A stretch of DNA of 64,000 nt from Bdellovibrionales bacterium. Its GTDB lineage: Bacteria; Bdellovibrionota; Bdellovibrionia; Bdellovibrionales; JAUICD01. The translations under genes were made by a program, and so were the position numbers. The notes under the pieces are model-generated. The model saw only the letters and a list, made by a program, of their open reading frames with translations. It was not told where the DNA came from and made no database searches. Shown piece by piece: positions 1 through 64,000 of this stretch. Where the stretch lies: contig CBDANC010000014.1 of assembly GCA_965197425.1 (NCBI GenBank), positions 96,001-160,000 of the forward strand. The letters run 5' to 3'. How positions within the stretch are numbered: the first letter of the stretch is position 1; the number at the start of each line of letters is the position of its first letter.

Positions 1-1227
1 ATGATACTAGCCTACTTCATGAATACCGCAATAAACTATGAGGTTGACAAAAAAGAAAATGAACTTGGAAGAAAATTAACCCCGGAAGAATTTCATCAAA
101 CAAAAAAAATGGTTATATCCACTGTTAGAGGAACTGTTCAAGCAGATATTTTAAAAGAGGATCAAGCTCAGAACACTTGTATTTTTAGCATTGATTTTGC
201 TCTAAAAATGATGGGTGATATTCAGCAATATTTTATTGATAATGATGTTCGTAATTTTTATTCCGTCAGTATTTCTGGCTATCATATAGCAGAAGCAGGT
301 GCTAATCCAATAACCCAAGCAGCATTCACTTTAGCAAACGGTTTTACATATGTAGAATATTATTTATCCAGAGGAATGAATATAGACGACTTTGCTCCTA
401 ACTTATCATTTTTCTTTTCAAATGGATTAGACCCAGAATATTTAGTAATTGGCAGGGTAGCTAGACGAATATGGTCTGTGGTAATGAGAGATTTATACGG
501 AGCTAATGAAAGATCTCAAAAATTGAAGTACCACATTCAAACAAGTGGAAGATCACTGCATGCACAGGAAATAGATTTTAACGATATAAGAACTACTTTA
601 CAGTCCTTAATTGCCGTCTATGATAATTGCAACAGCCTACATACTAATGCATATGATGAGGCTATAACAACACCTACTGAAGAATCTGTCAGAAGAGCTA
701 TGGCAATACAAATGATCATTAATCAAGAGTTTGGTGGAGCAAAAAATGAAAATATAAATCAAGGTAGTTGGTTTTTGACAGAACTTACTGATTTAGTTGA
801 AGATACTATTTTAAAAGAATTTATGAGTTTGCATGAAAGAGGTGGTGTGCTTGGGGCCATGGAAAGACAATATCAGAGAGGTAAAATTCAAGATGAGTCA
901 ATGTACTACGAACACCTTAAGCATTCTGGATCGTTGCCCATAATTGGAATTAACACTTACATAGATCCTAACAAATCTGAAAAACAAGAAGTAATAGAGC
1001 TAAGGCGTTCAACTAAAGAAGAGAAGGATTCTCAACTAAAAAATTTAAATTCCTTTAAAGAAAAAAATAAGGACAAGGCAGCTTTGGAGTTGGAAAACTT
1101 AAAGAAGACGGCTCTTTCTAATGGAAATATTTTTGAGGCACTGATGTCTGCCTCTAGACATTGTTCCCTAAAAGAGTTATCTCATGCTCTATATGAAGTT
1201 GGTGGTGGTTACCGTCGCCAGATATAA
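1..1227 (+). CDS. icmF: B12-dependent acyl-CoA mutase, C-terminal part (fused isobutyryl-CoA mutase IcmF-like); 5' truncated by the window
   Basis: Motifs [46 protein letters not shown] and HTNAYDEA; ends after the substrate-binding barrel, as in IcmF. Confidence 0.85.
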
Positions 1228-1246
1228 AATTAGTTATGTAGTTGAT

Positions 1247-3544
1247 TTAGCGGTTATCAAAGGCAAATGTGTTATTTGAATTAATCAACTTTGTCTGTTT
1301 TTTACTAGCACTTAAATTATTAACATCTGACCAATCTTCTTTGTATATAGATTTTGAACTAGATTTGATCTCTATTGGCTTAGATAAAAATGCAAGTGCA
1401 TTATTATTTATCTTTTTAGAGTACAAAACCTTGTATATGTTGTAGTGCTTTATTACTTTTTTTACATATCCTCTTGTTTGTTTAAATGGAATATGATCTA
1501 TAAATTCATCCATATGCAGGCTATTAAAATTACCAAGCCATCTATGTATTCGGTGAGGCCCTGCATTGTATGCAGCAGACGCAAGAGCAATATTATTATC
1601 AAACTGTTTTAAAAGTCTCTGTAAATATCTTGCAGCAAACTTAATGTTTAAAGCTGGATCTTGTAATTGTTGTGATTCAAAAGATGGCATGCTGAGCATT
1701 AAAGCTATTTTTTGTCCAGTGTATGGCATTATTTGCATAAGTCCCATTGCACCTACAGGCGAGATAGCATCTTTTCTGTAATTGCTTTCTGTTTTCATGA
1801 TTGCCCAAATTAATTCTTTTTCTACATTAAATTTGTCTGAAACATCTAAAACATGCTCTTCATAAGCTTTAGGATAGGTGTTTTGCCAAATACCTCTGTT
1901 TGTTGCAACAGGGCTATGACCCATGTCTTCCTCTAGATATATCTCACCAACATAACTAGCTCTATTAAAAGCATTAATTTTATTGTAATGAGCCATAAGC
2001 AACCTTAGATTATCCTTGTCTACAGAACTCTTTTCTATGAAGTACAACTCTTCTTTTGCAAGATCGTAAAAGCCTAAACTTTCCAAATTATTTGCTCTCT
2101 CAAATCTATTTTTAAGTTTGTCGTCAGCCAGTACAACAGATGTATGCACAGTATTATCTTCTATATTATTACTGCTCAATGTCCTAGAGCCCCCGCCTAA
2201 ACTAGAAAAAGAGAAAAATCTTACCTTCTTTAATCCTTCCAACCTACTAGCCGCCGCCAAAGAATAAAAGTCATGGCTGTTATTTGATAACTCTTTTAAA
2301 ATTTGTTTTGCTTCCTCAGCCCGATCAGTTTTCAAATAGGATAAAGCTGAATAGTATTTAATTTTTCTCTCGTCTTGGCCACGGTTTGTTATAATTCTAT
2401 CAAAACCTTCTAATGCACTTTCATAATTTCCACCAAGATAGTTAGCCCAATACTTATACCATTGTGCTTTTCTAGTTAGATGTTTATTTTTTGTTCTAGT
2501 TATTAAATTAGCGAACTTATTTGAAGCTAGATTATATTGCCCACTTTGAAAATTTACAAAAGCACTGTTAAAGAGAGCCTTCTCTTTAAGTCTTCTAGAC
2601 ACTCTTGTTGTGCTTATGTAGTCATATGTCTGAGTTGATTCTTCATGTGAGCCTAATCTAGACTGTATGGTGGCAAGCAAGTTTAAGTAGTGATACTGCG
2701 TGTTTTCACCGTAGTGTTTTGATAACAGATCGTATGCCTCTTTCACAAATCCATCTTGCACTAAGTAATTAGCCAGTAATATATCCAACTCAAATTCAGA
2801 TTTTTTATTTTCCAAAAGGGCTATTTCTTCCCTGGCTCTTTTGGAAAACCCTTCGTACTGGAATCTTTTTATTCTTTTTCTTTTATCATCTAAACTAACA
2901 TTACACCTAAGAGGTATGTCTTCTACTTTTATCTTACTAAAATCAATATCCCAATTATCTATTAATTCGTGGGTTGGATATTTTGTATAAAGTCTTTTTG
3001 CCCACCTACATGCTCTCCATGCACTTTTTTGTTTTGTATCAATGCCTGTTAATCCCCATAGAACTTTTGGATAAAAATTTCTATTGTTTCTCATTGATCT
3101 TTCTAGGTGTACTAGATGCTTTCTTGCCTCTCTGAGCTTGTTTCTTTTTATTAAACTTTCTGCTAGGTAAAACTTGGCCTCATTTTTTTTAGAACTTTCT
3201 GGCTTCATTTTGATAACTTTTTTTAGTAAAAATTCTGCATTTTTATATTTGTTTAAATTTAGATAAGACACTCCTTCATAAAAATATATGTAGTCATCTA
3301 GATTAATTTTTTCACCATAGGCTATGTCTAGTTTATCTATGGTTTGTTGGTATTCAGCATTTTGGTAGTGAGCAAGCCCTAGGCCAAAATTTCTAAATCC
3401 CTTGTGTGCTTGCTCGTTTATTGAGGTGAGTGCTTTAGAGTATTCTTTGCTGTGATAATGCCTCTTAAACTCTACAAAATCATCCCCAGCAGCTTTGTGG
3501 ATGAAAAAAATTATTAATAGCAAAAAGAAGTTTCGCCAAATCAT
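1247..3544 (-). CDS. slt: Soluble lytic murein transglycosylase (TPR-like superhelix plus SLT domain)
   Basis: Signal peptide; AIMKTESNY, AISPVGAMGLMQIMP, AAYNAGP and IPFKQTRGYVKKV SLT motifs. Confidence 0.9.
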   Translation of the reverse strand: MIWRNFFLLLIIFFIHKAAGDDFVEFKRHYHSKEYSKALTSINEQAHKGFRNFGLGLAHYQNAEYQQTIDKLDIAYGEKINLDDYIYFYEGVSYLNLNKYKNAEFLLKKVIKMKPESSKKNEAKFYLAESLIKRNKLREARKHLVHLERSMRNNRNFYPKVLWGLTGIDTKQKSAWRACRWAKRLYTKYPTHELIDNWDIDFSKIKVEDIPLRCNVSLDDKRKRIKRFQYEGFSKRAREEIALLENKKSEFELDILLANYLVQDGFVKEAYDLLSKHYGENTQYHYLNLLATIQSRLGSHEESTQTYDYISTTRVSRRLKEKALFNSAFVNFQSGQYNLASNKFANLITRTKNKHLTRKAQWYKYWANYLGGNYESALEGFDRIITNRGQDERKIKYYSALSYLKTDRAEEAKQILKELSNNSHDFYSLAAASRLEGLKKVRFFSFSSLGGGSRTLSSNNIEDNTVHTSVVLADDKLKNRFERANNLESLGFYDLAKEELYFIEKSSVDKDNLRLLMAHYNKINAFNRASYVGEIYLEEDMGHSPVATNRGIWQNTYPKAYEEHVLDVSDKFNVEKELIWAIMKTESNYRKDAISPVGAMGLMQIMPYTGQKIALMLSMPSFESQQLQDPALNIKFAARYLQRLLKQFDNNIALASAAYNAGPHRIHRWLGNFNSLHMDEFIDHIPFKQTRGYVKKVIKHYNIYKVLYSKKINNNALAFLSKPIEIKSSSKSIYKEDWSDVNNLSASKKQTKLINSNNTFAFDNR

Positions 3545-3566
3545 GAGCAGTATGGTAACAATTCTT

Positions 3567-4952
3567 ATGGCATCATTTAAGTCAAAATATAGATATGTTT
3601 GTCAAAACTGCGGTGCTGAGAGATCAAAGTGGGAAGGTAAGTGTTCGGAATGTGGTCAGTGGAACAGTTTTGCTCAAGAATTATCAACCAAAACTTCAGA
3701 TCAAAAAAGATACTTTGGTCTAGATAATGCCCACAATGAAACGATAAAAACGACTAACATACCCAGAGAAAACTTGGATAAGTACTCTTCTGGCTCCAAG
3801 GAATTAGACAGAGCATTAGGTGGAGGCATTGTGCAGGGTAGCTTCATTTTGGTTGGTGGAAGTCCTGGTATTGGAAAATCCACCTTGTTGTTGCAGATGT
3901 CAGGTAACCTAGCTAAGGCTAAAAAGAAAGTACTCTACATCTCTTCAGAAGAAAGTGTCACGCAGACTGGAATACGGGCGGAAAGGTTAAATGTATCAGA
4001 AGATAAAGTGGAAATAGGTAGCATAAATAATCTAGAACAAGTTATAAACACTATGGTTAAGAAAAAACCTGATGTATTGATATTAGATTCAATTCAAACA
4101 GTTTTTTTGCCTGAGATTCTCTCTGCTCCTGGAAGTGTTTCACAGGTAAGAGAGTGTGCGGGTCAACTTTTAACAATTTCTAAACAACATAACATAACTG
4201 TTTTTTTGGTAGGTCACATTACTAAAGACGGACACCTTGCTGGCCCGAAGGTTTTAGAACACATGGTAGATACTGTACTATATTTTGAAGGTGACTCTGA
4301 CTATCAATATAGACTTCTAAGATCACTTAAAAATAGGTTTGGTTCTGTCCAAGAGTTAGGTGTATTTGAAATGAACCAAAACGGTCTATTGGATGTAGAT
4401 AATCCATCAAAAATGTTTTTAGATGGAAGAGTACAGTCGGTGGGAAGTGCAATAGCAGTATCAATGGAAGGTACAAGACCGTTGCTATGTGAGGTGCAAG
4501 CCCTATCTGTTAGAACCTATTCAAATATACCAAAGCGAACTTCGGTTGGAATAGATCCTAACAGGTTATTTATTGTTATGGCTGTTTTGGATAAATTTCT
4601 AAAGACAGACTTTGCTTCAAAGGATGTATTTGTCAATGTGGTATCTGGCCTTAGGATAAGAGAGCCTGCAGCTGATCTGTCCGTATGTGCTGCTCTTTTG
4701 TCTTCTGATATGAACAAGTGTTTACATAACAACATGTGTTTTTTTGGTGAAGTAGGTCTTACTGGACAAGTTAGATCTGTACCATATTCACTTTTTAGAT
4801 TTAAAGAGGGTAAAAAGTTAGGATTTGATAAATTTGTAACTTCTGGAAGCAGTGAAAAACAATTTTCTAAGGAATCATCTAAAAACGAACTAAACTCTAT
4901 TAGCTTCATCTCTCATATTGATGAATTAAAAGATATACTGTTTAAGTTGTGA
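3567..4952 (+). CDS. radA: DNA repair protein RadA/Sms
   Basis: N-terminal CxxC..CxxC zinc finger, GSPGIGKST Walker A, KNRFG motif, Lon-like C-terminus; start moved to ATG 3567 to avoid overlap with slt. Confidence 0.95.
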   Translation: MASFKSKYRYVCQNCGAERSKWEGKCSECGQWNSFAQELSTKTSDQKRYFGLDNAHNETIKTTNIPRENLDKYSSGSKELDRALGGGIVQGSFILVGGSPGIGKSTLLLQMSGNLAKAKKKVLYISSEESVTQTGIRAERLNVSEDKVEIGSINNLEQVINTMVKKKPDVLILDSIQTVFLPEILSAPGSVSQVRECAGQLLTISKQHNITVFLVGHITKDGHLAGPKVLEHMVDTVLYFEGDSDYQYRLLRSLKNRFGSVQELGVFEMNQNGLLDVDNPSKMFLDGRVQSVGSAIAVSMEGTRPLLCEVQALSVRTYSNIPKRTSVGIDPNRLFIVMAVLDKFLKTDFASKDVFVNVVSGLRIREPAADLSVCAALLSSDMNKCLHNNMCFFGEVGLTGQVRSVPYSLFRFKEGKKLGFDKFVTSGSSEKQFSKESSKNELNSISFISHIDELKDILFKL

Positions 4953-5001
4953 CAAGAGTTTTTACTTTGACTAACGATTAAGTTTTATATAGCAATACTT
5001 T

Positions 5002-6183
5002 ATGGCTGATGGATTTAGAGATGTGTTTGTAGTGGGAGCTAAACGAACTCCATTTGGTTCTTTTCTAGGATCACTAAAAAATGTTAGCAACACGAAGTTA
5101 ACAGTAAGTTGTTCCAAAGCAGCAATAGAGCAAGCCAAGATTAAACCTGATAACATAGATCATGTAGTGGTAGGTAATGTAATTCAATCTGGATCTGATG
5201 CCATTTATTTACCAAGACATGTGGGTTTAATCTGTCAAATACCTAAGGAAGTTCCAGCTTTAGGTATAAACAGATTATGTGGCAGCGGTTTTGAGACATG
5301 GGTTCAGGCAGCAAATCTCATTAGGCTAGGTGATGCGGAAGTTGTGCTTTCCTGTGGAAGTGAACAAATGTCACAAATACCTTATGTTGTAAGGGGTGCA
5401 AGGTCTGGCAACAAGATAGGTAATACTGAAATTGAAGATGTATTAATCTCATCACTAACAGATCAGTACATAGGAGATCCTATGGCTGTTACTGCTGAGA
5501 CTCTTGCACAGCGATATAAAATATCTCGTAACAAAGCAGACCAGTATGCTTATCAATCTCAAATGAGATATAAAAAAGCCTTCGAAGGCGGTGTATTTGA
5601 TTTGGAAATTTCTAAAATAACAGATGATAAAGTATCTCTTAGTAAGGATGAGCATCCAAGGGGCGATACAACGATGGAAGGTTTAAAGAGCTTAAAAACT
5701 TTATTTAAAAAAGATGGGGTTATAACTGCAGGTAATGCATCTGGTATAGTTGATGGAGCATGTAGCACTGTATTGGCCTCACAAGAAGCCATAGATAAAC
5801 ATAATCTAAAGCCCATGGCCAAAATAGTAGGTTACGCTTCATGTGGTTGTGATCCTAAAATTATGGGTATCGGTCCGATTTATGCTATGAAAAAAGCACT
5901 AAAATTATCTAACCTATCTTTTGGTGACATGGATTTAATTGAGGTAAATGAAGCTTTTGCACCAGTTGTCTTAGCAGCACAAGAGGAATTGGATTTAGAT
6001 ATGGATATTACAAATGTAAATGGTGGTGCAATATCTGTAGGACACCCATTGGGAGCTACTGGTGTTAGAATTATGAACCATTTGGTTTACGAGATCATTA
6101 GACAAGACAAGGAGTTTGCCATTGGATCTGCCTGTATAGGTGGAGGTCAAGGAATAGCTATCATCATCAAGAGAGTAGTATAA
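5002..6183 (+). CDS. Acetyl-CoA C-acyltransferase (thiolase)
   Basis: INRLCGSG, NEAFA, GHPLGATG and CIGGGQG thiolase motifs. Confidence 0.95.
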   Translation: MADGFRDVFVVGAKRTPFGSFLGSLKNVSNTKLTVSCSKAAIEQAKIKPDNIDHVVVGNVIQSGSDAIYLPRHVGLICQIPKEVPALGINRLCGSGFETWVQAANLIRLGDAEVVLSCGSEQMSQIPYVVRGARSGNKIGNTEIEDVLISSLTDQYIGDPMAVTAETLAQRYKISRNKADQYAYQSQMRYKKAFEGGVFDLEISKITDDKVSLSKDEHPRGDTTMEGLKSLKTLFKKDGVITAGNASGIVDGACSTVLASQEAIDKHNLKPMAKIVGYASCGCDPKIMGIGPIYAMKKALKLSNLSFGDMDLIEVNEAFAPVVLAAQEELDLDMDITNVNGGAISVGHPLGATGVRIMNHLVYEIIRQDKEFAIGSACIGGGQGIAIIIKRVV

Positions 6184-6220
6184 AAGTAAATCAATTGTTA
6201 ATTAACAAAGTCACAAACAT

Positions 6221-6247
6221 TAATTTTTGCTCTATTATACCCGATAG
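6221..6247 (+). promoter_or_regulatory. Putative sigma28 (FliA)-type promoter
   Basis: TAAT-N15-CCCGATAG compared with consensus TAAA-N15-GCCGATAA. Confidence 0.45.
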
Positions 6248-6301
6248 GACATGGGTGTTTTTAATTATTTTTAGATATGCTGTAGATATCTGGGTAAAAC
6301 A

Positions 6302-7723
6302 GTGGCGTCATTTTCAATCTTAAAAGTTTTTTTCTTTGTTATCATTACCCTGGTAATATCCTCACTGTTTTTGTTTCTTGCATTTTGCGATCAAAAAAAA
6401 CATATTTTAAAATTAAAAAATTTGATTATAAAGTATAAAGCGAGTCTAAAAAAATATAGCACTATAATTAATATAGAAAAAGAAGTAGATAGATTATCTA
6501 ATAACAAAAACAAACTTGTCGAAGATATAAGTGAACTTGGTTCTGACTACAAAAAGTTAAAGAGCATAAGAGACATTTACTATGAAGATGTTGATCTTAT
6601 CTCTCAAGGTCATTATAAAATGCACTACGACTTTGAAAAATCTGAACGATACAAAGAAAGATTAAATAAAATTAGAGGAGAACAAAAAAACCTTATAAAA
6701 AATAAAGAAGCTATAGTATGTCCAACTTCATGGGCAGTTGGGCAATCAGAGAAAGATGGAAAACAAATGATTAATAGAGTTATAAAATTAGGATTAAATG
6801 CCTTTAATGTTCAAACAGATAATGTGATTTTAAAAGTCAATCACAACAACATTCATAGTTCAGAAGAAAGGGTAGAAAATATTTATGAAAAAATAAATAA
6901 ATTATTAAACCCTCTTCATTGTGAAATTACAGACAAGTTTTATCAATTAAAACTTGAAGAGCTCTACTTAGCATTTGAATATAAGGAAAAAGTTTTTGAG
7001 GAAAAAGAGGAACAAAAAGAAATTAAATTAAGAATGAGAGAAGAAGCAAAGGCTAAAAAGGAATACCAACAAGAGATAGAAAGAGCTAAAGCAGAAGAAG
7101 TTAGATATAACCAGGCATTAGAAGAAGCAAAACAAAAACTAGAAGAAGCAACCGAAGAAAAATTTAGCGAGTATAAAGAACACATAAACAATTTACAAAA
7201 AAAATTAGATGAAGTCCGTGCTAAAGAAAGAGCACTATCCCAAGCACAACTAACTTCCAGAGGTCATGTATATGTTATTTCAAATGAAGGTTCATTCGGT
7301 GAAAATGTTTTTAAAGTAGGTATGACAAGAAGACTTGACCCTATGGAGCGCGTAAAAGAACTAGGAGATGCTTCTGTTCCATTTGGTTTTGATGTTCATG
7401 CTATTATTTTTAGTGAAGAGGCGCCTAAGATGGAAAAGGAACTGCACCGAATATTTGATACTTATCGAATAAATAAGATTAATAACAGAAAGGAATTTTT
7501 CAGAATTGATCTAGATTATATCGAAAACGCTTGTAGACAACTGGGAGCTAAGGTTCAATTTACTAAATTGGCAGAGGCTTATGAATATAAAGAGTCTTTA
7601 AAGATAGAACAAGAATTGAAAAAGGAATCCTTTATAGAACATGAAAATGCAAACAATGGTGTAGGTCAGGATACAAAATCAGAAGATTTAATAGCAGATG
7701 AAATTTTGAAAAAAGTAAGTTAA
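6302..7723 (+). CDS. DUF4041 plus T5orf172/MUG113 (GIY-YIG-like) domain protein with N-terminal TM helix and coiled coil
   Basis: GHVYVISNEGSFGENVFKVGMTRRLDPMERVKELGDASVPFGFDVHA and RKEFF motifs. Confidence 0.85.
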   Translation: MASFSILKVFFFVIITLVISSLFLFLAFCDQKKHILKLKNLIIKYKASLKKYSTIINIEKEVDRLSNNKNKLVEDISELGSDYKKLKSIRDIYYEDVDLISQGHYKMHYDFEKSERYKERLNKIRGEQKNLIKNKEAIVCPTSWAVGQSEKDGKQMINRVIKLGLNAFNVQTDNVILKVNHNNIHSSEERVENIYEKINKLLNPLHCEITDKFYQLKLEELYLAFEYKEKVFEEKEEQKEIKLRMREEAKAKKEYQQEIERAKAEEVRYNQALEEAKQKLEEATEEKFSEYKEHINNLQKKLDEVRAKERALSQAQLTSRGHVYVISNEGSFGENVFKVGMTRRLDPMERVKELGDASVPFGFDVHAIIFSEEAPKMEKELHRIFDTYRINKINNRKEFFRIDLDYIENACRQLGAKVQFTKLAEAYEYKESLKIEQELKKESFIEHENANNGVGQDTKSEDLIADEILKKVS

Positions 7724-7805
7724 AGCTAAACTCCTAAACAATTAAACAAAGATTTCTTTGTACAACCACTATATTAATGTTAAAAGAGTATTGTTCTGAG
7801 GACTC

Positions 7806-9047
7806 ATGGAAAGTATAAAGAAAATTGATCCTGAAGTTCACAACGCTATATCTCTTGAAAAAGATAGGCAACTAACTGGGCTTGAGATGATTGCATCTGA
7901 AAATTATGTTTCAAGTGCTGTTATGGAAGCTTCAGGCTCTTGTCTTACTAACAAGTATGCAGAAGGATACCCTGGTAAGAGATACTATGGAGGGTGTGAG
8001 TTTGTAGATATTGTAGAAAATTTGGCAATAGAAAGAGTTAAAAAACTTTTCAATGCTAATTTTGCAAATGTTCAACCACATTCTGGATCTCAAGCAAACA
8101 TGGCAGCCTATATGGCCTTGATCGAAAACAACTCCACTATACTAGGAATGGATCTATCTCACGGTGGCCATCTAACTCATGGATCAAAAGTTAATTTTAG
8201 TGGAATATTTTTTAATGTATCTTCATATGGTGTAGATCAAAACACAGGTCTCATAGATTATCATAAGTTGAAAACTAAAGCTCTCGAATGTAATCCTGAT
8301 CTAATTATTGCAGGATTCAGTGCTTACCCTAGAGAACTTGATTTTGATAAATTTAGAGAGATTGCAGATTTATGCGAAGCTAAACTGCTAGTTGACATGG
8401 CTCACTTTGCAGGCTTAGTAGCTGGTGGTGTACATGATTCCCCAATGAAACAAGCTCATGTTATTACATCTACTACACATAAAACTCTAAGAGGACCTAG
8501 AGGTGGATTTATTTTAACTAATGATGAAGCTACCTACAAAAAGATCAACTCAAAAGTATTTCCAGGTATACAAGGTGGCCCACTTGAACATGTGATTGCT
8601 GCAAAAGCTGTTTCATTTAAAGAAGCACTAGAACCTTACTTTAAGGATTATGCTAAAAGAATTATTTCTAATGCAAAACATTTAGCAGACAAACTTTTAT
8701 CTGAAGATTTTAAACTGGTTAGTGGTGGTACTGATAATCACTTAATTTTAATTGATCTAAACAACAAAAATGTAACAGGAAAGCAAGCTCAACAAGCCTT
8801 AGACTCAGTTGGAATTACGGTGAATAAAAACACAGTTCCTGGTGAAACTAGATCACCATTTGTAACAAGTGGTGTTAGGTTAGGAACCCCTGCTTTAACC
8901 ACAAGAGGTATGGGTCACACTGAAATGGAAATTATAGCAAAGCTTATTTCGAGTGTAATAAATAACTTGGAAGATGAAAAAAAACTTAATAATGTTAAAA
9001 AACAAGTAGAAGAACTTACAAAAAACTTTGAATTATTTAAAAGCTAA
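7806..9047 (+). CDS. glyA: Serine hydroxymethyltransferase
   Basis: [21 protein letters not shown] and [15 protein letters not shown]-lysine motif. Confidence 0.98.
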
Positions 9048-9087
9048 TATGTTTTTCATAGTATTTTAAGTATAAAATAGCTTCCAT

Positions 9088-9921
9088 CTAGAAATGTTCT
9101 GGAAATCTAGTTAAATCCAGGTTATGAGACGCATAATACAGTAAATCTGCTGAACATTTATCTACTTTATCTTCAAGTATCTTTATTATCTCAATCAGAT
9201 CTCTCGATTCAGTAGTCTTAAAAAAACTATTACTGTCATCAAGTGAAATAGTATTTTTTGTGCTATCCCCTCGATTCCATTTGTCAATAGCTCTACTTTC
9301 TAGTTCTTCACACTTAGTTTCATTCAAGATAAAACCCGTATATTTACTAGGGTCATCTTTAAAAAAGCTTTTCAACAACTCAATGTTTCCGTGTATGAAC
9401 ATATTTCTTATTTCATAGTATATAGAAGTATATAAACCATACTTTTGTCTCAATAATCCAACTGGTCTTAGAACTCCATAACCATCCTTAACTAAAACAG
9501 AAAAAAAGTTACTACTGTAATACTTTTTGTTGGTATTTTTATTTTTTACTTTTTCAAGCTTAATGTCGTATAGAGTATCTACAGCAACACCTATGTTGTC
9601 GTACTGGCCTCCCCAAACTGTTGCTAAGTATCCACCAACAACATTTATACGCATGTGCATAAAGTTGATATCCTGATTGTTAAATTTTATATGCCATTTC
9701 TTGTCCTCTTTTTCCATGTACGGGAGATTCTTTAAAGATTTAATCTGATTTAGTGATGATAATCGAACGCTATCAAATTTCATGGCATATTCTAGATGTT
9801 CAATTATCCTAGAAATATTACTCACAAATTCATCGTGCAAACTCTCTCCCTTGCTTCGAACCTCCACTATTTTGTTCTTGAAACTCTTTATTTCACCTTC
9901 TAAATATTTATTCATCGCCAT
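9088..9921 (-). CDS. Hypothetical protein with HEPN-type RxxxxH motif (putative RNase)
   Basis: Helical protein with YEIRNMFIHG; overlaps the end of the upstream STAND gene by 14 bp. Confidence 0.55.
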   Translation of the reverse strand: MAMNKYLEGEIKSFKNKIVEVRSKGESLHDEFVSNISRIIEHLEYAMKFDSVRLSSLNQIKSLKNLPYMEKEDKKWHIKFNNQDINFMHMRINVVGGYLATVWGGQYDNIGVAVDTLYDIKLEKVKNKNTNKKYYSSNFFSVLVKDGYGVLRPVGLLRQKYGLYTSIYYEIRNMFIHGNIELLKSFFKDDPSKYTGFILNETKCEELESRAIDKWNRGDSTKNTISLDDSNSFFKTTESRDLIEIIKILEDKVDKCSADLLYYASHNLDLTRFPEHF

Positions 9922-12900
9922 GCTCTTCTTTGTGCCAGGCTAGTTCCTGGTTCATCCTAGTTTTTGCCTCTTCAAATTTTAGGTTATAAAATTCCTTGAT
10001 AAATTGATGTTTTTCATTTTCGTATTTATGTCTAGCCCAATCTACATCTTGTTGCCATTTTAAACTAAACTCCCCGTATATACCAGACCACGACTCAATC
10101 TTTGCGTTGTTATGTAATGACCACAAAACATTATTTCTATATTTCCCTACTAAATAACCATCAAATTTTCTATAAATTGTATCTGCAATATTTCTCCATT
10201 CTTCACTGCCCTCCCCACAAAAACCTGCGTATCTAGACCAAATAGTAATGTTCTCTATAGGTTCATCATCTTTTAATTCTTTTATCTTTTTAATCACTAC
10301 TTTAGGAACATATTCATTATTCACATTAAATTTTTCAAACCATTTAGGAAGTTCATAACCCAAGAAAGTTCTACTGTTATTTAGTTCTGTCATTATCTCT
10401 TCAAAGCAACCAACAACTTCATCATCACTTCGATCTTCGTATGGAGGAGATCTAAATATTGGAAACAGGTCGATACTTATAGATATTGCATCAAAAAAAT
10501 TATCTCCGTCTTTATTAACAATTTTTAGCCGTTCGAATAGAAGTTTTTTAAAATCAAAAATATCTGGATGCCACTTATCTTGTCTTTCCACAACGATATT
10601 AAGCAGGCTGTAGTTGACCGAGTTGATGTCTCCCAAATTAGGTATTTTAGAAAACACTTCAAATATAAGCTTTAACATATTTATATACAAAGTATCAGTA
10701 ATATCACTAACCAGCAGTCTATCAATAACAGAGTTTACAATATTAGTAGAATCTTTTGATTTACTGTTTTCGATAACATTTATTAATACGTCCTTGTACT
10801 TATCAATGTATTGTTCTACACACTCTTCTGAGTTACTCAGTAGAATATTGGTTAATATATGAATAAATACAACTGTCCTTTTGACTTCATCAAATATTGC
10901 TTTTTTATCTAACAAATATTTTAATTCCAATTCTGATGTTTCACCAAGGTTTTTTTTACTTTTGCTATAAACGAAGTCCAAAAATCTTATTAGTTCTAAT
11001 TTGTTGTTCATATGTTTTGCTTCACACTCTAAATACAGCTTTTCTTTATCTTCTAACAGTTTTAGCACATCCTCTTTTTTTTCCTTCTTTCTCAAATCTT
11101 GAAGCTTTCTAGTTATTATGTTTCTAATGAAATCTCTTAATCCTTCATGGCTTGAACATATAGCGTTATTGATAAATTCTTGTATAACTTTGTCATCAAA
11201 ATTAGGTACAAAAAAGTAATCACATAAATAATCTGTACAAAAAGAAAATTTATCCCTACCAATAGTATCGATCCCGTCTAAAATATGTCTTTCTATTTTA
11301 GATGCTTTACCTCTCAATAGAGGTTCGAATCGATCATTTATTTGTTCTTCAATATTATATGGTGCAGGGTAGACACAGATGTTTGTATAAAATTTATTGC
11401 TACTAAAATTCAAAAAAATACCTTCGCATTTATCGGCAATTTTTTTTAAATCAGTATCTTTACAATATTTGCAATACCAATCCCAAATGTTTCTAGCCTC
11501 TCTAAAATCTGTTGATGTAACCCATGGTTCTTGTATTTTTTCATACAGTTTATTAAACACCTCAATATTTAATTGTCTGTAATAATCTAGGACATCTTTT
11601 GGAATTTTATCAATGCTAGGAGCATTGATAAGTTGATGTATGTCATGGACAAATTGATCAAACAGTTGTAATATAATGGTTTTGCTACCCTGCTTAGTAC
11701 CTTCGCCTAATGTGTCCCACATCTCATTGATAATATCCCTCATATGTTTGTAATTTTCTGATCTCGGATGTAAACATGTACGTTTCATAGTCAATGTCTG
11801 TTCTTTAAAAGAATATTCTGTTCTAACTATTGCTATTAGTGGTTTAATCAATTTTTGATAGAAATCAACCTTTGGATTTTCATCTTCCTTCAATCTTCCT
11901 ATATATTCCAAAGCCTGTGATTGAAAATCTCTTTGATACGATTTCAGAATATTAGGACCACCTACAATCATGGTTGATATAACAGATGATGCTGAATGAG
12001 AACCTATATAACTATTTTGTTTTTCTATTCCTAGTAGTTGTATTGCAAGATTAGTAATGTTTTTTCTGACGCCATCATCGACAGAATACCGTGCAGCTTC
12101 CAGTAACAGTTCTGGTAGTTTTTCCAGAACATCGCTTTGATTAAGCTCCCTAAACATATACTCTTCCTTAATAGGAGATAGATTACAGTTTTTTAGTACA
12201 GATTGGACTAGCTCTACTATTTTACTTGGATATGGTGCTGCAAAATGTTTTGCAATATCAACAATGCTGAATAGTTCTTTTATATTCTTAGTTGTTTCGG
12301 CTAGCTTAACAACTTCACTTACAAAGTTATAAAGAATTCTAGACTGGTTTTTAAAATTGTATTCATGGTTTTGATACCAATCAACTTTAGCTAGAGTAGT
12401 TATTACCTTCTCCAGATCTGGAACAAAATAACCATCTTTTTTAATAACATCATCCAACATATTTTCGACTAACTTACCAAAACTAGATGATTTCGAGTCA
12501 GAACCTTCACCTGCGTATACAAGTGAATTAAATATTATGTGATCTCTAATTACATCAGGTTTCATCTTTAAAAGACCACCATATCTTTTGAGAATTCTAA
12601 TATCTTCTAAAGAATTTATGTCATCGGTTATGTCATCACATTTAATTTGGTTTGCAATAAATCTCTGCTTATCCTTCCCATCGTCAGGAACAAATTTAAC
12701 ACCACTATTGTCATCAAAACTCAATGCTCCTCTATTCATATTATCAACCCTAATTTCTCCGTAAAGGGACATCCAATTTAGAACTTTTCTTGTTTTTTCT
12801 GATTTTCCTTTTAACATCTGATCTACATATTGTTTTGCAATACCAATTTCATCTCTAGGAAGATCTTCTAATCTTCCGCCTTTTTCCATTATGCTTAGTG

Positions 12901-14008
12901 CAACATGAAGGAAAATTGGGTGACCTCCAGTATATTGATTGAGATAGTTTTTGAGATCCTCTTTGGAGTATGGATAAGATTCCAAATTATTTACTTGTTC
13001 GTCTATTAGAGAATTGAAAGATTCTTTCTTCATTGGTTCTAATTTAACACGCTCAACAATCTTTTTGATTTTATAGTCTTCAAAAAAATTTATAATTTTC
13101 TGATCATACCTGCTAAGTGCAATGATAAATTTCCACTTTTTAATTCTTGAACCTGGGTTAGTAAGTTGTCCCATTAACCTTTGTAAAAATTCGATACTTT
13201 CTGGCTCATCCATTAGTATGACATGGTCTATATCTGGTGCAGCTATACCGGGAAAATCTTTGTTATATGCAAGTGTTGCCACATTTGCCCAATATACTTG
13301 TTTGCCTTCTTGTGCGTACCTGCCCTTTGATAAAGCTCTATTGCCAGCTTCTATCAAAAATCTAGACTTTCCAACTCCTCCCTCTCCCGTGACCAAAAGA
13401 ACTTTTTTATCACTACGGAAAAATGTATCTGCCTTTTCCAGTTCTTCTTCTCTTCCATGGTATTCAGATTCATATTCATCCTTATTCTCCCTGACAGAGT
13501 TGTACTCATTGAGACTAGTTATAGCATCATCAAGTGTAAGATAGGATGCAGGGCTATCTTTAAAAAAGATATTGTATATTAAAGAGTGTAATCTTATTGG
13601 TTTTTCTAACTCTTCACCACTTCGCAATTCTGCTTTTATTTTCAATTCACTAAAGAGTTGTCCTATTTGCTTGTTCCACTTGTTTTCATTATTCTTGTTG
13701 ATATATGAGTTTGTCATCAAAACCCATTTATTTACCTTCGACCAAGTATTATGATAGGGGTGAGTTTTATCATCCTTTATTTTTTTAATTTTTTTCAGTT
13801 CTTCTTTTGCATCTTTAATTAGATCTCCAGAAGATTTGTGAAACTTAAATTGATATACTGTGAGTCCATTCTCTGATATGGCATCAATTGCACCATCTTT
13901 TCCATCACTCCTATAGATTTTTATAGATTTATCTTGATAATTCAGTATGGTGCTACAGAGGCTTTCAAATGTTGGCCAGTGTTTTATTTTACTCCAATCT
14001 ATTTCCAT
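9908..14008 (-). CDS. Large STAND/NACHT-like ATPase with N-terminal PD-(D/E)xK (Mrr-like) nuclease and long helical C-terminal region; Avs-like defence protein
   Basis: FESLC...DGKDGAIDAI...YQFKFH nuclease signature, GREEEL, Walker A GEGGVGKS, Walker B VILMDEPE, GGHP (GxP) motif, about 900 aa helical tail. Confidence 0.75.
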   Translation of the reverse strand: MEIDWSKIKHWPTFESLCSTILNYQDKSIKIYRSDGKDGAIDAISENGLTVYQFKFHKSSGDLIKDAKEELKKIKKIKDDKTHPYHNTWSKVNKWVLMTNSYINKNNENKWNKQIGQLFSELKIKAELRSGEELEKPIRLHSLIYNIFFKDSPASYLTLDDAITSLNEYNSVRENKDEYESEYHGREEELEKADTFFRSDKKVLLVTGEGGVGKSRFLIEAGNRALSKGRYAQEGKQVYWANVATLAYNKDFPGIAAPDIDHVILMDEPESIEFLQRLMGQLTNPGSRIKKWKFIIALSRYDQKIINFFEDYKIKKIVERVKLEPMKKESFNSLIDEQVNNLESYPYSKEDLKNYLNQYTGGHPIFLHVALSIMEKGGRLEDLPRDEIGIAKQYVDQMLKGKSEKTRKVLNWMSLYGEIRVDNMNRGALSFDDNSGVKFVPDDGKDKQRFIANQIKCDDITDDINSLEDIRILKRYGGLLKMKPDVIRDHIIFNSLVYAGEGSDSKSSSFGKLVENMLDDVIKKDGYFVPDLEKVITTLAKVDWYQNHEYNFKNQSRILYNFVSEVVKLAETTKNIKELFSIVDIAKHFAAPYPSKIVELVQSVLKNCNLSPIKEEYMFRELNQSDVLEKLPELLLEAARYSVDDGVRKNITNLAIQLLGIEKQNSYIGSHSASSVISTMIVGGPNILKSYQRDFQSQALEYIGRLKEDENPKVDFYQKLIKPLIAIVRTEYSFKEQTLTMKRTCLHPRSENYKHMRDIINEMWDTLGEGTKQGSKTIILQLFDQFVHDIHQLINAPSIDKIPKDVLDYYRQLNIEVFNKLYEKIQEPWVTSTDFREARNIWDWYCKYCKDTDLKKIADKCEGIFLNFSSNKFYTNICVYPAPYNIEEQINDRFEPLLRGKASKIERHILDGIDTIGRDKFSFCTDYLCDYFFVPNFDDKVIQEFINNAICSSHEGLRDFIRNIITRKLQDLRKKEKKEDVLKLLEDKEKLYLECEAKHMNNKLELIRFLDFVYSKSKKNLGETSELELKYLLDKKAIFDEVKRTVVFIHILTNILLSNSEECVEQYIDKYKDVLINVIENSKSKDSTNIVNSVIDRLLVSDITDTLYINMLKLIFEVFSKIPNLGDINSVNYSLLNIVVERQDKWHPDIFDFKKLLFERLKIVNKDGDNFFDAISISIDLFPIFRSPPYEDRSDDEVVGCFEEIMTELNNSRTFLGYELPKWFEKFNVNNEYVPKVVIKKIKELKDDEPIENITIWSRYAGFCGEGSEEWRNIADTIYRKFDGYLVGKYRNNVLWSLHNNAKIESWSGIYGEFSLKWQQDVDWARHKYENEKHQFIKEFYNLKFEEAKTRMNQELAWHKEEHGDE

Positions 14009-14119
14009 AAACTTCCATCTCTTTTAACACAATGAGGCTTATATCTCCAACCATATTTCACGGTATGACTGAAAATGAAATATAAAGATATTAGATCAAA
14101 ACCATAACAAGACAGTAAA

Positions 14120-14425
14120 CTATGCTACGTCTCTATAGATCAAACGAACTTTCTGCCCAGTTGCACCAAGAACTCTGAATAGAACATCCAAGGAAATTCC
14201 ACAACTATCGGCATTTAATATTTTTGTTATTCTAGCCCTTGAAGTCTTAGATAATTTAGCCAGCTTCGTAACCGAGATTCGTCTCTTCTTAACAATAGTA
14301 ATAATTTTTTTAACAACACTATGACGAATTTCCCATTCCACGGCATCAGAATATGTTAATCCAAGGTCACTAGCCAAATCTTTAGGCCTACTACTAACAA
14401 TGATCTTCTTTTTATTCCTTTGCAT
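14120..14425 (-). CDS. XRE-family HTH protein (HigA-like antitoxin or regulator)
   Basis: SVTKLAKLSKTSRARITKILN helix-turn-helix followed by ISLDVLFRVLGATG; ATG 14425 chosen as start. Confidence 0.75.
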   Translation of the reverse strand: MQRNKKKIIVSSRPKDLASDLGLTYSDAVEWEIRHSVVKKIITIVKKRRISVTKLAKLSKTSRARITKILNADSCGISLDVLFRVLGATGQKVRLIYRDVA

Positions 14426-14535
14426 CCCCAAACTTGCTACCTTTAATAAAAGGTGTATCATATTTGGTACATACGTCAAATAAATTTTTTATTTTATTAA
14501 CTGACAGTCATTACAATTAGGTGTAAAAAGTATAT

Positions 14536-15567
14536 GTGAAAAAACTGAATTTATTAATAATATGTGGTGGGATGTCTTGTGAACATGAGGTTTCCATTCA
14601 ATCCGCCAGAAGTATTATAAAAAACTTAGATAAATCAAAGTATGATATTACCCTCGTTTGTATAGATAAAAAGGGTGTCTGGTACTGGATTAATGACATA
14701 GAATCTATTTTTAATTATCCAGACTATAAAACTATCCCATCTGAAAAACTAGGTGATATAGTATCATTACAATTTTCAAAACCTACTATGATATGTTCTG
14801 AAAACAAAACCAAGAAAATAGATGTAGCATTCCCCATACTACATGGATACCTGGGTGAAGATGGAGCCATACAGGGTATGCTTAAAGTAGCTGATATTCC
14901 GTTTGTAGGAGCTGATGTCTTAAGTTCTGCAATGTGTATGGACAAACACATTACAAAAACCATTGCCAGCTCACACAATATTCCTACCTCCAAATATATA
15001 GCCGTAAATAAAAATTCTACCTTTGATCTGAACTCCTTAAACTACCCTGTTTTTGTAAAACCCAACAACGCAGGTTCTTCTGTAGGAATAAGTAAAGTTA
15101 AATCTAAAGATAACCTCAAGAAAGCAATAGCAGAAGCTTTAAAATATGATTCTTTAGTTTTAATTGAAGAGTGTGTGGAAGGGCAAGAATGTGAGATTGC
15201 ACTTTTAGGAAATGAAGATGTAAAAGCATCAAGCGTGGGCGAAATTATACCAAGAGGACATGAGTTTTACTCTTATGAGGCAAAATATTTAGATAAACAA
15301 GGAGCAGACTTGATAATCCCTGCTAATCTTAGCCAAGATACAGAGAATAAAATAAAAGAATGTGCAATAAAGGTTTATAAACTATTAAATTGTCGTGGCA
15401 TGGCCAGAGTTGATTTTTTTATCAAAAAGAACGGAGATGTGGTTTTTAACGAGATAAACACAATTCCAGGTTTTACATCTATCAGTATGTACCCAAGCCT
15501 TTGGTTACACAAAGGGATTAAATACAAAGATCTGTTAGATCACCTAATTGAGCTTGCCAGAGTTTAA
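14536..15567 (+). CDS. ddl: D-alanine--D-alanine ligase
   Basis: GGMSCEHEVS, HGYLGEDGAIQG, GSSVGI, FYSYEAKY and NEINTIPGFT. Confidence 0.97.
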   Translation: MKKLNLLIICGGMSCEHEVSIQSARSIIKNLDKSKYDITLVCIDKKGVWYWINDIESIFNYPDYKTIPSEKLGDIVSLQFSKPTMICSENKTKKIDVAFPILHGYLGEDGAIQGMLKVADIPFVGADVLSSAMCMDKHITKTIASSHNIPTSKYIAVNKNSTFDLNSLNYPVFVKPNNAGSSVGISKVKSKDNLKKAIAEALKYDSLVLIEECVEGQECEIALLGNEDVKASSVGEIIPRGHEFYSYEAKYLDKQGADLIIPANLSQDTENKIKECAIKVYKLLNCRGMARVDFFIKKNGDVVFNEINTIPGFTSISMYPSLWLHKGIKYKDLLDHLIELARV

Positions 15568-16569
15568 TTTTTTATCCTTATCTATAGGTGAAGGACCAAA
15601 CTTCTCCCATAAATAAGCTGATTCACAAATTGTTTCAAGGTTGTGTTTTGGTTTCCAATTCAGCTTGGTTTTTAGCTTTGTTGAATCTGCTACGAGTTTT
15701 GCAGGATCACCTTCTCTTTTACTAGCAGATTCTATCTTGAACTGTGAACCTGAAACTTTCTTCATCATATCCAAAACTTCTAACACACTAAACCCTTCAC
15801 CATATCCACAGTTGTAAATATTTGATTTCTCTTTATCCAAACTTTTTAAGGCTACAACATGTGCATCTGCCAAGTCTTCTACATGTATATAGTCTCTAAT
15901 ACATGTACCATCTTTGGTAGGGTAGTCTGTTCCTAACACCGTTAGTTTATTTAGTTTTCCCAAAGCAGTTTTTGCTACTAAGGTAATAAGGTGATTTGAG
16001 CCTTTATGATCCTGACCAAGACTTCCATCTATTGCAGCTCCTGCAACATTAAAATATCTTAATATTACGTATTTAAAATTTATATCCTTACCAACAACAC
16101 TGTTAGTAAAATCCTGAATCATTTTTTCATCCATCATTTTAGAATTGCCATATGGATTTATGGGGTTGAGAACTGTGTCTTCTGATATTGTATATAAGTT
16201 GGGCTGTCCGTACACCGCTGCTGTTGAAGAAAAAATCAATCTATTTATTTTATACTCTCCACATTTTTGTAAAAGTGTAAGTGTATTAAAAGAATTGTTA
16301 CGATAATATTTATAAGGATTACCTACTGATTCACCTACAGAAATTGATGCTGCTACATGAATTACTGCATCTATTTTGTGTTCCGAAAAAATACAATCTA
16401 ACAGATTAACATCACCTACATCACCTTCATAAAATGTAGATTTTTTTGGGATGGCCCACTTATTTCCGGTGGATAAGTTATCTATAATAATAAGATTTGC
16501 TATGGGGTTTAGTTTTTTTGATATATAGGATCCAATATACCCAGCCCCACCTGTTATAAGAATATTCAT
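15544..16569 (-). CDS. galE: UDP-glucose 4-epimerase
   Basis: TGGAGYIG, FSSTAAVYG, YGNSK, LRYFNVAGA and RDYIHVEDLA. Confidence 0.95.
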   Translation of the reverse strand: MNILITGGAGYIGSYISKKLNPIANLIIIDNLSTGNKWAIPKKSTFYEGDVGDVNLLDCIFSEHKIDAVIHVAASISVGESVGNPYKYYRNNSFNTLTLLQKCGEYKINRLIFSSTAAVYGQPNLYTISEDTVLNPINPYGNSKMMDEKMIQDFTNSVVGKDINFKYVILRYFNVAGAAIDGSLGQDHKGSNHLITLVAKTALGKLNKLTVLGTDYPTKDGTCIRDYIHVEDLADAHVVALKSLDKEKSNIYNCGYGEGFSVLEVLDMMKKVSGSQFKIESASKREGDPAKLVADSTKLKTKLNWKPKHNLETICESAYLWEKFGPSPIDKDKKLNSGKLN

Positions 16570-16745
16570 ATTTAGTTCTCTATTTTAATTCATATTTAAT
16601 CCTTAACCAAGGCTAAAGAAATAAAATAATATCCATCCTACCAGGAGTGTCTATTTTAAGTACATCCCTTCTTATACTAAGAAGATTCTAAGCTTAATGC
16701 TTGTGAAAAGTTGAGCATTTAATATATTCTAATGCGGGAGAGCAA

Positions 16746-17063
16746 ATGATAATTACCAATATAGAAATTATTCCTGGATATGAAATTGTCGAACATTATG
16801 GACTGGTTGAAGGGAGTACCATTAGGTCAAAACATGTGGGTCGTGATATAATGGCAGGATTTAAAAATATTTTAGGAGGGGAACTAAAGGGATACACAGA
16901 GCTTTTAAAAGAAAGTCGAAGAGAAGCTCTAGAGAGAATGGTAAAAAGTGCAGAAGATTTAGGTGCTAATGCAATAGTGAATGTACGATTTGCCACTTCC
17001 ACCATAACTAGTGGAGCTGCAGAATTCCTTGCGTACGGCACTGCAGTTCGGGTATCTCAGTAA
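16746..17063 (+). CDS. YbjQ/UPF0145 family protein
   Basis: GRDIMAGFKNILGGELKGYT...GANAIVNVRF...AYGTAV. Confidence 0.9.
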   Translation: MIITNIEIIPGYEIVEHYGLVEGSTIRSKHVGRDIMAGFKNILGGELKGYTELLKESRREALERMVKSAEDLGANAIVNVRFATSTITSGAAEFLAYGTAVRVSQ

Positions 17064-17530
17064 TGGTAGATTTAACAATTATACTATTATTAGTTACTGT
17101 AGGTTACATAAGTGGTACTCTTGTAGAGAAAAGACACTACAGGGCTTTGGCTAAGGCAGAGGAAGAACTGAGTAGCATACCTGTTATCACAGCATCCTGG
17201 AAGAATACCGTTAAAGATTCAGAAACAGGTATGTTGTTGGGGGGCTCTGTGGTACTTGGCTCTGATCATTTTAAAACCCTTGCGGCCGCTTTGATAAATA
17301 TAGTGGGGGGCAGGGTTACAGTTTATGAGAGTTTACTCGATAGAGGTAGAAGAGAAGCTATTATAAGAATGAAGCAAAACGCAAGATGGTGGGGCGCAGA
17401 GAGAATAATAAATTTAAGAATAGAAACATCCAGAATAGCTTCCATAGGCATGCACGGAACACCTTTTCCCTGTGTAGAGGTTCTTGCCTATGGTACTGCA
17501 CTGAAAAGCAAAAATGCTCTACAAAAATAA
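17063..17530 (+). CDS. Membrane-anchored YbjQ-family protein
   Basis: N-terminal TM helix; GGRVTVYESLLDRGRREA...VEVLAYGTA. Confidence 0.85.
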   Translation: MVDLTIILLLVTVGYISGTLVEKRHYRALAKAEEELSSIPVITASWKNTVKDSETGMLLGGSVVLGSDHFKTLAAALINIVGGRVTVYESLLDRGRREAIIRMKQNARWWGAERIINLRIETSRIASIGMHGTPFPCVEVLAYGTALKSKNALQK

Positions 17531-18329
17531 ACCGTCTAAAACCAATTATAATGTATCCAAAACCAATTACTTATTGCAATTTTTTCGTCTAGTCTTAGCT
17601 GTATTTATACTTACTCTGCTCTTATATATTTTTATAAACCTTGTGCTTGGTATTTTAGTAAAAGGCATCGATCCAGAGAGAGGAATGTTGTTAAGAGAGA
17701 GAATCACTTCTTTCTCAGATGATCTAGCAGGGACTGACAAACAGTTGACTGAACATGCATCAAGACTATGGCAGCCTTTTTCAGAGCATGATGCCTTTCC
17801 TCTAGTGAAAATGTTTGGCCTTGGAGAAGAAGAAGAGTCACAAAACGCATTTGTTCTACCAGGGGGATTTATTTTTATAACTAAATCTTCACTAGTTAGA
17901 ATGAATTCCGAAAATGAACTGTCATTTGTGCTGTGTCATGAGCTAGGTCATATAGTCAAACGACATATACAAAAGAGACTCGGAACCAATCTTATTTTTC
18001 TTATATTTTCTATTTTGACTGTGAATGATAGTTCACTAGTTTTACTTATCGACCGAACAGTTAACCTACACTTTTCTAGACAAGATGAATATGAGGCTGA
18101 TGAATTTGCTCTTACATGCCTTGACACATACTATGGACACACAAACGGAGCAACCCACTTTTTTGAACGATTAAAAAATCTTGAGCATTACAAAAATGAA
18201 AAAACAGAACTCATGTCAACACACCCAGACATAGATAACAGAATCTCCAGAATACTGGACTTAGTAAAACAAAAGGGCTTTAAAAGCGATTTACCACTAA
18301 AACCACTAACGATCACCCCAGATGACTAA
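17514..18329 (+). CDS. M48 family metallopeptidase
   Basis: NAFVLPGG, HELGH, FSRQDEYEAD and STHP motifs. Confidence 0.9.
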   Translation: MLYKNKPSKTNYNVSKTNYLLQFFRLVLAVFILTLLLYIFINLVLGILVKGIDPERGMLLRERITSFSDDLAGTDKQLTEHASRLWQPFSEHDAFPLVKMFGLGEEEESQNAFVLPGGFIFITKSSLVRMNSENELSFVLCHELGHIVKRHIQKRLGTNLIFLIFSILTVNDSSLVLLIDRTVNLHFSRQDEYEADEFALTCLDTYYGHTNGATHFFERLKNLEHYKNEKTELMSTHPDIDNRISRILDLVKQKGFKSDLPLKPLTITPDD

Positions 18330-18440
18330 ATTTAAAATCTATATCTTTACCTACTATACTATTTAGAAAATCAAACGATTATTTTTTCATCCATCACTTT
18401 AGAATTACCACACGGATTTATGAGCCTAAGGCTGTGTCCT
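18330..18440 (-). pseudogene. Decayed internal fragment of galE
   Basis: Aligns by eye to 16071-16180; translates (with one frameshift) as INPCGNSKVMDEKII/DFLNSIVGKDIDFK versus GalE INPYGNSKMMDEKMIQDFTNSVVGKDINFK. Confidence 0.85.
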
Positions 18441-18469
18441 GGTATAACTAAAGCTAACTGTTCCCCACC

Positions 18470-18506
18470 TTTTGGCCGAGCGGTTGCTTAACGCTCTAAG
18501 TGTCAT
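18470..18506 (+). repeat. Degenerate half-copy of the dispersed intergenic repeat
   Basis: TTTTGGCCGAGCGGTTGCTTAACGCTCTAAGTGTCAT resembles TTTTGCCGAGTGGTTGCCCAGCTCTACACATGTCAT. Confidence 0.45.
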
Positions 18507-18536
18507 ATATTTTCCTTCAGTAATGCCCATCAAACC

Positions 18537-18701
18537 TTACTTTGTTTTTTTCTTTTCCTCTAAGACATTTGTAACATGTCTTACACCATAAAGCTTTCTA
18601 AATTCATCAAGGAATTGTAGTATTTGATATGGAGATAGTTTTTTGCAATACTCTAAATATTCCTTAGTAAACATCTGTAATCCCTTGTTACTCTTTCTCA
18701 T
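18537..18701 (-). CDS. Small hypothetical protein following a nucleotidyltransferase gene (possible TA partner)
   Basis: 54-aa ORF (MRKSNKGLQMFTKEYLEYCKKLSPYQILQFLDEFRKL) 32 bp downstream of the NTase. Confidence 0.5.
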   Translation of the reverse strand: MRKSNKGLQMFTKEYLEYCKKLSPYQILQFLDEFRKLYGVRHVTNVLEEKKKTK

Positions 18702-18732
18702 TTTTTCACCAAATCCCCTTGAAGAGTGTAGT

Positions 18733-19191
18733 TTAAATATTCTCCAACATTTTAGCATCTATTAAGTCTTGTTCTCTTGTGCTTTGTTTTTTCATCTCAA
18801 TCAAATGTTTTTTAGATAACACATTAATTTTTGTATCATTAACTAATATTTGTGTAATCATATTTTTATTAAAAGCATAATTAATAACAATATCAACTAC
18901 TTCTAGTGGATTTTTAACATTAACAAAATTCCAAGCTAGCATATTTTTTTCTTTTATATAGTATTCTCTTTTCTCAAATAATTTTCGCGGTGATATTGAC
19001 TGGATTGGTGTTAGACCTATTTCCTCTAGTGCCTGTTTTGTTAATTCTAAATATTTTAGATCCCATTCAAGCACTAAATCCAAATCCACAGTACCCCTAA
19101 CAACACCGTGCAAAGCCACAGCATGTCCCCCAACAATTGCATATTGTATTTTATACTTACACAATTGATCAACTACTCGTTTAATGAACAT
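18733..19191 (-). CDS. Nucleotidyltransferase-fold protein (AbiEii/DUF6036-like)
   Basis: YAIVGGHAVALHGVVRGTVDLDL and LIEMK...REQDLID motifs. Confidence 0.8.
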   Translation of the reverse strand: MFIKRVVDQLCKYKIQYAIVGGHAVALHGVVRGTVDLDLVLEWDLKYLELTKQALEEIGLTPIQSISPRKLFEKREYYIKEKNMLAWNFVNVKNPLEVVDIVINYAFNKNMITQILVNDTKINVLSKKHLIEMKKQSTREQDLIDAKMLENI

Positions 19192-19281
19192 ATACAGAAA
19201 TATAATATAATATGTAAAGTGTATCAAGCATAGAGATGTAGTTTGCTAAACTTCATAGATATAAAATCTAACATGGAGACA

Positions 19282-20754
19282 TTACTTTAGATCAACATAA
19301 TACAACGGTGAAAAATCACCATTTAAAGGAGGTTCGTAGTTTAAAACCCTTTTATTTACAATAGCTACATCTGTATTGTACCACAATGGAATAACAGGTA
19401 GCTCATCATATACAATTTTTTGAACTTCTAAATAATATGCTATTCTAGCATCTAAATTTTCAATTTTTCTGCCACTATCAAGCAGATCATCCAACTTTTT
19501 GTTGGAGTAAAATCCTCTATTTCTTCCTATAGGAGGAAGTTCTTTAGAATGAAACGCTACTCTGTAAATATCAGGATCACTAGCCCCTACCCACCTCATA
19601 ATAGCAGCCTGAAAGTTGGCAGATTTAATGTCACCATAAAAAGTACCCCATTCAAAACTCTGAACCTCTGTGCTGAATCCTGCCTTATTTAGTTGATTAG
19701 ATATAACTTTACCATTTTCTACAGCACTAGAGTTGCTCGAAGTCTTTATGATTATCTCTTTTGTAAGATCACCTATCATACTTTTTGCCCTGGCTAAGTC
19801 ATAACCTATAACTTGTAATTTAGAATTAAAAAATGGATTTCCAGGAGTTAATATAGAGGTGGCAGGTACTCCCAACCCAGATAACTTATATTTTATAATA
19901 GAATTTATATCTAGAGCATAGGCCAACACCTGCCTCATTTCCTTTGTAAAAATGGGGTCTTTTAAATTTAACAGTAGGTAATTCATTTTTAATCCAGGAT
20001 ATTTATGAATATAAAAATCTTCACTATCTAAAAACTTTTCCACTTTATTAGCAGGCATATCAGACTGAACAATATCTATTTCTCCTTTTAAAGTTTTTAA
20101 AAAAAGAGTACTCTCATCTCTTATCACTTTAAAAGAAATACTATCTATTTTTGGCTTAACAATATTATGATCTTTCCTTGCTTTTAAAATTATCTCATTA
20201 GGAGTTTTTTTCTCAAAAATAAAACTACCTGTACCTATTAAATTGTCTGAAGTTTTACCTGATAATTTTTTAGATAAAATTTTAACAACACTTAAATCTT
20301 CTAATAAAGTTGCACTAAACTCTGAAAGCTCTAAAACAACTTTGGGATTTTCTATATCAGAGAAATCTGCTTTTATATTTTTTATTACACTTAATGATTT
20401 TTTAAATGGCACATCATCTCTTCTATATTGCTCAAAAGTGAACAAAATATCTTCCTCTGTAACCATGTCTCCATTTGAAAATTTAAGACCAGGATAGAGA
20501 TCAAAAGTATAAGTTAGGTTCTTATATTGCCATGCTTTAGCCGCATCTTCTTGAATTTTTAACTTAGGCCCCAACCTAACAAGTGAATTAAAAATAAGAT
20601 TAATAATTCTCTGTCCATTTGCATCTGTAGCATATCTTGGGTCTAAAGTTTTTGCCTCAGATGTTAGTGCAAATACAATTCTCTTTTCAATTATCTTATC
20701 TTTCTTAGTACAAGCAACGATAAATATCAAAACAAACAATATTCTTAACATCAC
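19282..20754 (-). CDS. ABC transporter substrate-binding lipoprotein (family 5, peptide)
   Basis: Lipobox VAC; TLDPR, IFNSLV, KFSNG, IGTGSF and ELPVIPLW. Confidence 0.9.
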   Translation of the reverse strand: MMLRILFVLIFIVACTKKDKIIEKRIVFALTSEAKTLDPRYATDANGQRIINLIFNSLVRLGPKLKIQEDAAKAWQYKNLTYTFDLYPGLKFSNGDMVTEEDILFTFEQYRRDDVPFKKSLSVIKNIKADFSDIENPKVVLELSEFSATLLEDLSVVKILSKKLSGKTSDNLIGTGSFIFEKKTPNEIILKARKDHNIVKPKIDSISFKVIRDESTLFLKTLKGEIDIVQSDMPANKVEKFLDSEDFYIHKYPGLKMNYLLLNLKDPIFTKEMRQVLAYALDINSIIKYKLSGLGVPATSILTPGNPFFNSKLQVIGYDLARAKSMIGDLTKEIIIKTSSNSSAVENGKVISNQLNKAGFSTEVQSFEWGTFYGDIKSANFQAAIMRWVGASDPDIYRVAFHSKELPPIGRNRGFYSNKKLDDLLDSGRKIENLDARIAYYLEVQKIVYDELPVIPLWYNTDVAIVNKRVLNYEPPLNGDFSPLYYVDLK

Positions 20755-22094
20755 AGCACACCAACTAATTTATCCATAAAAGAGAGTGCATACTTATTCC
20801 CATTGTAAATTATAACAAATACCAAGTCTGATTTACCCACATAACCTGCTATACCGTATACATTGTTCAACTGCCCTGTCTTTGCTCTTATATTTTGAGA
20901 CATTTTTCTGTTTTTTAAAGTTCCATCAAGACCACCTATAGGCAGTGCTGACATAAATTCATAATTATATTTTAAACTCTTATAGGCAAGTAAAAGTCTT
21001 GCAAGTGACATAGGCTTAAAACTATTTTTATGAGATAAACCTGACACACTTTTTATAATAAAATCATTTGCGTTTAAGTTTTTGAAATTTTTGTTTATAT
21101 GCGATTCTATAGCTCTAATACCTTGGCCTATGTTCCCTCTTTTTGCTCCTATTTTTAACGACAAATGTTTTACTAACATCTCAGAAATAAAATTATTGGA
21201 AAACTTCATCATCATTTTTACTAGTTCACCAACGGTAGCACTAGGAGAGGTTGCAACAAGAGTTGCTGTTTTAGTAACTTTTCCCCTTTTTACTTCTCCA
21301 TCAATACTAATATCCCTTTGGGCTAAAAAAAGTTTTAGGTTTTGACCACCCCAAAGATTATCTGTAATTGGTGCATAATAGGCCTTTTCTTTGCTTTTAA
21401 TACCTACATTACCACTGACAGTGACCCGGCCTTTAGAAAATGAAGCACTTACTCTGGATGCTTTCTTTGAGGTTTTGGTTTTATTATTTACTTTTAAATG
21501 TGCACTGTGTGGATCAATAGATATTAACGCTTGCTTACCTAATTCTGATGGCTTTACAAAAACATTTAGTGAGTTCCAATTAAATGACAATCCAAAAGTC
21601 AGAGAATCATATGCCCTACTAACTCTTGGTGTACTTCTACCTGGATCTACATACTTTTCGTTAAATATGTAGTCATCTACAATTATATCACCTTCTACTT
21701 TCTTTATCCCTTGCCTTGTAAACTCATTAACTAAATACCACATTCTTTCTGAGGTAAAAGAAGGATCTCCATCACCTTTAATATACAAATTTCCGCTAAG
21801 AACTCCATCTATAGGTTTTTTATCTATAAAAAGATTGGTATTAAAAGTGTAATTGGGAGAGAAGTAATCCAGTATGGCTCCTGCAACAGGTATCTTTGTT
21901 AATGAGGCTGGTATTTTAAATTGATCTCCGTTTAGATTGTATAGAGTTTTTCCTTCGTTATCTAGAACTACAATACCAATGTGTCTTTTTTTAATGGAAT
22001 GTTGTTTTAAAATATTATCTATGGGTTTTTCTAAATCTTGAGCTGCTAAAGCAAAGCTTTGGTTAAATAAAATTAAAAAAGCAACAAATTTCAT
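20751..22094 (-). CDS. dacB: D-Ala-D-Ala carboxypeptidase/endopeptidase (PBP4, S13)
   Basis: PASLTK, GDGDPSF, SNN and AKTG motifs. Confidence 0.92.
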   Translation of the reverse strand: MKFVAFLILFNQSFALAAQDLEKPIDNILKQHSIKKRHIGIVVLDNEGKTLYNLNGDQFKIPASLTKIPVAGAILDYFSPNYTFNTNLFIDKKPIDGVLSGNLYIKGDGDPSFTSERMWYLVNEFTRQGIKKVEGDIIVDDYIFNEKYVDPGRSTPRVSRAYDSLTFGLSFNWNSLNVFVKPSELGKQALISIDPHSAHLKVNNKTKTSKKASRVSASFSKGRVTVSGNVGIKSKEKAYYAPITDNLWGGQNLKLFLAQRDISIDGEVKRGKVTKTATLVATSPSATVGELVKMMMKFSNNFISEMLVKHLSLKIGAKRGNIGQGIRAIESHINKNFKNLNANDFIIKSVSGLSHKNSFKPMSLARLLLAYKSLKYNYEFMSALPIGGLDGTLKNRKMSQNIRAKTGQLNNVYGIAGYVGKSDLVFVIIYNGNKYALSFMDKLVGVL

Positions 22095-22639
22095 TTTAAC
22101 TGATCCGAAACCGCAATGTATGGCAAGTTTCTGAAATAACCTTGATAATCCATTCCATACCCCACAACAAATGAGTTTTCTATATTAAAACCTACGAAAT
22201 CTATTTCTAGTTTTTCTGTATGACATTCTGGCTTAGATAATAAAATCACAGAACAAAGTGATTTAGGCCCCCTTACTTTCACAAGTCTTTGGAGGTAGCT
22301 TAGGGTTTTACCTTTATCGACTACTTCATCTACAAGTATAACATGTTCATCTTTAATTTTGGTTGTCATATCTGCATCTAACACAATATCTCCTTTAGCA
22401 GTAGTTCCACCGAAATACGAAGATGCTTTTACGAAATCACATTTTATATCTATATCCATTGCTCTTATTAGATCTGTGTAAAAAAATATAGCTCCCTTCA
22501 AAGTGCATATTACTAAAGGTGTCTTGCCTTTGAATTTATTAGAAAGTTTACCTGCCATCTCACACACCTTACTTTGTATTTTATCAGCCGAAATTATAGG
22601 TTTCAAAGTAGGTTCTATGTCTTTAATATTGTTCATCAC
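22091..22639 (-). CDS. hpt: Hypoxanthine phosphoribosyltransferase
   Basis: LKGA, SSY, VILVDEVVDKGKTL, FVVGYGMDY and RNLPYI. Confidence 0.92.
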   Translation of the reverse strand: MMNNIKDIEPTLKPIISADKIQSKVCEMAGKLSNKFKGKTPLVICTLKGAIFFYTDLIRAMDIDIKCDFVKASSYFGGTTAKGDIVLDADMTTKIKDEHVILVDEVVDKGKTLSYLQRLVKVRGPKSLCSVILLSKPECHTEKLEIDFVGFNIENSFVVGYGMDYQGYFRNLPYIAVSDQLK

Positions 22640-22684
22640 CTTTCCTAAGTTGTTTGATGGTAATTAAAAAGATTAGTTTTAATT

Positions 22685-23782
22685 TTATAGAGGTTCGTAT
22701 TCCACAAATATTACAAAGTCTCTGCTATTTGTCAAAAACTCTCCTTGATTGATAAACCTAGCAATTAGGTTGGGCATTAGATTTAATTCAACCATTGAAA
22801 GTTCTCTTCTAGGTATAATATTAGATATAAAAAGAGCATCTCCTCTGTTAATACTTTGCATACTTGAGATGATATTCTGTCTACTTGTGTTCAAAGAGAT
22901 GACTGGTATTACAGTTTCTTGAGGCGAATTTTCTAATTCTAAATTTGTAGGTTGAATATCGGCAACATCGCTTGCAAGCTCAGTTCCATTGACTGTTGGT
23001 AATCCATCGACTTCTTCTGCTCCTAATTCTTCAGGAATTGCTACTTCGTTAGAAGGTGGAGACTGAGCGGGAGCACTTTGTATGGCCTCTACTGAAACAA
23101 AAGTTGCTCTACCTTGCAGAGTCACAGACTCCGGTGAAATACTATCTACTTCTAATCCAAAGTTTAAACCCGCACTCTCATCAGATTCAGGAAGTACCCT
23201 AGATATGTTGAATATTTTGGCCACTCTTGTAGGGCTAACAGGAACAGACCAGGTATCGAGATTAATGATATTTATTGTATCTGTAATACCAGGATCACTT
23301 GAGGTAAGGTAATTAGCCAGGTTTGAAACTATGCCACTATCGGAATCAAGCATATTAGCGTTTTGTAATACAGGGCTTGTACTGGCCAACAACACATAAT
23401 AAATGTTTAGATCACCAGACTCAAACGATGGTACCACAACTTCAGCAACCTTCTTGGCTGCTGCTAGCTCTGTAACAGTAGGGCTTGTATTAGAACTATC
23501 AAAAGCTGGACTGATAGGTAGTGCTACTTCACCTAAGTTGTTGTAGGTCTTAGAACCTGAGAGTTCCATGGCTTTCTGCTCTGAAACATGTTCTTTCACC
23601 GCAGAATAAATGTAAAATGAACTAATAGCCACAGTAACAACCAACAAAATCATATAGGTAACAGGCCCACGTAAAATAGAAGACAAAGATCTTTTAGGAA
23701 CATAAGATTTCATGTCAATGCCACAGCTGGCACAGTAACCATCGTCAGGCTGACTAAAGCCACAGTTCGGGCAAGTGATCAT
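22685..23782 (-). CDS. Hypothetical membrane protein with N-terminal zinc ribbon
   Basis: CPNCGFSQ...YCASCG followed by a TM helix. Confidence 0.7.
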   Translation of the reverse strand: MITCPNCGFSQPDDGYCASCGIDMKSYVPKRSLSSILRGPVTYMILLVVTVAISSFYIYSAVKEHVSEQKAMELSGSKTYNNLGEVALPISPAFDSSNTSPTVTELAAAKKVAEVVVPSFESGDLNIYYVLLASTSPVLQNANMLDSDSGIVSNLANYLTSSDPGITDTINIINLDTWSVPVSPTRVAKIFNISRVLPESDESAGLNFGLEVDSISPESVTLQGRATFVSVEAIQSAPAQSPPSNEVAIPEELGAEEVDGLPTVNGTELASDVADIQPTNLELENSPQETVIPVISLNTSRQNIISSMQSINRGDALFISNIIPRRELSMVELNLMPNLIARFINQGEFLTNSRDFVIFVEYEPL

Positions 23783-23864
23783 AATTAGTGAATTATATAT
23801 CAATTATGCTACATTTTTTAACACTTTATTTGACGCATACAGTTTAGTTTAATAGTTGTTAGAG

Positions 23865-24740
23865 ATGCTACACAAACCAGTCTTATTAAGAGAAATAATA
23901 TCAAGTCTAAATGAAATGAATAAACCTTTAAGTATTTTAGATGCCACTTTCGGAAGAGGAGGTCACTCTAAATCCATATTTGATACATTAGAGAATGTGA
24001 ATGTAACCGCAATTGACAGAGACTTGGAATCTGTTTTGTTTGCCAAAAATAATTTTGAATATATGAACCCTGATAACTTTAGCATTCATCACATGAACTT
24101 TTGTGATGCTTATACCTTAAAAAAATACTTTGATGCAGTTATTGTAGATTTAGGTATGAGCTCCACACAACTTGATAAAGCAGATAGAGGTTTTAGTTTT
24201 AGATTAAATGGTCCTCTTGATATGAGAATGGATCAATCTCAAAAACTAACAGCATCATACCTGGTGAACAATCTAAGTTACAAACAACTCTGTGAGCTCT
24301 TTAAAGAATATGGAGAGGTAAGAAGTCCACAAAAAGTAGTGAATGCAATAATACATCATAGAAAAAAGAAAAAAATAGAAACCACTTTAGAGCTTGCGGA
24401 TATTATATCTTCTCATACATCTTGGAAAAGATCAGGTCATCATCCTGCCACCAATTTTTTTATGGCATTAAGGATACGGGTCAATAGTGAGCTAGATAGT
24501 TTGTCAGATTCCATAGAGTCTTTTATAGATATGCTAAACCCTGGCGGACGTCTTATGGTTATATCTTTTCACTCTCTAGAAGATAGAATTATTAAATTTA
24601 TTTTTAAAGATCATAATATGGGCAAAAGAATTAACAAAAAAGTAATAAAACCAGATAACAATGAGATAAAAGATAACCCAAGGTCCAGAAGTGCAAAACT
24701 GAGGATTTTTGAAAAGTGCCTTACAGGCACAAGTATTTAA
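23865..24740 (+). CDS. rsmH: 16S rRNA m4C1402 methyltransferase
   Basis: HKPVLL, DATFGRGGHS, DLGMSSTQLD, PLDMRMD, FHSLEDRI and NPRSRSAKLR. Confidence 0.97.
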   Translation: MLHKPVLLREIISSLNEMNKPLSILDATFGRGGHSKSIFDTLENVNVTAIDRDLESVLFAKNNFEYMNPDNFSIHHMNFCDAYTLKKYFDAVIVDLGMSSTQLDKADRGFSFRLNGPLDMRMDQSQKLTASYLVNNLSYKQLCELFKEYGEVRSPQKVVNAIIHHRKKKKIETTLELADIISSHTSWKRSGHHPATNFFMALRIRVNSELDSLSDSIESFIDMLNPGGRLMVISFHSLEDRIIKFIFKDHNMGKRINKKVIKPDNNEIKDNPRSRSAKLRIFEKCLTGTSI

Positions 24741-24824
24741 ATTGCAGTGTACAAAGCATAAAGTCAGTACTCCTACCGTAAATGCCTCAGCCTGCAAGAC
24801 GACACCTGATTGCCCACTAACTTA

Positions 24825-24938
24825 CACATGTAGTCCTTTAGTAACGGGATCAGCATCAGTGTCCAGTACTGGGCAACAATGAGCCTAAAATAAGTGAACA
24901 AGTCCACTTGTTTTTAGCCTCATTAGGAAGACCTTTAT
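24825..24938 (-). repeat. Dispersed structured intergenic repeat (module A) between rsmH and ftsL
   Basis: Reverse complement reads ATAAAGGTCTTCCTAATGAGGCTAAAAACAAGTGGACTTGTTCACTT..., identical over this stretch to the copy at 62894. Confidence 0.9.
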
Positions 24939-24976
24939 ACTTGAAAACTAGACCATTAAAAATGTACTCTATAATT

Positions 24977-25261
24977 ATGGTTGTTGTAAGACCCTTAATA
25001 AGTTTTGTAATTATAATAGTAAGCCTTCTTACGGTTGTATTTTTTAGAATGGAAGTAAGAAGACTTGGCTATGAAGTATTCAAACTCACTCAAGTTGAAA
25101 AGCAAGAGTTAGATAAATATAGAAAGAAACAAATATATTTTTCTAGATTAACTAGATCAGATAGAATAGAGGAGCTTGCGAATAAAAGACTTGGCTTAAG
25201 TCATGCTAAACCAGGTCAAGTTGTTCAATTAGTAGCAGGCAGTGCTGCTATTGAGAGATAA
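24977..25261 (+). CDS. ftsL: Cell division protein FtsL-like
   Basis: Located between rsmH and ftsI; TM helix, coiled coil and RIEELANKRLGL...P motif. Confidence 0.75.
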   Translation: MVVVRPLISFVIIIVSLLTVVFFRMEVRRLGYEVFKLTQVEKQELDKYRKKQIYFSRLTRSDRIEELANKRLGLSHAKPGQVVQLVAGSAAIER

Positions 25262-25267
25262 TATCAA

Positions 25268-27169
25268 ATGTCCAGACTTACTGTTTTAGTCCTACTTTTT
25301 GTGTTTGTTTGGCTAGGTCTTTTTGCTAGATTGGCATATGTACAAATACTACCTAACAAAAAGCTCGAAAATTTAAAACACAAACAATATGAATCAAACA
25401 TTACTTTAAACGCTGTAAGAGGTAATATTTTAGATAGAAATGGTATAGAACTAGCTAGTTCTGTATCTGTTTATTCATTATTTGCAGATCCACATATAAT
25501 TAAAAATCCAAAAACACTTAGCAAAAAAATTTCCAAAAAACTAAAACTTCCTTATAGAAAAATTTTAAGACAATTAAAAAACAAAGATTCAAGATTTGTT
25601 TGGATAAAGAGAAAGTTAGATTCCTCTATAAGGAATGAAATAAAATCATGGAGAGAGCATGGACTGGGATTTATTGAAGAGTCACAGAGAATTTATCCAA
25701 AGGGAAGTGTTTTAAGTCAGGTACTTGGTTTTGTGGGGAATGATGGGAAAGGTTTAGAGGGATTGGAAGGTTATTATGATGAACTACTTTCCGGAAAGAG
25801 TTATAAAACTGCCATTCTAAGAGATGCTAAAAGAAGACCGCTTTTGGGAGAAAAGAGTTTTTTCTTTGAACGGCCAGAAGGTAAAACTATACAGCTTACT
25901 GTTGATCAAACTTTACAGTATAAGCTTGCCCAAGAATTAGATAGCACTGTTAGAAAGTTTGATGCAGATTCTGCTGTAGGTGTTATTTTAGATGTTAAGA
26001 CATCGGAAGTTTTAGCAATGGGAAACTATCCTTTTTTTGACGCAAATTTAGCATTAAAAACTCCAGGCAATTTAAGGCGTAACAAAGCTGTTACAGATGC
26101 ATTCGAACCAGGCAGTACATTCAAACCATTTACAATAGCTGCAGCATTAGAAGAAAAGTTGGTATTTCCTACAGAAAAATTCGACTGTCACGAAGGAAAA
26201 ATGGAAGTAGACGGACATACAATATCAGAAGCAGAAGGACGTGAGTTTGGTAATCTTACTGTAATAGATATTTTAGCAAAATCATCCAATGTATGTGTAA
26301 GCAAAATTGCTCTTAAGATGAAAGATCAAGTTTTTAGAGAGTACATAGATCTATTTGGTTTTGGTCACAAAACAAATGTGGATTTTTGGGGGGAGAGTTA
26401 TGGCATTTTACCTAAAACTCCTTGGAAAAAGGTAAAATCTAGTACAGTTGCGTTTGGACATGGGATAAGCGTTACTCCAATTCAAATAGCAAATGCATAT
26501 GCAATGTTAGCTAATGGAGGTGTTCTCAACAAACCCTACATACTACGTCATGTATTGGACTCAAATGGCAACATTGTACAAGACAACACTAAAAGTACCA
26601 TATCTAAGCGGGTGTTAAGCAAGAAAACTGCAAAACAGTTAAAACTAATGTTGATGGCAGCCACAAGCAATGAAGGCACAGGTAGCAAGGCTAAAGTTAT
26701 TGGATATCATGTTGCAGGTAAGACTGGAACAGCACAAAAGGTATCTGGGAAAGGCTATTCTAAAGACGAACATATATCCAGCTTTGCAGGTTTTGTGCCT
26801 GCTAATAACCCAAAGTTTGTGATATACATTGCTATCGATAATCCTAAAATAAAATACTTTGGATCAGAAGTGGCTGCGCCTGTTTTTTCTAAATTAGCCT
26901 ACCATGCCTTGTTACATAATGGGATAGAACCAGCTATAATTTTAGAAGAGCAGTTATATGAACCAGAAGAAGTTTCTAGAAAAATAGCATCCAAACCAAC
27001 TGATAAGTTACCCAAGCTAGAAGGCCTTTCGCTAAAAGAGGTTATGTATTTGTTAAAAGATATGGATATAAAAACTACGGTTGTTGGAACCGGTACTGTA
27101 GTGAGCATGAAGCCAAAAGCAAACACTCCACTTTCTGAAATCAAAAATTTATACTTATTTTTAGAATAA
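25268..27169 (+). CDS. ftsI: Penicillin-binding protein 3 (septal transpeptidase) with C-terminal PASTA-like domain
   Basis: RGNILDRNG, RIYPKG, GLEGLE, EPGSTFK, SSN and KTGT. Confidence 0.93.
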   Translation: MSRLTVLVLLFVFVWLGLFARLAYVQILPNKKLENLKHKQYESNITLNAVRGNILDRNGIELASSVSVYSLFADPHIIKNPKTLSKKISKKLKLPYRKILRQLKNKDSRFVWIKRKLDSSIRNEIKSWREHGLGFIEESQRIYPKGSVLSQVLGFVGNDGKGLEGLEGYYDELLSGKSYKTAILRDAKRRPLLGEKSFFFERPEGKTIQLTVDQTLQYKLAQELDSTVRKFDADSAVGVILDVKTSEVLAMGNYPFFDANLALKTPGNLRRNKAVTDAFEPGSTFKPFTIAAALEEKLVFPTEKFDCHEGKMEVDGHTISEAEGREFGNLTVIDILAKSSNVCVSKIALKMKDQVFREYIDLFGFGHKTNVDFWGESYGILPKTPWKKVKSSTVAFGHGISVTPIQIANAYAMLANGGVLNKPYILRHVLDSNGNIVQDNTKSTISKRVLSKKTAKQLKLMLMAATSNEGTGSKAKVIGYHVAGKTGTAQKVSGKGYSKDEHISSFAGFVPANNPKFVIYIAIDNPKIKYFGSEVAAPVFSKLAYHALLHNGIEPAIILEEQLYEPEEVSRKIASKPTDKLPKLEGLSLKEVMYLLKDMDIKTTVVGTGTVVSMKPKANTPLSEIKNLYLFLE

Positions 27170-27186
27170 AACCTTAGAGTTTACTA

Positions 27187-27225
27187 AAAAAACTAGAAAT
27201 GCTGGCATTTTTGAGCTAGTTTTTT
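27187..27225 (+). terminator. Possible intrinsic terminator after ftsI
   Basis: AAAAAACTAG-AAATGC-TG-GCATTT...CTAGTTTTTT hairpin with T-run. Confidence 0.45.
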
Positions 27226-27246
27226 CATTAATCTATAGGAATTGCT

Positions 27247-28467
27247 ATGATATTTGTAATTTTAATTTTAATAAGTGTTTTGGTTTGGGGTTTTATATTT
27301 TTTAATAAAACAAACAACAAGCTAGAAAAAGAAAACAGAGAGCTTAGAGAAAAAAATGCCATATCAGAAACTCAAAGAACACATCTAGAAGAAAAAATAC
27401 AGGAAGATAAAAAACTTCAGGATAGTGTTAAGTCTGAGTTTAAAAACCTGGCTAACGAAATTTTTGAAGAAAAAACCCAAAGATTCAAAAAAACATCCAA
27501 AGAAAATATAGAAAATATACTAGGGCCTTTAAAAACCCAGATCGAAAAATTTGAAAAGGAAGTAGGAAATAAGTATGCCAATGAAGAAAAAGAAAGATAC
27601 TCTTTGAAAAAAGAGGTTAGAAATTTAGTCACCACAAGGGAAGCTCTGGCAGAAGAAACAAAAAAACTTACTAGTGCATTAAAGTCTGATATAAAAAAAC
27701 AGGGAGTTTGGGGAGAAATAAAATTAGAAAGAATTTTAGAACACTCTGGCCTAGAAGAGGGTAGGGAATACATTCTTCAGGGAAAGGGCATGGGTCTGAA
27801 AAGCAAAGAAGGTGCCCAACAACTGCCAGATGCCATCGTGAACCTTCCAGAAGAAAAGCATATAATAATAGATTCCAAAGTTAGCTTGAAATCATACTGG
27901 GATTTTATCAACGGAGAAGATAACAAAGAAGTACTAGAAAACCTTTTTTCTTCAGTCAGATCTCATATAGACGATCTAAGCAGGAAAGAATATCAGTCAA
28001 ATAGTAAGCTAACAGCACCTGAATTTGTAGTCCTATTTTTTCCATTAGAAGGGGCACTGAGTCTGATAATGGATATGAATGTCCCAAATCAAAACAAAAA
28101 TTTGTTAGAATATGCATGGGATAAATCTGTTGTTCTGGTGACTCCATCTAATCTAATGGCTACTCTTAAAACAATTGCATCCTTATGGAGACATGCAAAA
28201 TTAAAACAAACCTACCTTGAGATAGCAAAAGAAAGCGGAAACATGTATGACAAGTTTGTTGGTTTTTTAAAAGATCTGCTGAATATAGAGCATCATTTAA
28301 GTAAAGCTCAAGATTCATATGAAAGTGCTGAAAACAAACTTAAAACGGGCAGAGGCAACCTTATAAGCAAAGCCAAAAAAATAAAAGAACTCGGAGCAAC
28401 AACTACAAAATCTATTCCAGAAGAATTTTTAACAGATATAGAACATGTCTCATCAGATAAAGAGTAA
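27247..28467 (+). CDS. rmuC: DNA recombination protein RmuC
   Basis: QGVWGEIKLERILEHSGL, PDAIVNLP, IIIDSKVSL and HIDDLSRKEY. Confidence 0.93.
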   Translation: MIFVILILISVLVWGFIFFNKTNNKLEKENRELREKNAISETQRTHLEEKIQEDKKLQDSVKSEFKNLANEIFEEKTQRFKKTSKENIENILGPLKTQIEKFEKEVGNKYANEEKERYSLKKEVRNLVTTREALAEETKKLTSALKSDIKKQGVWGEIKLERILEHSGLEEGREYILQGKGMGLKSKEGAQQLPDAIVNLPEEKHIIIDSKVSLKSYWDFINGEDNKEVLENLFSSVRSHIDDLSRKEYQSNSKLTAPEFVVLFFPLEGALSLIMDMNVPNQNKNLLEYAWDKSVVLVTPSNLMATLKTIASLWRHAKLKQTYLEIAKESGNMYDKFVGFLKDLLNIEHHLSKAQDSYESAENKLKTGRGNLISKAKKIKELGATTTKSIPEEFLTDIEHVSSDKE

Positions 28468-28572
28468 TCTATTTTATATTAAATAAGATCTTAAACCACT
28501 AGACTAGTTTATTATTCTGGACCAATCAATGTTATAGATCTCGTGTGTAAATTCCTTAGCTTTAAGTCCACC

Positions 28573-28643
28573 GGGAAACAACTACTCGGCAAAAAAAGTA
28601 GGTATAGCCTTCTTATTTTTTGCCCCGTTAGGCTCACCTTTAT
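28573..28643 (-). repeat. Dispersed structured intergenic repeat upstream of lon
   Basis: CAACTACTCGGCAAAAAAAGTAGGTATAGCCTTCTTATTTTTTGCCCCGTTAGGCTCACCTTTAT matches the reverse complement of the 52396 copy. Confidence 0.8.
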
Positions 28644-28663
28644 ACTAGGTTATTTTTTTTAGT

Positions 28664-28691
28664 TAAAATGTTCATAAAAACTAGCCGAACA
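28664..28691 (+). promoter_or_regulatory. Putative sigma28-type promoter of lon
   Basis: TAAA-N16-GCCGAACA ending 20 bp before the GTG start. Confidence 0.5.
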
Positions 28692-28711
28692 AAAACTTAA
28701 GAGGCTTTGGT

Positions 28712-31150
28712 GTGAACGACAATAATAATGATATGAAAGACAAAAACAAAGATAATAATAATTCTAAAGAGTTTTTACCACTATTACCTATCAGAGATAT
28801 AGTTGTATTTCCATATATGATAGTACCTTTGTTTGTTTCAAGAGAATCTTCTGCGAAAGCTATAAAAGAAGCCCTGGCAGGAAGCAGAGCTATATTTTTG
28901 ACAGCACAAAAAAAAGTAACAGACGAACAAATTCCAAAACCAGAGTCACTATATACAACAGGTATAATTGCAACGGTTATGCGTACAAGACAACTAGCAG
29001 ATGGGCGTGTAAAGGTATTGGTTCAAGGTGTTTCAAAAGCTAGAATTAAAAGCTTTGATAACAAAGAAGGTTGCATGATGGTTGAGGTAGAAACATCTAT
29101 CGAAACAGAAGTAGATCATATGGAAACCCAACCTTTAATAAGAAACATCAAAGATCAAGTAAACGAAATAATAGCTTATGGAAAAGTAATTTCCCCTGAC
29201 ATACTTAATATACTTGAAGATCTAAAAGCTGAGCCAAACAAAATAGCAGATATAGTCGCTAGTAATATATCTTTAAAAATTTCAGATGCTCAAAAGGTGT
29301 TGGAATCAGATAGTGCTGTAGAAAAACTAAAAATAGTCTGTGAGTATTTAAGTAAAGAGTTAGAAGCTTTGAAAATGCAAATCAAAATTAAAAATACTGC
29401 TAAAGATGAGATTAACAAATCACAGAAAGAATACTTCTTAAGAGAACAGTTAAGAGCGATAAAAAGTGAGCTTGGAGAAGCTGACTCTAAAAGCGAAGAA
29501 ATCAGTGAGCTAAGAGAAAGGGGTATGAAGGCAGGTATGCCTACTGAGGTTAAAAAAGAATTTTCAAAACAACTAAGTAGACTTGAAAAAATGCATCCAG
29601 AAGCCAGTGAGGCATCCATAGTTAGAAACTATGTAGAATGGATAGTAGATCTTCCTTGGGCTAAAAAGAGTGTTGATAACCTAGACATTAAACATGCAAG
29701 AAAAGTTTTAGATCAAGATCACTACGACATAAATAAAGTCAAAGAAAGAATACTAGAATTTTTAGCAGTAAGAAAACTAACAAACAAAGCAAAGGGCCCT
29801 ATATTGTGCTTTGTAGGCCCTCCTGGTGTAGGAAAAACTTCATTAGGAAATAGCATTGCTAGGGCGATGGGAAGAAAATATCATAGAATAGCTTTAGGTG
29901 GTGTTAAGGATGAGGCAGAGATCAGAGGCCACAGAAGAACTTATGTTGGAGCTATGCCTGGTAAGATAATACAAGCCCTAAAAACTACAGGCACTAGAAA
30001 CCCCGTTTTAGTACTAGATGAAATAGATAAACTTGGAAATGATTATAAAGGAGACCCTAGTTCAGCTCTTTTAGAAGTTTTGGATGCAGAACAAAATCAT
30101 ACCTTCAGAGATCATTATCTTAACTTAGACTTTGATCTTAGCAATGTGTTGTTTTTAGCCACCGCAAATGTTGTAGAAAATATTCCAGCTCCCCTAAAAG
30201 ACAGAATGGAAATAATCAATTTAAGTGGTTACACTGAACATGAAAAGTTCATAATAGCCAAAAAGTATTTAATCAAACACCAACTTGTGTTTAATGGGCT
30301 TACAGATAAACAAATAGAATTTACTGATGATGGTATTCAATCTGTTATTTCAAATTACACTAGAGAAGCTGGCCTGAGGAATTTAACCCGTGAATTAGGT
30401 GGGGTTTGTAGAAAAATAGCAACAAAAGTTGTAATGGGAGAAAATAAAGACAAATTTATTGTAACTTCAGATAGGGTAGAAGAACTACTTGGCCCTGCTA
30501 AGTTTTTAAGAGACGAATTAGATCATGAACACGGAATAGGTGTTGCAACAGGATTGGCCTGGACGTCTGTAGGCGGTGAAATACTACACATAGAAGCAGT
30601 AGCAATGAAAGGTAAGGGAAAAATAACTCTGACCGGACAACTAGGAGATGTTATGAAGGAATCAGCTCAGGCAGCACTTGGATACGCAAAGGCTAATGTT
30701 TCTGAGCTTGGAATTAAACCAGAATGGTTCGAAAATCATGATATTCACTTACATATCCCAGCAGGAGCAACCCCAAAAGATGGGCCATCAGCTGGTGTAA
30801 CCATTATAACTGCAATAGTTTCTCTTATCACTAGAAGACCAACCAAAACTAATATATCAATGACCGGAGAGATCACCCTCACAGGCAGAGTCCTTCAAAT
30901 TGGAGGATTAAAGGATAAAGCACTTGCGGCTCTAAGACATGGTTGCAAAAATGTAATAATACCAATACAAAATTCTAAAGACTTAATAGATATCCCTGAT
31001 GAATTTAGAGATAAGTTAAATTTTATGCCTGTTAAGTCAGTAGATGAAGTTTTAAAAGTTGCCCTAGAAAAAGACCCAATAGAACAAGAAATAAAAAATG
31101 TAGTTGAACTAAACGGGGCTAAAACTGATCTAATTGTAAACAACGCTTAA
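28712..31150 (+). CDS. lon: ATP-dependent protease La
   Basis: LPLLPIRD N-domain, GPPGVGKTS, LDEIDK and PKDGPSAG catalytic Ser. Confidence 0.98.
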   Translation: MNDNNNDMKDKNKDNNNSKEFLPLLPIRDIVVFPYMIVPLFVSRESSAKAIKEALAGSRAIFLTAQKKVTDEQIPKPESLYTTGIIATVMRTRQLADGRVKVLVQGVSKARIKSFDNKEGCMMVEVETSIETEVDHMETQPLIRNIKDQVNEIIAYGKVISPDILNILEDLKAEPNKIADIVASNISLKISDAQKVLESDSAVEKLKIVCEYLSKELEALKMQIKIKNTAKDEINKSQKEYFLREQLRAIKSELGEADSKSEEISELRERGMKAGMPTEVKKEFSKQLSRLEKMHPEASEASIVRNYVEWIVDLPWAKKSVDNLDIKHARKVLDQDHYDINKVKERILEFLAVRKLTNKAKGPILCFVGPPGVGKTSLGNSIARAMGRKYHRIALGGVKDEAEIRGHRRTYVGAMPGKIIQALKTTGTRNPVLVLDEIDKLGNDYKGDPSSALLEVLDAEQNHTFRDHYLNLDFDLSNVLFLATANVVENIPAPLKDRMEIINLSGYTEHEKFIIAKKYLIKHQLVFNGLTDKQIEFTDDGIQSVISNYTREAGLRNLTRELGGVCRKIATKVVMGENKDKFIVTSDRVEELLGPAKFLRDELDHEHGIGVATGLAWTSVGGEILHIEAVAMKGKGKITLTGQLGDVMKESAQAALGYAKANVSELGIKPEWFENHDIHLHIPAGATPKDGPSAGVTIITAIVSLITRRPTKTNISMTGEITLTGRVLQIGGLKDKALAALRHGCKNVIIPIQNSKDLIDIPDEFRDKLNFMPVKSVDEVLKVALEKDPIEQEIKNVVELNGAKTDLIVNNA

Positions 31151-31291
31151 AACTAAACAATCGTTCACAAGCATTACAAGATAATCGAACGACAATCCAA
31201 TTTTTATAAGCTACACTGCAGTGTAAAAATTATCTGTGGGTGAACATCTATGGTGATTAAGTGTTGCTAGTTGTGTTCTTTCATTTAATAC

Positions 31292-31320
31292 TTGCAATAC
31301 TTAAGATTATAATTTATACT
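31292..31320 (+). promoter_or_regulatory. Putative sigma70 promoter preceding a ~140-nt leader
   Basis: TTGCAA-N17-TATACT. Confidence 0.5.
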
Positions 31321-31466
31321 TATCGTACCCATAGCTTGGAATGCTGGCCGTCTATCTTAGGGCCCGAGCAGAATACCTGGATCCAGCAAGAAACAGAGAT
31401 TTCTTTAGATGTAAGTTGATCATGCAAGTGCTATAACGTTAGCACAGGTGTGGCGATTAGGTTGTT

Positions 31467-32555
31467 ATGAAAGAGCGTATATTATTATTTGTCTTTTTAG
31501 TTGTAAGTGCTGCTGAGGTTCGTGCACAAGAAGTGGTGGGAAAGCAAAAACTGTTTGTTTTTCCAGATGAAATTAAGGAAAGCTCCGGTCTTTCCATTAG
31601 CAGGAACAATCCAGGAATTTTCTGGACTCATAATGACTCGGGAAATGATCCAATAGTTTATGGTATAAATCCTGAGTCTGGTATTGTAGCAAAAATACAT
31701 CTGTTAGGAGTAGAAGGTAGAGATTTAGAGGATATGGCATTAGCTCCTTGTTCCCTTGAAACACCCACAAAATATTGCTTATTTATAGCTGACATAGGAG
31801 ATAACTTACATGCCAGAGGTACTAGAGATTTAGACTATCCAAAAGTTTATATAGTAGAAGAACCAACCCTAAATGATGATTCGAATGCAGTAGAAGTATA
31901 CGATGTGGAACCTAAGGTACTAAGAATATACTATAGTGATAACAAATCTTATGATGCAGAGGCTTTTGCCATAACAGAAGATTTAGATTTGCTGATAATA
32001 ACTAAAGGTAATGATGGAGAAGGTTTGGCTAAGCTTTATCGACTTCGCTACGATAAATGGAGAGATAATTATGATACTCCCGAACCACTGCTTATGGACT
32101 ATGAAGATAGTTTGTTTAGAGTTAAATCAAAACTTAATAGGGTCACCGCCGCCACTTACCTAGATGGTGTTTTGGCGGTTAGAACATACCAATCTATTTA
32201 CTTCTTTAACATGATTAGTAACAACCGCGTAGTTGCATCACCTTCAGTTGATGTCTCGGGTAACGCGATAATGATTGACCTAACTACTACAGATTGGGTT
32301 CAAAGTAGACCCCCATGCAACATTCTGGATTTAGCTTTAGGTGCAGAGGCACTAGATATGGATCATGAAATGCTATATATATCAAGTGAGAATATGGAAG
32401 ATGCAAGAAACGTTTGGAGAAGAAGGCTGGCTCGTTTGTTAGGAAATTCAGGGACTATCTTTCAACTTGAATGTAGGCAACACAACCCGAATGATACACT
32501 AAGTTATCTTATGGCTTCTCTAAGATATATAGGGCCTCTTGTCATATTGCCATAA
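31467..32555 (+). CDS. Secreted beta-propeller-like hypothetical protein
   Basis: Signal peptide; ESSGL..WTHNDSG, DLEDMA, IADIGDN and DAEAF repeats typical of propeller proteins. Confidence 0.65.
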   Translation: MKERILLFVFLVVSAAEVRAQEVVGKQKLFVFPDEIKESSGLSISRNNPGIFWTHNDSGNDPIVYGINPESGIVAKIHLLGVEGRDLEDMALAPCSLETPTKYCLFIADIGDNLHARGTRDLDYPKVYIVEEPTLNDDSNAVEVYDVEPKVLRIYYSDNKSYDAEAFAITEDLDLLIITKGNDGEGLAKLYRLRYDKWRDNYDTPEPLLMDYEDSLFRVKSKLNRVTAATYLDGVLAVRTYQSIYFFNMISNNRVVASPSVDVSGNAIMIDLTTTDWVQSRPPCNILDLALGAEALDMDHEMLYISSENMEDARNVWRRRLARLLGNSGTIFQLECRQHNPNDTLSYLMASLRYIGPLVILP

Positions 32556-32608
32556 CCTCGCAACAATACTTTACACACATCAGGTAAGTAAAAAAACAAC
32601 ACTCCAGG

Positions 32609-33613
32609 TTACTTTATAGCTTCTCTAATATACGCAGAGGCTGTGTCCATAATCCAAACTGCAATTACAATCAAGATGGCTAAAGTTCCAACCTCTCTCC
32701 ACAAAGCTTGGCCTTGATACTGAATTAACATAGTACCAATACCACCACCTCCTACTAAACCAATGATGGTTGCCATCCTGACATTAATATCCCACCTATA
32801 TATAGTAAAAGAAATATATGGCAACACTATCTGTGGTACTACAGCGAACCATACAACTTGCATTCTAGAAGCTCCTGTGGACTGTATTCCTTCAATGGGA
32901 CCATCGTTCACACACTCTATGAACTCACTGTATTGTTTTGCCAACGAAGCAACAGAATGAATCATCAATGCCATCATTCCTGCAAAAGGCCCGATACCAA
33001 CCCAGACGGTAAAAATAATAGCCCAAATTAAAGGTTCAATAGATCTTACTATGTTTAACAATGCTCTCAACAAAATGTATACTACAAATCCAATCGGACC
33101 AGTGGCCATGATGTTTTTTGCACAAACAAAGCTTAGCATAAAGGCCATAGGTACAGCAATTATAGTTGCCATAAATGCTATTGCTATGGTCTCAAAAATA
33201 GAGTTTACGCCCTCTGGTAAAACCGAAAACTCAGGGTTAAATAAACTCTTTAAAATTTTAACTGCACCACTTAAACCATCAGGATCCGTCAGCTCATATA
33301 TACTAAAATTGGTTACTTTGATCCCAATAATAAAAGTTACTGAGAACAAAACAAACAATTGAGCCCCATAGAAGGTCATATACCAAGGAATAGCGGCAAA
33401 CCTGGCTTTCTTATAGGGTGGATCAAATATATACCTACCCAAAGATTTTATTTTAATTTTTGAAAGCAAAACACTGACACAAAACCCCAAAGCCAAACAC
33501 ACCACTGCTAAGGTGACATTTGTACTAAAGTTCTCACTTGAAACTCCACCGACATATAGGCTTACTAAAATTAGATAACCTAAGGTGATGGAATCAAATA
33601 GCCTAGCTTTCAA
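32609..33613 (-). CDS. phnE: Phosphonate/phosphate ABC transporter permease
   Basis: RSIEPLIWA, GPFAG and YRWDINVRMATIIGLVGGGGIG. Confidence 0.9.
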   Translation of the reverse strand: MKARLFDSITLGYLILVSLYVGGVSSENFSTNVTLAVVCLALGFCVSVLLSKIKIKSLGRYIFDPPYKKARFAAIPWYMTFYGAQLFVLFSVTFIIGIKVTNFSIYELTDPDGLSGAVKILKSLFNPEFSVLPEGVNSIFETIAIAFMATIIAVPMAFMLSFVCAKNIMATGPIGFVVYILLRALLNIVRSIEPLIWAIIFTVWVGIGPFAGMMALMIHSVASLAKQYSEFIECVNDGPIEGIQSTGASRMQVVWFAVVPQIVLPYISFTIYRWDINVRMATIIGLVGGGGIGTMLIQYQGQALWREVGTLAILIVIAVWIMDTASAYIREAIK

Positions 33614-34377
33614 TTAACATGCACCTCTTTTGAATTTTCGCCATATATTTTCTTAAACCAACTTTCATCGATTTCACTTGGATGACCATTATAAACAATG
33701 CTACCTGCATTTAATGCTATAACTCTGGTAGCATATTTTCTTACAAGACTTAAAAAATGTAAGTTGCATATAATGGTTATACCCAGCTCTCTGTTTACTT
33801 TTTCTAGATAATCCATAACAACGTGGCAGGTTGCAGGATCGAGGCTTGCCACAGGTTCATCTGCTAACAAGATTTCAGGGCTTTGCATAAGTGCTCTTGC
33901 TATTGCAACTCTTTGCTGTTGTCCACCTGAAAGTTGATCAACCCTAATATGAGCTTTTTCGTTTATACCAACCAACTGTAAATACTCCAGTGCGTCTTTT
34001 TTAGTTTGTAGTGGAAAAAGCCCCAAAATACTTTTTATACTATCAGTTACTGCCAATCTTCCCATAAGAACATTGCTAATTACAGTATGCCTATCTATTA
34101 AATTAAAGTGCTGAAAAATCATGGCCATTTTTGTTCTGATTTTTTTAACTGATCTAGAATCTAAATGTGTTATGTCTTCATTTTTAAAGACAATTTTTCC
34201 ACCGGTAGGCTCTTGTAAGTGGTTAAGACATTTAAGTAAGGTAGATTTACCAGAACCACTAAGGCCAATTATCACCAGAAACTCACCTTTCTTTACGTCA
34301 AAGCTAACTTTCTTTAAAGCCTCTACTCCGTTAGGGTAAGTCTTCTTCAATCCCTCTACGGACAGTATAGGTTCCAT
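33610..34377 (-). CDS. phnC: Phosphonate ABC transporter ATP-binding protein
   Basis: GLSGSGKST, LSGGQQQRVAIARAL, LADEPVASLDP and NLH. Confidence 0.92.
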   Translation of the reverse strand: MEPILSVEGLKKTYPNGVEALKKVSFDVKKGEFLVIIGLSGSGKSTLLKCLNHLQEPTGGKIVFKNEDITHLDSRSVKKIRTKMAMIFQHFNLIDRHTVISNVLMGRLAVTDSIKSILGLFPLQTKKDALEYLQLVGINEKAHIRVDQLSGGQQQRVAIARALMQSPEILLADEPVASLDPATCHVVMDYLEKVNRELGITIICNLHFLSLVRKYATRVIALNAGSIVYNGHPSEIDESWFKKIYGENSKEVHVN

Positions 34378-34387
34378 GTACTTTTCC

Positions 34388-35314
34388 TTAGTCTTTTTTA
34401 ACTAGTTCAAAGGCACTTGCTCCAAGTTCTTTGAGCATGTCTCTTACAGGATCGTAGCTAGCATCGGTACTCTTTATAAAGTCATCTCCACCATAGAGAT
34501 CTTTAAACACAGATTTACCCTCTTCAGTTTTCACATAATTTAAAAGTGAATCCACAATTTTGGTTTTCATTTCATCAGGCATAGCCGCTCTAAATATCAC
34601 AGGATCATTTGGAATAGAACTTGTCAGTTCAACTATTTTAACTTCTTCCTCTATTTTTGGATATTGAGTAAGCACAAGCCTTCTGGCATCGTTTATTTTA
34701 TCTCCTACCGGCGGAGAGTAAAATGTTGCTCCAGCATCTACTTGCTTTTGGTAAACCATGGTGATCACATTGTCATGTTTTCTTGCAAAGACAGTCTCTT
34801 CGGGTACTATTTTCTTTTCCTTAAACAGCTTTGCAGGCAAGAGATAACCCGAGGTTGAAGCAGGATCAACATAGGCAAATTTTTTACCATTAATATCTTC
34901 TAGTTTATTTATATCACTATCGGCTCTAGCTACTATTTGAGCCTTATAATCTGTTTTTCCGTGCCTGGTTAAAGTCATCATAGCATTCACACCATATTTT
35001 TCGTGAGCCATTATATAACCAAAAGTATTTATAACAGCCACATCCACACGCTTGGTTCCAAAAGCCTCAACCACAGCAACATAACTAGAAGGAACAGCAA
35101 ATTTATACTTATAAGGAGTGTTACTTTCTAAAAACGCTTTCACCTCTCCAGTTCGACTTGCTATGAGTTTTGCATCAACCGAGGGCAAAAACATAAACTT
35201 TATCGGATTATCATCACTGCCCAATGGGGCTCTCTTTCTGGTACAAGATAAGGAAAGAACAGAAGATATTAACAATAAACAGAGTGAAAAACGACGAACA
35301 AAAGCTGGAAACAT
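34388..35314 (-). CDS. phnD: Phosphate/phosphite/phosphonate-binding lipoprotein
   Basis: DPASTSGYLLP, HD and IPND motifs; GAGGTG SD before ATG 35314. Confidence 0.88.
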   Translation of the reverse strand: MFPAFVRRFSLCLLLISSVLSLSCTRKRAPLGSDDNPIKFMFLPSVDAKLIASRTGEVKAFLESNTPYKYKFAVPSSYVAVVEAFGTKRVDVAVINTFGYIMAHEKYGVNAMMTLTRHGKTDYKAQIVARADSDINKLEDINGKKFAYVDPASTSGYLLPAKLFKEKKIVPEETVFARKHDNVITMVYQKQVDAGATFYSPPVGDKINDARRLVLTQYPKIEEEVKIVELTSSIPNDPVIFRAAMPDEMKTKIVDSLLNYVKTEEGKSVFKDLYGGDDFIKSTDASYDPVRDMLKELGASAFELVKKD

Positions 35315-35384
35315 ACACAGCACCTCAACCGACCTAAGACCTAGCATAAGCCTTTATTTATTGCAAAAAGAAATTATGCGTAAA

Positions 35385-36098
35385 TTAGTGGCAAAATGAT
35401 TTAATTCTAGGGGTATTAATACCTGGCTCTGGTTTTCTTCCGGAATGGACACTGTCAAAGAATACCATTTGTACATGTGGGGCATCGGCTTTTACAAGGT
35501 GAATATTTTCAGGCTCATTTTCAAAAAACCATATTGTGTCATAGTCAGGATCTGTGCTAGTAACTATGTCCCTTTTAAACTCCGAGTCGTTGATTTCTTT
35601 ATTTGGTTTCATAACTAGTTTTTCTAGGGGGTTTAACAAGAATCTCTCTTTTTTTAATCTAGCTTCTGTCCCCTCTTTCATTCTTATTTCATCTCTTCCG
35701 GTTAAGTACATCACTTCTATGTTGTGGTTTAGCAGACTGCTGATAAACTCATATGCACCTGAGGTTAAGGTGTCATAGTCCAGATAGTCGTTACTAAAAA
35801 AATGTTGCTTCCAAAATAAAATAAGTTCTGTTTTAAGTTGTACAGATTCTATTCCTATTGCATCCAGAGTATCTTTTATGTGAAAAATCACAGGTAGCCC
35901 TTCAAGATCTGATATTTTTCTAAAATCTTCAGGGTAGGTATCTTTGTTCTCAAAATTTTTAGCAAAGTCTTTGATTATTTGAAATGTTCTAGGTGTTACA
36001 TCAAACAAGGTGGAATCTAAGTCAAATATAGCGAGACCCTTTTTTGACTTACTTGCTTTTTCTATTATTTGTAACAGTTCTTGTCTTTCAGGATTCAT
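35385..36098 (-). CDS. HAD-superfamily (class B acid phosphatase-like) hydrolase
   Basis: IFDLDSTLFD, YLTGR and FK motifs. Confidence 0.75.
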   Translation of the reverse strand: MNPERQELLQIIEKASKSKKGLAIFDLDSTLFDVTPRTFQIIKDFAKNFENKDTYPEDFRKISDLEGLPVIFHIKDTLDAIGIESVQLKTELILFWKQHFFSNDYLDYDTLTSGAYEFISSLLNHNIEVMYLTGRDEIRMKEGTEARLKKERFLLNPLEKLVMKPNKEINDSEFKRDIVTSTDPDYDTIWFFENEPENIHLVKADAPHVQMVFFDSVHSGRKPEPGINTPRIKSFCH

Positions 36099-36118
36099 AT
36101 GGATCTAGATATTAAAGC

Positions 36119-36898
36119 CTACTTATCAGGAGTCAATCCCTCACCTTTTGTAATGAGGTTTTTTAGCCATTCAAGTAAACTTTCATACCAAGGTGGTACA
36201 TGTGTTCTTGGCTCAGCTCCACTTTTTATCAAAAATTTGATATATTTGTGCATGGAGCTTTTGCTTTCTTTGTCATGAAAAAATCTGACTCCATGTTTTC
36301 CGTCATAGTTATGTACTATGTCAAAGTTTACATTAAATTCAAATTCGCCATCTTTGAAATGTAAGACTAATGTTTCAAAGCTATCCAACTTTTTCTGTTT
36401 TGAATCTAGCCTAGCCCCTGTTAGGGATATATTCTCTATTACACAATCTATGATAGTGTCCGTGTCAGCTTTGATCTGTGCTTTGGTTTTTACTTTGTAT
36501 CTTTGTTTTTGCTCCCACCACCTGATATTTTTATCATAGTAAACTCTAGATACTGAAGGAACAAAGAAGTAAGACACAAAACCTACATTTATAAGGCTTA
36601 ATATAAGAAAAATATTAAAGCTTGCATCAGTAGGGTGCGCATTGTGTTCTATAATATTACACGCTACAACTATTATTATAGCAGATATGAACACATAGTA
36701 ACTCCACCTTTTAGTAATATAAATGGCAGCACCTGCGATGGGCAGTAAAACAAACCTAGCAATAACCACATAATAAGTACCTTTATACTCGCCCATGGTC
36801 AGGCCAAACATATAAGCCGAAAGCAGATGATAAAAAATAGGAATTATCAACGCATGGATAAATGCCATTATAACTATTGGCCACGGTCTTCTAACCAT
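36119..36898 (-). CDS. Membrane protein with C-terminal PilZ domain
   Basis: Four TM helices, then RWWEQKQRY and NISLTGA (RxxxR-like and D/NxSxxG). Confidence 0.8.
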   Translation of the reverse strand: MVRRPWPIVIMAFIHALIIPIFYHLLSAYMFGLTMGEYKGTYYVVIARFVLLPIAGAAIYITKRWSYYVFISAIIIVVACNIIEHNAHPTDASFNIFLILSLINVGFVSYFFVPSVSRVYYDKNIRWWEQKQRYKVKTKAQIKADTDTIIDCVIENISLTGARLDSKQKKLDSFETLVLHFKDGEFEFNVNFDIVHNYDGKHGVRFFHDKESKSSMHKYIKFLIKSGAEPRTHVPPWYESLLEWLKNLITKGEGLTPDK

Positions 36899-36924
36899 TT
36901 AAATATTCCCGCTATTTGTTTAAC

Positions 36925-36951
36925 TATTCGACATACATTCCATCATGCTTA
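36925..36951 (-). promoter_or_regulatory. Putative sigma28-type promoter of the PilZ gene
   Basis: Minus strand reads TAAG-N15-GTCGAATA. Confidence 0.4.
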
Positions 36952-37156
36952 CTAAATAGTACTCCCATAACACTACCCATACATCGCACACTAGCAGTTA
37001 CAACTAGCCTTAGGGTAGGATACAAATTAATCCGCACCAATACAAGCTAAATGTTGGTTATAAGGTATCAAGATGGTAGGGTCCTGAGTGGTGTTGGGAC
37101 ACTGGCTATGAAGATGAAGAAAAAGAAGGGTTTCTCTGATTTTTGAATCAGGGAAA

Positions 37157-37213
37157 TTACACCAAGACGACATAGATGCTTTTAATGAACTATACAACAT
37201 AGAAGGAGACTAA
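37157..37213 (+). pseudogene. 3' remnant of a third matrixin-lipoprotein paralog
   Basis: Encodes LHQDDIDAFNELYNIEGD*, matching the C-termini of both downstream paralogs; in-frame TGA at 37115 and no start codon. Confidence 0.85.
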
Positions 37214-37418
37214 CCATAAAAATCAAGATTATAAATACATAACCTAAAAACCAAAACACATTCTAACATTAAAGCTATTAAATTATAGGCACCCATCACA
37301 AGTGCTAATGACTAATATATAGACATATTCATAATACACACGCACCAATGTAAGTAGCATGTACAAACATGAGTTGTTTTTTTATAAATGTGTGTATTAA
37401 ATAACATATAAAAGCAAC

Positions 37419-38402
37419 ATGAAAACTATAAAAGCAAATACCATTTTATTGGCACTAACCACACTCTCTGTTGTGAGTATATCTTGCACATATATAAAAC
37501 ATATTGCTAGTTCAGATAGAGGTGTTACTTCGTACAAAGCATCAGGGTTGTCCAATGAACAGTTGGAAGGAAGCTCTATTGAAAGTGCACCTGGGGTAAT
37601 AAAAAATTGGTTAGGTGATTCAGTTTCAGATTTGGCTAATGAAAATGTAACCTGGAGTTTTCAAAGAAGCGGGCAAGATGACATTGTTATAGATGTTGAA
37701 GTTACAGACTCTGAAGCAACTAAAGGCAATACAGGCACACAAGACAATAATGACAGGCCCGATTATGTGTATAGGCCTCTACACATGCATATAGATGATA
37801 GCATTCGGGAACATAGGCTTGGGAACTATTTTGTAAATATGATACATAGATCTGCTGAAATTTGGGAAAAAAATATTGGCAAAAGACTATTTAGAATACG
37901 AAACTATAGCGGACACACACTCGAAGGAGATCTCGCAAAACATGATGGAATATCAAACATTTATTATGAGTACTTAGAAAAAGAAGAATATAGAGTCAGG
38001 CTTGGACACGTGACTAATAAAAGAATCGATACAGATATAAAATCATTGATTTTTAATTTTAAGAAAAACAAAAGAATTATTGAAGCTGATATAGTGATGA
38101 ATGGAAATAAACTTGAAGCAAACCCATTATGTTTGCAGGCAATCAGACTAACCGATGTAAATTACCTGTACTTTCTTAGTAAGGAAGACAAGTGTACAGT
38201 TGCTTACTTTATGGCAGTAATGGCACATGAACTAGGGCATGTCCTGCTGCTTGGGCATATCACAAATATTCACAGTGCTATGATGAGCCCTCAACGTGCA
38301 TCAGAGTTGCTTCATCGTATTAAGAGTTTTTTTGATAAAGAACTACTGCACCAATGCGATATAGATGCTTTTAATGAATTCTACAACGTAGAAGAAGACT
38401 AA
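37419..38402 (+). CDS. Putative lipoprotein with matrixin-like (metzincin) zinc protease domain, paralog 1
   Basis: Signal ending SISC; EADIVMN, HELGHVLLLGH and SAM Met-turn. Confidence 0.75.
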   Translation: MKTIKANTILLALTTLSVVSISCTYIKHIASSDRGVTSYKASGLSNEQLEGSSIESAPGVIKNWLGDSVSDLANENVTWSFQRSGQDDIVIDVEVTDSEATKGNTGTQDNNDRPDYVYRPLHMHIDDSIREHRLGNYFVNMIHRSAEIWEKNIGKRLFRIRNYSGHTLEGDLAKHDGISNIYYEYLEKEEYRVRLGHVTNKRIDTDIKSLIFNFKKNKRIIEADIVMNGNKLEANPLCLQAIRLTDVNYLYFLSKEDKCTVAYFMAVMAHELGHVLLLGHITNIHSAMMSPQRASELLHRIKSFFDKELLHQCDIDAFNEFYNVEED

Positions 38403-38435
38403 ATATAAAAAAATATATCATCTAAACAAAGCAAC

Positions 38436-39410
38436 ATGAAAACTATAAGAACAAATACTATTTTATTAACACTAACCACACTCTCTGTTGTGAGTATATC
38501 TTGTACATACATAAAACACATTGCTAATTCAAATAGAGGTGTTGCTTCGTACAAAGTATTAGGGTTATCCAATGAGCAGTTGGAGGGAAGTTCTATTGAG
38601 AATGCACCTGAGATAATAAAAAATTGGTTAAGTAATTCAATGTCAAATCTAGCTAATGAAAATATAGCTTGGAGTTTACGAAGGAGTGGAGAAGATAATA
38701 TTGTTATAGATGTTGAAGTTACAGATTTTGAAAAAACTAAAGACAGTACAGATACACAAGGCAACGAAGATGAGTCCGATTATGTGTACAGGCCCCTATC
38801 CATGTTTATACACAGAAGCATTCGTCAACACAGGTTGGGAAACTACTTTGTAAATATGATATACAAATCTGCAAATCTTTGGGAAAAAAATACTGGGAGA
38901 AAGCTATTTGAAATATATAACATAGAACACCCAGACATTAACACCTCTCGTTCAAAGAAGGATGGTACATCAAGCATTTACTACAAATATCCAGAAGAAG
39001 AAAGTAAGGAATATGCAAAATCTTTTTGGAGATCTAGGATAGATATAAAATCGTTGGTTTTTAATTTTAAAATCAATAAAAGAGTTATTGAAGCTGATAT
39101 AATGCTGAATGGAAACTTGCTTGAAGAACACCCAGGGTGTATAGGTGAAATTAGATCAACAGATTTAAGTTACCTTTATCCTCTTAGTAAAGAAGACAGA
39201 TGTACAATTGCCTACTTTATGGGAATAATGACACACGAATTAGGACACATCTTACTCCTTGATCATATTATAAATGCTAACAGCGCCATGGCGGATCCTA
39301 TATATGCACTAGATTTGCTTAATCGTATCAAGGATTTTTTTGATAAGAAACTACTACACCAAGACGACATAGATGCTTTTAATGAAAAACACAACATAGA
39401 AGAAGATTAA
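38436..39410 (+). CDS. Putative lipoprotein with matrixin-like zinc protease domain, paralog 2
   Basis: Closely similar N-terminus to paralog 1; HELGHILLLDH and SAM. Confidence 0.75.
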   Translation: MKTIRTNTILLTLTTLSVVSISCTYIKHIANSNRGVASYKVLGLSNEQLEGSSIENAPEIIKNWLSNSMSNLANENIAWSLRRSGEDNIVIDVEVTDFEKTKDSTDTQGNEDESDYVYRPLSMFIHRSIRQHRLGNYFVNMIYKSANLWEKNTGRKLFEIYNIEHPDINTSRSKKDGTSSIYYKYPEEESKEYAKSFWRSRIDIKSLVFNFKINKRVIEADIMLNGNLLEEHPGCIGEIRSTDLSYLYPLSKEDRCTIAYFMGIMTHELGHILLLDHIINANSAMADPIYALDLLNRIKDFFDKKLLHQDDIDAFNEKHNIEED

Positions 39411-39787
39411 ACATAAAAATTAAATCAAATGAATACATAACCTAAAAACTAGCACATGCTCTGGCTGATAAAATTTTTTATAAAGACACGACAAATTAAT
39501 AAAGCATAGAAATATTTTTTGTTTCTATTACTGTGCCTAAAGGCAAGTTACTTTCTCCAAGGTGTCAAAAAAATATCCCGACCTGTGCCAAAGGTGAGGA
39601 TTATTTTGATACAAATTGGACCTGCCGTTTAGTCATAAAGTTTATTTTTATCGACATAGAACATCAAATCTGTGGCAAAATATATATAACAAAAGGGACC
39701 CAAATATATAAGAAGCTATATATAAGAGGTAACTTATTTAAGATTTAATATTGTAGGATGACAAGAATTTTGTAAGGCGAAATAAAA

Positions 39788-40162
39788 ATGAATGTGAAGG
39801 ATGCAAACGATCTATTATCATTAGTGAAACAAAGAAATGATCTGTTTCTACAGTTTAGAAACATTAATGATAAAGAGTTAGAGCAAGTTAGGGGTGGAAA
39901 TTTTTCAAACCTAAAGCAGTTTTACGATAAAAGATCTAGTCTACTTACTAGCGTTAGCAAGTTAGACTCAATTATCAGAGCTTTTTCGAAAAAACAATCC
40001 AAACCAAAACCTGTACAAAAACATGTACGATCAGAATTAATCACTGCTTTAGATAAAAAAGAAGGTCTCATAAAAGAAATTTTAGAACAAGATCTAGAGA
40101 TTATTCACCTGGTAGATGAACACCAATTTAACCTATCTAAAAAGGAAGAAAAAGTCGCCTAA
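39788..40162 (+). CDS. Helical hypothetical protein, possibly FlgN/FliT-like flagellar chaperone
   Basis: 124-aa all-helical ORF; its TAA stop overlaps the TAAAGG end of a repeat. Confidence 0.45.
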   Translation: MNVKDANDLLSLVKQRNDLFLQFRNINDKELEQVRGGNFSNLKQFYDKRSSLLTSVSKLDSIIRAFSKKQSKPKPVQKHVRSELITALDKKEGLIKEILEQDLEIIHLVDEHQFNLSKKEEKVA

Positions 40163-40345
40163 AGGTCTTCCGAACGAGGCAAATAAGGGAAGCTTTGCTT
40201 TTTGCCGAGTGGTTGCCCAGCTCTAGACACGATGCTGATCCCAATGCTAAAGGTCTTCCCCAACACTGATTGAACATGGCAACAAGTTGGCTCTGCCAAC
40301 TTTTGCCAGGTGAATTACGTTACAACCCCAGCTACTACATGTCCT
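40160..40345 (+). repeat. Dispersed repeat cluster (modules A+B) downstream of tRNA-Ser
   Basis: Two TAAAGGTCTTCC-initiated hairpin units; the second is nearly identical to 62991-63065. Confidence 0.9.
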
Positions 40346-40411
40346 CACTGAAACTAACAAATGGACTGGCGTAACTAAAACTAGAAAAGTCCCCAGAATA
40401 AACAATAGTGA

Positions 40412-40501
40412 TGGCGGAGGGAGAGGGATTCGAACCCTCGAAACGGTTGCCCGTTTGCCAGTTTTCAAGACTGGTGCTTTCAACCACTCAGCCATCCCTC
40501 C
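40412..40501 (-). tRNA. tRNA-Ser(TGA)
   Basis: GGAGGGATGGCTGAGTGGTTGAAAGCACCAGTC-TTGAAAA-CTGG...GGTTCGAATCC-CTCTCCCTCCGCCA; long variable arm and encoded CCA. Confidence 0.97.
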
Positions 40502-40539
40502 GCCACAAAATCTAGTTTGGTAAATGAAATTTTTCAAGT

Positions 40540-40757
40540 ATAAAGGTCCATTAGCGAAGCTAAATACATGGGTTGGCGTAACGATTGCACGAAGTGCAAG
40601 TGAAGCCAGAACATGTTTTAGCTGAGCGATTGTTTCTACCAAGGTCTTCCAAGTGAAGGCAAAAATAAGTGGACTTGTTCACTTTTTTTGCCAAACTGGT
40701 TGCCCAGCTCTGTAAGGTTTAATACGACAAGAGTCACTCAAAGGTCCATTAGCAAGG
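40540..40757 (+). repeat. Dispersed repeat cluster (modules C+A plus partial C) between serS and tRNA-Ser
   Basis: AAAGGTCCATTAGC twice and AAGGTCTTCC...AAGTGGACTTGTTCACTT...TGGTTGCCCAGCTCT. Confidence 0.88.
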
Positions 40758-40768
40758 TTAGGAGATGG

Positions 40769-42040
40769 TTAGCTTTTTGAGATAGTCTCTCTACCACCCA
40801 TGTAAGGTCTCAATGCACCTGGTATCAATACAGTACCATCTTCCCTTTGATAATTTTCTAAAATAGCCATTAAAGTTCTGCCAACAGCAAGTCCACTTCC
40901 GTTTAAAGTATGAACAAACTCAGGCTTACTAGTACCTCTTCTAAACCTAATTCCCGCTCTTCTAGATTGAAAATCCAAGCAATTAGAAACAGAAGATATT
41001 TCTCTATACCTACCCTCACTAGGTATCCAAACCTCAATATCATATGTCTTTGAAGCTGCAAAACCAATATCTCCAGAGCACAGAGTAACTACACGAAAGG
41101 GCAATTTAAGTTTTTTTAAAATAACTTCAGCATGAGAAGTCATCAACTCCAAATCACCAAAACTATCCTCTGGCAAACTTAGCTTAACCAACTCAACTTT
41201 ATGAAATTGATGCTGCCTAATAAGACCCTTTGTATCCTTACCATAACTACCAGCCTCAGATCTGAAGCAAGGAGTGAATGCCACAAAAGACATAGGCAAA
41301 TCATCACAAGATAAAATCTTACCAGAATGATAATTGGTAACAGGAACTTCAGCAGTGGGAATTAAATAATAATCTGTATCCTTCAAATGGAATACATCTT
41401 CGACAAACTTAGGAAATTGCCCAGTACCATAAAGTGCTTCACTGTTTACTATGTAAGGGGGGATGGTCTCTAAATAACCATGTTCCTCTGTCTGTATATC
41501 CAACATAAAATTATAAATAGCTCTCTCCAATCTAGCACCTAAGCCATGCAAAGTAACAAACCTAGAACCAGATACTCTAGCAGCCATCTCAAAATCTATA
41601 ATACCAAGCTCTTTTCCCAAAGAAGCATGATCTTTTGGTTTAAACCCCAAATCTTTAATTTCAAAAACCTCTCTCTCTACTCTATTATCATCCTCAGTCC
41701 TGCCTTTTGGAACTGACGAATGACATATATTAGGAAGTGAAGATAACCCCAGGTTAAATCGAGACTCAACTTTAGAAAGCTGCTCTTCAATACCCTTTAT
41801 CTCAGAAGACAACTTCCTCATTGCTACAATGTCAGACGAAGCATCCTCTTTACCTTTTTTCTTTAGAGCAATTTTTTGACTAACCTGATTTCTAAGAGCT
41901 TTTTTTGTCTCTACTTCTAACAGTATCTCCTTTCTCTTATTACATAGAGCCTTGATTGAATCTAATGAACTTACATCCCAACCCCTGTTTTGCAAACAAT
42001 CTCTATATTCCTCACTTAAAACAACATCTGTACTTAACAT
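40769..42040 (-). CDS. serS: Serine--tRNA ligase
   Basis: LIPTAEVP, FRSEAGSYG, RQHQFHKVE, EISSVSNC and HTLNGSGLAVGR. Confidence 0.98.
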   Translation of the reverse strand: MLSTDVVLSEEYRDCLQNRGWDVSSLDSIKALCNKRKEILLEVETKKALRNQVSQKIALKKKGKEDASSDIVAMRKLSSEIKGIEEQLSKVESRFNLGLSSLPNICHSSVPKGRTEDDNRVEREVFEIKDLGFKPKDHASLGKELGIIDFEMAARVSGSRFVTLHGLGARLERAIYNFMLDIQTEEHGYLETIPPYIVNSEALYGTGQFPKFVEDVFHLKDTDYYLIPTAEVPVTNYHSGKILSCDDLPMSFVAFTPCFRSEAGSYGKDTKGLIRQHQFHKVELVKLSLPEDSFGDLELMTSHAEVILKKLKLPFRVVTLCSGDIGFAASKTYDIEVWIPSEGRYREISSVSNCLDFQSRRAGIRFRRGTSKPEFVHTLNGSGLAVGRTLMAILENYQREDGTVLIPGALRPYMGGRETISKS

Positions 42041-42089
42041 TTTTATATCCTAATATATGCTTAATACCCCAACACAGCTTCAATATCTA

Positions 42090-42374
42090 TCAACCAGGAG
42101 CAACATCAATATAGAGTTTGATCAGATAACCTACTATGACAAAACTCAAGTTAAAACAAGCCAACAATATAAAACCCCAATTTTTGGAAATTTTAATAAA
42201 AGACAATAAAACAACAACCAATAAAAAACAAAATACCAATGTATTATAACCAATGAAATTTTGACCAATTATAGAAAAAGTAAGACCAATAAACAATCCG
42301 GTAGCAATTCTAAACAATATTAGTGTAATTCCAAGTACCATTTTTGAATTTCCAAGATGTTTTCTGATAACCAA
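42090..42374 (-). CDS. Small membrane protein
   Basis: Three hydrophobic helices; lies between the TPR gene and serS. Confidence 0.65.
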   Translation of the reverse strand: MVIRKHLGNSKMVLGITLILFRIATGLFIGLTFSIIGQNFIGYNTLVFCFLLVVVLLSFIKISKNWGFILLACFNLSFVIVGYLIKLYIDVAPG

Positions 42375-42382
42375 CCTAGCCC

Positions 42383-45220
42383 CTACAATGCTCTGCTCAG
42401 GGATTCAATCTTAGCTTTAATGACTCCTACATCACTTCTATTTGGAGCAAGCTTTATATATCTATCATAGGCAGTGATAGCTTGATCTACTCTACCTCTG
42501 GTTTCATATATCACACCTTGCTCTTTGTAAATATCAGGATTTCCATTTTCTAGTTGTTGAGCTTTTATTATCATTTTTTCAGCTATATCCAAGTTATCAT
42601 CCAATCTATATGCTCTAGCAAGTAAGATATAAACCCCAACTCCCCCTGGTCTAATTGCTATTGCCTTTTTAAATTCTTCTTGAGCTGAAGTATAATTCTT
42701 TGCCTTCATATAAACTTCACCAGCTAATAAATATGGGTTGGTTAAGTTTGGATTTATACTCATTTCATTTTTTGCGAATTCTAAAGCGTTGTTTGTATTG
42801 CCAAGCTCCAAATAAGACTTACCAATATAAAAATTTGCAAGAGGGTATCTGTCATTAACACTTATAACTCTCTTAAATTGACTGATTGCCTCCTGATACT
42901 TTTTAGTCTTGTAATATAAGACTCCAGTATTAAATAAAGGATCAGCATCAGTAGGATCAATGTTAGCTGCCTTAAGATATGATTTTAATGCATCATTAAA
43001 TTGGTTTATATTTTCTTGCAATTTACCAATCAACAAATAAGCTTCTTTGTTTCTAGAATCAAAACTAATAATCTGATTTAAAATTCCTCTAGCTTCAATA
43101 AAATTTTGGTTTGCCATATACACTTCTGCCAATGCAATTCTATATCTCATATTAGCCGGATAAGTATTTATAAGATTTTGTATGTACTCAACTCCCACTG
43201 ATTGACTTTGAAATTTACTAAGGGTTTTAGAGTAGAGAATTTGAGCATCAATATTTTCACCATCTAACTCTATAGACTTTGCAGTTATTTGATATGCCTC
43301 TTGATATCTAGACATACCATACAGGGCTTTGCTCAAAATGATATGAGCTTCAACATCAGAGTCATATATTTTAATTGCCTGTCTAGATAAACTCTCGGAG
43401 GCTTTGAAATCTTGACTTCTTAAAGCAACTAGAGCTTGAGTTCTATAAACTTCATTTTTTCTTACATTTAAACCAAGAGCTTTTTGTAACACACCAGTTG
43501 CCTCATCAAAATAATATCTTTGAGACAAATAATCTGCCAAAGTAATATATGCTTCCAACATATTTGGATTCGCTACTACAGCCTTTTTAACCCAATCCAA
43601 TGATTCCTTTGTTTGGTTTAATTTCCAAAGAGCTTCTCCTGCTTTAAGCGCTGCTGTGGCATTCTTTGTCTTTTCATAGATTGATTTAAATTCTGATTGT
43701 GAATCTAAAAAATCACCCTTTCTATATAACTCATTTGCCTTTGCCATTGCAAAAGCAGTGTCATCTGAGCTCACATCACTGCCTAGACTAGACAATAATG
43801 ATTTAACTTTCTCGTTTGTAGGATCAATGTTAAAACTCTCCTTTGCATACTTTAACGCAAGATCTCTTCTGTTGTTCTGTACATAAAAATAAGAAAGCTT
43901 ATAGAGTGCTAAAGCATCTATGTAAGGAGGAAGAAGACTTTTTTGTCTACTTTCTAAAATTTGATTTACATCACCACTTGGATCTAAAATGCCACTCAAG
44001 GCCAGTGCTTCAGAATGATTGGGATAGATTTCCAATACCGATTTTAATATTGCTCTAGCTTCATTGTTATTACCTCTTAGTAAATGATAAAAAGAGGCCT
44101 TTATGTGTGGATGTACCCAGTTTTGCCAAATTGATCTAGCTTTATCTATATAAGAAATTGCTGTCATATAATTGTTGTTTTGTGCATATATCTCTGACTT
44201 AAATTCATAAAATACTGCTTCTCCTGGGCTGTCCAACAACACCTTATTAACTATTCTCTCTGCTCTTTTGAAATTCCCCTGTAAAAAATTTTCTACTACT
44301 CTACATATATCATTGTTTTTACCAATCGCCTCTATTTTGGAAATTCTCCTTACAACTACACTTACGGTTTCCAACGCTTGATTATCTTTTTTGGAATAGG
44401 GCCAAAGCTCTCTATGAACAAGACAGAGCAAAGCTAATACATTTGCATCATTGGAAGCAAGCTCTGCCAAATACACCAGCTCTTCTTGACCTTTTAAATA
44501 ATTTAAATATGTCCCAGCTTGAAATAACTGTAGTGCTCTCTTATACCTGTTCTGAACTTCGCTCTGTGGCATATCATAACTAAAGCCATTGGGTGACTGT
44601 AATACTACTTTATCCTGCAACTCTTGGTCTTTTTCTTCACTCAACAAAAACGCTATTACAATGATAATAATGGCAATGAAAGCTATTGGCTTTTTCTTCT
44701 TTTTTTTGAGATCTATAGTTTTAGATCGCTTTGTTACTTTTGCCAAATTCGACTTTTTCTTGGCTATACTGGCATAATCTTTAAATGAATGGCTGTGTTT
44801 AACAGGCGGAATATAATAATCAGGTACATTAGCCACATCCTCAGATACAACTTGAGCTTCGTTATTGTTTTTTTCAGGCGCTTTTATTTGATCTTCTTTA
44901 TTGTTGTCTTCACTCAAATGATCTGTCTTGTTTGAATCTTCTATTGGCTGCTTCACTTGATCTATATTTTTGTCATCAGATGTGTTGTCCGCTTTTTTAC
45001 TGGCTTGCTCTGGCTCTTTGGACTTTAAACCTGCCAGTGCATTCAAAATTTCATCTGCTAATAGAAGGTTACTAGAAACTTTGACCCAATTGGCCTCATC
45101 AACATTACGGATCAGTTCGTCACCTAAAACCAAACCCTCCCCTATCATCTTCTTGATTTCTTCTAGGGAATATGGGCCCTTTGTGTTGCCCTTAAGATCT
45201 TTTAAAAACCATTTTTTCAA
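42383..45220 (-). CDS. TPR-repeat membrane protein with N-terminal GYF_2-like domain
   Basis: WFLK...KGPYSLEEI N-terminus, low-complexity linker, TM helix and many TPRs. Confidence 0.8.
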   Translation of the reverse strand: MKKWFLKDLKGNTKGPYSLEEIKKMIGEGLVLGDELIRNVDEANWVKVSSNLLLADEILNALAGLKSKEPEQASKKADNTSDDKNIDQVKQPIEDSNKTDHLSEDNNKEDQIKAPEKNNNEAQVVSEDVANVPDYYIPPVKHSHSFKDYASIAKKKSNLAKVTKRSKTIDLKKKKKKPIAFIAIIIIVIAFLLSEEKDQELQDKVVLQSPNGFSYDMPQSEVQNRYKRALQLFQAGTYLNYLKGQEELVYLAELASNDANVLALLCLVHRELWPYSKKDNQALETVSVVVRRISKIEAIGKNNDICRVVENFLQGNFKRAERIVNKVLLDSPGEAVFYEFKSEIYAQNNNYMTAISYIDKARSIWQNWVHPHIKASFYHLLRGNNNEARAILKSVLEIYPNHSEALALSGILDPSGDVNQILESRQKSLLPPYIDALALYKLSYFYVQNNRRDLALKYAKESFNIDPTNEKVKSLLSSLGSDVSSDDTAFAMAKANELYRKGDFLDSQSEFKSIYEKTKNATAALKAGEALWKLNQTKESLDWVKKAVVANPNMLEAYITLADYLSQRYYFDEATGVLQKALGLNVRKNEVYRTQALVALRSQDFKASESLSRQAIKIYDSDVEAHIILSKALYGMSRYQEAYQITAKSIELDGENIDAQILYSKTLSKFQSQSVGVEYIQNLINTYPANMRYRIALAEVYMANQNFIEARGILNQIISFDSRNKEAYLLIGKLQENINQFNDALKSYLKAANIDPTDADPLFNTGVLYYKTKKYQEAISQFKRVISVNDRYPLANFYIGKSYLELGNTNNALEFAKNEMSINPNLTNPYLLAGEVYMKAKNYTSAQEEFKKAIAIRPGGVGVYILLARAYRLDDNLDIAEKMIIKAQQLENGNPDIYKEQGVIYETRGRVDQAITAYDRYIKLAPNRSDVGVIKAKIESLSRAL

Positions 45221-45376
45221 AAGAAAACTCCAATAATCCTTAGATTATATCAGGCAAACAGGTAGTATGGCAAACAGCCAAAGGATGTCCTTCTTGAGAC
45301 ATCGTTTACACTTTTTATTTTTATAACCTCTTAAATTTTTTAGAAGAGGTTATGTTATGCCGTGGAAGGAGCGCAG

Positions 45377-47362
45377 TTAATTACACTCATAATTAACTCT
45401 AACCCTATCTCCGCTTTCTAGATCTACTTTTACCGTAATTTGATTGCCATTAATTTCAAAGTCTGAACCTTTACTAAGCACTGTCACTGTACCGTTTCTT
45501 TCTAAAGATACTTGCAGGGTGTTGTTTTCAACAGGTGTGGATGAAAGCGTTACTGTTTGAGATACACGAGTACCAATAAATGAAAGTATGCTTGAATAAG
45601 ATGATGCATTTATATCACCTTCGAGCCCGCCGGTGTCATTAATGGCAGAAGGAACAGCATGACTAGATGTACATGCACTTGAATTCAAAATACCATGTAC
45701 TGTGATCCCCTTGTTGGGCCACACCCCATTAAATCTACTAAAGAATGAAGTTTTGTCAGCACTATTATGGTCATTACATTCATCCGAAACTATAACCAAG
45801 GCAAGATCTGTGTCAGATCTAAAAGACCCGTTATTATCTATTGCTTGTTCAGCGGTTTTAAAAGGCTTTTCCGTCCCACTACCTTTTGTTCCTAATATCA
45901 CTGCGGATTCGAACAGAGCGTTTGCGTTTGATGTTGTAGAGGTTAAAACGTTGCTCCCGTTATTGAAACTTACAAAATTCCCACCATCCGCAACATCTGT
46001 CGATATAATGGCAATACGCCAGTTGAGATTAGTTCCTAATCCACTAACAAAACCACTAAATCCAGTCGCCATTTTGCTCTGCTCTTCCTTCATAGAACCA
46101 GAATTATCAATTACAAATAAGATGTCAGCTTTATTCTGAGTAGCTGTCATGTTAAATGACTCAGAATTTGTAGGGTTTTCGTCACAACTGTTTGCATCAG
46201 CACAAGTTTGGCAACTGGAACCAGAAACTATTTTACTTGCACAAGTTTGCCCCGCTCTCGCTTTAAAACAACTTAAGTTGCAACCAGGATTTGTAGGTTG
46301 AGGACAGTTTAAGCCAGTTGTGTTTGCATGGTGTCCAGGATAATCACTGCATTGTTCTGCTCTTGGAGATCCGCAAGTGTTATCACAAATTTGACATTGA
46401 CCAGCACTACAAACGGTACCTGATCTGTAACATTGAAAACCACATTTAGTCCCATCTGGAACAGGGCAAGCAAGCCCGCTAGAATCTGGACAATTTAATT
46501 CACTACGAGTTTTATTTCTAGGAGGTTCGCTACAGCTGTTGGAGTCAGTACATATTTTACATTGATCACCAGCAATTTTTTCTCCACAAGTTTGCCCGAC
46601 TTGAAAACAACTTAAGTTGCAACCAGGGCTTGCAGATTGAGGGCAGGTTAAGCCAGTTGTGTTTGCATGGTGTCCATGGTAATCGCTGCATTGTTTTGCT
46701 CTTGGAGATCCGCAGGTGTTATCACAAACCTGACATTGGCCAGCAGCAGAACATCTATCCACTAGAGGTTCACCGCATTGTCCATCTGGACAAGTGGTGC
46801 ATTCATTAGAGCTATCACAAGTGGGAGTTTTCCCGTCACATTGACCGTCAACACATGTGTTGCAAGGACCAGAACATTTTTCATCTTCATTAGCTTGCGT
46901 ACATTCAGGACACCTTTCGATGTTTTGTTCGAAAGTAACTATACTACCTGCCGAATCCCCTATCTGTATTGTAAAATCATATTTGTTCTCTAATAGATCA
47001 CTAAAGGTTACTGTATCCTCATTTACAGTTATGGTTACATCATTTGGGATAGCTGTTACCGACAATATTCTTAAAGCATAATCATCTGTAGTCATGGTTG
47101 TGCTGTCCGAGGCAAGGCTATCACACACAAAATCAGGGACACTTTGCTCACATATAAATTTATATGCTGATCCAAAAAATTGATCATTAACTCTAAATGA
47201 TGCAGCGTTATCTGCACCTATGCAGCTACTGGTTATTCTTGCATTTATGGTGTCTTCTAATGATGCAAGGGAGCTGAAGGATATCTTTGCACAATTTTGA
47301 TAGGCCAATAAACTGCCAGCCAAAATCACAATACACCCAGCAATAAATAAACCAGATTTCAT
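45377..47362 (-). CDS. Cys-rich lipoprotein with C-terminal vWA domain (putative adhesin)
   Basis: YQNC lipobox, duplicated Cys-rich module, DILFVIDNSGSM MIDAS motif and VSDE. Confidence 0.8.
   Translation of the reverse strand: MKSGLFIAGCIVILAGSLLAYQNCAKISFSSLASLEDTINARITSSCIGADNAASFRVNDQFFGSAYKFICEQSVPDFVCDSLASDSTTMTTDDYALRILSVTAIPNDVTITVNEDTVTFSDLLENKYDFTIQIGDSAGSIVTFEQNIERCPECTQANEDEKCSGPCNTCVDGQCDGKTPTCDSSNECTTCPDGQCGEPLVDRCSAAGQCQVCDNTCGSPRAKQCSDYHGHHANTTGLTCPQSASPGCNLSCFQVGQTCGEKIAGDQCKICTDSNSCSEPPRNKTRSELNCPDSSGLACPVPDGTKCGFQCYRSGTVCSAGQCQICDNTCGSPRAEQCSDYPGHHANTTGLNCPQPTNPGCNLSCFKARAGQTCASKIVSGSSCQTCADANSCDENPTNSESFNMTATQNKADILFVIDNSGSMKEEQSKMATGFSGFVSGLGTNLNWRIAIISTDVADGGNFVSFNNGSNVLTSTTSNANALFESAVILGTKGSGTEKPFKTAEQAIDNNGSFRSDTDLALVIVSDECNDHNSADKTSFFSRFNGVWPNKGITVHGILNSSACTSSHAVPSAINDTGGLEGDINASSYSSILSFIGTRVSQTVTLSSTPVENNTLQVSLERNGTVTVLSKGSDFEINGNQITVKVDLESGDRVRVNYECN
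46265..46745 (-). repeat. Intragenic direct repeat (46265-46406 and 46604-46745) encoding a Cys-rich module
   Basis: AAAACAACTTAAGTTGCAACCAGG...GCTCTTGGAGATCCGCA...CCAGCA occurs twice, 339 bp apart. Confidence 0.9.
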
Positions 47363-47494
47363 TTAATGTCCTCAGAGAGTATTATAGACTAAATCCACCT
47401 AAATTTTGCATATTTTTTTGCGTAACGAACAAAACATCACCATACCTTAGTATAGAAAACAAATACATGCTTCTCAGGTACCCGATGCTAGCTA

Positions 47495-47529
47495 CCTGAC
47501 TGCCTGACTGCCTGACTGCCTGACTGCCT
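47495..47529. repeat. 8-bp tandem repeat (CCTGACTG)x4
   Basis: CCTGACTG four times plus CCT. Confidence 0.9.
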
Positions 47530-47541
47530 ACTCGATTTCTT

Positions 47542-49674
47542 TTATTTTAATATCACATTTATAAAATCAGGATCTGCCACGAAGCTTTTAATCGTACTGT
47601 TGTTATAGTCATCCAAATACTTGATGGAGTGCACTCCAGGGTTTGCATTGAATATGACAAACCCTCTTACCCTATCACTCTCGGCCTCTACAGGATTAAA
47701 TTCTTCATCAAAAAATACTGGAACACTCTTATCATTCATCAAATCTTTACTTATTTCTATATCTACATCATGGATATAACTTACTACTATTGATAAACTA
47801 GGGTAGTCAGTAATTCTGTAATAAGAAGCTAACTCCCACAGCCACTCTTTTGAAGGAACTCTAACATTGAGATCCCTATCATCTGAGTTGGTTGTAACCC
47901 TGATAGGCAAGTATCCAATGCTATGGGGCTTGATTTCTATATGAAGGGGTTCATTAGATCTAGCAAATCTAATATCTACATATCCAGAATCAGTACTCCA
48001 TACTTCATCACTACCTATGTAAGACAAATCAGAATCTAGAATATTTCCAGTTTCCCCATCAAATGTAGCAATCCATTTAGTAAGCATACTACCATCAGAA
48101 ATATTTAAACTAGTTATGTGACCTGAAACAACATCAAATACCTTCACATTTGTAGCAACTTCACCAATCCTAGCCCTTAAAAGATGTATCCCCTCAGGCA
48201 CATCATAATACGCAAAGCAGCCTGTATCTAAAGAACCAGTATTAGAATATACAAATTTCCCTTCACCGTTTAAATACAAAGGGCCTTTAGCATCACGATC
48301 TGCAAGCTCTACATGTGCACCTCTTTTGCTATTAGGAAAACATCCCCAAATAATACCACCTGCTCTAATATCAAAATTCAAAGCAGCCTCGTCTAAACTC
48401 TCCAATACGGAGGTACCGGGAACTATCATGCTATCAGTATTGTTACTAGACCAAAAAAATGTCTTCCAGTTTTCTATATTCAACAAAGATAAGAAACTAG
48501 AACCACCAGAAAGTTTTGGGATAGAATAAACACCATTTATATCTACTCTAATCTCTTCATCAAAACCCATAACACTTGCTTTGGTATTCAGTATATTGGT
48601 AGAACCATCAGCATCCATATAATAAATATTATTAGCAAAACCATTTTCCACAGGATCAATATAAATATCAAAATTTGGTGTAAGCTCACCCAACAAGTAC
48701 TCTGTATAACCAATAGATAAGTTGATATCATCTATCAACTCAGCCACCAATAAGCCATCAAAGCTATTATCTATGTCTATGGAATATGTTCCAGTATCAT
48801 TATCAATTACACCTTCGTTGATAATCTTACTACCCGACAACTGATAAACCCTAAGATCGTTAACTCCACCTAAAAAAGCCAACCCATCTTTTAGAGTAAT
48901 ATTCCCAGTCACTGTATTTGGTGTACTAGAATTTAAAATTTTTGCCCGAAGCTTTGATTGCGTACCCATTGATTTAGAGCTATCAACACTGTTCCTACCT
49001 TCCAATACCCTGTCTAACCCCCTATTAAATTCTACATTGGCCTGTCTTTCTTTAGAGCGACTAACTAGGCTAGAAAACAAAACATCTACATCTTCAGTCT
49101 TCTTATTAGCTACAGGGCTCTCACTTGGCAAACCAACCCACACTCTGTTGTTTATCCACCTTTGCTTACTTTGCCCCATGTTATCTGATACAGGCACAGT
49201 ATAATTTTGCCGTGCCAACCTCTGACGCCCACTCCAATACTTATTGGCAGTATTTTTTTGAAACTCCTTCCAATCACTCATAAACCCACTACTGACAGGA
49301 AGATTATATTTATCTTGATTTTTTGTGTTTAAAGTTAGTAGAGCGGTCTTTTTTAAATAATCTTTACCAGAGGTTAAGTGCTCTAGCATTTTATCAACAC
49401 TATCTTCAGATACATTAGCCGGTCTTACCTCTAAATCAGAATAAACATCATTAATAGCAGGAGTATGCTCATCAACTAAAAGTATTAAGGGAGGATAAGT
49501 CCTATCAATTTTTACAACTGAACCACTTTTAAAAAATTTAAAGTTATCTCTACTATCTATATTTAAATCATTTCCTGCAGAAAGAAAAAAACACAAAAAG
49601 GCTATAACAAAAAAACTATAATGTAATAGATTATACTGTGGTAGGTTTTTATAATTTAAATAAGGTCTCGACAT
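47542..49674 (-). CDS. Hypothetical exported beta-rich protein
   Basis: 710-aa ORF with N-terminal TM helix; no recognised catalytic motif. Confidence 0.65.
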   Translation of the reverse strand: MSRPYLNYKNLPQYNLLHYSFFVIAFLCFFLSAGNDLNIDSRDNFKFFKSGSVVKIDRTYPPLILLVDEHTPAINDVYSDLEVRPANVSEDSVDKMLEHLTSGKDYLKKTALLTLNTKNQDKYNLPVSSGFMSDWKEFQKNTANKYWSGRQRLARQNYTVPVSDNMGQSKQRWINNRVWVGLPSESPVANKKTEDVDVLFSSLVSRSKERQANVEFNRGLDRVLEGRNSVDSSKSMGTQSKLRAKILNSSTPNTVTGNITLKDGLAFLGGVNDLRVYQLSGSKIINEGVIDNDTGTYSIDIDNSFDGLLVAELIDDINLSIGYTEYLLGELTPNFDIYIDPVENGFANNIYYMDADGSTNILNTKASVMGFDEEIRVDINGVYSIPKLSGGSSFLSLLNIENWKTFFWSSNNTDSMIVPGTSVLESLDEAALNFDIRAGGIIWGCFPNSKRGAHVELADRDAKGPLYLNGEGKFVYSNTGSLDTGCFAYYDVPEGIHLLRARIGEVATNVKVFDVVSGHITSLNISDGSMLTKWIATFDGETGNILDSDLSYIGSDEVWSTDSGYVDIRFARSNEPLHIEIKPHSIGYLPIRVTTNSDDRDLNVRVPSKEWLWELASYYRITDYPSLSIVVSYIHDVDIEISKDLMNDKSVPVFFDEEFNPVEAESDRVRGFVIFNANPGVHSIKYLDDYNNSTIKSFVADPDFINVILK

Positions 49675-49726
49675 AAAACTCGCACCTGCTTTTTTGAAAA
49701 TACAGGAGGCTTTGTAAAGAGACTAT

Positions 49727-50197
49727 CTAAAATGGATGGAAGTCGTCAACTAAGTTATTGTTTTTAGAAATCTTTGTAACATGATCTACAAGCCATAACA
49801 TCAAAGCGCGATCTAAACCTGGAATTTCAATAGTTTTCCAAACGCCCTGAGTTAAATCACTAGCACTAAATACCTTGGCTTTAGGTTTTCCTCCATGAAC
49901 CCTAACCTGAGTTGATGTCTTTACCAATAATTTATAAGGCCTATAACCACCCAGAACAGTTACATGTAATTTGGAACGATATACTTTTTCATCCCTTATG
50001 CGGCTATAGTAAATATCAGGTTTAAAGTACCCAGACTTAAGCTCTCTGCGATTAACACTCACTGCAACCACTCCACCAGGCATCTTTTGGGCAATTGCAG
50101 ACTGAATATGCTTAACTGAATAGTCAAGGTCACTGGATTTTTGTCCAGTTGCACAGCCAGTGATCAAGGCCAGTTTGAATAGTATGAATAGTCTCAC
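49727..50197 (-). CDS. Hypothetical lipoprotein
   Basis: LITGC lipobox; GTG start overlaps the tal stop. Confidence 0.65.
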
Positions 50198-50838
50198 TTT
50201 TTTCTTTTTTCCCAATCTCTATTAAACTTCCCTATACCAATATCTGTCAAAGGATGCTTGCTTAACTGCTTTATCACCTTAAAAGGTATTGTGATAACAT
50301 CTGCACCTATCATCAAAGACTCCAAGACATGAACTGGACTTCTAACGCTAGCAACTAAAATTTTAGTATTAATAGCATAATTATCAAATATAGTTTTAAT
50401 GTCAGATACTAAGTTCATTCCAACTTCAGAAACATCATCAAGCCTTCCAACAAAAGGAGAAACATAACTAGCGCCAGCCTTAGCACATAAAACCGCCTGG
50501 ACTGCACTAAATACCAGGGTTACATTGGTATCAATTCCCTCAAGGCTTAATCCCTTCACTGCCTTTAAACCATCTAGAGTCATGGGAACTTTGACAACCA
50601 CATTGGGAGCAATTTTAGCAAGCTCCTTGCCTTGTTCGATCATTTGGTCCGCATTGTCACAAGTTACCTCAGCGTTTACAGGACCTGACACTACTGAGGC
50701 TATTTCTGATACAACCTCCGCAAAATCTCTACCAGACTTAGCAACCAAAGTAGGATTAGTTGTTACACCATCCACTAAACCAAACTCTAGAGCCTGCTTA
50801 ATCTCATCTATGTCTGCAGAATCAATAAAAAACTTCAT
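50194..50838 (-). CDS. tal: Transaldolase / fructose-6-phosphate aldolase family
   Basis: [37 protein letters not shown] and ASVR. Confidence 0.93.
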
Positions 50839-50842
50839 ATTC

Positions 50843-50913
50843 AAGGTTTTCCTCATTGTTGCCCAGCTCTACACATGTCATCAAACTCATCCCCAAAGGT
50901 CTTCTCAACACTG
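50843..50913 (+). repeat. Dispersed repeat (hairpin-deleted module A plus truncated B) upstream of tal
   Basis: AAGGTTTTCC-TCATTGTTGCCCAGCTCTACACATGTCATCAAACTCATCCCC-AAAGGTCTTCTCAACACTGA. Confidence 0.88.
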
Positions 50914-50957
50914 ACCCCTCCAACAAGGTCTAGTCTAGCACAATGCCAATCTATAAC

Positions 50958-52397
50958 CTAGTTAGAAAACACCAGATCTGGATACACTTTCTTAAGCCTT
51001 TTAAGCCCACCCTCAAAAGCATAAGCCTCTAAACCAGATTCCCTTAGAGCCTGAACCGCCATAGCAGATAAAAAACCTTCGTGACAGTATAAAACATATT
51101 TTTTATCAATACTAAAGTTGGTCATGTCGATATCATCAAGCTCAAGATGTCTCGCAGATTTGATATGACACTTGTTAAAATCGGAAAGAGACTGACAGTC
51201 TATTATATCAAAAGTCTGGTCTAGCTTATCTAAATACATATTTTGGGGTTTTAAATTTATCGAACTTAAAAAATCTTCTTTTTTGTTTTTTATGCATTCA
51301 TCTATCAAACCAAAATCAAACTTTTTCTCTTCTTTTAAAACTGAGTCTAGATCAGGTCTGGAACTAACTTTTCCCTTCACAAGGTCACAATGCTCAGAAA
51401 CCTTCTCACATAACTTTCCAACTCCTAGTTCATAAGACTGATTTACAATATCGATCTTATTCATGCTTACCAATGGCCTTATCACCATTAGATCAGAAAC
51501 ATTTTCAATAACCTTCAAACTTTCAAGAGTTTGTGAGCTGACTTGACCTATAGACTCACCAGTTGCCATTACTTGAATACCCAAGTTAAAACCTACTATA
51601 TTTGCAATTTTGTACATTACTCTCTTTAGCACTATTTGCCTATACCTAGGGCCTACAGACTTAATTAATGCACGAGTAATTGGGTTGAAATTTATTGTAA
51701 TAAATCTGGGGCTATTGGGTTGAAATCTATCCGTTAGTTTTTTGATAATTTGCATCACCTGGAGCCTATAAGATTCATAACCAAAATTAAAAAACAAAAA
51801 ATCACAGTTAATACCCCTTTTCATCAATAAAAAAGCAGCTACTGTAGAATCAAATCCACCAGAATATAAAACCAAAGCTCTGCCCTGAGAAGCCATAGGC
51901 ATTCCTCCAAGACCCTTAACTCTACCAAGTCCAAAATGATAAGTGTTGTTTATGTACTCTACCCTTACCTCTATCTCTGGATTTGTTAAGTCAACTGCTC
52001 TTGCAAAAGGTAAAAGCTTTGAACCTATTGTACAGGCCAGTTCATTTGAACTATACTGACACCCACCAGAAGATTTCTTTACTTTAACCATAAAACTTTT
52101 TTTAGAAATCAAATCCTTAAAAAGCATAAGTGCAGTATTAGATATTTCCTTCATATCTCCCTTAGTTTCCCCCAAAACTTCAAAAATAGAACTTATCCCA
52201 GAAATATCATACAAAAAATCAAACTTAGAATCTGCAAGGATCATAATATGATTAAACCTTTTGTTGAGTTCTAACTTAATGTTCGAAGCTTTAGCTCTTT
52301 TGGAAATGTCAGACATCAAAATATTTATAAGCCTGTTTTTTTCCAAGCTCCCTTTTAAGGTAACCTCTGACGCATATCTAACGATAACTTTTTTCAT
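50958..52397 (-). CDS. thiI: tRNA 4-thiouridine synthase with THUMP and C-terminal rhodanese domains
   Basis: SEVTLKG, LYSGGFDS PP-loop, TGESIGQVSSQTL, RPL and LYCHEG; ORF extension to 52496 lies in repeat DNA. Confidence 0.93.
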   Translation of the reverse strand: MKKVIVRYASEVTLKGSLEKNRLINILMSDISKRAKASNIKLELNKRFNHIMILADSKFDFLYDISGISSIFEVLGETKGDMKEISNTALMLFKDLISKKSFMVKVKKSSGGCQYSSNELACTIGSKLLPFARAVDLTNPEIEVRVEYINNTYHFGLGRVKGLGGMPMASQGRALVLYSGGFDSTVAAFLLMKRGINCDFLFFNFGYESYRLQVMQIIKKLTDRFQPNSPRFITINFNPITRALIKSVGPRYRQIVLKRVMYKIANIVGFNLGIQVMATGESIGQVSSQTLESLKVIENVSDLMVIRPLVSMNKIDIVNQSYELGVGKLCEKVSEHCDLVKGKVSSRPDLDSVLKEEKKFDFGLIDECIKNKKEDFLSSINLKPQNMYLDKLDQTFDIIDCQSLSDFNKCHIKSARHLELDDIDMTNFSIDKKYVLYCHEGFLSAMAVQALRESGLEAYAFEGGLKRLKKVYPDLVFSN

Positions 52398-52538
52398 AAA
52401 GGTCTTCCTAATGAGGCAAAAAATGAGGAGGCTCTGCCTACTTTTTTTTGCCGAATGGTTGCCCAGCTCTCTACCACGATGCCGATACCCTCCCACAAGG
52501 TCTTCCCCAGCTCTACACGTGTCATCAAACTCATCCCC
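52396..52538 (+). repeat. Dispersed repeat cluster filling the DUF938-thiI gap
   Basis: ATAAAGGTCTTCCTAATGAGGC[hairpin]GCCGAATGGTTGCCCAGCTCT...AAGGTCTTCCCCAGCTCTACACGTGTCATCAAACTCATC. Confidence 0.92.
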
Positions 52539-52541
52539 ATA

Positions 52542-53138
52542 TTACTGTTTTAAAAAATAAAGCGTACGGTTGTTAGCAGGCATTTCGTAATCTTTCTGTA
52601 AAGAGAAGTCAAAGTTTTGTATCTCATAAACAACTTTTTCAAAGTCTTTTATACTACTATGCTCATCCCTATTCCTAAGCCATAGATCAAAATTTCTGTT
52701 ACTTTCAGATGTAAATTGATTTGCGTAATTAAAAGGACCATAAATTATTATCTTTGCACCAGAACTTAACCTTTCCCCAAACTCCTTAAACAACAAACAT
52801 ACTTTTTCCCACGAAATCATATGCAAGACATTGGCACAAAAAACAGCTGTTACAGGGAGGTTAGGTAGAGGCGTTTCCCCTATGCTAAAAGTTCTAGGGC
52901 CTTGAAGGTTTTTTAACCCTGATTCAGACTTCCACATCTTAATCCCTTCGTGATTAGATTTAAAATCTGAGGTAACCCAAGTAATATCAGGCAGGTTCTG
53001 GGCAAAATACACAGCATGCTGTCCGGTACCAGATCCTATCTCAAACACAAAATCTTTTGTTTCCAAAATTTGTCTTAAAACTTCTAGTATAGGATCCTGG
53101 TTTCTCTTACACGCATCTGAGATAGGCTTCTTTTTCAT
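52542..53138 (-). CDS. DUF938 family SAM-dependent methyltransferase
   Basis: ACKRNQDPIL, EIGSGTGQH, YGPF, SNRNFD and MPANN. Confidence 0.9.
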   Translation of the reverse strand: MKKKPISDACKRNQDPILEVLRQILETKDFVFEIGSGTGQHAVYFAQNLPDITWVTSDFKSNHEGIKMWKSESGLKNLQGPRTFSIGETPLPNLPVTAVFCANVLHMISWEKVCLLFKEFGERLSSGAKIIIYGPFNYANQFTSESNRNFDLWLRNRDEHSSIKDFEKVVYEIQNFDFSLQKDYEMPANNRTLYFLKQ

Positions 53139-53370
53139 AAAGGTCTTCCCCAGCATTGATTGAGCCTAGCAAACAAACCGACTTGTTGGTTTTTTGCTAG
53201 GCGAATTACGTTTTGACACAGCCACTTAAAGTCTAAAACTAAACTAAGACTTTTTTCAATAAAGGTGAGGTTAGCGAACAGCAAATAAATCTGGCTTTGC
53301 CAGTTTTTTGCTGTGAGCACCTGTTTCACCAAGTGGTTGCCCAGATCTACACATGTCATCAAACTCATCC
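53137..53370 (+). repeat. Dispersed repeat cluster (modules B+C plus tail) upstream of DUF938
   Basis: ATAAAGGTCTTCC.., ATAAAGGTGAGG.., GTGGTTGCCCAGATCTACACATGTCATCAAACTCATCC. Confidence 0.92.
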
Positions 53371-53440
53371 ACAAAAATGATAGAACCATAGTCAAACATA
53401 AAATGGCAAATGAATTACAAAGTACAAAGCCACAACCACA

Positions 53441-53468
53441 TAAAGTTATGTAAAAATAACTCCGATAA
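53441..53468 (+). promoter_or_regulatory. Putative sigma28-type promoter
   Basis: TAAAGTTA..TCCGATAA (TAAA-N16-TCCGATAA). Confidence 0.55.
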
Positions 53469-53478
53469 GGCGGTAATC

Positions 53479-54111
53479 ATGGGGAAAAATAAAAAGAGCA
53501 TAAAATACACAGTAAGAGCAGTGGCAGCAGGGCTTTATACACTCTTACTGGTGGTTGGGTATCAAAACTGCTCCCTATATCAAAGCAAAATAGACACAGG
53601 AAAGGGAGGAGGAACATCACAAAACCCTGGGGACGACGGAGATAACAATAACAACGGTACTAGTAGAAGTAACTGCCAAATTATATCCCTATCTGATGGA
53701 GGAACAAAAACTGTACCAAACCACACATTCTCATGGATAGTAACAGAGCCAGATTGTATTGTGGAAGCCAAGCTAAACAATGGTAGTTGGCAGGTTTGTG
53801 ACTCACAAAATGCATATGGCTGTAAAGTTTCATTCATCTTACAACACAATTTTTCTATAGATCAATACGGCACACATACCTTAGATGTTAGAACTTATAC
53901 ATCTGAAGGTAATATACTTGATCTTGGGCAAGCCACTGTAACCATACAAAGACCACTAAATTGTGAATCATATCAAGAATGCGAACAGAGTCGGACGAAT
54001 CGCTTTCAGACACATTGTACTTGTGAGCCAAGCAATAATAATGGACATACTTGCTATAGCCTGTCATGCAACGGTAACCCTATAGATGACGAAGGACCAA
54101 CAGAACGGTAA
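53479..54111 (+). CDS. Hypothetical Cys-containing lipoprotein
   Basis: VGYQNCS lipobox, Gly/Asn linker, Ig-like beta region and Cys-rich tail. Confidence 0.7.
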   Translation: MGKNKKSIKYTVRAVAAGLYTLLLVVGYQNCSLYQSKIDTGKGGGTSQNPGDDGDNNNNGTSRSNCQIISLSDGGTKTVPNHTFSWIVTEPDCIVEAKLNNGSWQVCDSQNAYGCKVSFILQHNFSIDQYGTHTLDVRTYTSEGNILDLGQATVTIQRPLNCESYQECEQSRTNRFQTHCTCEPSNNNGHTCYSLSCNGNPIDDEGPTER

Positions 54112-54121
54112 TAAATGAAAA

Positions 54122-56251
54122 GTGAGAAAAAGTAAAAAGAGTCAAAGAAACAAAAGATTTAAAAAAAGCAAAACTTCCTCAGCTTTAGAAAATTTAGATA
54201 CAGACAAATACCTTGATAGAGAAATATCTTTTCTAGAATTTCAACTAAGAGTCTTAGAACAAGCCAAAGATAAAAGAATACCCATACTAGAAAGACTGAA
54301 ATTTTTGAATATTTTTAGCAACAACCTGGACGAATTCTTTATGAAAGATGTTGCTAGCTCTAAATTTTTAGAACTTAGCGATAGCACAAATTCCTATACT
54401 AAAATCAGGATGAAAATAATAAGAAAAAATGTTTCAAGCATGCTAAACCAAGCAAGTAGTTGTTTTGAAAATGACATAGCACTAGAACTAAAAAAACACA
54501 ATTTAGAAATAGCTACTTGGAATTCATTAGATGAAAAAGAAAAAAAATATCTTTCAAATTTATTTTCTCAAAGTATATTTCCTGTACTAACACCTCTTGC
54601 AGTTGATTCTGCACACCCCTTTCCACATATATCAAACTTATCAGTGTCATTAGCCGTGTCGCTGCGACACCCAGACAAAAAAAAGGAAATTCTGTTTTCC
54701 AGAGTTAAAATACCAAACATTCTACCATCTTGGTATTGCATAAACCCAGACGATACTAGCAAAAAACAAAAATGGATATCTACAAAAAATATAGTTCAAG
54801 CTCACCTACACTTACTTTTTCCTAAAATGGAAATTTTAAATAGTATGCTATTTAAGGTAACCAGAAATATAGAACTGGAAAAAGACGATGCTCACGCAGA
54901 TGATATCCTATCAATGATTGAAGAGGAATTACACGAAAGGAAGTTTGGTGAAGTTGTAAAACTAGAACATGGTGAGAACAAAGATGAATGGCTTATTAAT
55001 TTTCTGATAGAAGAGCTAGAAATTACTAAAGAGGATGTATTTGAAAATAAAAGTGACAATGTACTAGTTGGGTTCAAATCTATTCTAAAAGCAGAACACG
55101 ATAGCAACATGGTATTTGCACCATGGACACCCTTAACAAGCCATGAACTATCAAATGAAACAGCAAGTATTTTCTCCATAATAAGAAAACAAGATCTTTT
55201 ATTACATCATCCATATGAGAGCTACAGCTCCAGTGTAGAAAGATTTATATATGATGCAGCCAGAGATCCAAGGGTACTAATTATAAAAATGACACTTTAT
55301 AGAACAAATGAAGAAAGCTCTCTCATTCGCTCGCTCATAAGAGCAGTACAACTAGGAAAACAGGTTGTGGTGCTAGTTGAATTAAAAGCTAGGTTTGATG
55401 AAGAAAGAAACATATCTTGGGCCAAAAAACTAGAAGAGTATGGAATACATATTGTATATGGAATTGTAGGACTTAAAACACACAGTAAAACAGCTTTAGT
55501 TGTCAGAAAAGAATACGATTTACTGAAGTCCTATGCACATATAGGAACAGGTAATTATCACTCGCAAACCGCTAAGCTCTACACAGATTTTAGCCTTCTT
55601 ACTGCTAACAAAAAAATTACAAAGGATTTAACAGAGTTTTTTCACTTCTTAACAGGCAGATCTCTTCAAACAAATTATTTACACCTATTAGTAGCACCTG
55701 TAAATATGAAACAAAAATTTATAAAGTTAATAGATAATGAAATTGCTAATGCAAAAAAAGGCCTGCCTGCCCATATTATGCTGAAAATAAACAATATAGA
55801 ATACCTGGAAATGTGTCAAAAACTCTATGAGGCCTCAACTGCAGGTGTAAAAGTTGATATTTTGGCTAGAACAATATGCGCACTAAAACCAGGAATTAAA
55901 GGGTTAAGTGAAAATATAACCGTATATAGTATTGTCGATAGATTCTTAGAACATTCTAGACTTTATATTTTTGCAGATGGATCTAAACATTATGCCGATC
56001 ACAGGATATATATTGGATCAGCTGATTGGATGTACAGAAATCTACAAAATAGGATAGAAATGGCATGTCCTATCTTTGATGAAAGAAATAAACTGAAGTG
56101 CATAGAGAGCTTTAATATTATGCTAAAGGCAACAAATCAAAGATGGACACTTAATGCCGATGGCACCTATAAAAGAACAACTAACACAAACAATGAAGAA
56201 AGTGCTCAAGCACAACTAATGAAATTATATAAGAAGCAGCACAAACGTTAA
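54122..56251 (+). CDS. ppk1: Polyphosphate kinase 1
   Basis: NNLDEFFM, HPFPHISN, LLHHPYES, ELKARFDEERN, THSK and RFLEHSR. Confidence 0.97.
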   Translation: MRKSKKSQRNKRFKKSKTSSALENLDTDKYLDREISFLEFQLRVLEQAKDKRIPILERLKFLNIFSNNLDEFFMKDVASSKFLELSDSTNSYTKIRMKIIRKNVSSMLNQASSCFENDIALELKKHNLEIATWNSLDEKEKKYLSNLFSQSIFPVLTPLAVDSAHPFPHISNLSVSLAVSLRHPDKKKEILFSRVKIPNILPSWYCINPDDTSKKQKWISTKNIVQAHLHLLFPKMEILNSMLFKVTRNIELEKDDAHADDILSMIEEELHERKFGEVVKLEHGENKDEWLINFLIEELEITKEDVFENKSDNVLVGFKSILKAEHDSNMVFAPWTPLTSHELSNETASIFSIIRKQDLLLHHPYESYSSSVERFIYDAARDPRVLIIKMTLYRTNEESSLIRSLIRAVQLGKQVVVLVELKARFDEERNISWAKKLEEYGIHIVYGIVGLKTHSKTALVVRKEYDLLKSYAHIGTGNYHSQTAKLYTDFSLLTANKKITKDLTEFFHFLTGRSLQTNYLHLLVAPVNMKQKFIKLIDNEIANAKKGLPAHIMLKINNIEYLEMCQKLYEASTAGVKVDILARTICALKPGIKGLSENITVYSIVDRFLEHSRLYIFADGSKHYADHRIYIGSADWMYRNLQNRIEMACPIFDERNKLKCIESFNIMLKATNQRWTLNADGTYKRTTNTNNEESAQAQLMKLYKKQHKR

Positions 56252-56509
56252 AGATTATTTATGCTTTTCTCGGGGATACTTGCTAAGCATACAACTACAT
56301 TTTTTGCTACATAAATAATAAAAATTACATTGAAGGAGGGATAGGTTATATTTTCCAGTAAGAATGATGTACAATGACCGTAAATCGTTGCTGGTATAAT
56401 ATAAAAAAATCAACTCTCTTACAGTAATTAGATATAGCACCTTTCACAAATAACAAGTAAGTATATTGGTATCTTTTCGTTAAGGTGAATTTAATATGAG
56501 GAAAAAATT

Positions 56510-57421
56510 ATGAGATTTACAAAGTACATAATATGTCTAGCAATTGTTCTTTCATCACAAGCATTTTGTTCACAAGCACTAGGTATGGGTTGTACAGAAG
56601 CCCTCAGTACTAAAGACATGAACTATAACTATTCAGAGGAGCTGGCCAATGCAATCGTAAATAACGATATAGAAGCATTAGGGGAATTTTCAGACAACGA
56701 CCCATATAACATATCGTATATGATTGTTTATGACCTTGATCTCTTTCCTGATTTGATTAAACAAAACCTTAAATCGTTTAGAATAGGATTTCTCACTGCA
56801 AGCACATTTAAACCATCTCTTAATAAAGCACAAAGAAAAGAGTTCTATGATTTTATATCAACATTGAAACCACTTAATACTCGTAAGGATCATCCAAATT
56901 ACCTGCGTAACTTAGATGGAACGATTTCATCATATACATATTCACAAGATAGTTCTTTTGTTATAACTGTTCTTGAGCTGGCAGTTGCGTTACATGGACC
57001 AAACAGTAAAATTGTAACTTTTCTTATTGGTCTTGATTACAATAATGGATATCACAATGTGTACGATTCGATTCCTCCACAAAGTTTAAATGAAAACGAA
57101 GCATCTTCATTGTTGCTAACAGCACTTGAAAAAGAAAATTTTAGATTATCACATGTTTTAGAAGCGATTACTCCTAATTGGCATAGCCTTAAAAGATCTT
57201 ATTTTTTTAGAAAACACATTGATTACGGAGCTTGGGAATTCCTAGATCAGGATCTCAAAGATAATATTGAAGTCTCTCTTGATGATCTTGCTTACGCATT
57301 TGCTTCAAAAAATCCAGAAGTTATTGAGATATTCTGGAAAAACAGAGATAAGAATGACTCACTTGTAAAACTACGTACCCAGTTAGAAGCATTTAGACAA
57401 GAATGGAATAATTACAAATAA
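56510..57421 (+). CDS. Hypothetical secreted protein
   Basis: Signal peptide and GAGG SD; helical, no recognised motif. Confidence 0.6.
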   Translation: MRFTKYIICLAIVLSSQAFCSQALGMGCTEALSTKDMNYNYSEELANAIVNNDIEALGEFSDNDPYNISYMIVYDLDLFPDLIKQNLKSFRIGFLTASTFKPSLNKAQRKEFYDFISTLKPLNTRKDHPNYLRNLDGTISSYTYSQDSSFVITVLELAVALHGPNSKIVTFLIGLDYNNGYHNVYDSIPPQSLNENEASSLLLTALEKENFRLSHVLEAITPNWHSLKRSYFFRKHIDYGAWEFLDQDLKDNIEVSLDDLAYAFASKNPEVIEIFWKNRDKNDSLVKLRTQLEAFRQEWNNYK

Positions 57422-57643
57422 TAAAGCATTCCAAAAGATAAGGAATAACCCTTCTTTGTAGCAGTCACACTTAGTTGGTCTAGTGACAAATTTCAGTAAC
57501 AAAATTCCTATTCCTATCAGGTACTTATACCATTATAGCTAGGCACTGTGGCAACTGACTAAACCCATTTTTATGCTTTAATTTTGTGAGAATTTACCGA
57601 TATGTACTTATGGTAACGGATTGGTTATAAGTAGGAGATAAAG

Positions 57644-58060
57644 GTGTCTAGTTCTAAGATATTTATTGAAAGTGATGACGAGTTAGCTATAAAAAAGGCC
57701 AAAAAATGGGGAACTTCTAATGGCTTTGAAGTTGTTGTAAGCAGAAAAACAGAAACTGAAGAAACAAAAGACGGTAACTCTGGGTTAGAACTCCCTGAAG
57801 GAGCAACAACCGTGCTAACACACAAATTGGCAAATAACATTATAAATATACCATCAAATGGTGAAAACGATATAGTAAAACTACACGATGTCACCAGAGT
57901 TGCACTGGAATCTGCACTTAAGAAAACGAACGGGAACATAATGGCAACTTCTAAAGCATTGGGTATGGGAAGAGCAACAGTATATAGAAAAATAAGAATC
58001 TACAACATAGACAAATCATTTTACAGAAGAGAAAAACTCAGCTGGAAAAAAGCAGCTTAG
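57644..58060 (+). CDS. Fis-family HTH protein
   Basis: ALKKTNGNIMATSKALGMGRATVYRKI; AGGAG SD. Confidence 0.85.
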   Translation: MSSSKIFIESDDELAIKKAKKWGTSNGFEVVVSRKTETEETKDGNSGLELPEGATTVLTHKLANNIINIPSNGENDIVKLHDVTRVALESALKKTNGNIMATSKALGMGRATVYRKIRIYNIDKSFYRREKLSWKKAA

Positions 58061-58121
58061 CTTAAGGTTTTTTCATAGTTTATACCATTTAAACTTAACA
58101 ATTAAGACTTAAGCTAAATAA

Positions 58122-58439
58122 TTAAGTTTCTTTTTGATCTTTTTTATAAATAATTTTTCCCCAGTCATCTACATACTTTTTCACTGTAGGACAATCAATT
58201 TTTTCATAAATAGTTATGTCAAATAAATGTGGGCAGTCTATATCCTCAAGCTTAGATATCAAAGGTTTAACAGTGTTTTCAACACTTAGATCTTTTCCTA
58301 ATAGAGCAATATCAATATCTGAATCATCTCTATAATTGCCCTTAGCTCTTGAACCATAAAGTAAAGCTTCATCTATTTTAGGAAAAATTGATAATACAGC
58401 TTGTACTTCATTTATAATTTTGTCACTCAACCCAAACAT
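58122..58439 (-). CDS. Minimal nucleotidyltransferase (MNT, pol-beta fold)
   Basis: LYGSRAKGNYRDDSDIDIA. Confidence 0.88.
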   Translation of the reverse strand: MFGLSDKIINEVQAVLSIFPKIDEALLYGSRAKGNYRDDSDIDIALLGKDLSVENTVKPLISKLEDIDCPHLFDITIYEKIDCPTVKKYVDDWGKIIYKKDQKET

Positions 58440-58537
58440 TAAATTTCAACCATATTTATTACTAACAACAATATTATAATTAGATATACGCAAGTATCAA
58501 TATGTTTCAAGACTCAATCGACAAGATAAAATGGGGG

Positions 58538-58631
58538 TGGACTTTTTGGGAGTACAGGTATAAAAAGTTTGGACTTTTTTGGAGTCTATTCCCAAAAAGT
58601 CCTTGCTACCTAGAGGGTTTTCTAATATAAT
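58538..58631 (+). promoter_or_regulatory. Operator-like triple repeat followed by a sigma70 promoter
   Basis: GGACTTTTT(G/T)GGA at 58539 and 58571, inverted copy at 58588-58602; TTGCTA-N17-TATAAT ends 6 bp before the ATG. Confidence 0.6.
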
Positions 58632-58637
58632 GAACAC

Positions 58638-59774
58638 ATGAAAATAAAAAGATCCTTACTACCTAGCCTAAAGAAATATCTAAACAAAAAGATCTTACTT
58701 ATCAGTGGGCCTAGGCAAGGTGGAAAAACAACCCTTGCGAGAATGATCTCTCAAGACCATGACTATATCAATTATGACAATGTAAAAGACCGCCTTATTT
58801 TAAATGTACAATCATGGGACCGCTCAAAGCAATATATAATTTTTGATGAACTTCACAAAAAAGATAAATGGAAAAGTTGGTTGAAAGGAGTTTTTGACAG
58901 CGAAGGAATTCCACCAGGAATTGTTGTCACCGGAAGTGCCAGAATGGATATTTATAAAAAAGTAGGTGATTCAATGGCAGGAAGATTTTTTTCTTTTCAT
59001 CTTTTTCCACTAGATTTAAAAGAGCTATACGACAAAAAAGTTAAAAACAATACTGAGCAAACCATGGACAAACTTCTACAATATAGCGGTTTTCCAGAAC
59101 CCTACATAGAAGCCAAGAAAACCTTTTACAGATTATGGGAAAAAACACACATAGATACTATAATCAGAAATGATCTAATCGAACTAGAAAGTCCAAAACA
59201 TATTAAAAAGATCGAAACCTTAATAGAGCTATTAAAAGAATCAATAGGAAACCCTCTCTCATCAGCCGGACTTGCAAACCAATTAGAATGCTCTCCAAAA
59301 ACCGTAGATAATTGGCTTAGGTGGTTGGAAGAGCTATATATTATATTCAGAGTTACTCCCTACAGCCAAAGTATTCCAAAAAGCCTTAAGAAAATGTCAA
59401 AATATTATTTCTATAATTGGGCCTTAGCTAAACACAAAGGAGCTTTGCTGGAGAACTTCGTGGCATGCTCTCTTCTTAAAGAGAATTATTTTAGACAAGA
59501 TACAACAGGAGAAACCAGAGGGCTAAATTACCTAAGAACCAAAGATAAACAAGAGATAGATTTTGTACTCACCAAAAACGGTAAGCCTGTGTCTTTATTA
59601 GAGTCAAAATGGTCGGATAATAACCTACATCCACCATTAAAAACATTGTCCAGAAACTTAAAAAATATTCCTAAAATTCAACTAGTCAAAGAATTAGACA
59701 GAGAAAAAACTTTCAAAGGAGGGTTTGAAATCAGAAGAGCATCAAAGTGGTTGGCTAAAATGCCGTATCTATAA
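58638..59774 (+). CDS. AAA_14/DUF4143 ATPase
   Basis: GPRQGGKTT, FDELH, TGSA, SGFPEP, KYYFY and EIDFV..ESK. Confidence 0.9.
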   Translation: MKIKRSLLPSLKKYLNKKILLISGPRQGGKTTLARMISQDHDYINYDNVKDRLILNVQSWDRSKQYIIFDELHKKDKWKSWLKGVFDSEGIPPGIVVTGSARMDIYKKVGDSMAGRFFSFHLFPLDLKELYDKKVKNNTEQTMDKLLQYSGFPEPYIEAKKTFYRLWEKTHIDTIIRNDLIELESPKHIKKIETLIELLKESIGNPLSSAGLANQLECSPKTVDNWLRWLEELYIIFRVTPYSQSIPKSLKKMSKYYFYNWALAKHKGALLENFVACSLLKENYFRQDTTGETRGLNYLRTKDKQEIDFVLTKNGKPVSLLESKWSDNNLHPPLKTLSRNLKNIPKIQLVKELDREKTFKGGFEIRRASKWLAKMPYL

Positions 59775-59802
59775 AATAAAAGTATTCACTGAAACTGAAA
59801 AG

Positions 59803-60369
59803 TTATTGTGAAGAAAGTAAATCTTGAAACTCTCTCAATACTGCTGGATGAGTCCAGTCAAAACTTGATGCGACTTTTTTAATTAACTTATGCGACTTAT
59901 CTAAAATATAACTCTCTGGAATTCTATCTGTACCCCAAACTTTTGAAACACTAAGATCACTATCTTGTAATACGTAAAGCCCCTTAGCACCAGCTCCACC
60001 AAAAGCATTTACAAAATCAACTATATCACCCTTTTCTTCATCTATAGAAACAGCTACAATTTTGACCTCTCCATTAAAATGTTCCAAAAACTTCAACATA
60101 GACGGAAACTCGTCAATACAAGGGCTGCACCAAGAGGCCCAAAAATTAACAATCACAGCATTACCCAAAAGATCAGACAATACAAAAGGATTGCCATCAA
60201 TATCAGTTAATTCAATAGGAAAAGCTCCGTCCTTTTCCATCTTATCTATTTTTTCAGTTGAGTGCTCTGGATTAGAACCATGAAAAAAAGAATTAACACT
60301 AAAGCCAAGAAAAATAAACACCCCCGATGCTATCACAACAGTAATAAAACCTCTAGAGGCACTATTCAT
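59803..60369 (-). CDS. TlpA/ResA-like thiol-disulfide oxidoreductase
   Basis: VNFWASWCSPC, IPESY and N-terminal TM helix. Confidence 0.92.
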   Translation of the reverse strand: MNSASRGFITVVIASGVFIFLGFSVNSFFHGSNPEHSTEKIDKMEKDGAFPIELTDIDGNPFVLSDLLGNAVIVNFWASWCSPCIDEFPSMLKFLEHFNGEVKIVAVSIDEEKGDIVDFVNAFGGAGAKGLYVLQDSDLSVSKVWGTDRIPESYILDKSHKLIKKVASSFDWTHPAVLREFQDLLSSQ

Positions 60370-60374
60370 AGTAC

Positions 60375-61190
60375 TTAACTTTTCTTTTTGCCTTTACCAC
60401 CAAATATAGATGGCCTTTTAAAACCAAACTTAGAACGACCGGAAGTCTTAGTCTTAGCTGCCTTATCAACCTTGGCTTCCTTACTTGTAGCTTCCTTACC
60501 TTTAACTTCCTTAGATTTGGTACTTTTGCGCTTGGCGGCACCTTTGCTCTTAGCAGTAACTGTACTCTTAGTTCCTTTTGAAGTGGCTTTTTGTTTTGTA
60601 GCTTGCTGTTTTTTACCCTTCGTATCTTTTGATTTAGTTTCTTTAGGCTTATCACTCTTACTCTGAGTCTTTTTAACTCTCTTTGCTTTCTTTTTAGCTA
60701 TTAACTGGGCTTTTCTAGATTTATTCTTTTTAGTAGAACCCTTCTTTTTTACCTCTTCATTCTCTGAAGCTTCTTTCTTAGATACTTCTTCTTTCTTTGG
60801 TTTGTCTGCCTTAACCAAACCTTTACTCACGCCTGAGTAATCTACCCATTCTATGAAAGCCATTTGGGCATTATCACCAAGCCTGTTTCCAATCTTGATA
60901 ATTCTGGTATAACCACCATCTCTGTCTTTAAATTTCTGGCTTAGGCTATCTACAACTTCTGAAACCATCTTTTTGTTAGGATACTTAGACAACAAAATCC
61001 TAACAGAGCTTAAACCACCACGTTTACCTATAGTAATAGCCCTGTCAGCATGCCTACGAAGCTCTTTAGCCTTTTGCAAAGTTGTTTTAATTCTTCCATG
61101 CTCAACTAAAGATATAACTAAGTTCCTAATAAGAGCTTTTTTGTGATTAAAATCTCTTCCAAAATTTTTTCTGTTAGCTCTGTGTCTCAC
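60375..61190 (-). CDS. rplQ: 50S ribosomal protein L17 with long Lys-rich C-terminal extension
   Basis: MRHR, IKTTLQKAKELR, RDGGYTRI and RLGDNAQMAFIE; follows rpoA. Confidence 0.96.
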   Translation of the reverse strand: MRHRANRKNFGRDFNHKKALIRNLVISLVEHGRIKTTLQKAKELRRHADRAITIGKRGGLSSVRILLSKYPNKKMVSEVVDSLSQKFKDRDGGYTRIIKIGNRLGDNAQMAFIEWVDYSGVSKGLVKADKPKKEEVSKKEASENEEVKKKGSTKKNKSRKAQLIAKKKAKRVKKTQSKSDKPKETKSKDTKGKKQQATKQKATSKGTKSTVTAKSKGAAKRKSTKSKEVKGKEATSKEAKVDKAAKTKTSGRSKFGFKRPSIFGGKGKKKS

Positions 61191-61193
61191 AAA

Positions 61194-62207
61194 CTACTTC
61201 TTCCTTTCTTCCCAGTCAGCAGGAGGCCAACCTTCTATGTTCATACCAAGACCCAAATCCATTTCTGTTAGTATTTCCTTAATTTCATTTAAAGATTTTC
61301 TACCAAAATTCTTAGTCTTCAACATCTCAGCTTCCGATCTAGTAACCAACTCACCTATATACTGAATGTTAGCATTCTTAAGACAGTTTGCACTTCTAAC
61401 CGAAAGTTCCAAGTCATCAACTGATCTAAACAAGTTTTCATTCAATTTATAATCAACGCTCTTAGACTGTTCTTCATCTGGTTCACTTGTCTCATCAAAG
61501 TTAATAAATACCTGGAACTGCTCTTTTATTATCTTAGAACCCAATGCCAAAGCTTCATCAGGCTTTAAAGAACCATCAGTCCAAACTTCAAAAGTTAATT
61601 GATCATAGTCAGTTCTCTGGCCAACCCTAGCATTGCTCACAGCGTAATTAACCCTTCTTATAGGGGAATACAAACTATCAACCGCTATAAAACCAGGAGG
61701 AATATCAGTTTTTTGTTCAGCAGCAACATAACCTCTGTCAAACTTACAAATGATCTCAGCTTCAAATTTAGCATTTTCACCCAAAGTACATATGTGCTGA
61801 TCAGGATTAACAATCTCTATGTTATGATTTAAATTAATATCAGAAGCCTTAACCTTACCAGGTCCTGACTTTGAAATTGTCAGTGCTTGAGGCTCAGAGT
61901 TGTGCTGCCTAAATCTAACCTCTTTTAAATTAAGAATAATATTAGTAACATCTTCCATAACATCTGGAATATGAGTAAACTCATGCAACACATCTTTAAA
62001 CCTAACGGCAGATACAGCAGAACCCATCATAGAACTTAAAAGAACTCTTCTTAAAGAATTACCCAAAGTAGTTCCATAACCCTGCTCCAGAGGCTTAATT
62101 ACAAATTTACCATAATCACCCTGAAGAGTACTCTTACTAAAAGATTTAGGTCTAATTAAACCTCTCCAAAAATGTGATTGATGATCTTGTATCTCTATCT
62201 TTTCCAT
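61194..62207 (-). CDS. rpoA: RNA polymerase alpha subunit
   Basis: [32 protein letters not shown] and [10 protein letters not shown]. Confidence 0.99.
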
Positions 62208-62271
62208 CTCTATATCTCCTAAAAATTACTCTCTGTTACTTAATATTCCCTAATACCTAAACATATAACTA

Positions 62272-62895
62272 TTATCTAGAATAAAACTCTACGATCATGT
62301 TCTCTTCAACCTGCAAAGAAACCTCTTCCCTTGAAGGTAACGCCTTGACCTCACCTTGAAACTTGCCGTGATCAGCCACTAACCAAGAAGGCAGTTGTCT
62401 TTTTTTAGAAGACTCAATACCAGCCATTATTTTGATATCTCTCTTCTTCTCCTCCACAACAACCATATCATCAACTTTTAAAACGGCACTTGAAACATTT
62501 GCCCTTTTAGAATTTATACTAAAATGATTGTGAGAGATTAACTGTCTGGCTTCTCTCCTAGAAGAAGCATACCCCAAGGTATAAACCACATTGTCAAATC
62601 GCATCTCTAATTGTCTTAATAAGTTTAATCCAGTATCACCCTTAACTCTGTTTGCATTTTGGTAGTATTTTCGAAATTGGCCCTCTAGCACACCATAATA
62701 TCTTCTAGCCTTCTGCTTCTCTCTCAACTGTAAAGCAAACTCCGAAAATTTCAGCCTTCTCTGACCAGCCTGCCCTGGAGGATAAGATCTTCTCTCATAA
62801 GAACACTTGTCCAAATAACAACGATCTCCCTTGAGAAAAAGCTTCATGCCTTCTCTTCTGCACAATTTACAAGAACTTTCTATAATCTTACTCAT
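62272..62895 (-). CDS. rpsD: 30S ribosomal protein S4
   Basis: CKLCRREG..C..C zinc motif, QLREKQK, LEMRFDNVVY and IVEFYSR. Confidence 0.98.
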   Translation of the reverse strand: MSKIIESSCKLCRREGMKLFLKGDRCYLDKCSYERRSYPPGQAGQRRLKFSEFALQLREKQKARRYYGVLEGQFRKYYQNANRVKGDTGLNLLRQLEMRFDNVVYTLGYASSRREARQLISHNHFSINSKRANVSSAVLKVDDMVVVEEKKRDIKIMAGIESSKKRQLPSWLVADHGKFQGEVKALPSREEVSLQVEENMIVEFYSR

Positions 62896-63156
62896 AAAGG
62901 TCTTCCTAATGAGGCTAAAAACAAGTGGACTTGTTCACTTTTTTTAGCCGAATGGTTGCCCAGCTCTACACATGTCATCAAACTCATCTCATAAAGGTCT
63001 TCCACAACACTGATTGAACCTGGCAACAAGTTGGCTCTGCCGACTTTTGCCAGGTGAATTACGTTTTGACACAGCCACTTAAAATCTAAAGGCAAACCAA
63101 AACTTTTCAAAGCCTGGTGGTTGTCCAACTCTACACATGTCATTAAATTCATCTCC
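62894..63156 (+). repeat. Dispersed repeat cluster (A+tail+B+tail) between rpsK and rpsD
   Basis: Two ATAAAGGTCTTCC units and two CTCTACACATGTCAT tails. Confidence 0.93.
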
Positions 63157-63172
63157 TAAATTCTTCTATCTT

Positions 63173-63541
63173 CTAAACTCGTCTACGCTTTGGAGGCCTA
63201 CAACCATTATGTGGTATAGAAGTTATATCCCTAATAGTAGTTACCCTAACACCCATGTTAGCTATACAACGAACCGAAGATTCACGGCCCGCTCCGGGAC
63301 CTTTTACATAAACATCTACAGATTTAAGTCCACTAGCCATTGCTGCCTTTATGGCGTTCTCCGTTGCAACCTGTGCCGCAAAAGGCGTTCCCTTTTTATT
63401 ACCCTTAAATCCCAGTTTTCCCGCACTTGACCAACACAGAGTCTTACCAACCTGATCTGTTATAGTGATAATGGTGTTACTAAAACCAGCCTGAATATAA
63501 GCTCTGCCAGTTACCACATTTTTCTTTTTAACCTTAGCCAT
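63173..63541 (-). CDS. rpsK: 30S ribosomal protein S11
   Basis: [24 protein letters not shown] and [12 protein letters not shown]. Confidence 0.98.
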
Positions 63542-63569
63542 ATTTTACATAACCCCGTCTTAAACTGAC

Positions 63570-63944
63570 CTATATAGCCTTTTTCTTATTAGCTACAGTT
63601 TTCTTTGGCCCCTTTCTAGTTCTACAATTTGTTCTGGTGTTCTGACCGTTAACAGGAAGACCTTTCTTATGTCTCATACCTCTATAACAGTTTAAATCCT
63701 TAAGCCTCTTAATGGACATAGAGACCTCTCTAGATAAATCACCCTCAACCTTATAATCACCCTGAATAGCAGATCTTATTTTGGCCACATCCTGATCTGT
63801 CAGATTGTCTGTTCTAAACGACAGATCAAACCCAAGTTTCTTCACTATGTCATAGGCAGTCTTTCTACCAACGCCATACAAATAAGTTAGAGCCACAACC
63901 AGTCTCTTGTTTTTAGGTAAATCAACACCACTAATTCTAGCCAC
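63570..63944 (-). CDS. rpsM: 30S ribosomal protein S13
   Basis: (M)[14 protein letters not shown] and [21 protein letters not shown] start at 63944. Confidence 0.97.
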
Positions 63945-63948
63945 TACA

Positions 63949-64000
63949 CTACCCCTGCCTTTGTTTATGTTTGGCATTTGCACAGATAACTCTGACAACA
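63949..64000 (-). CDS. rpmJ: 50S ribosomal protein L36, C-terminal part (not in ORF track)
   Basis: Minus strand reads [16 protein letters not shown]. Confidence 0.92.

Follow-up and report, generated by a model that had tools for sequence, protein, structure and literature searches.

The window analysed here is a 64-kb stretch of DNA (G000:C14:96001-160000) from the genome GCA_965197425.1 (G000; 1.60 Mb, 15 contigs, 99.4% complete), whose RpsD finds its best named relatives in Bdellovibrio-type genomes (62-66%). Loci are given in window positions unless a contig is named. A composite repeat locus spans 53140-53372, in a divergent gap between genes where a DUF938 gene has its start codon 2 nt away. 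It consists of a class P module with its tail, followed by a class G module and then by a conserved 3' block that carries a tail of its own. The gene and the parts of the locus are as follows.

52542-53138, minus strand: DUF938 methyltransferase-like gene, with its ATG at 53138-53136, 2 nt from the head of module 1.
53140-53212, plus strand: module 1, class P, with AAGGTCTTCC head, tandem G.A TGAG/CGAA and A-tract stem, ending in GAATTACGTT.
53213-53261, plus strand: tail of module 1 and T-tract remnant of a host hairpin arm, common to 63066-63107 (family D10).
53262-53327, plus strand: module 2, class G, with AAGGTGAG head and tandem G.A CGAA/TGAG.
53328-53372, plus strand: conserved 3' block GGTTGCCCAG and tail variant 2, ending at a unit boundary (D2).

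In hairpin 1, TGAG at 53161-53164 faces CGAA at 53202-53205, with a bulged C at 53174 and a C-TT-G loop at 53182-53185; in hairpin 2, CGAA at 53275-53278 faces TGAG at 53314-53317, with bulged T residues at 53286 and 53290 and a C-TTT-G loop at 53295-53299. These tandem G.A pairs, bulges and mini-loops had been described for both hairpins of 53140-53327 in a first-pass annotation, and they are present there; the other sites it cited for these hairpins were confirmed on inspection. Folded as DNA, both hairpins are far better than shuffled sequences (z -4.2 on the plus strand, -3.7 and -4.5 on the minus strand). By comparison with like cases, module 2 is apparently nested within the 3' arm of another unit; it has a terminator-like score on both strands. 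On the reverse strand, the head of module 1 reads GGGGAAG at ribosome-binding-site distance from the ATG of the DUF938 gene. Within the window, Rfam returned no match for the repeat at gathering scores, only a tRNA being matched.

Eight loci of the family lie within the window. Those beyond the locus above are listed here, together with one site that is empty in this genome.

24840-24935, minus strand: short (class S) module between rsmH and ftsL, with full pairing where others show tandem G.A.
28570-28640, minus strand: S-type module between rmuC and lon.
40162-40330, plus strand: S module with an internal deletion and a P module, beginning on the stop codon of the ORF at 39788-40162.
40541-40760, plus strand: between a tRNA and serS, a long (class L) module with tandem G.A, a GTA/GAA 3x3 loop and a C-GAA-G triloop, followed by an S module.
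49622-49626, plus strand: empty site, occupied by one full unit in a close relative's contigs from two other studies.
50843-50925, plus strand: remnant without a hairpin, made up of head, 3' block and tail, in the gap between thiI and an aldolase gene.
52399-52540, plus strand: S module with tail and a head-tail unit that lacks the hairpin, immediately upstream of the start codon of thiI.
62897-63160, plus strand: S and P modules filling the 277-nt rpsK-rpsD gap, which measures ~5 nt in G001, the sole other genome of the genus.

The earlier proposal that the stems are closed by tandem G.A pairs holds for 8 of the 11 complete hairpins in the window and fails at 24935(-), 28640(-) and 40641(+). 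Elsewhere in the window, tandem paralogous genes with ~1-kb spacing occupy 37140-39440, one of them with a weak Peptidase_M10 match, and 9908-14008 (minus strand) encodes a 1366-aa protein with no G001 homologue and a weak AAA_16 match, possibly a defence NTPase.

Across G000, the family comprises about 130 loci (132 and 129 by two counts). A unit runs from the head AAGGTCTTCC, which begins AAGG, through a variable long hairpin to the GTTG-NN-CA block GGTTGCCCAG, a tail with several variants and a short linker, and units are found single, tandem, 3'-truncated or nested in one another's arms. Fold features were counted in 112 distinct modules, with strand-symmetric scoring for bulges, loops and tandems. 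Tandem G.A occurs in 60 of the 95 parsed modules, but 16 are paired there instead and 19 show other arrangements (17 of 112 were unparsed). Where it occurs, the flanks are compensatory as proposed, being paired in 56 of 60 modules in 11 combinations, and strand-symmetric scoring yielded 44 tandem G.A versus 0 tandem T.C, its equivalent on the opposite strand. Mini-loops are closed by C-G in 106 of 112 modules, again in agreement with the annotation. The unpaired pyrimidine described in the A-tract arm fared less well: bulges do fall on the 5' arm (348 versus 13), but the base is a pyrimidine in only 112 of 207 isolated single bulges, among which the A-tract bulge was not counted apart. G.T wobbles, said to work only on the AAGG strand, outnumber A.C there by 71 to 29 at isolated sites, a strong bias in which exclusivity is not borne out.

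Of the 36 long modules, 30 were parsed, and 29 of these carry a feature absent from the earlier list, a 3x3 internal loop in which each arm reads GNA; 35 of the 36 end in a C-closed R-N-A triloop. Among the 76 short modules, C-TT-G loops number 30 and T-N-Y triloops 40, and the reverse complements of the latter (GAA, AAA, ATA, AGA or GGA) are of the stable R-N-A type. The fold is not strictly one-stranded, as tip polarity differs between module classes; both strands may fold, or hairpin tips may have been inverted. A second element of ~66 bp, with 43 matches in G000 (e.g., C13:40450 and C15:353053), combines a small hairpin bearing tandem G.A and a GCA triloop with a longer bulged hairpin; it inserts into the T-tract arm of main units and also, in frame, into four-helix-bundle genes, adding 22 residues.

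G001 (1.60 Mb, single contig, 93% complete) has 1049 reciprocal best hits with G000, the best-hit median identity being 67%. It holds 88 loci of a family that is diverged in sequence (the word AAGGTCTTCC occurs 4 times in G001 versus 145 in G000) and common in plan: an AAGG head, a long hairpin with GNA/GNA loop, a triloop, a GTTG-NN-CAAC block and a tail. The 73 distinct G001 units include 46 R-N-A triloops and 16 tetraloops starting with R. Covariation of the stems, proposed earlier from the window alone, was evident in the G001 family as compensatory changes in all four helices of an alignment of 29 rows (28 whole, 1 cut) picked from 76 complete units. In these rows 93.7% of cells are paired versus 82.0% when shuffled, both members have changed in 18 of 25 pairs versus 11.4, and the covariation score is 0.422 versus 0.209 (at most 0.106 when slid), each value being reached by 0 of 500 shuffles; with the structure drawn from the same 29 related rows, these figures are strong, yet not a formal test.

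A covariance model built from G001 alone matched 6 places in G000 (best E 5e-8) and gave no match in 59 other genomes of the order under stricter filters, with 63 candidates scored each. When a G000 locus was used as a BLAST query against 40 relatives, G001 among them, no real match appeared, and only k-mers and the covariance model revealed the homology between the two genomes. The repeats of both genomes thus form one homologous, genus-wide family that has been homogenised in each species. That selection acts on the fold rather than on sequence is supported by the helix covariation and by the match of the G001-only model to G000, whereas the strict strand specificity claimed alongside it does not stand. 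Pattern scans returned 0 hits in a genome contig collection and 0 in metagenome contigs, and a scan for the G001-type motif returned 45 stretches, 43 of them from one Bdellovibrionales record; 88 single viral pattern matches were set aside as worse folding and chance-like. No account of this repeat family was found in the literature, in a search mostly limited to open papers without supplements.

Other repeats were seen in related genomes. G002 and G004 (L186-L199, L227-L235) carry a third high-copy modular hairpin family, with 49 and 76 matches, which has a side hairpin and a tail; it has a short tail word in common with the G000 family, yet shows no match to the covariance model, and several resolvase paralogs contain insertions of it at almost the same codon. 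G001:C1:469219-471529 holds a CRISPR-like array of 36 repeats of 36 bp with a 66-bp period.

The element is mobile, as its presence varies among close strains and among paralogs, a property that is new here and was not in the earlier annotation. Runs X5 and X6, from two studies and representing a relative ~96% identical, hold a whole unit at 49622/49626, where G000 is empty; the insert ends where tandem units meet, without duplication, and 2 bases differ at its left junction. Empty and filled paralog pairs in G000 supply three further sites on C12 and one on C14, where the junctions have 0-1 nt in common and AAGG is preceded by 0-6 linker-like bases. Two of these four insertions are clean and lie directly before AAGG; the other two have 2-6 linker-like bases before AAGG and a 3' end that comes correspondingly early, a pattern of circular permutation around the linker. 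Among the five resolved junctions there is no clear case of target duplication and the ends fall at variable points in the short linker, details of 1-2 nt being uncertain in so small a sample with paralogs 82-96% identical. The 5' flank in G000 has T at -2 in 71 of 101 cases and A or C at -1 in 92 of 101, while G is almost absent (1 of 101 at -1, -2 and -3 alike), and G001 shows the same trend. Target information is confined to positions -2 and -1, at ~0.6 bit each, with no fixed 4-5 nt target. Orthologues neighbouring units in both genomes number 21 against 16 expected, which is no excess. Multicopy genes at G001:C1:862855-864063 and their paralogs, which we take to be Rpn/YhgA-like genes, include one interrupted by a unit.

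Folding energies were compared per strand for DNA and RNA, a check named in the first-pass annotation. With nearest-neighbour energies for DNA, the AAGG strand is favoured in 100 of 116 modules (mean -13.3 versus -12.1 kcal/mol), and RNA folding favours it in 108 of 116; the strand preference is upheld in both, so that the choice between DNA and RNA cannot be made from these energies. Folding as DNA is provisionally preferred, on the ground that C-closed GNA triloops are very stable in DNA (passages in PMC3201870) and C-closed R-N-A triloops are found in 35 of 36 long modules and in 46 of 73 G001 units. The statement that the AAGG strand is antisense to mRNAs applies to 6 of 8 window loci and to G000 at large (48 antisense versus 23 sense loci in co-directional gaps, p 0.004; the excess persists, at 26 versus 10, without the gene-end cases described below), but not to G001 (18 versus 28). 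With replichores inferred roughly from skew, the AAGG strand lies on the lagging-strand template at 49 versus 74 loci in G000 (p 0.03) and 46 versus 41 in G001.

In G000, 24 of 101 units abut a same-strand stop codon and 14 of 101 an opposite-strand ATG; the corresponding G001 figures are 20 of 56 and 0 of 56. Where the flank is CATA, the head reads AGGAAG on the mRNA, at a spacing suited to ribosome binding, in 9 of 11 cases, versus 18 of 90 elsewhere (p 8e-5). Such gene-end positions are read as the survival of harmless or useful insertions, the head holding a TAA stop and its reverse strand giving a ribosome-binding-like site; a clonal subfamily would yield the same pattern.

The mobilising enzyme was sought by profile among selected families in G000 and G001 (Y1 at E<=1 in G000), with controls that performed well for every family except Y2. 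Neither Y1_Tnp (PF01797) nor the reverse transcriptase profile RVT_1 matched anything in G000, which is 99.4% complete, in the single contig of G001 (93%) or in G002; Phage_integrase (tyrosine recombinase), IS110 and the TnpB zinc ribbon had no match in G000 or G001. The lack of a Y2_Tnp match in G000 and G001 is a weak blank, its control having found 1 of 14, below the cut-off. A tblastn search of both genomes with four Y1 proteins of relatives gave nothing credible, a HUH-motif scan of the 1049 shared orthologues returned housekeeping proteins only, with no plausible candidate, and no gene lies between two units in G000 and also in G001. The readers suggested earlier (TnpA, RAYT and integron integrase) are, by these profile searches, encoded in neither G000 nor G001.

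Two host gene groups were considered and rejected as partners. A serine recombinase is common to G000 and G001, but it is a single syntenic gene by dcd with no flanking units; the four-helix-bundle (23S_rRNA_IVP) genes have no member in G001 and in G000 show no enrichment near units, at 4 of 20 cases versus 212 of 1419 ORFs (p 0.53). The latter, 97-aa genes, are multicopy in their own right (Pfam matches: 22 in G000, 14 in G002 and 19 in G004), with degenerate 7-base repeats on their flanks, and are dispersed without a transposase. G000 and G001, having no tyrosine recombinase, also have no XerC/XerD, while the three other genomes of the family have some tyrosine recombinases.

Traces of Y1 transposition exist in G000. 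The segment G000:C11:50951-51258 is a gene-less IS200 derivative with ends 98% and 91% identical to those of an intact IS200 of G004 (L034) and an unrelated interior. An 18-bp palindrome tagged GTAG/GTGG occurs in ~40 places (C13:11693, C13:36716 and C15:397206 among them), single or in tandem and often apparently in frame inside genes. The relic and the palindrome family show that Y1 activity has reached this lineage in the past. The hairpin unit has no sequence match to the local IS200 ends, and a GTAG/GTGG-type guide tag is absent from 150 G000 and 122 G001 unit starts, which begin AAGG.

Several known systems resemble the repeat in part. IS200/IS605 elements insert without target duplication, and IS608-type enzymes act on the lagging-strand template. 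The repeat also inserts without clear target duplication (five junctions, diverged paralogs) and is like IS200/IS605 ends in its bulged hairpin with T-rich loop on one strand, an IS200 relic being present in G000; unlike them, it has no left/right end pair, no strict target tetranucleotide and no lagging-strand-template bias. Integron attC sites vary in sequence and keep an imperfect single-stranded hairpin with extrahelical bases, which is paralleled by the AAC/GTT pairing of class P and by the variable sequence and kept fold of the family. An attC identity was rejected, as there is no tyrosine recombinase in G000 or G001, no cassette arrays are present and units lie in housekeeping operons.

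The closest likeness is to REP/BIME/REPIN sequences, which are moved by TnpA-REP (RAYT), are extragenic, number hundreds of units, are modular, tandem or mosaic, and have bulged hairpins of species-specific sequence (passages in PMC3333891 and PMC6006769). They have variable linker junctions too, and the enzyme can be missing where the repeats abound, as in REP-rich E. coli strains without tnpAREP (passages in PMC3333891). The present repeat differs in having one polar head-tail unit in place of an inverted REP pair, and in its tandem G.A and GNA/GNA loops; compared with REP accompanied by RAYT, as portrayed in passages of PMC6006769, no guide tag, no RAYT gene flanked by repeats and no REPtron were found. 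BOX elements of Streptococcus pneumoniae are likewise modular, variable in length, intergenic, structured and mobile and may alter neighbour expression, and they have terminal inverted repeats, target duplications and a link to ISSpn2 (passages in PMC3049150). A BOX or DDE-mobilised MITE identity was rejected, since the repeat has a polar head and tail, no terminal inverted repeats and no clear duplications.

The reading we place first, giving it about an even chance, is that of a BIME/REPIN-like non-autonomous element mobilised by an enzyme of Y1 type that has since been lost or resides off the chromosome. The unit would fold as single-stranded or cruciform DNA, be excised as a single-stranded circle and be joined into targets with a 1-3 nt preference by a Y1-type HUH enzyme that would recognise the tandem G.A, the 5'-arm bulge, the GNA/GNA loop and the mini-loop. 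Shape would then outlast sequence, because the enzyme reads the fold. The copy numbers in both genomes, the covarying fold, the strain-level insertion polymorphism, the nearly homology-free junctions, the weak 5' flank rule and the DNA-type C-closed GNA loops all agree with such a course, as do past Y1 exposure through IS200 ends and the published BIME model, in which specificity is for a CT dinucleotide, the linker offers several cut sites, a single-stranded circle is proposed, and units are assembled and amplified in tandem (passages in PMC3333891). Against it, no Y1 match exists in G000, G001 or G002 and no plausible HUH protein among the shared orthologues, so that the enzyme would have to be lost, visiting on mobile DNA or unassembled; intact, species-specific, recent copies in both genomes are hard to sustain once the enzyme is gone. 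No tetranucleotide could be identified as a guide that pairs with the cut site, no gene has units on both sides in both genomes, the lagging-strand template is not enriched (the G000 figure runs in the wrong direction), the loops of the short modules suit the opposite strand, and the junction evidence is five cases in diverged paralogs.

A possible, though distinctly less probable, course is the same duplication-free movement of single-stranded DNA by an enzyme outside known families, host-encoded or Pfam-divergent, that both genomes would contain. Searches of G000 and G001 for six mobile-enzyme families were blank, yet insertions differ between ~96% identical strains, and G002, a single contig with no Y1 or reverse transcriptase, carries the third high-copy hairpin family. 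No candidate has emerged from the profiles and motifs scanned, the serine recombinase and the four-helix-bundle genes having been rejected, and metagenome assemblies often miss plasmids and phages. On this less probable reading, the units would be a class of still-active, duplication-free, circularly permuted DNA elements, read by a non-canonical fold (tandem G.A, GNA/GNA zipper, GNA triloop) and moved by an enzyme other than Y1, Y2, tyrosine recombinase, IS110 or reverse transcriptase.

We think it unlikely that no dedicated enzyme is involved and that hairpin-stalled replication, followed by template switching, microhomology repair and gene conversion, copies, nests and homogenises the units. 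Nested and truncated units, ragged 3' ends, short junction microhomologies, class-dependent tip polarity and the fruitless enzyme search would fit, but template switching perfects palindromes and should have removed G.A pairs, bulges and 3x3 loops, all of which both species retain; the sharp 5' head, the flank preference and whole-unit insertion at non-homologous sites are left unexplained as well. An RNA route, by which the unit would be transcribed and reverse-transcribed into new sites in trans, with the fold perhaps selected as RNA, is also improbable. It predicts a fixed AAGG end with ragged other ends, in keeping with the fixed 5' end and the many 3'-truncated copies, and the RNA folding preference for the AAGG strand and the antisense bias of G000 accord with it; G.U wobbles, tandem G.A, and CUUG and GNRA loops suit RNA too. 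Neither RVT_1 (in G000, G001 or G002) nor an Rfam match was found, triloops exceed tetraloops in G001 (46 versus 16), target duplication has no clear case and G001 lacks the antisense bias. A mainly regulatory origin, as host-selected terminators, mRNA stabilisers or ribosome-binding sites, is very improbable despite the units at stop and start codons, the AGGAAG head variant at CATA flanks and the terminator-like score of module 2, as sites are not conserved between species, units of either orientation lie within conserved operons, G.A pairs and 3x3 loops are not required of a terminator and the start-codon subset may be one clonal subfamily. A pure terminator role, which the first-pass annotation named as a finding that would refute it, is unlikely, and any regulatory role is best seen as a secondary effect.

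The repeat is real, structured, mobile and, as far as searched, undescribed. Many bacterial genomes hold palindromic repeats without a known mover, and here such a repeat comes with strain-level mobility and a fold followed through two species. If the Y1-type enzyme proves lost or visiting, the family would be one more REP-like family, with unusual structural motifs; if an enzyme outside known families is at work, two 1.6-Mb genomes with ~1050 shared genes would provide a short candidate list for the missing mobiliser. The small, near-complete genomes make RAYT-free movement of REP-like DNA testable on a short gene list. In these bacteria, the element rewires the ribosome-binding sites and stop codons of core genes, rpsD and thiI among them.
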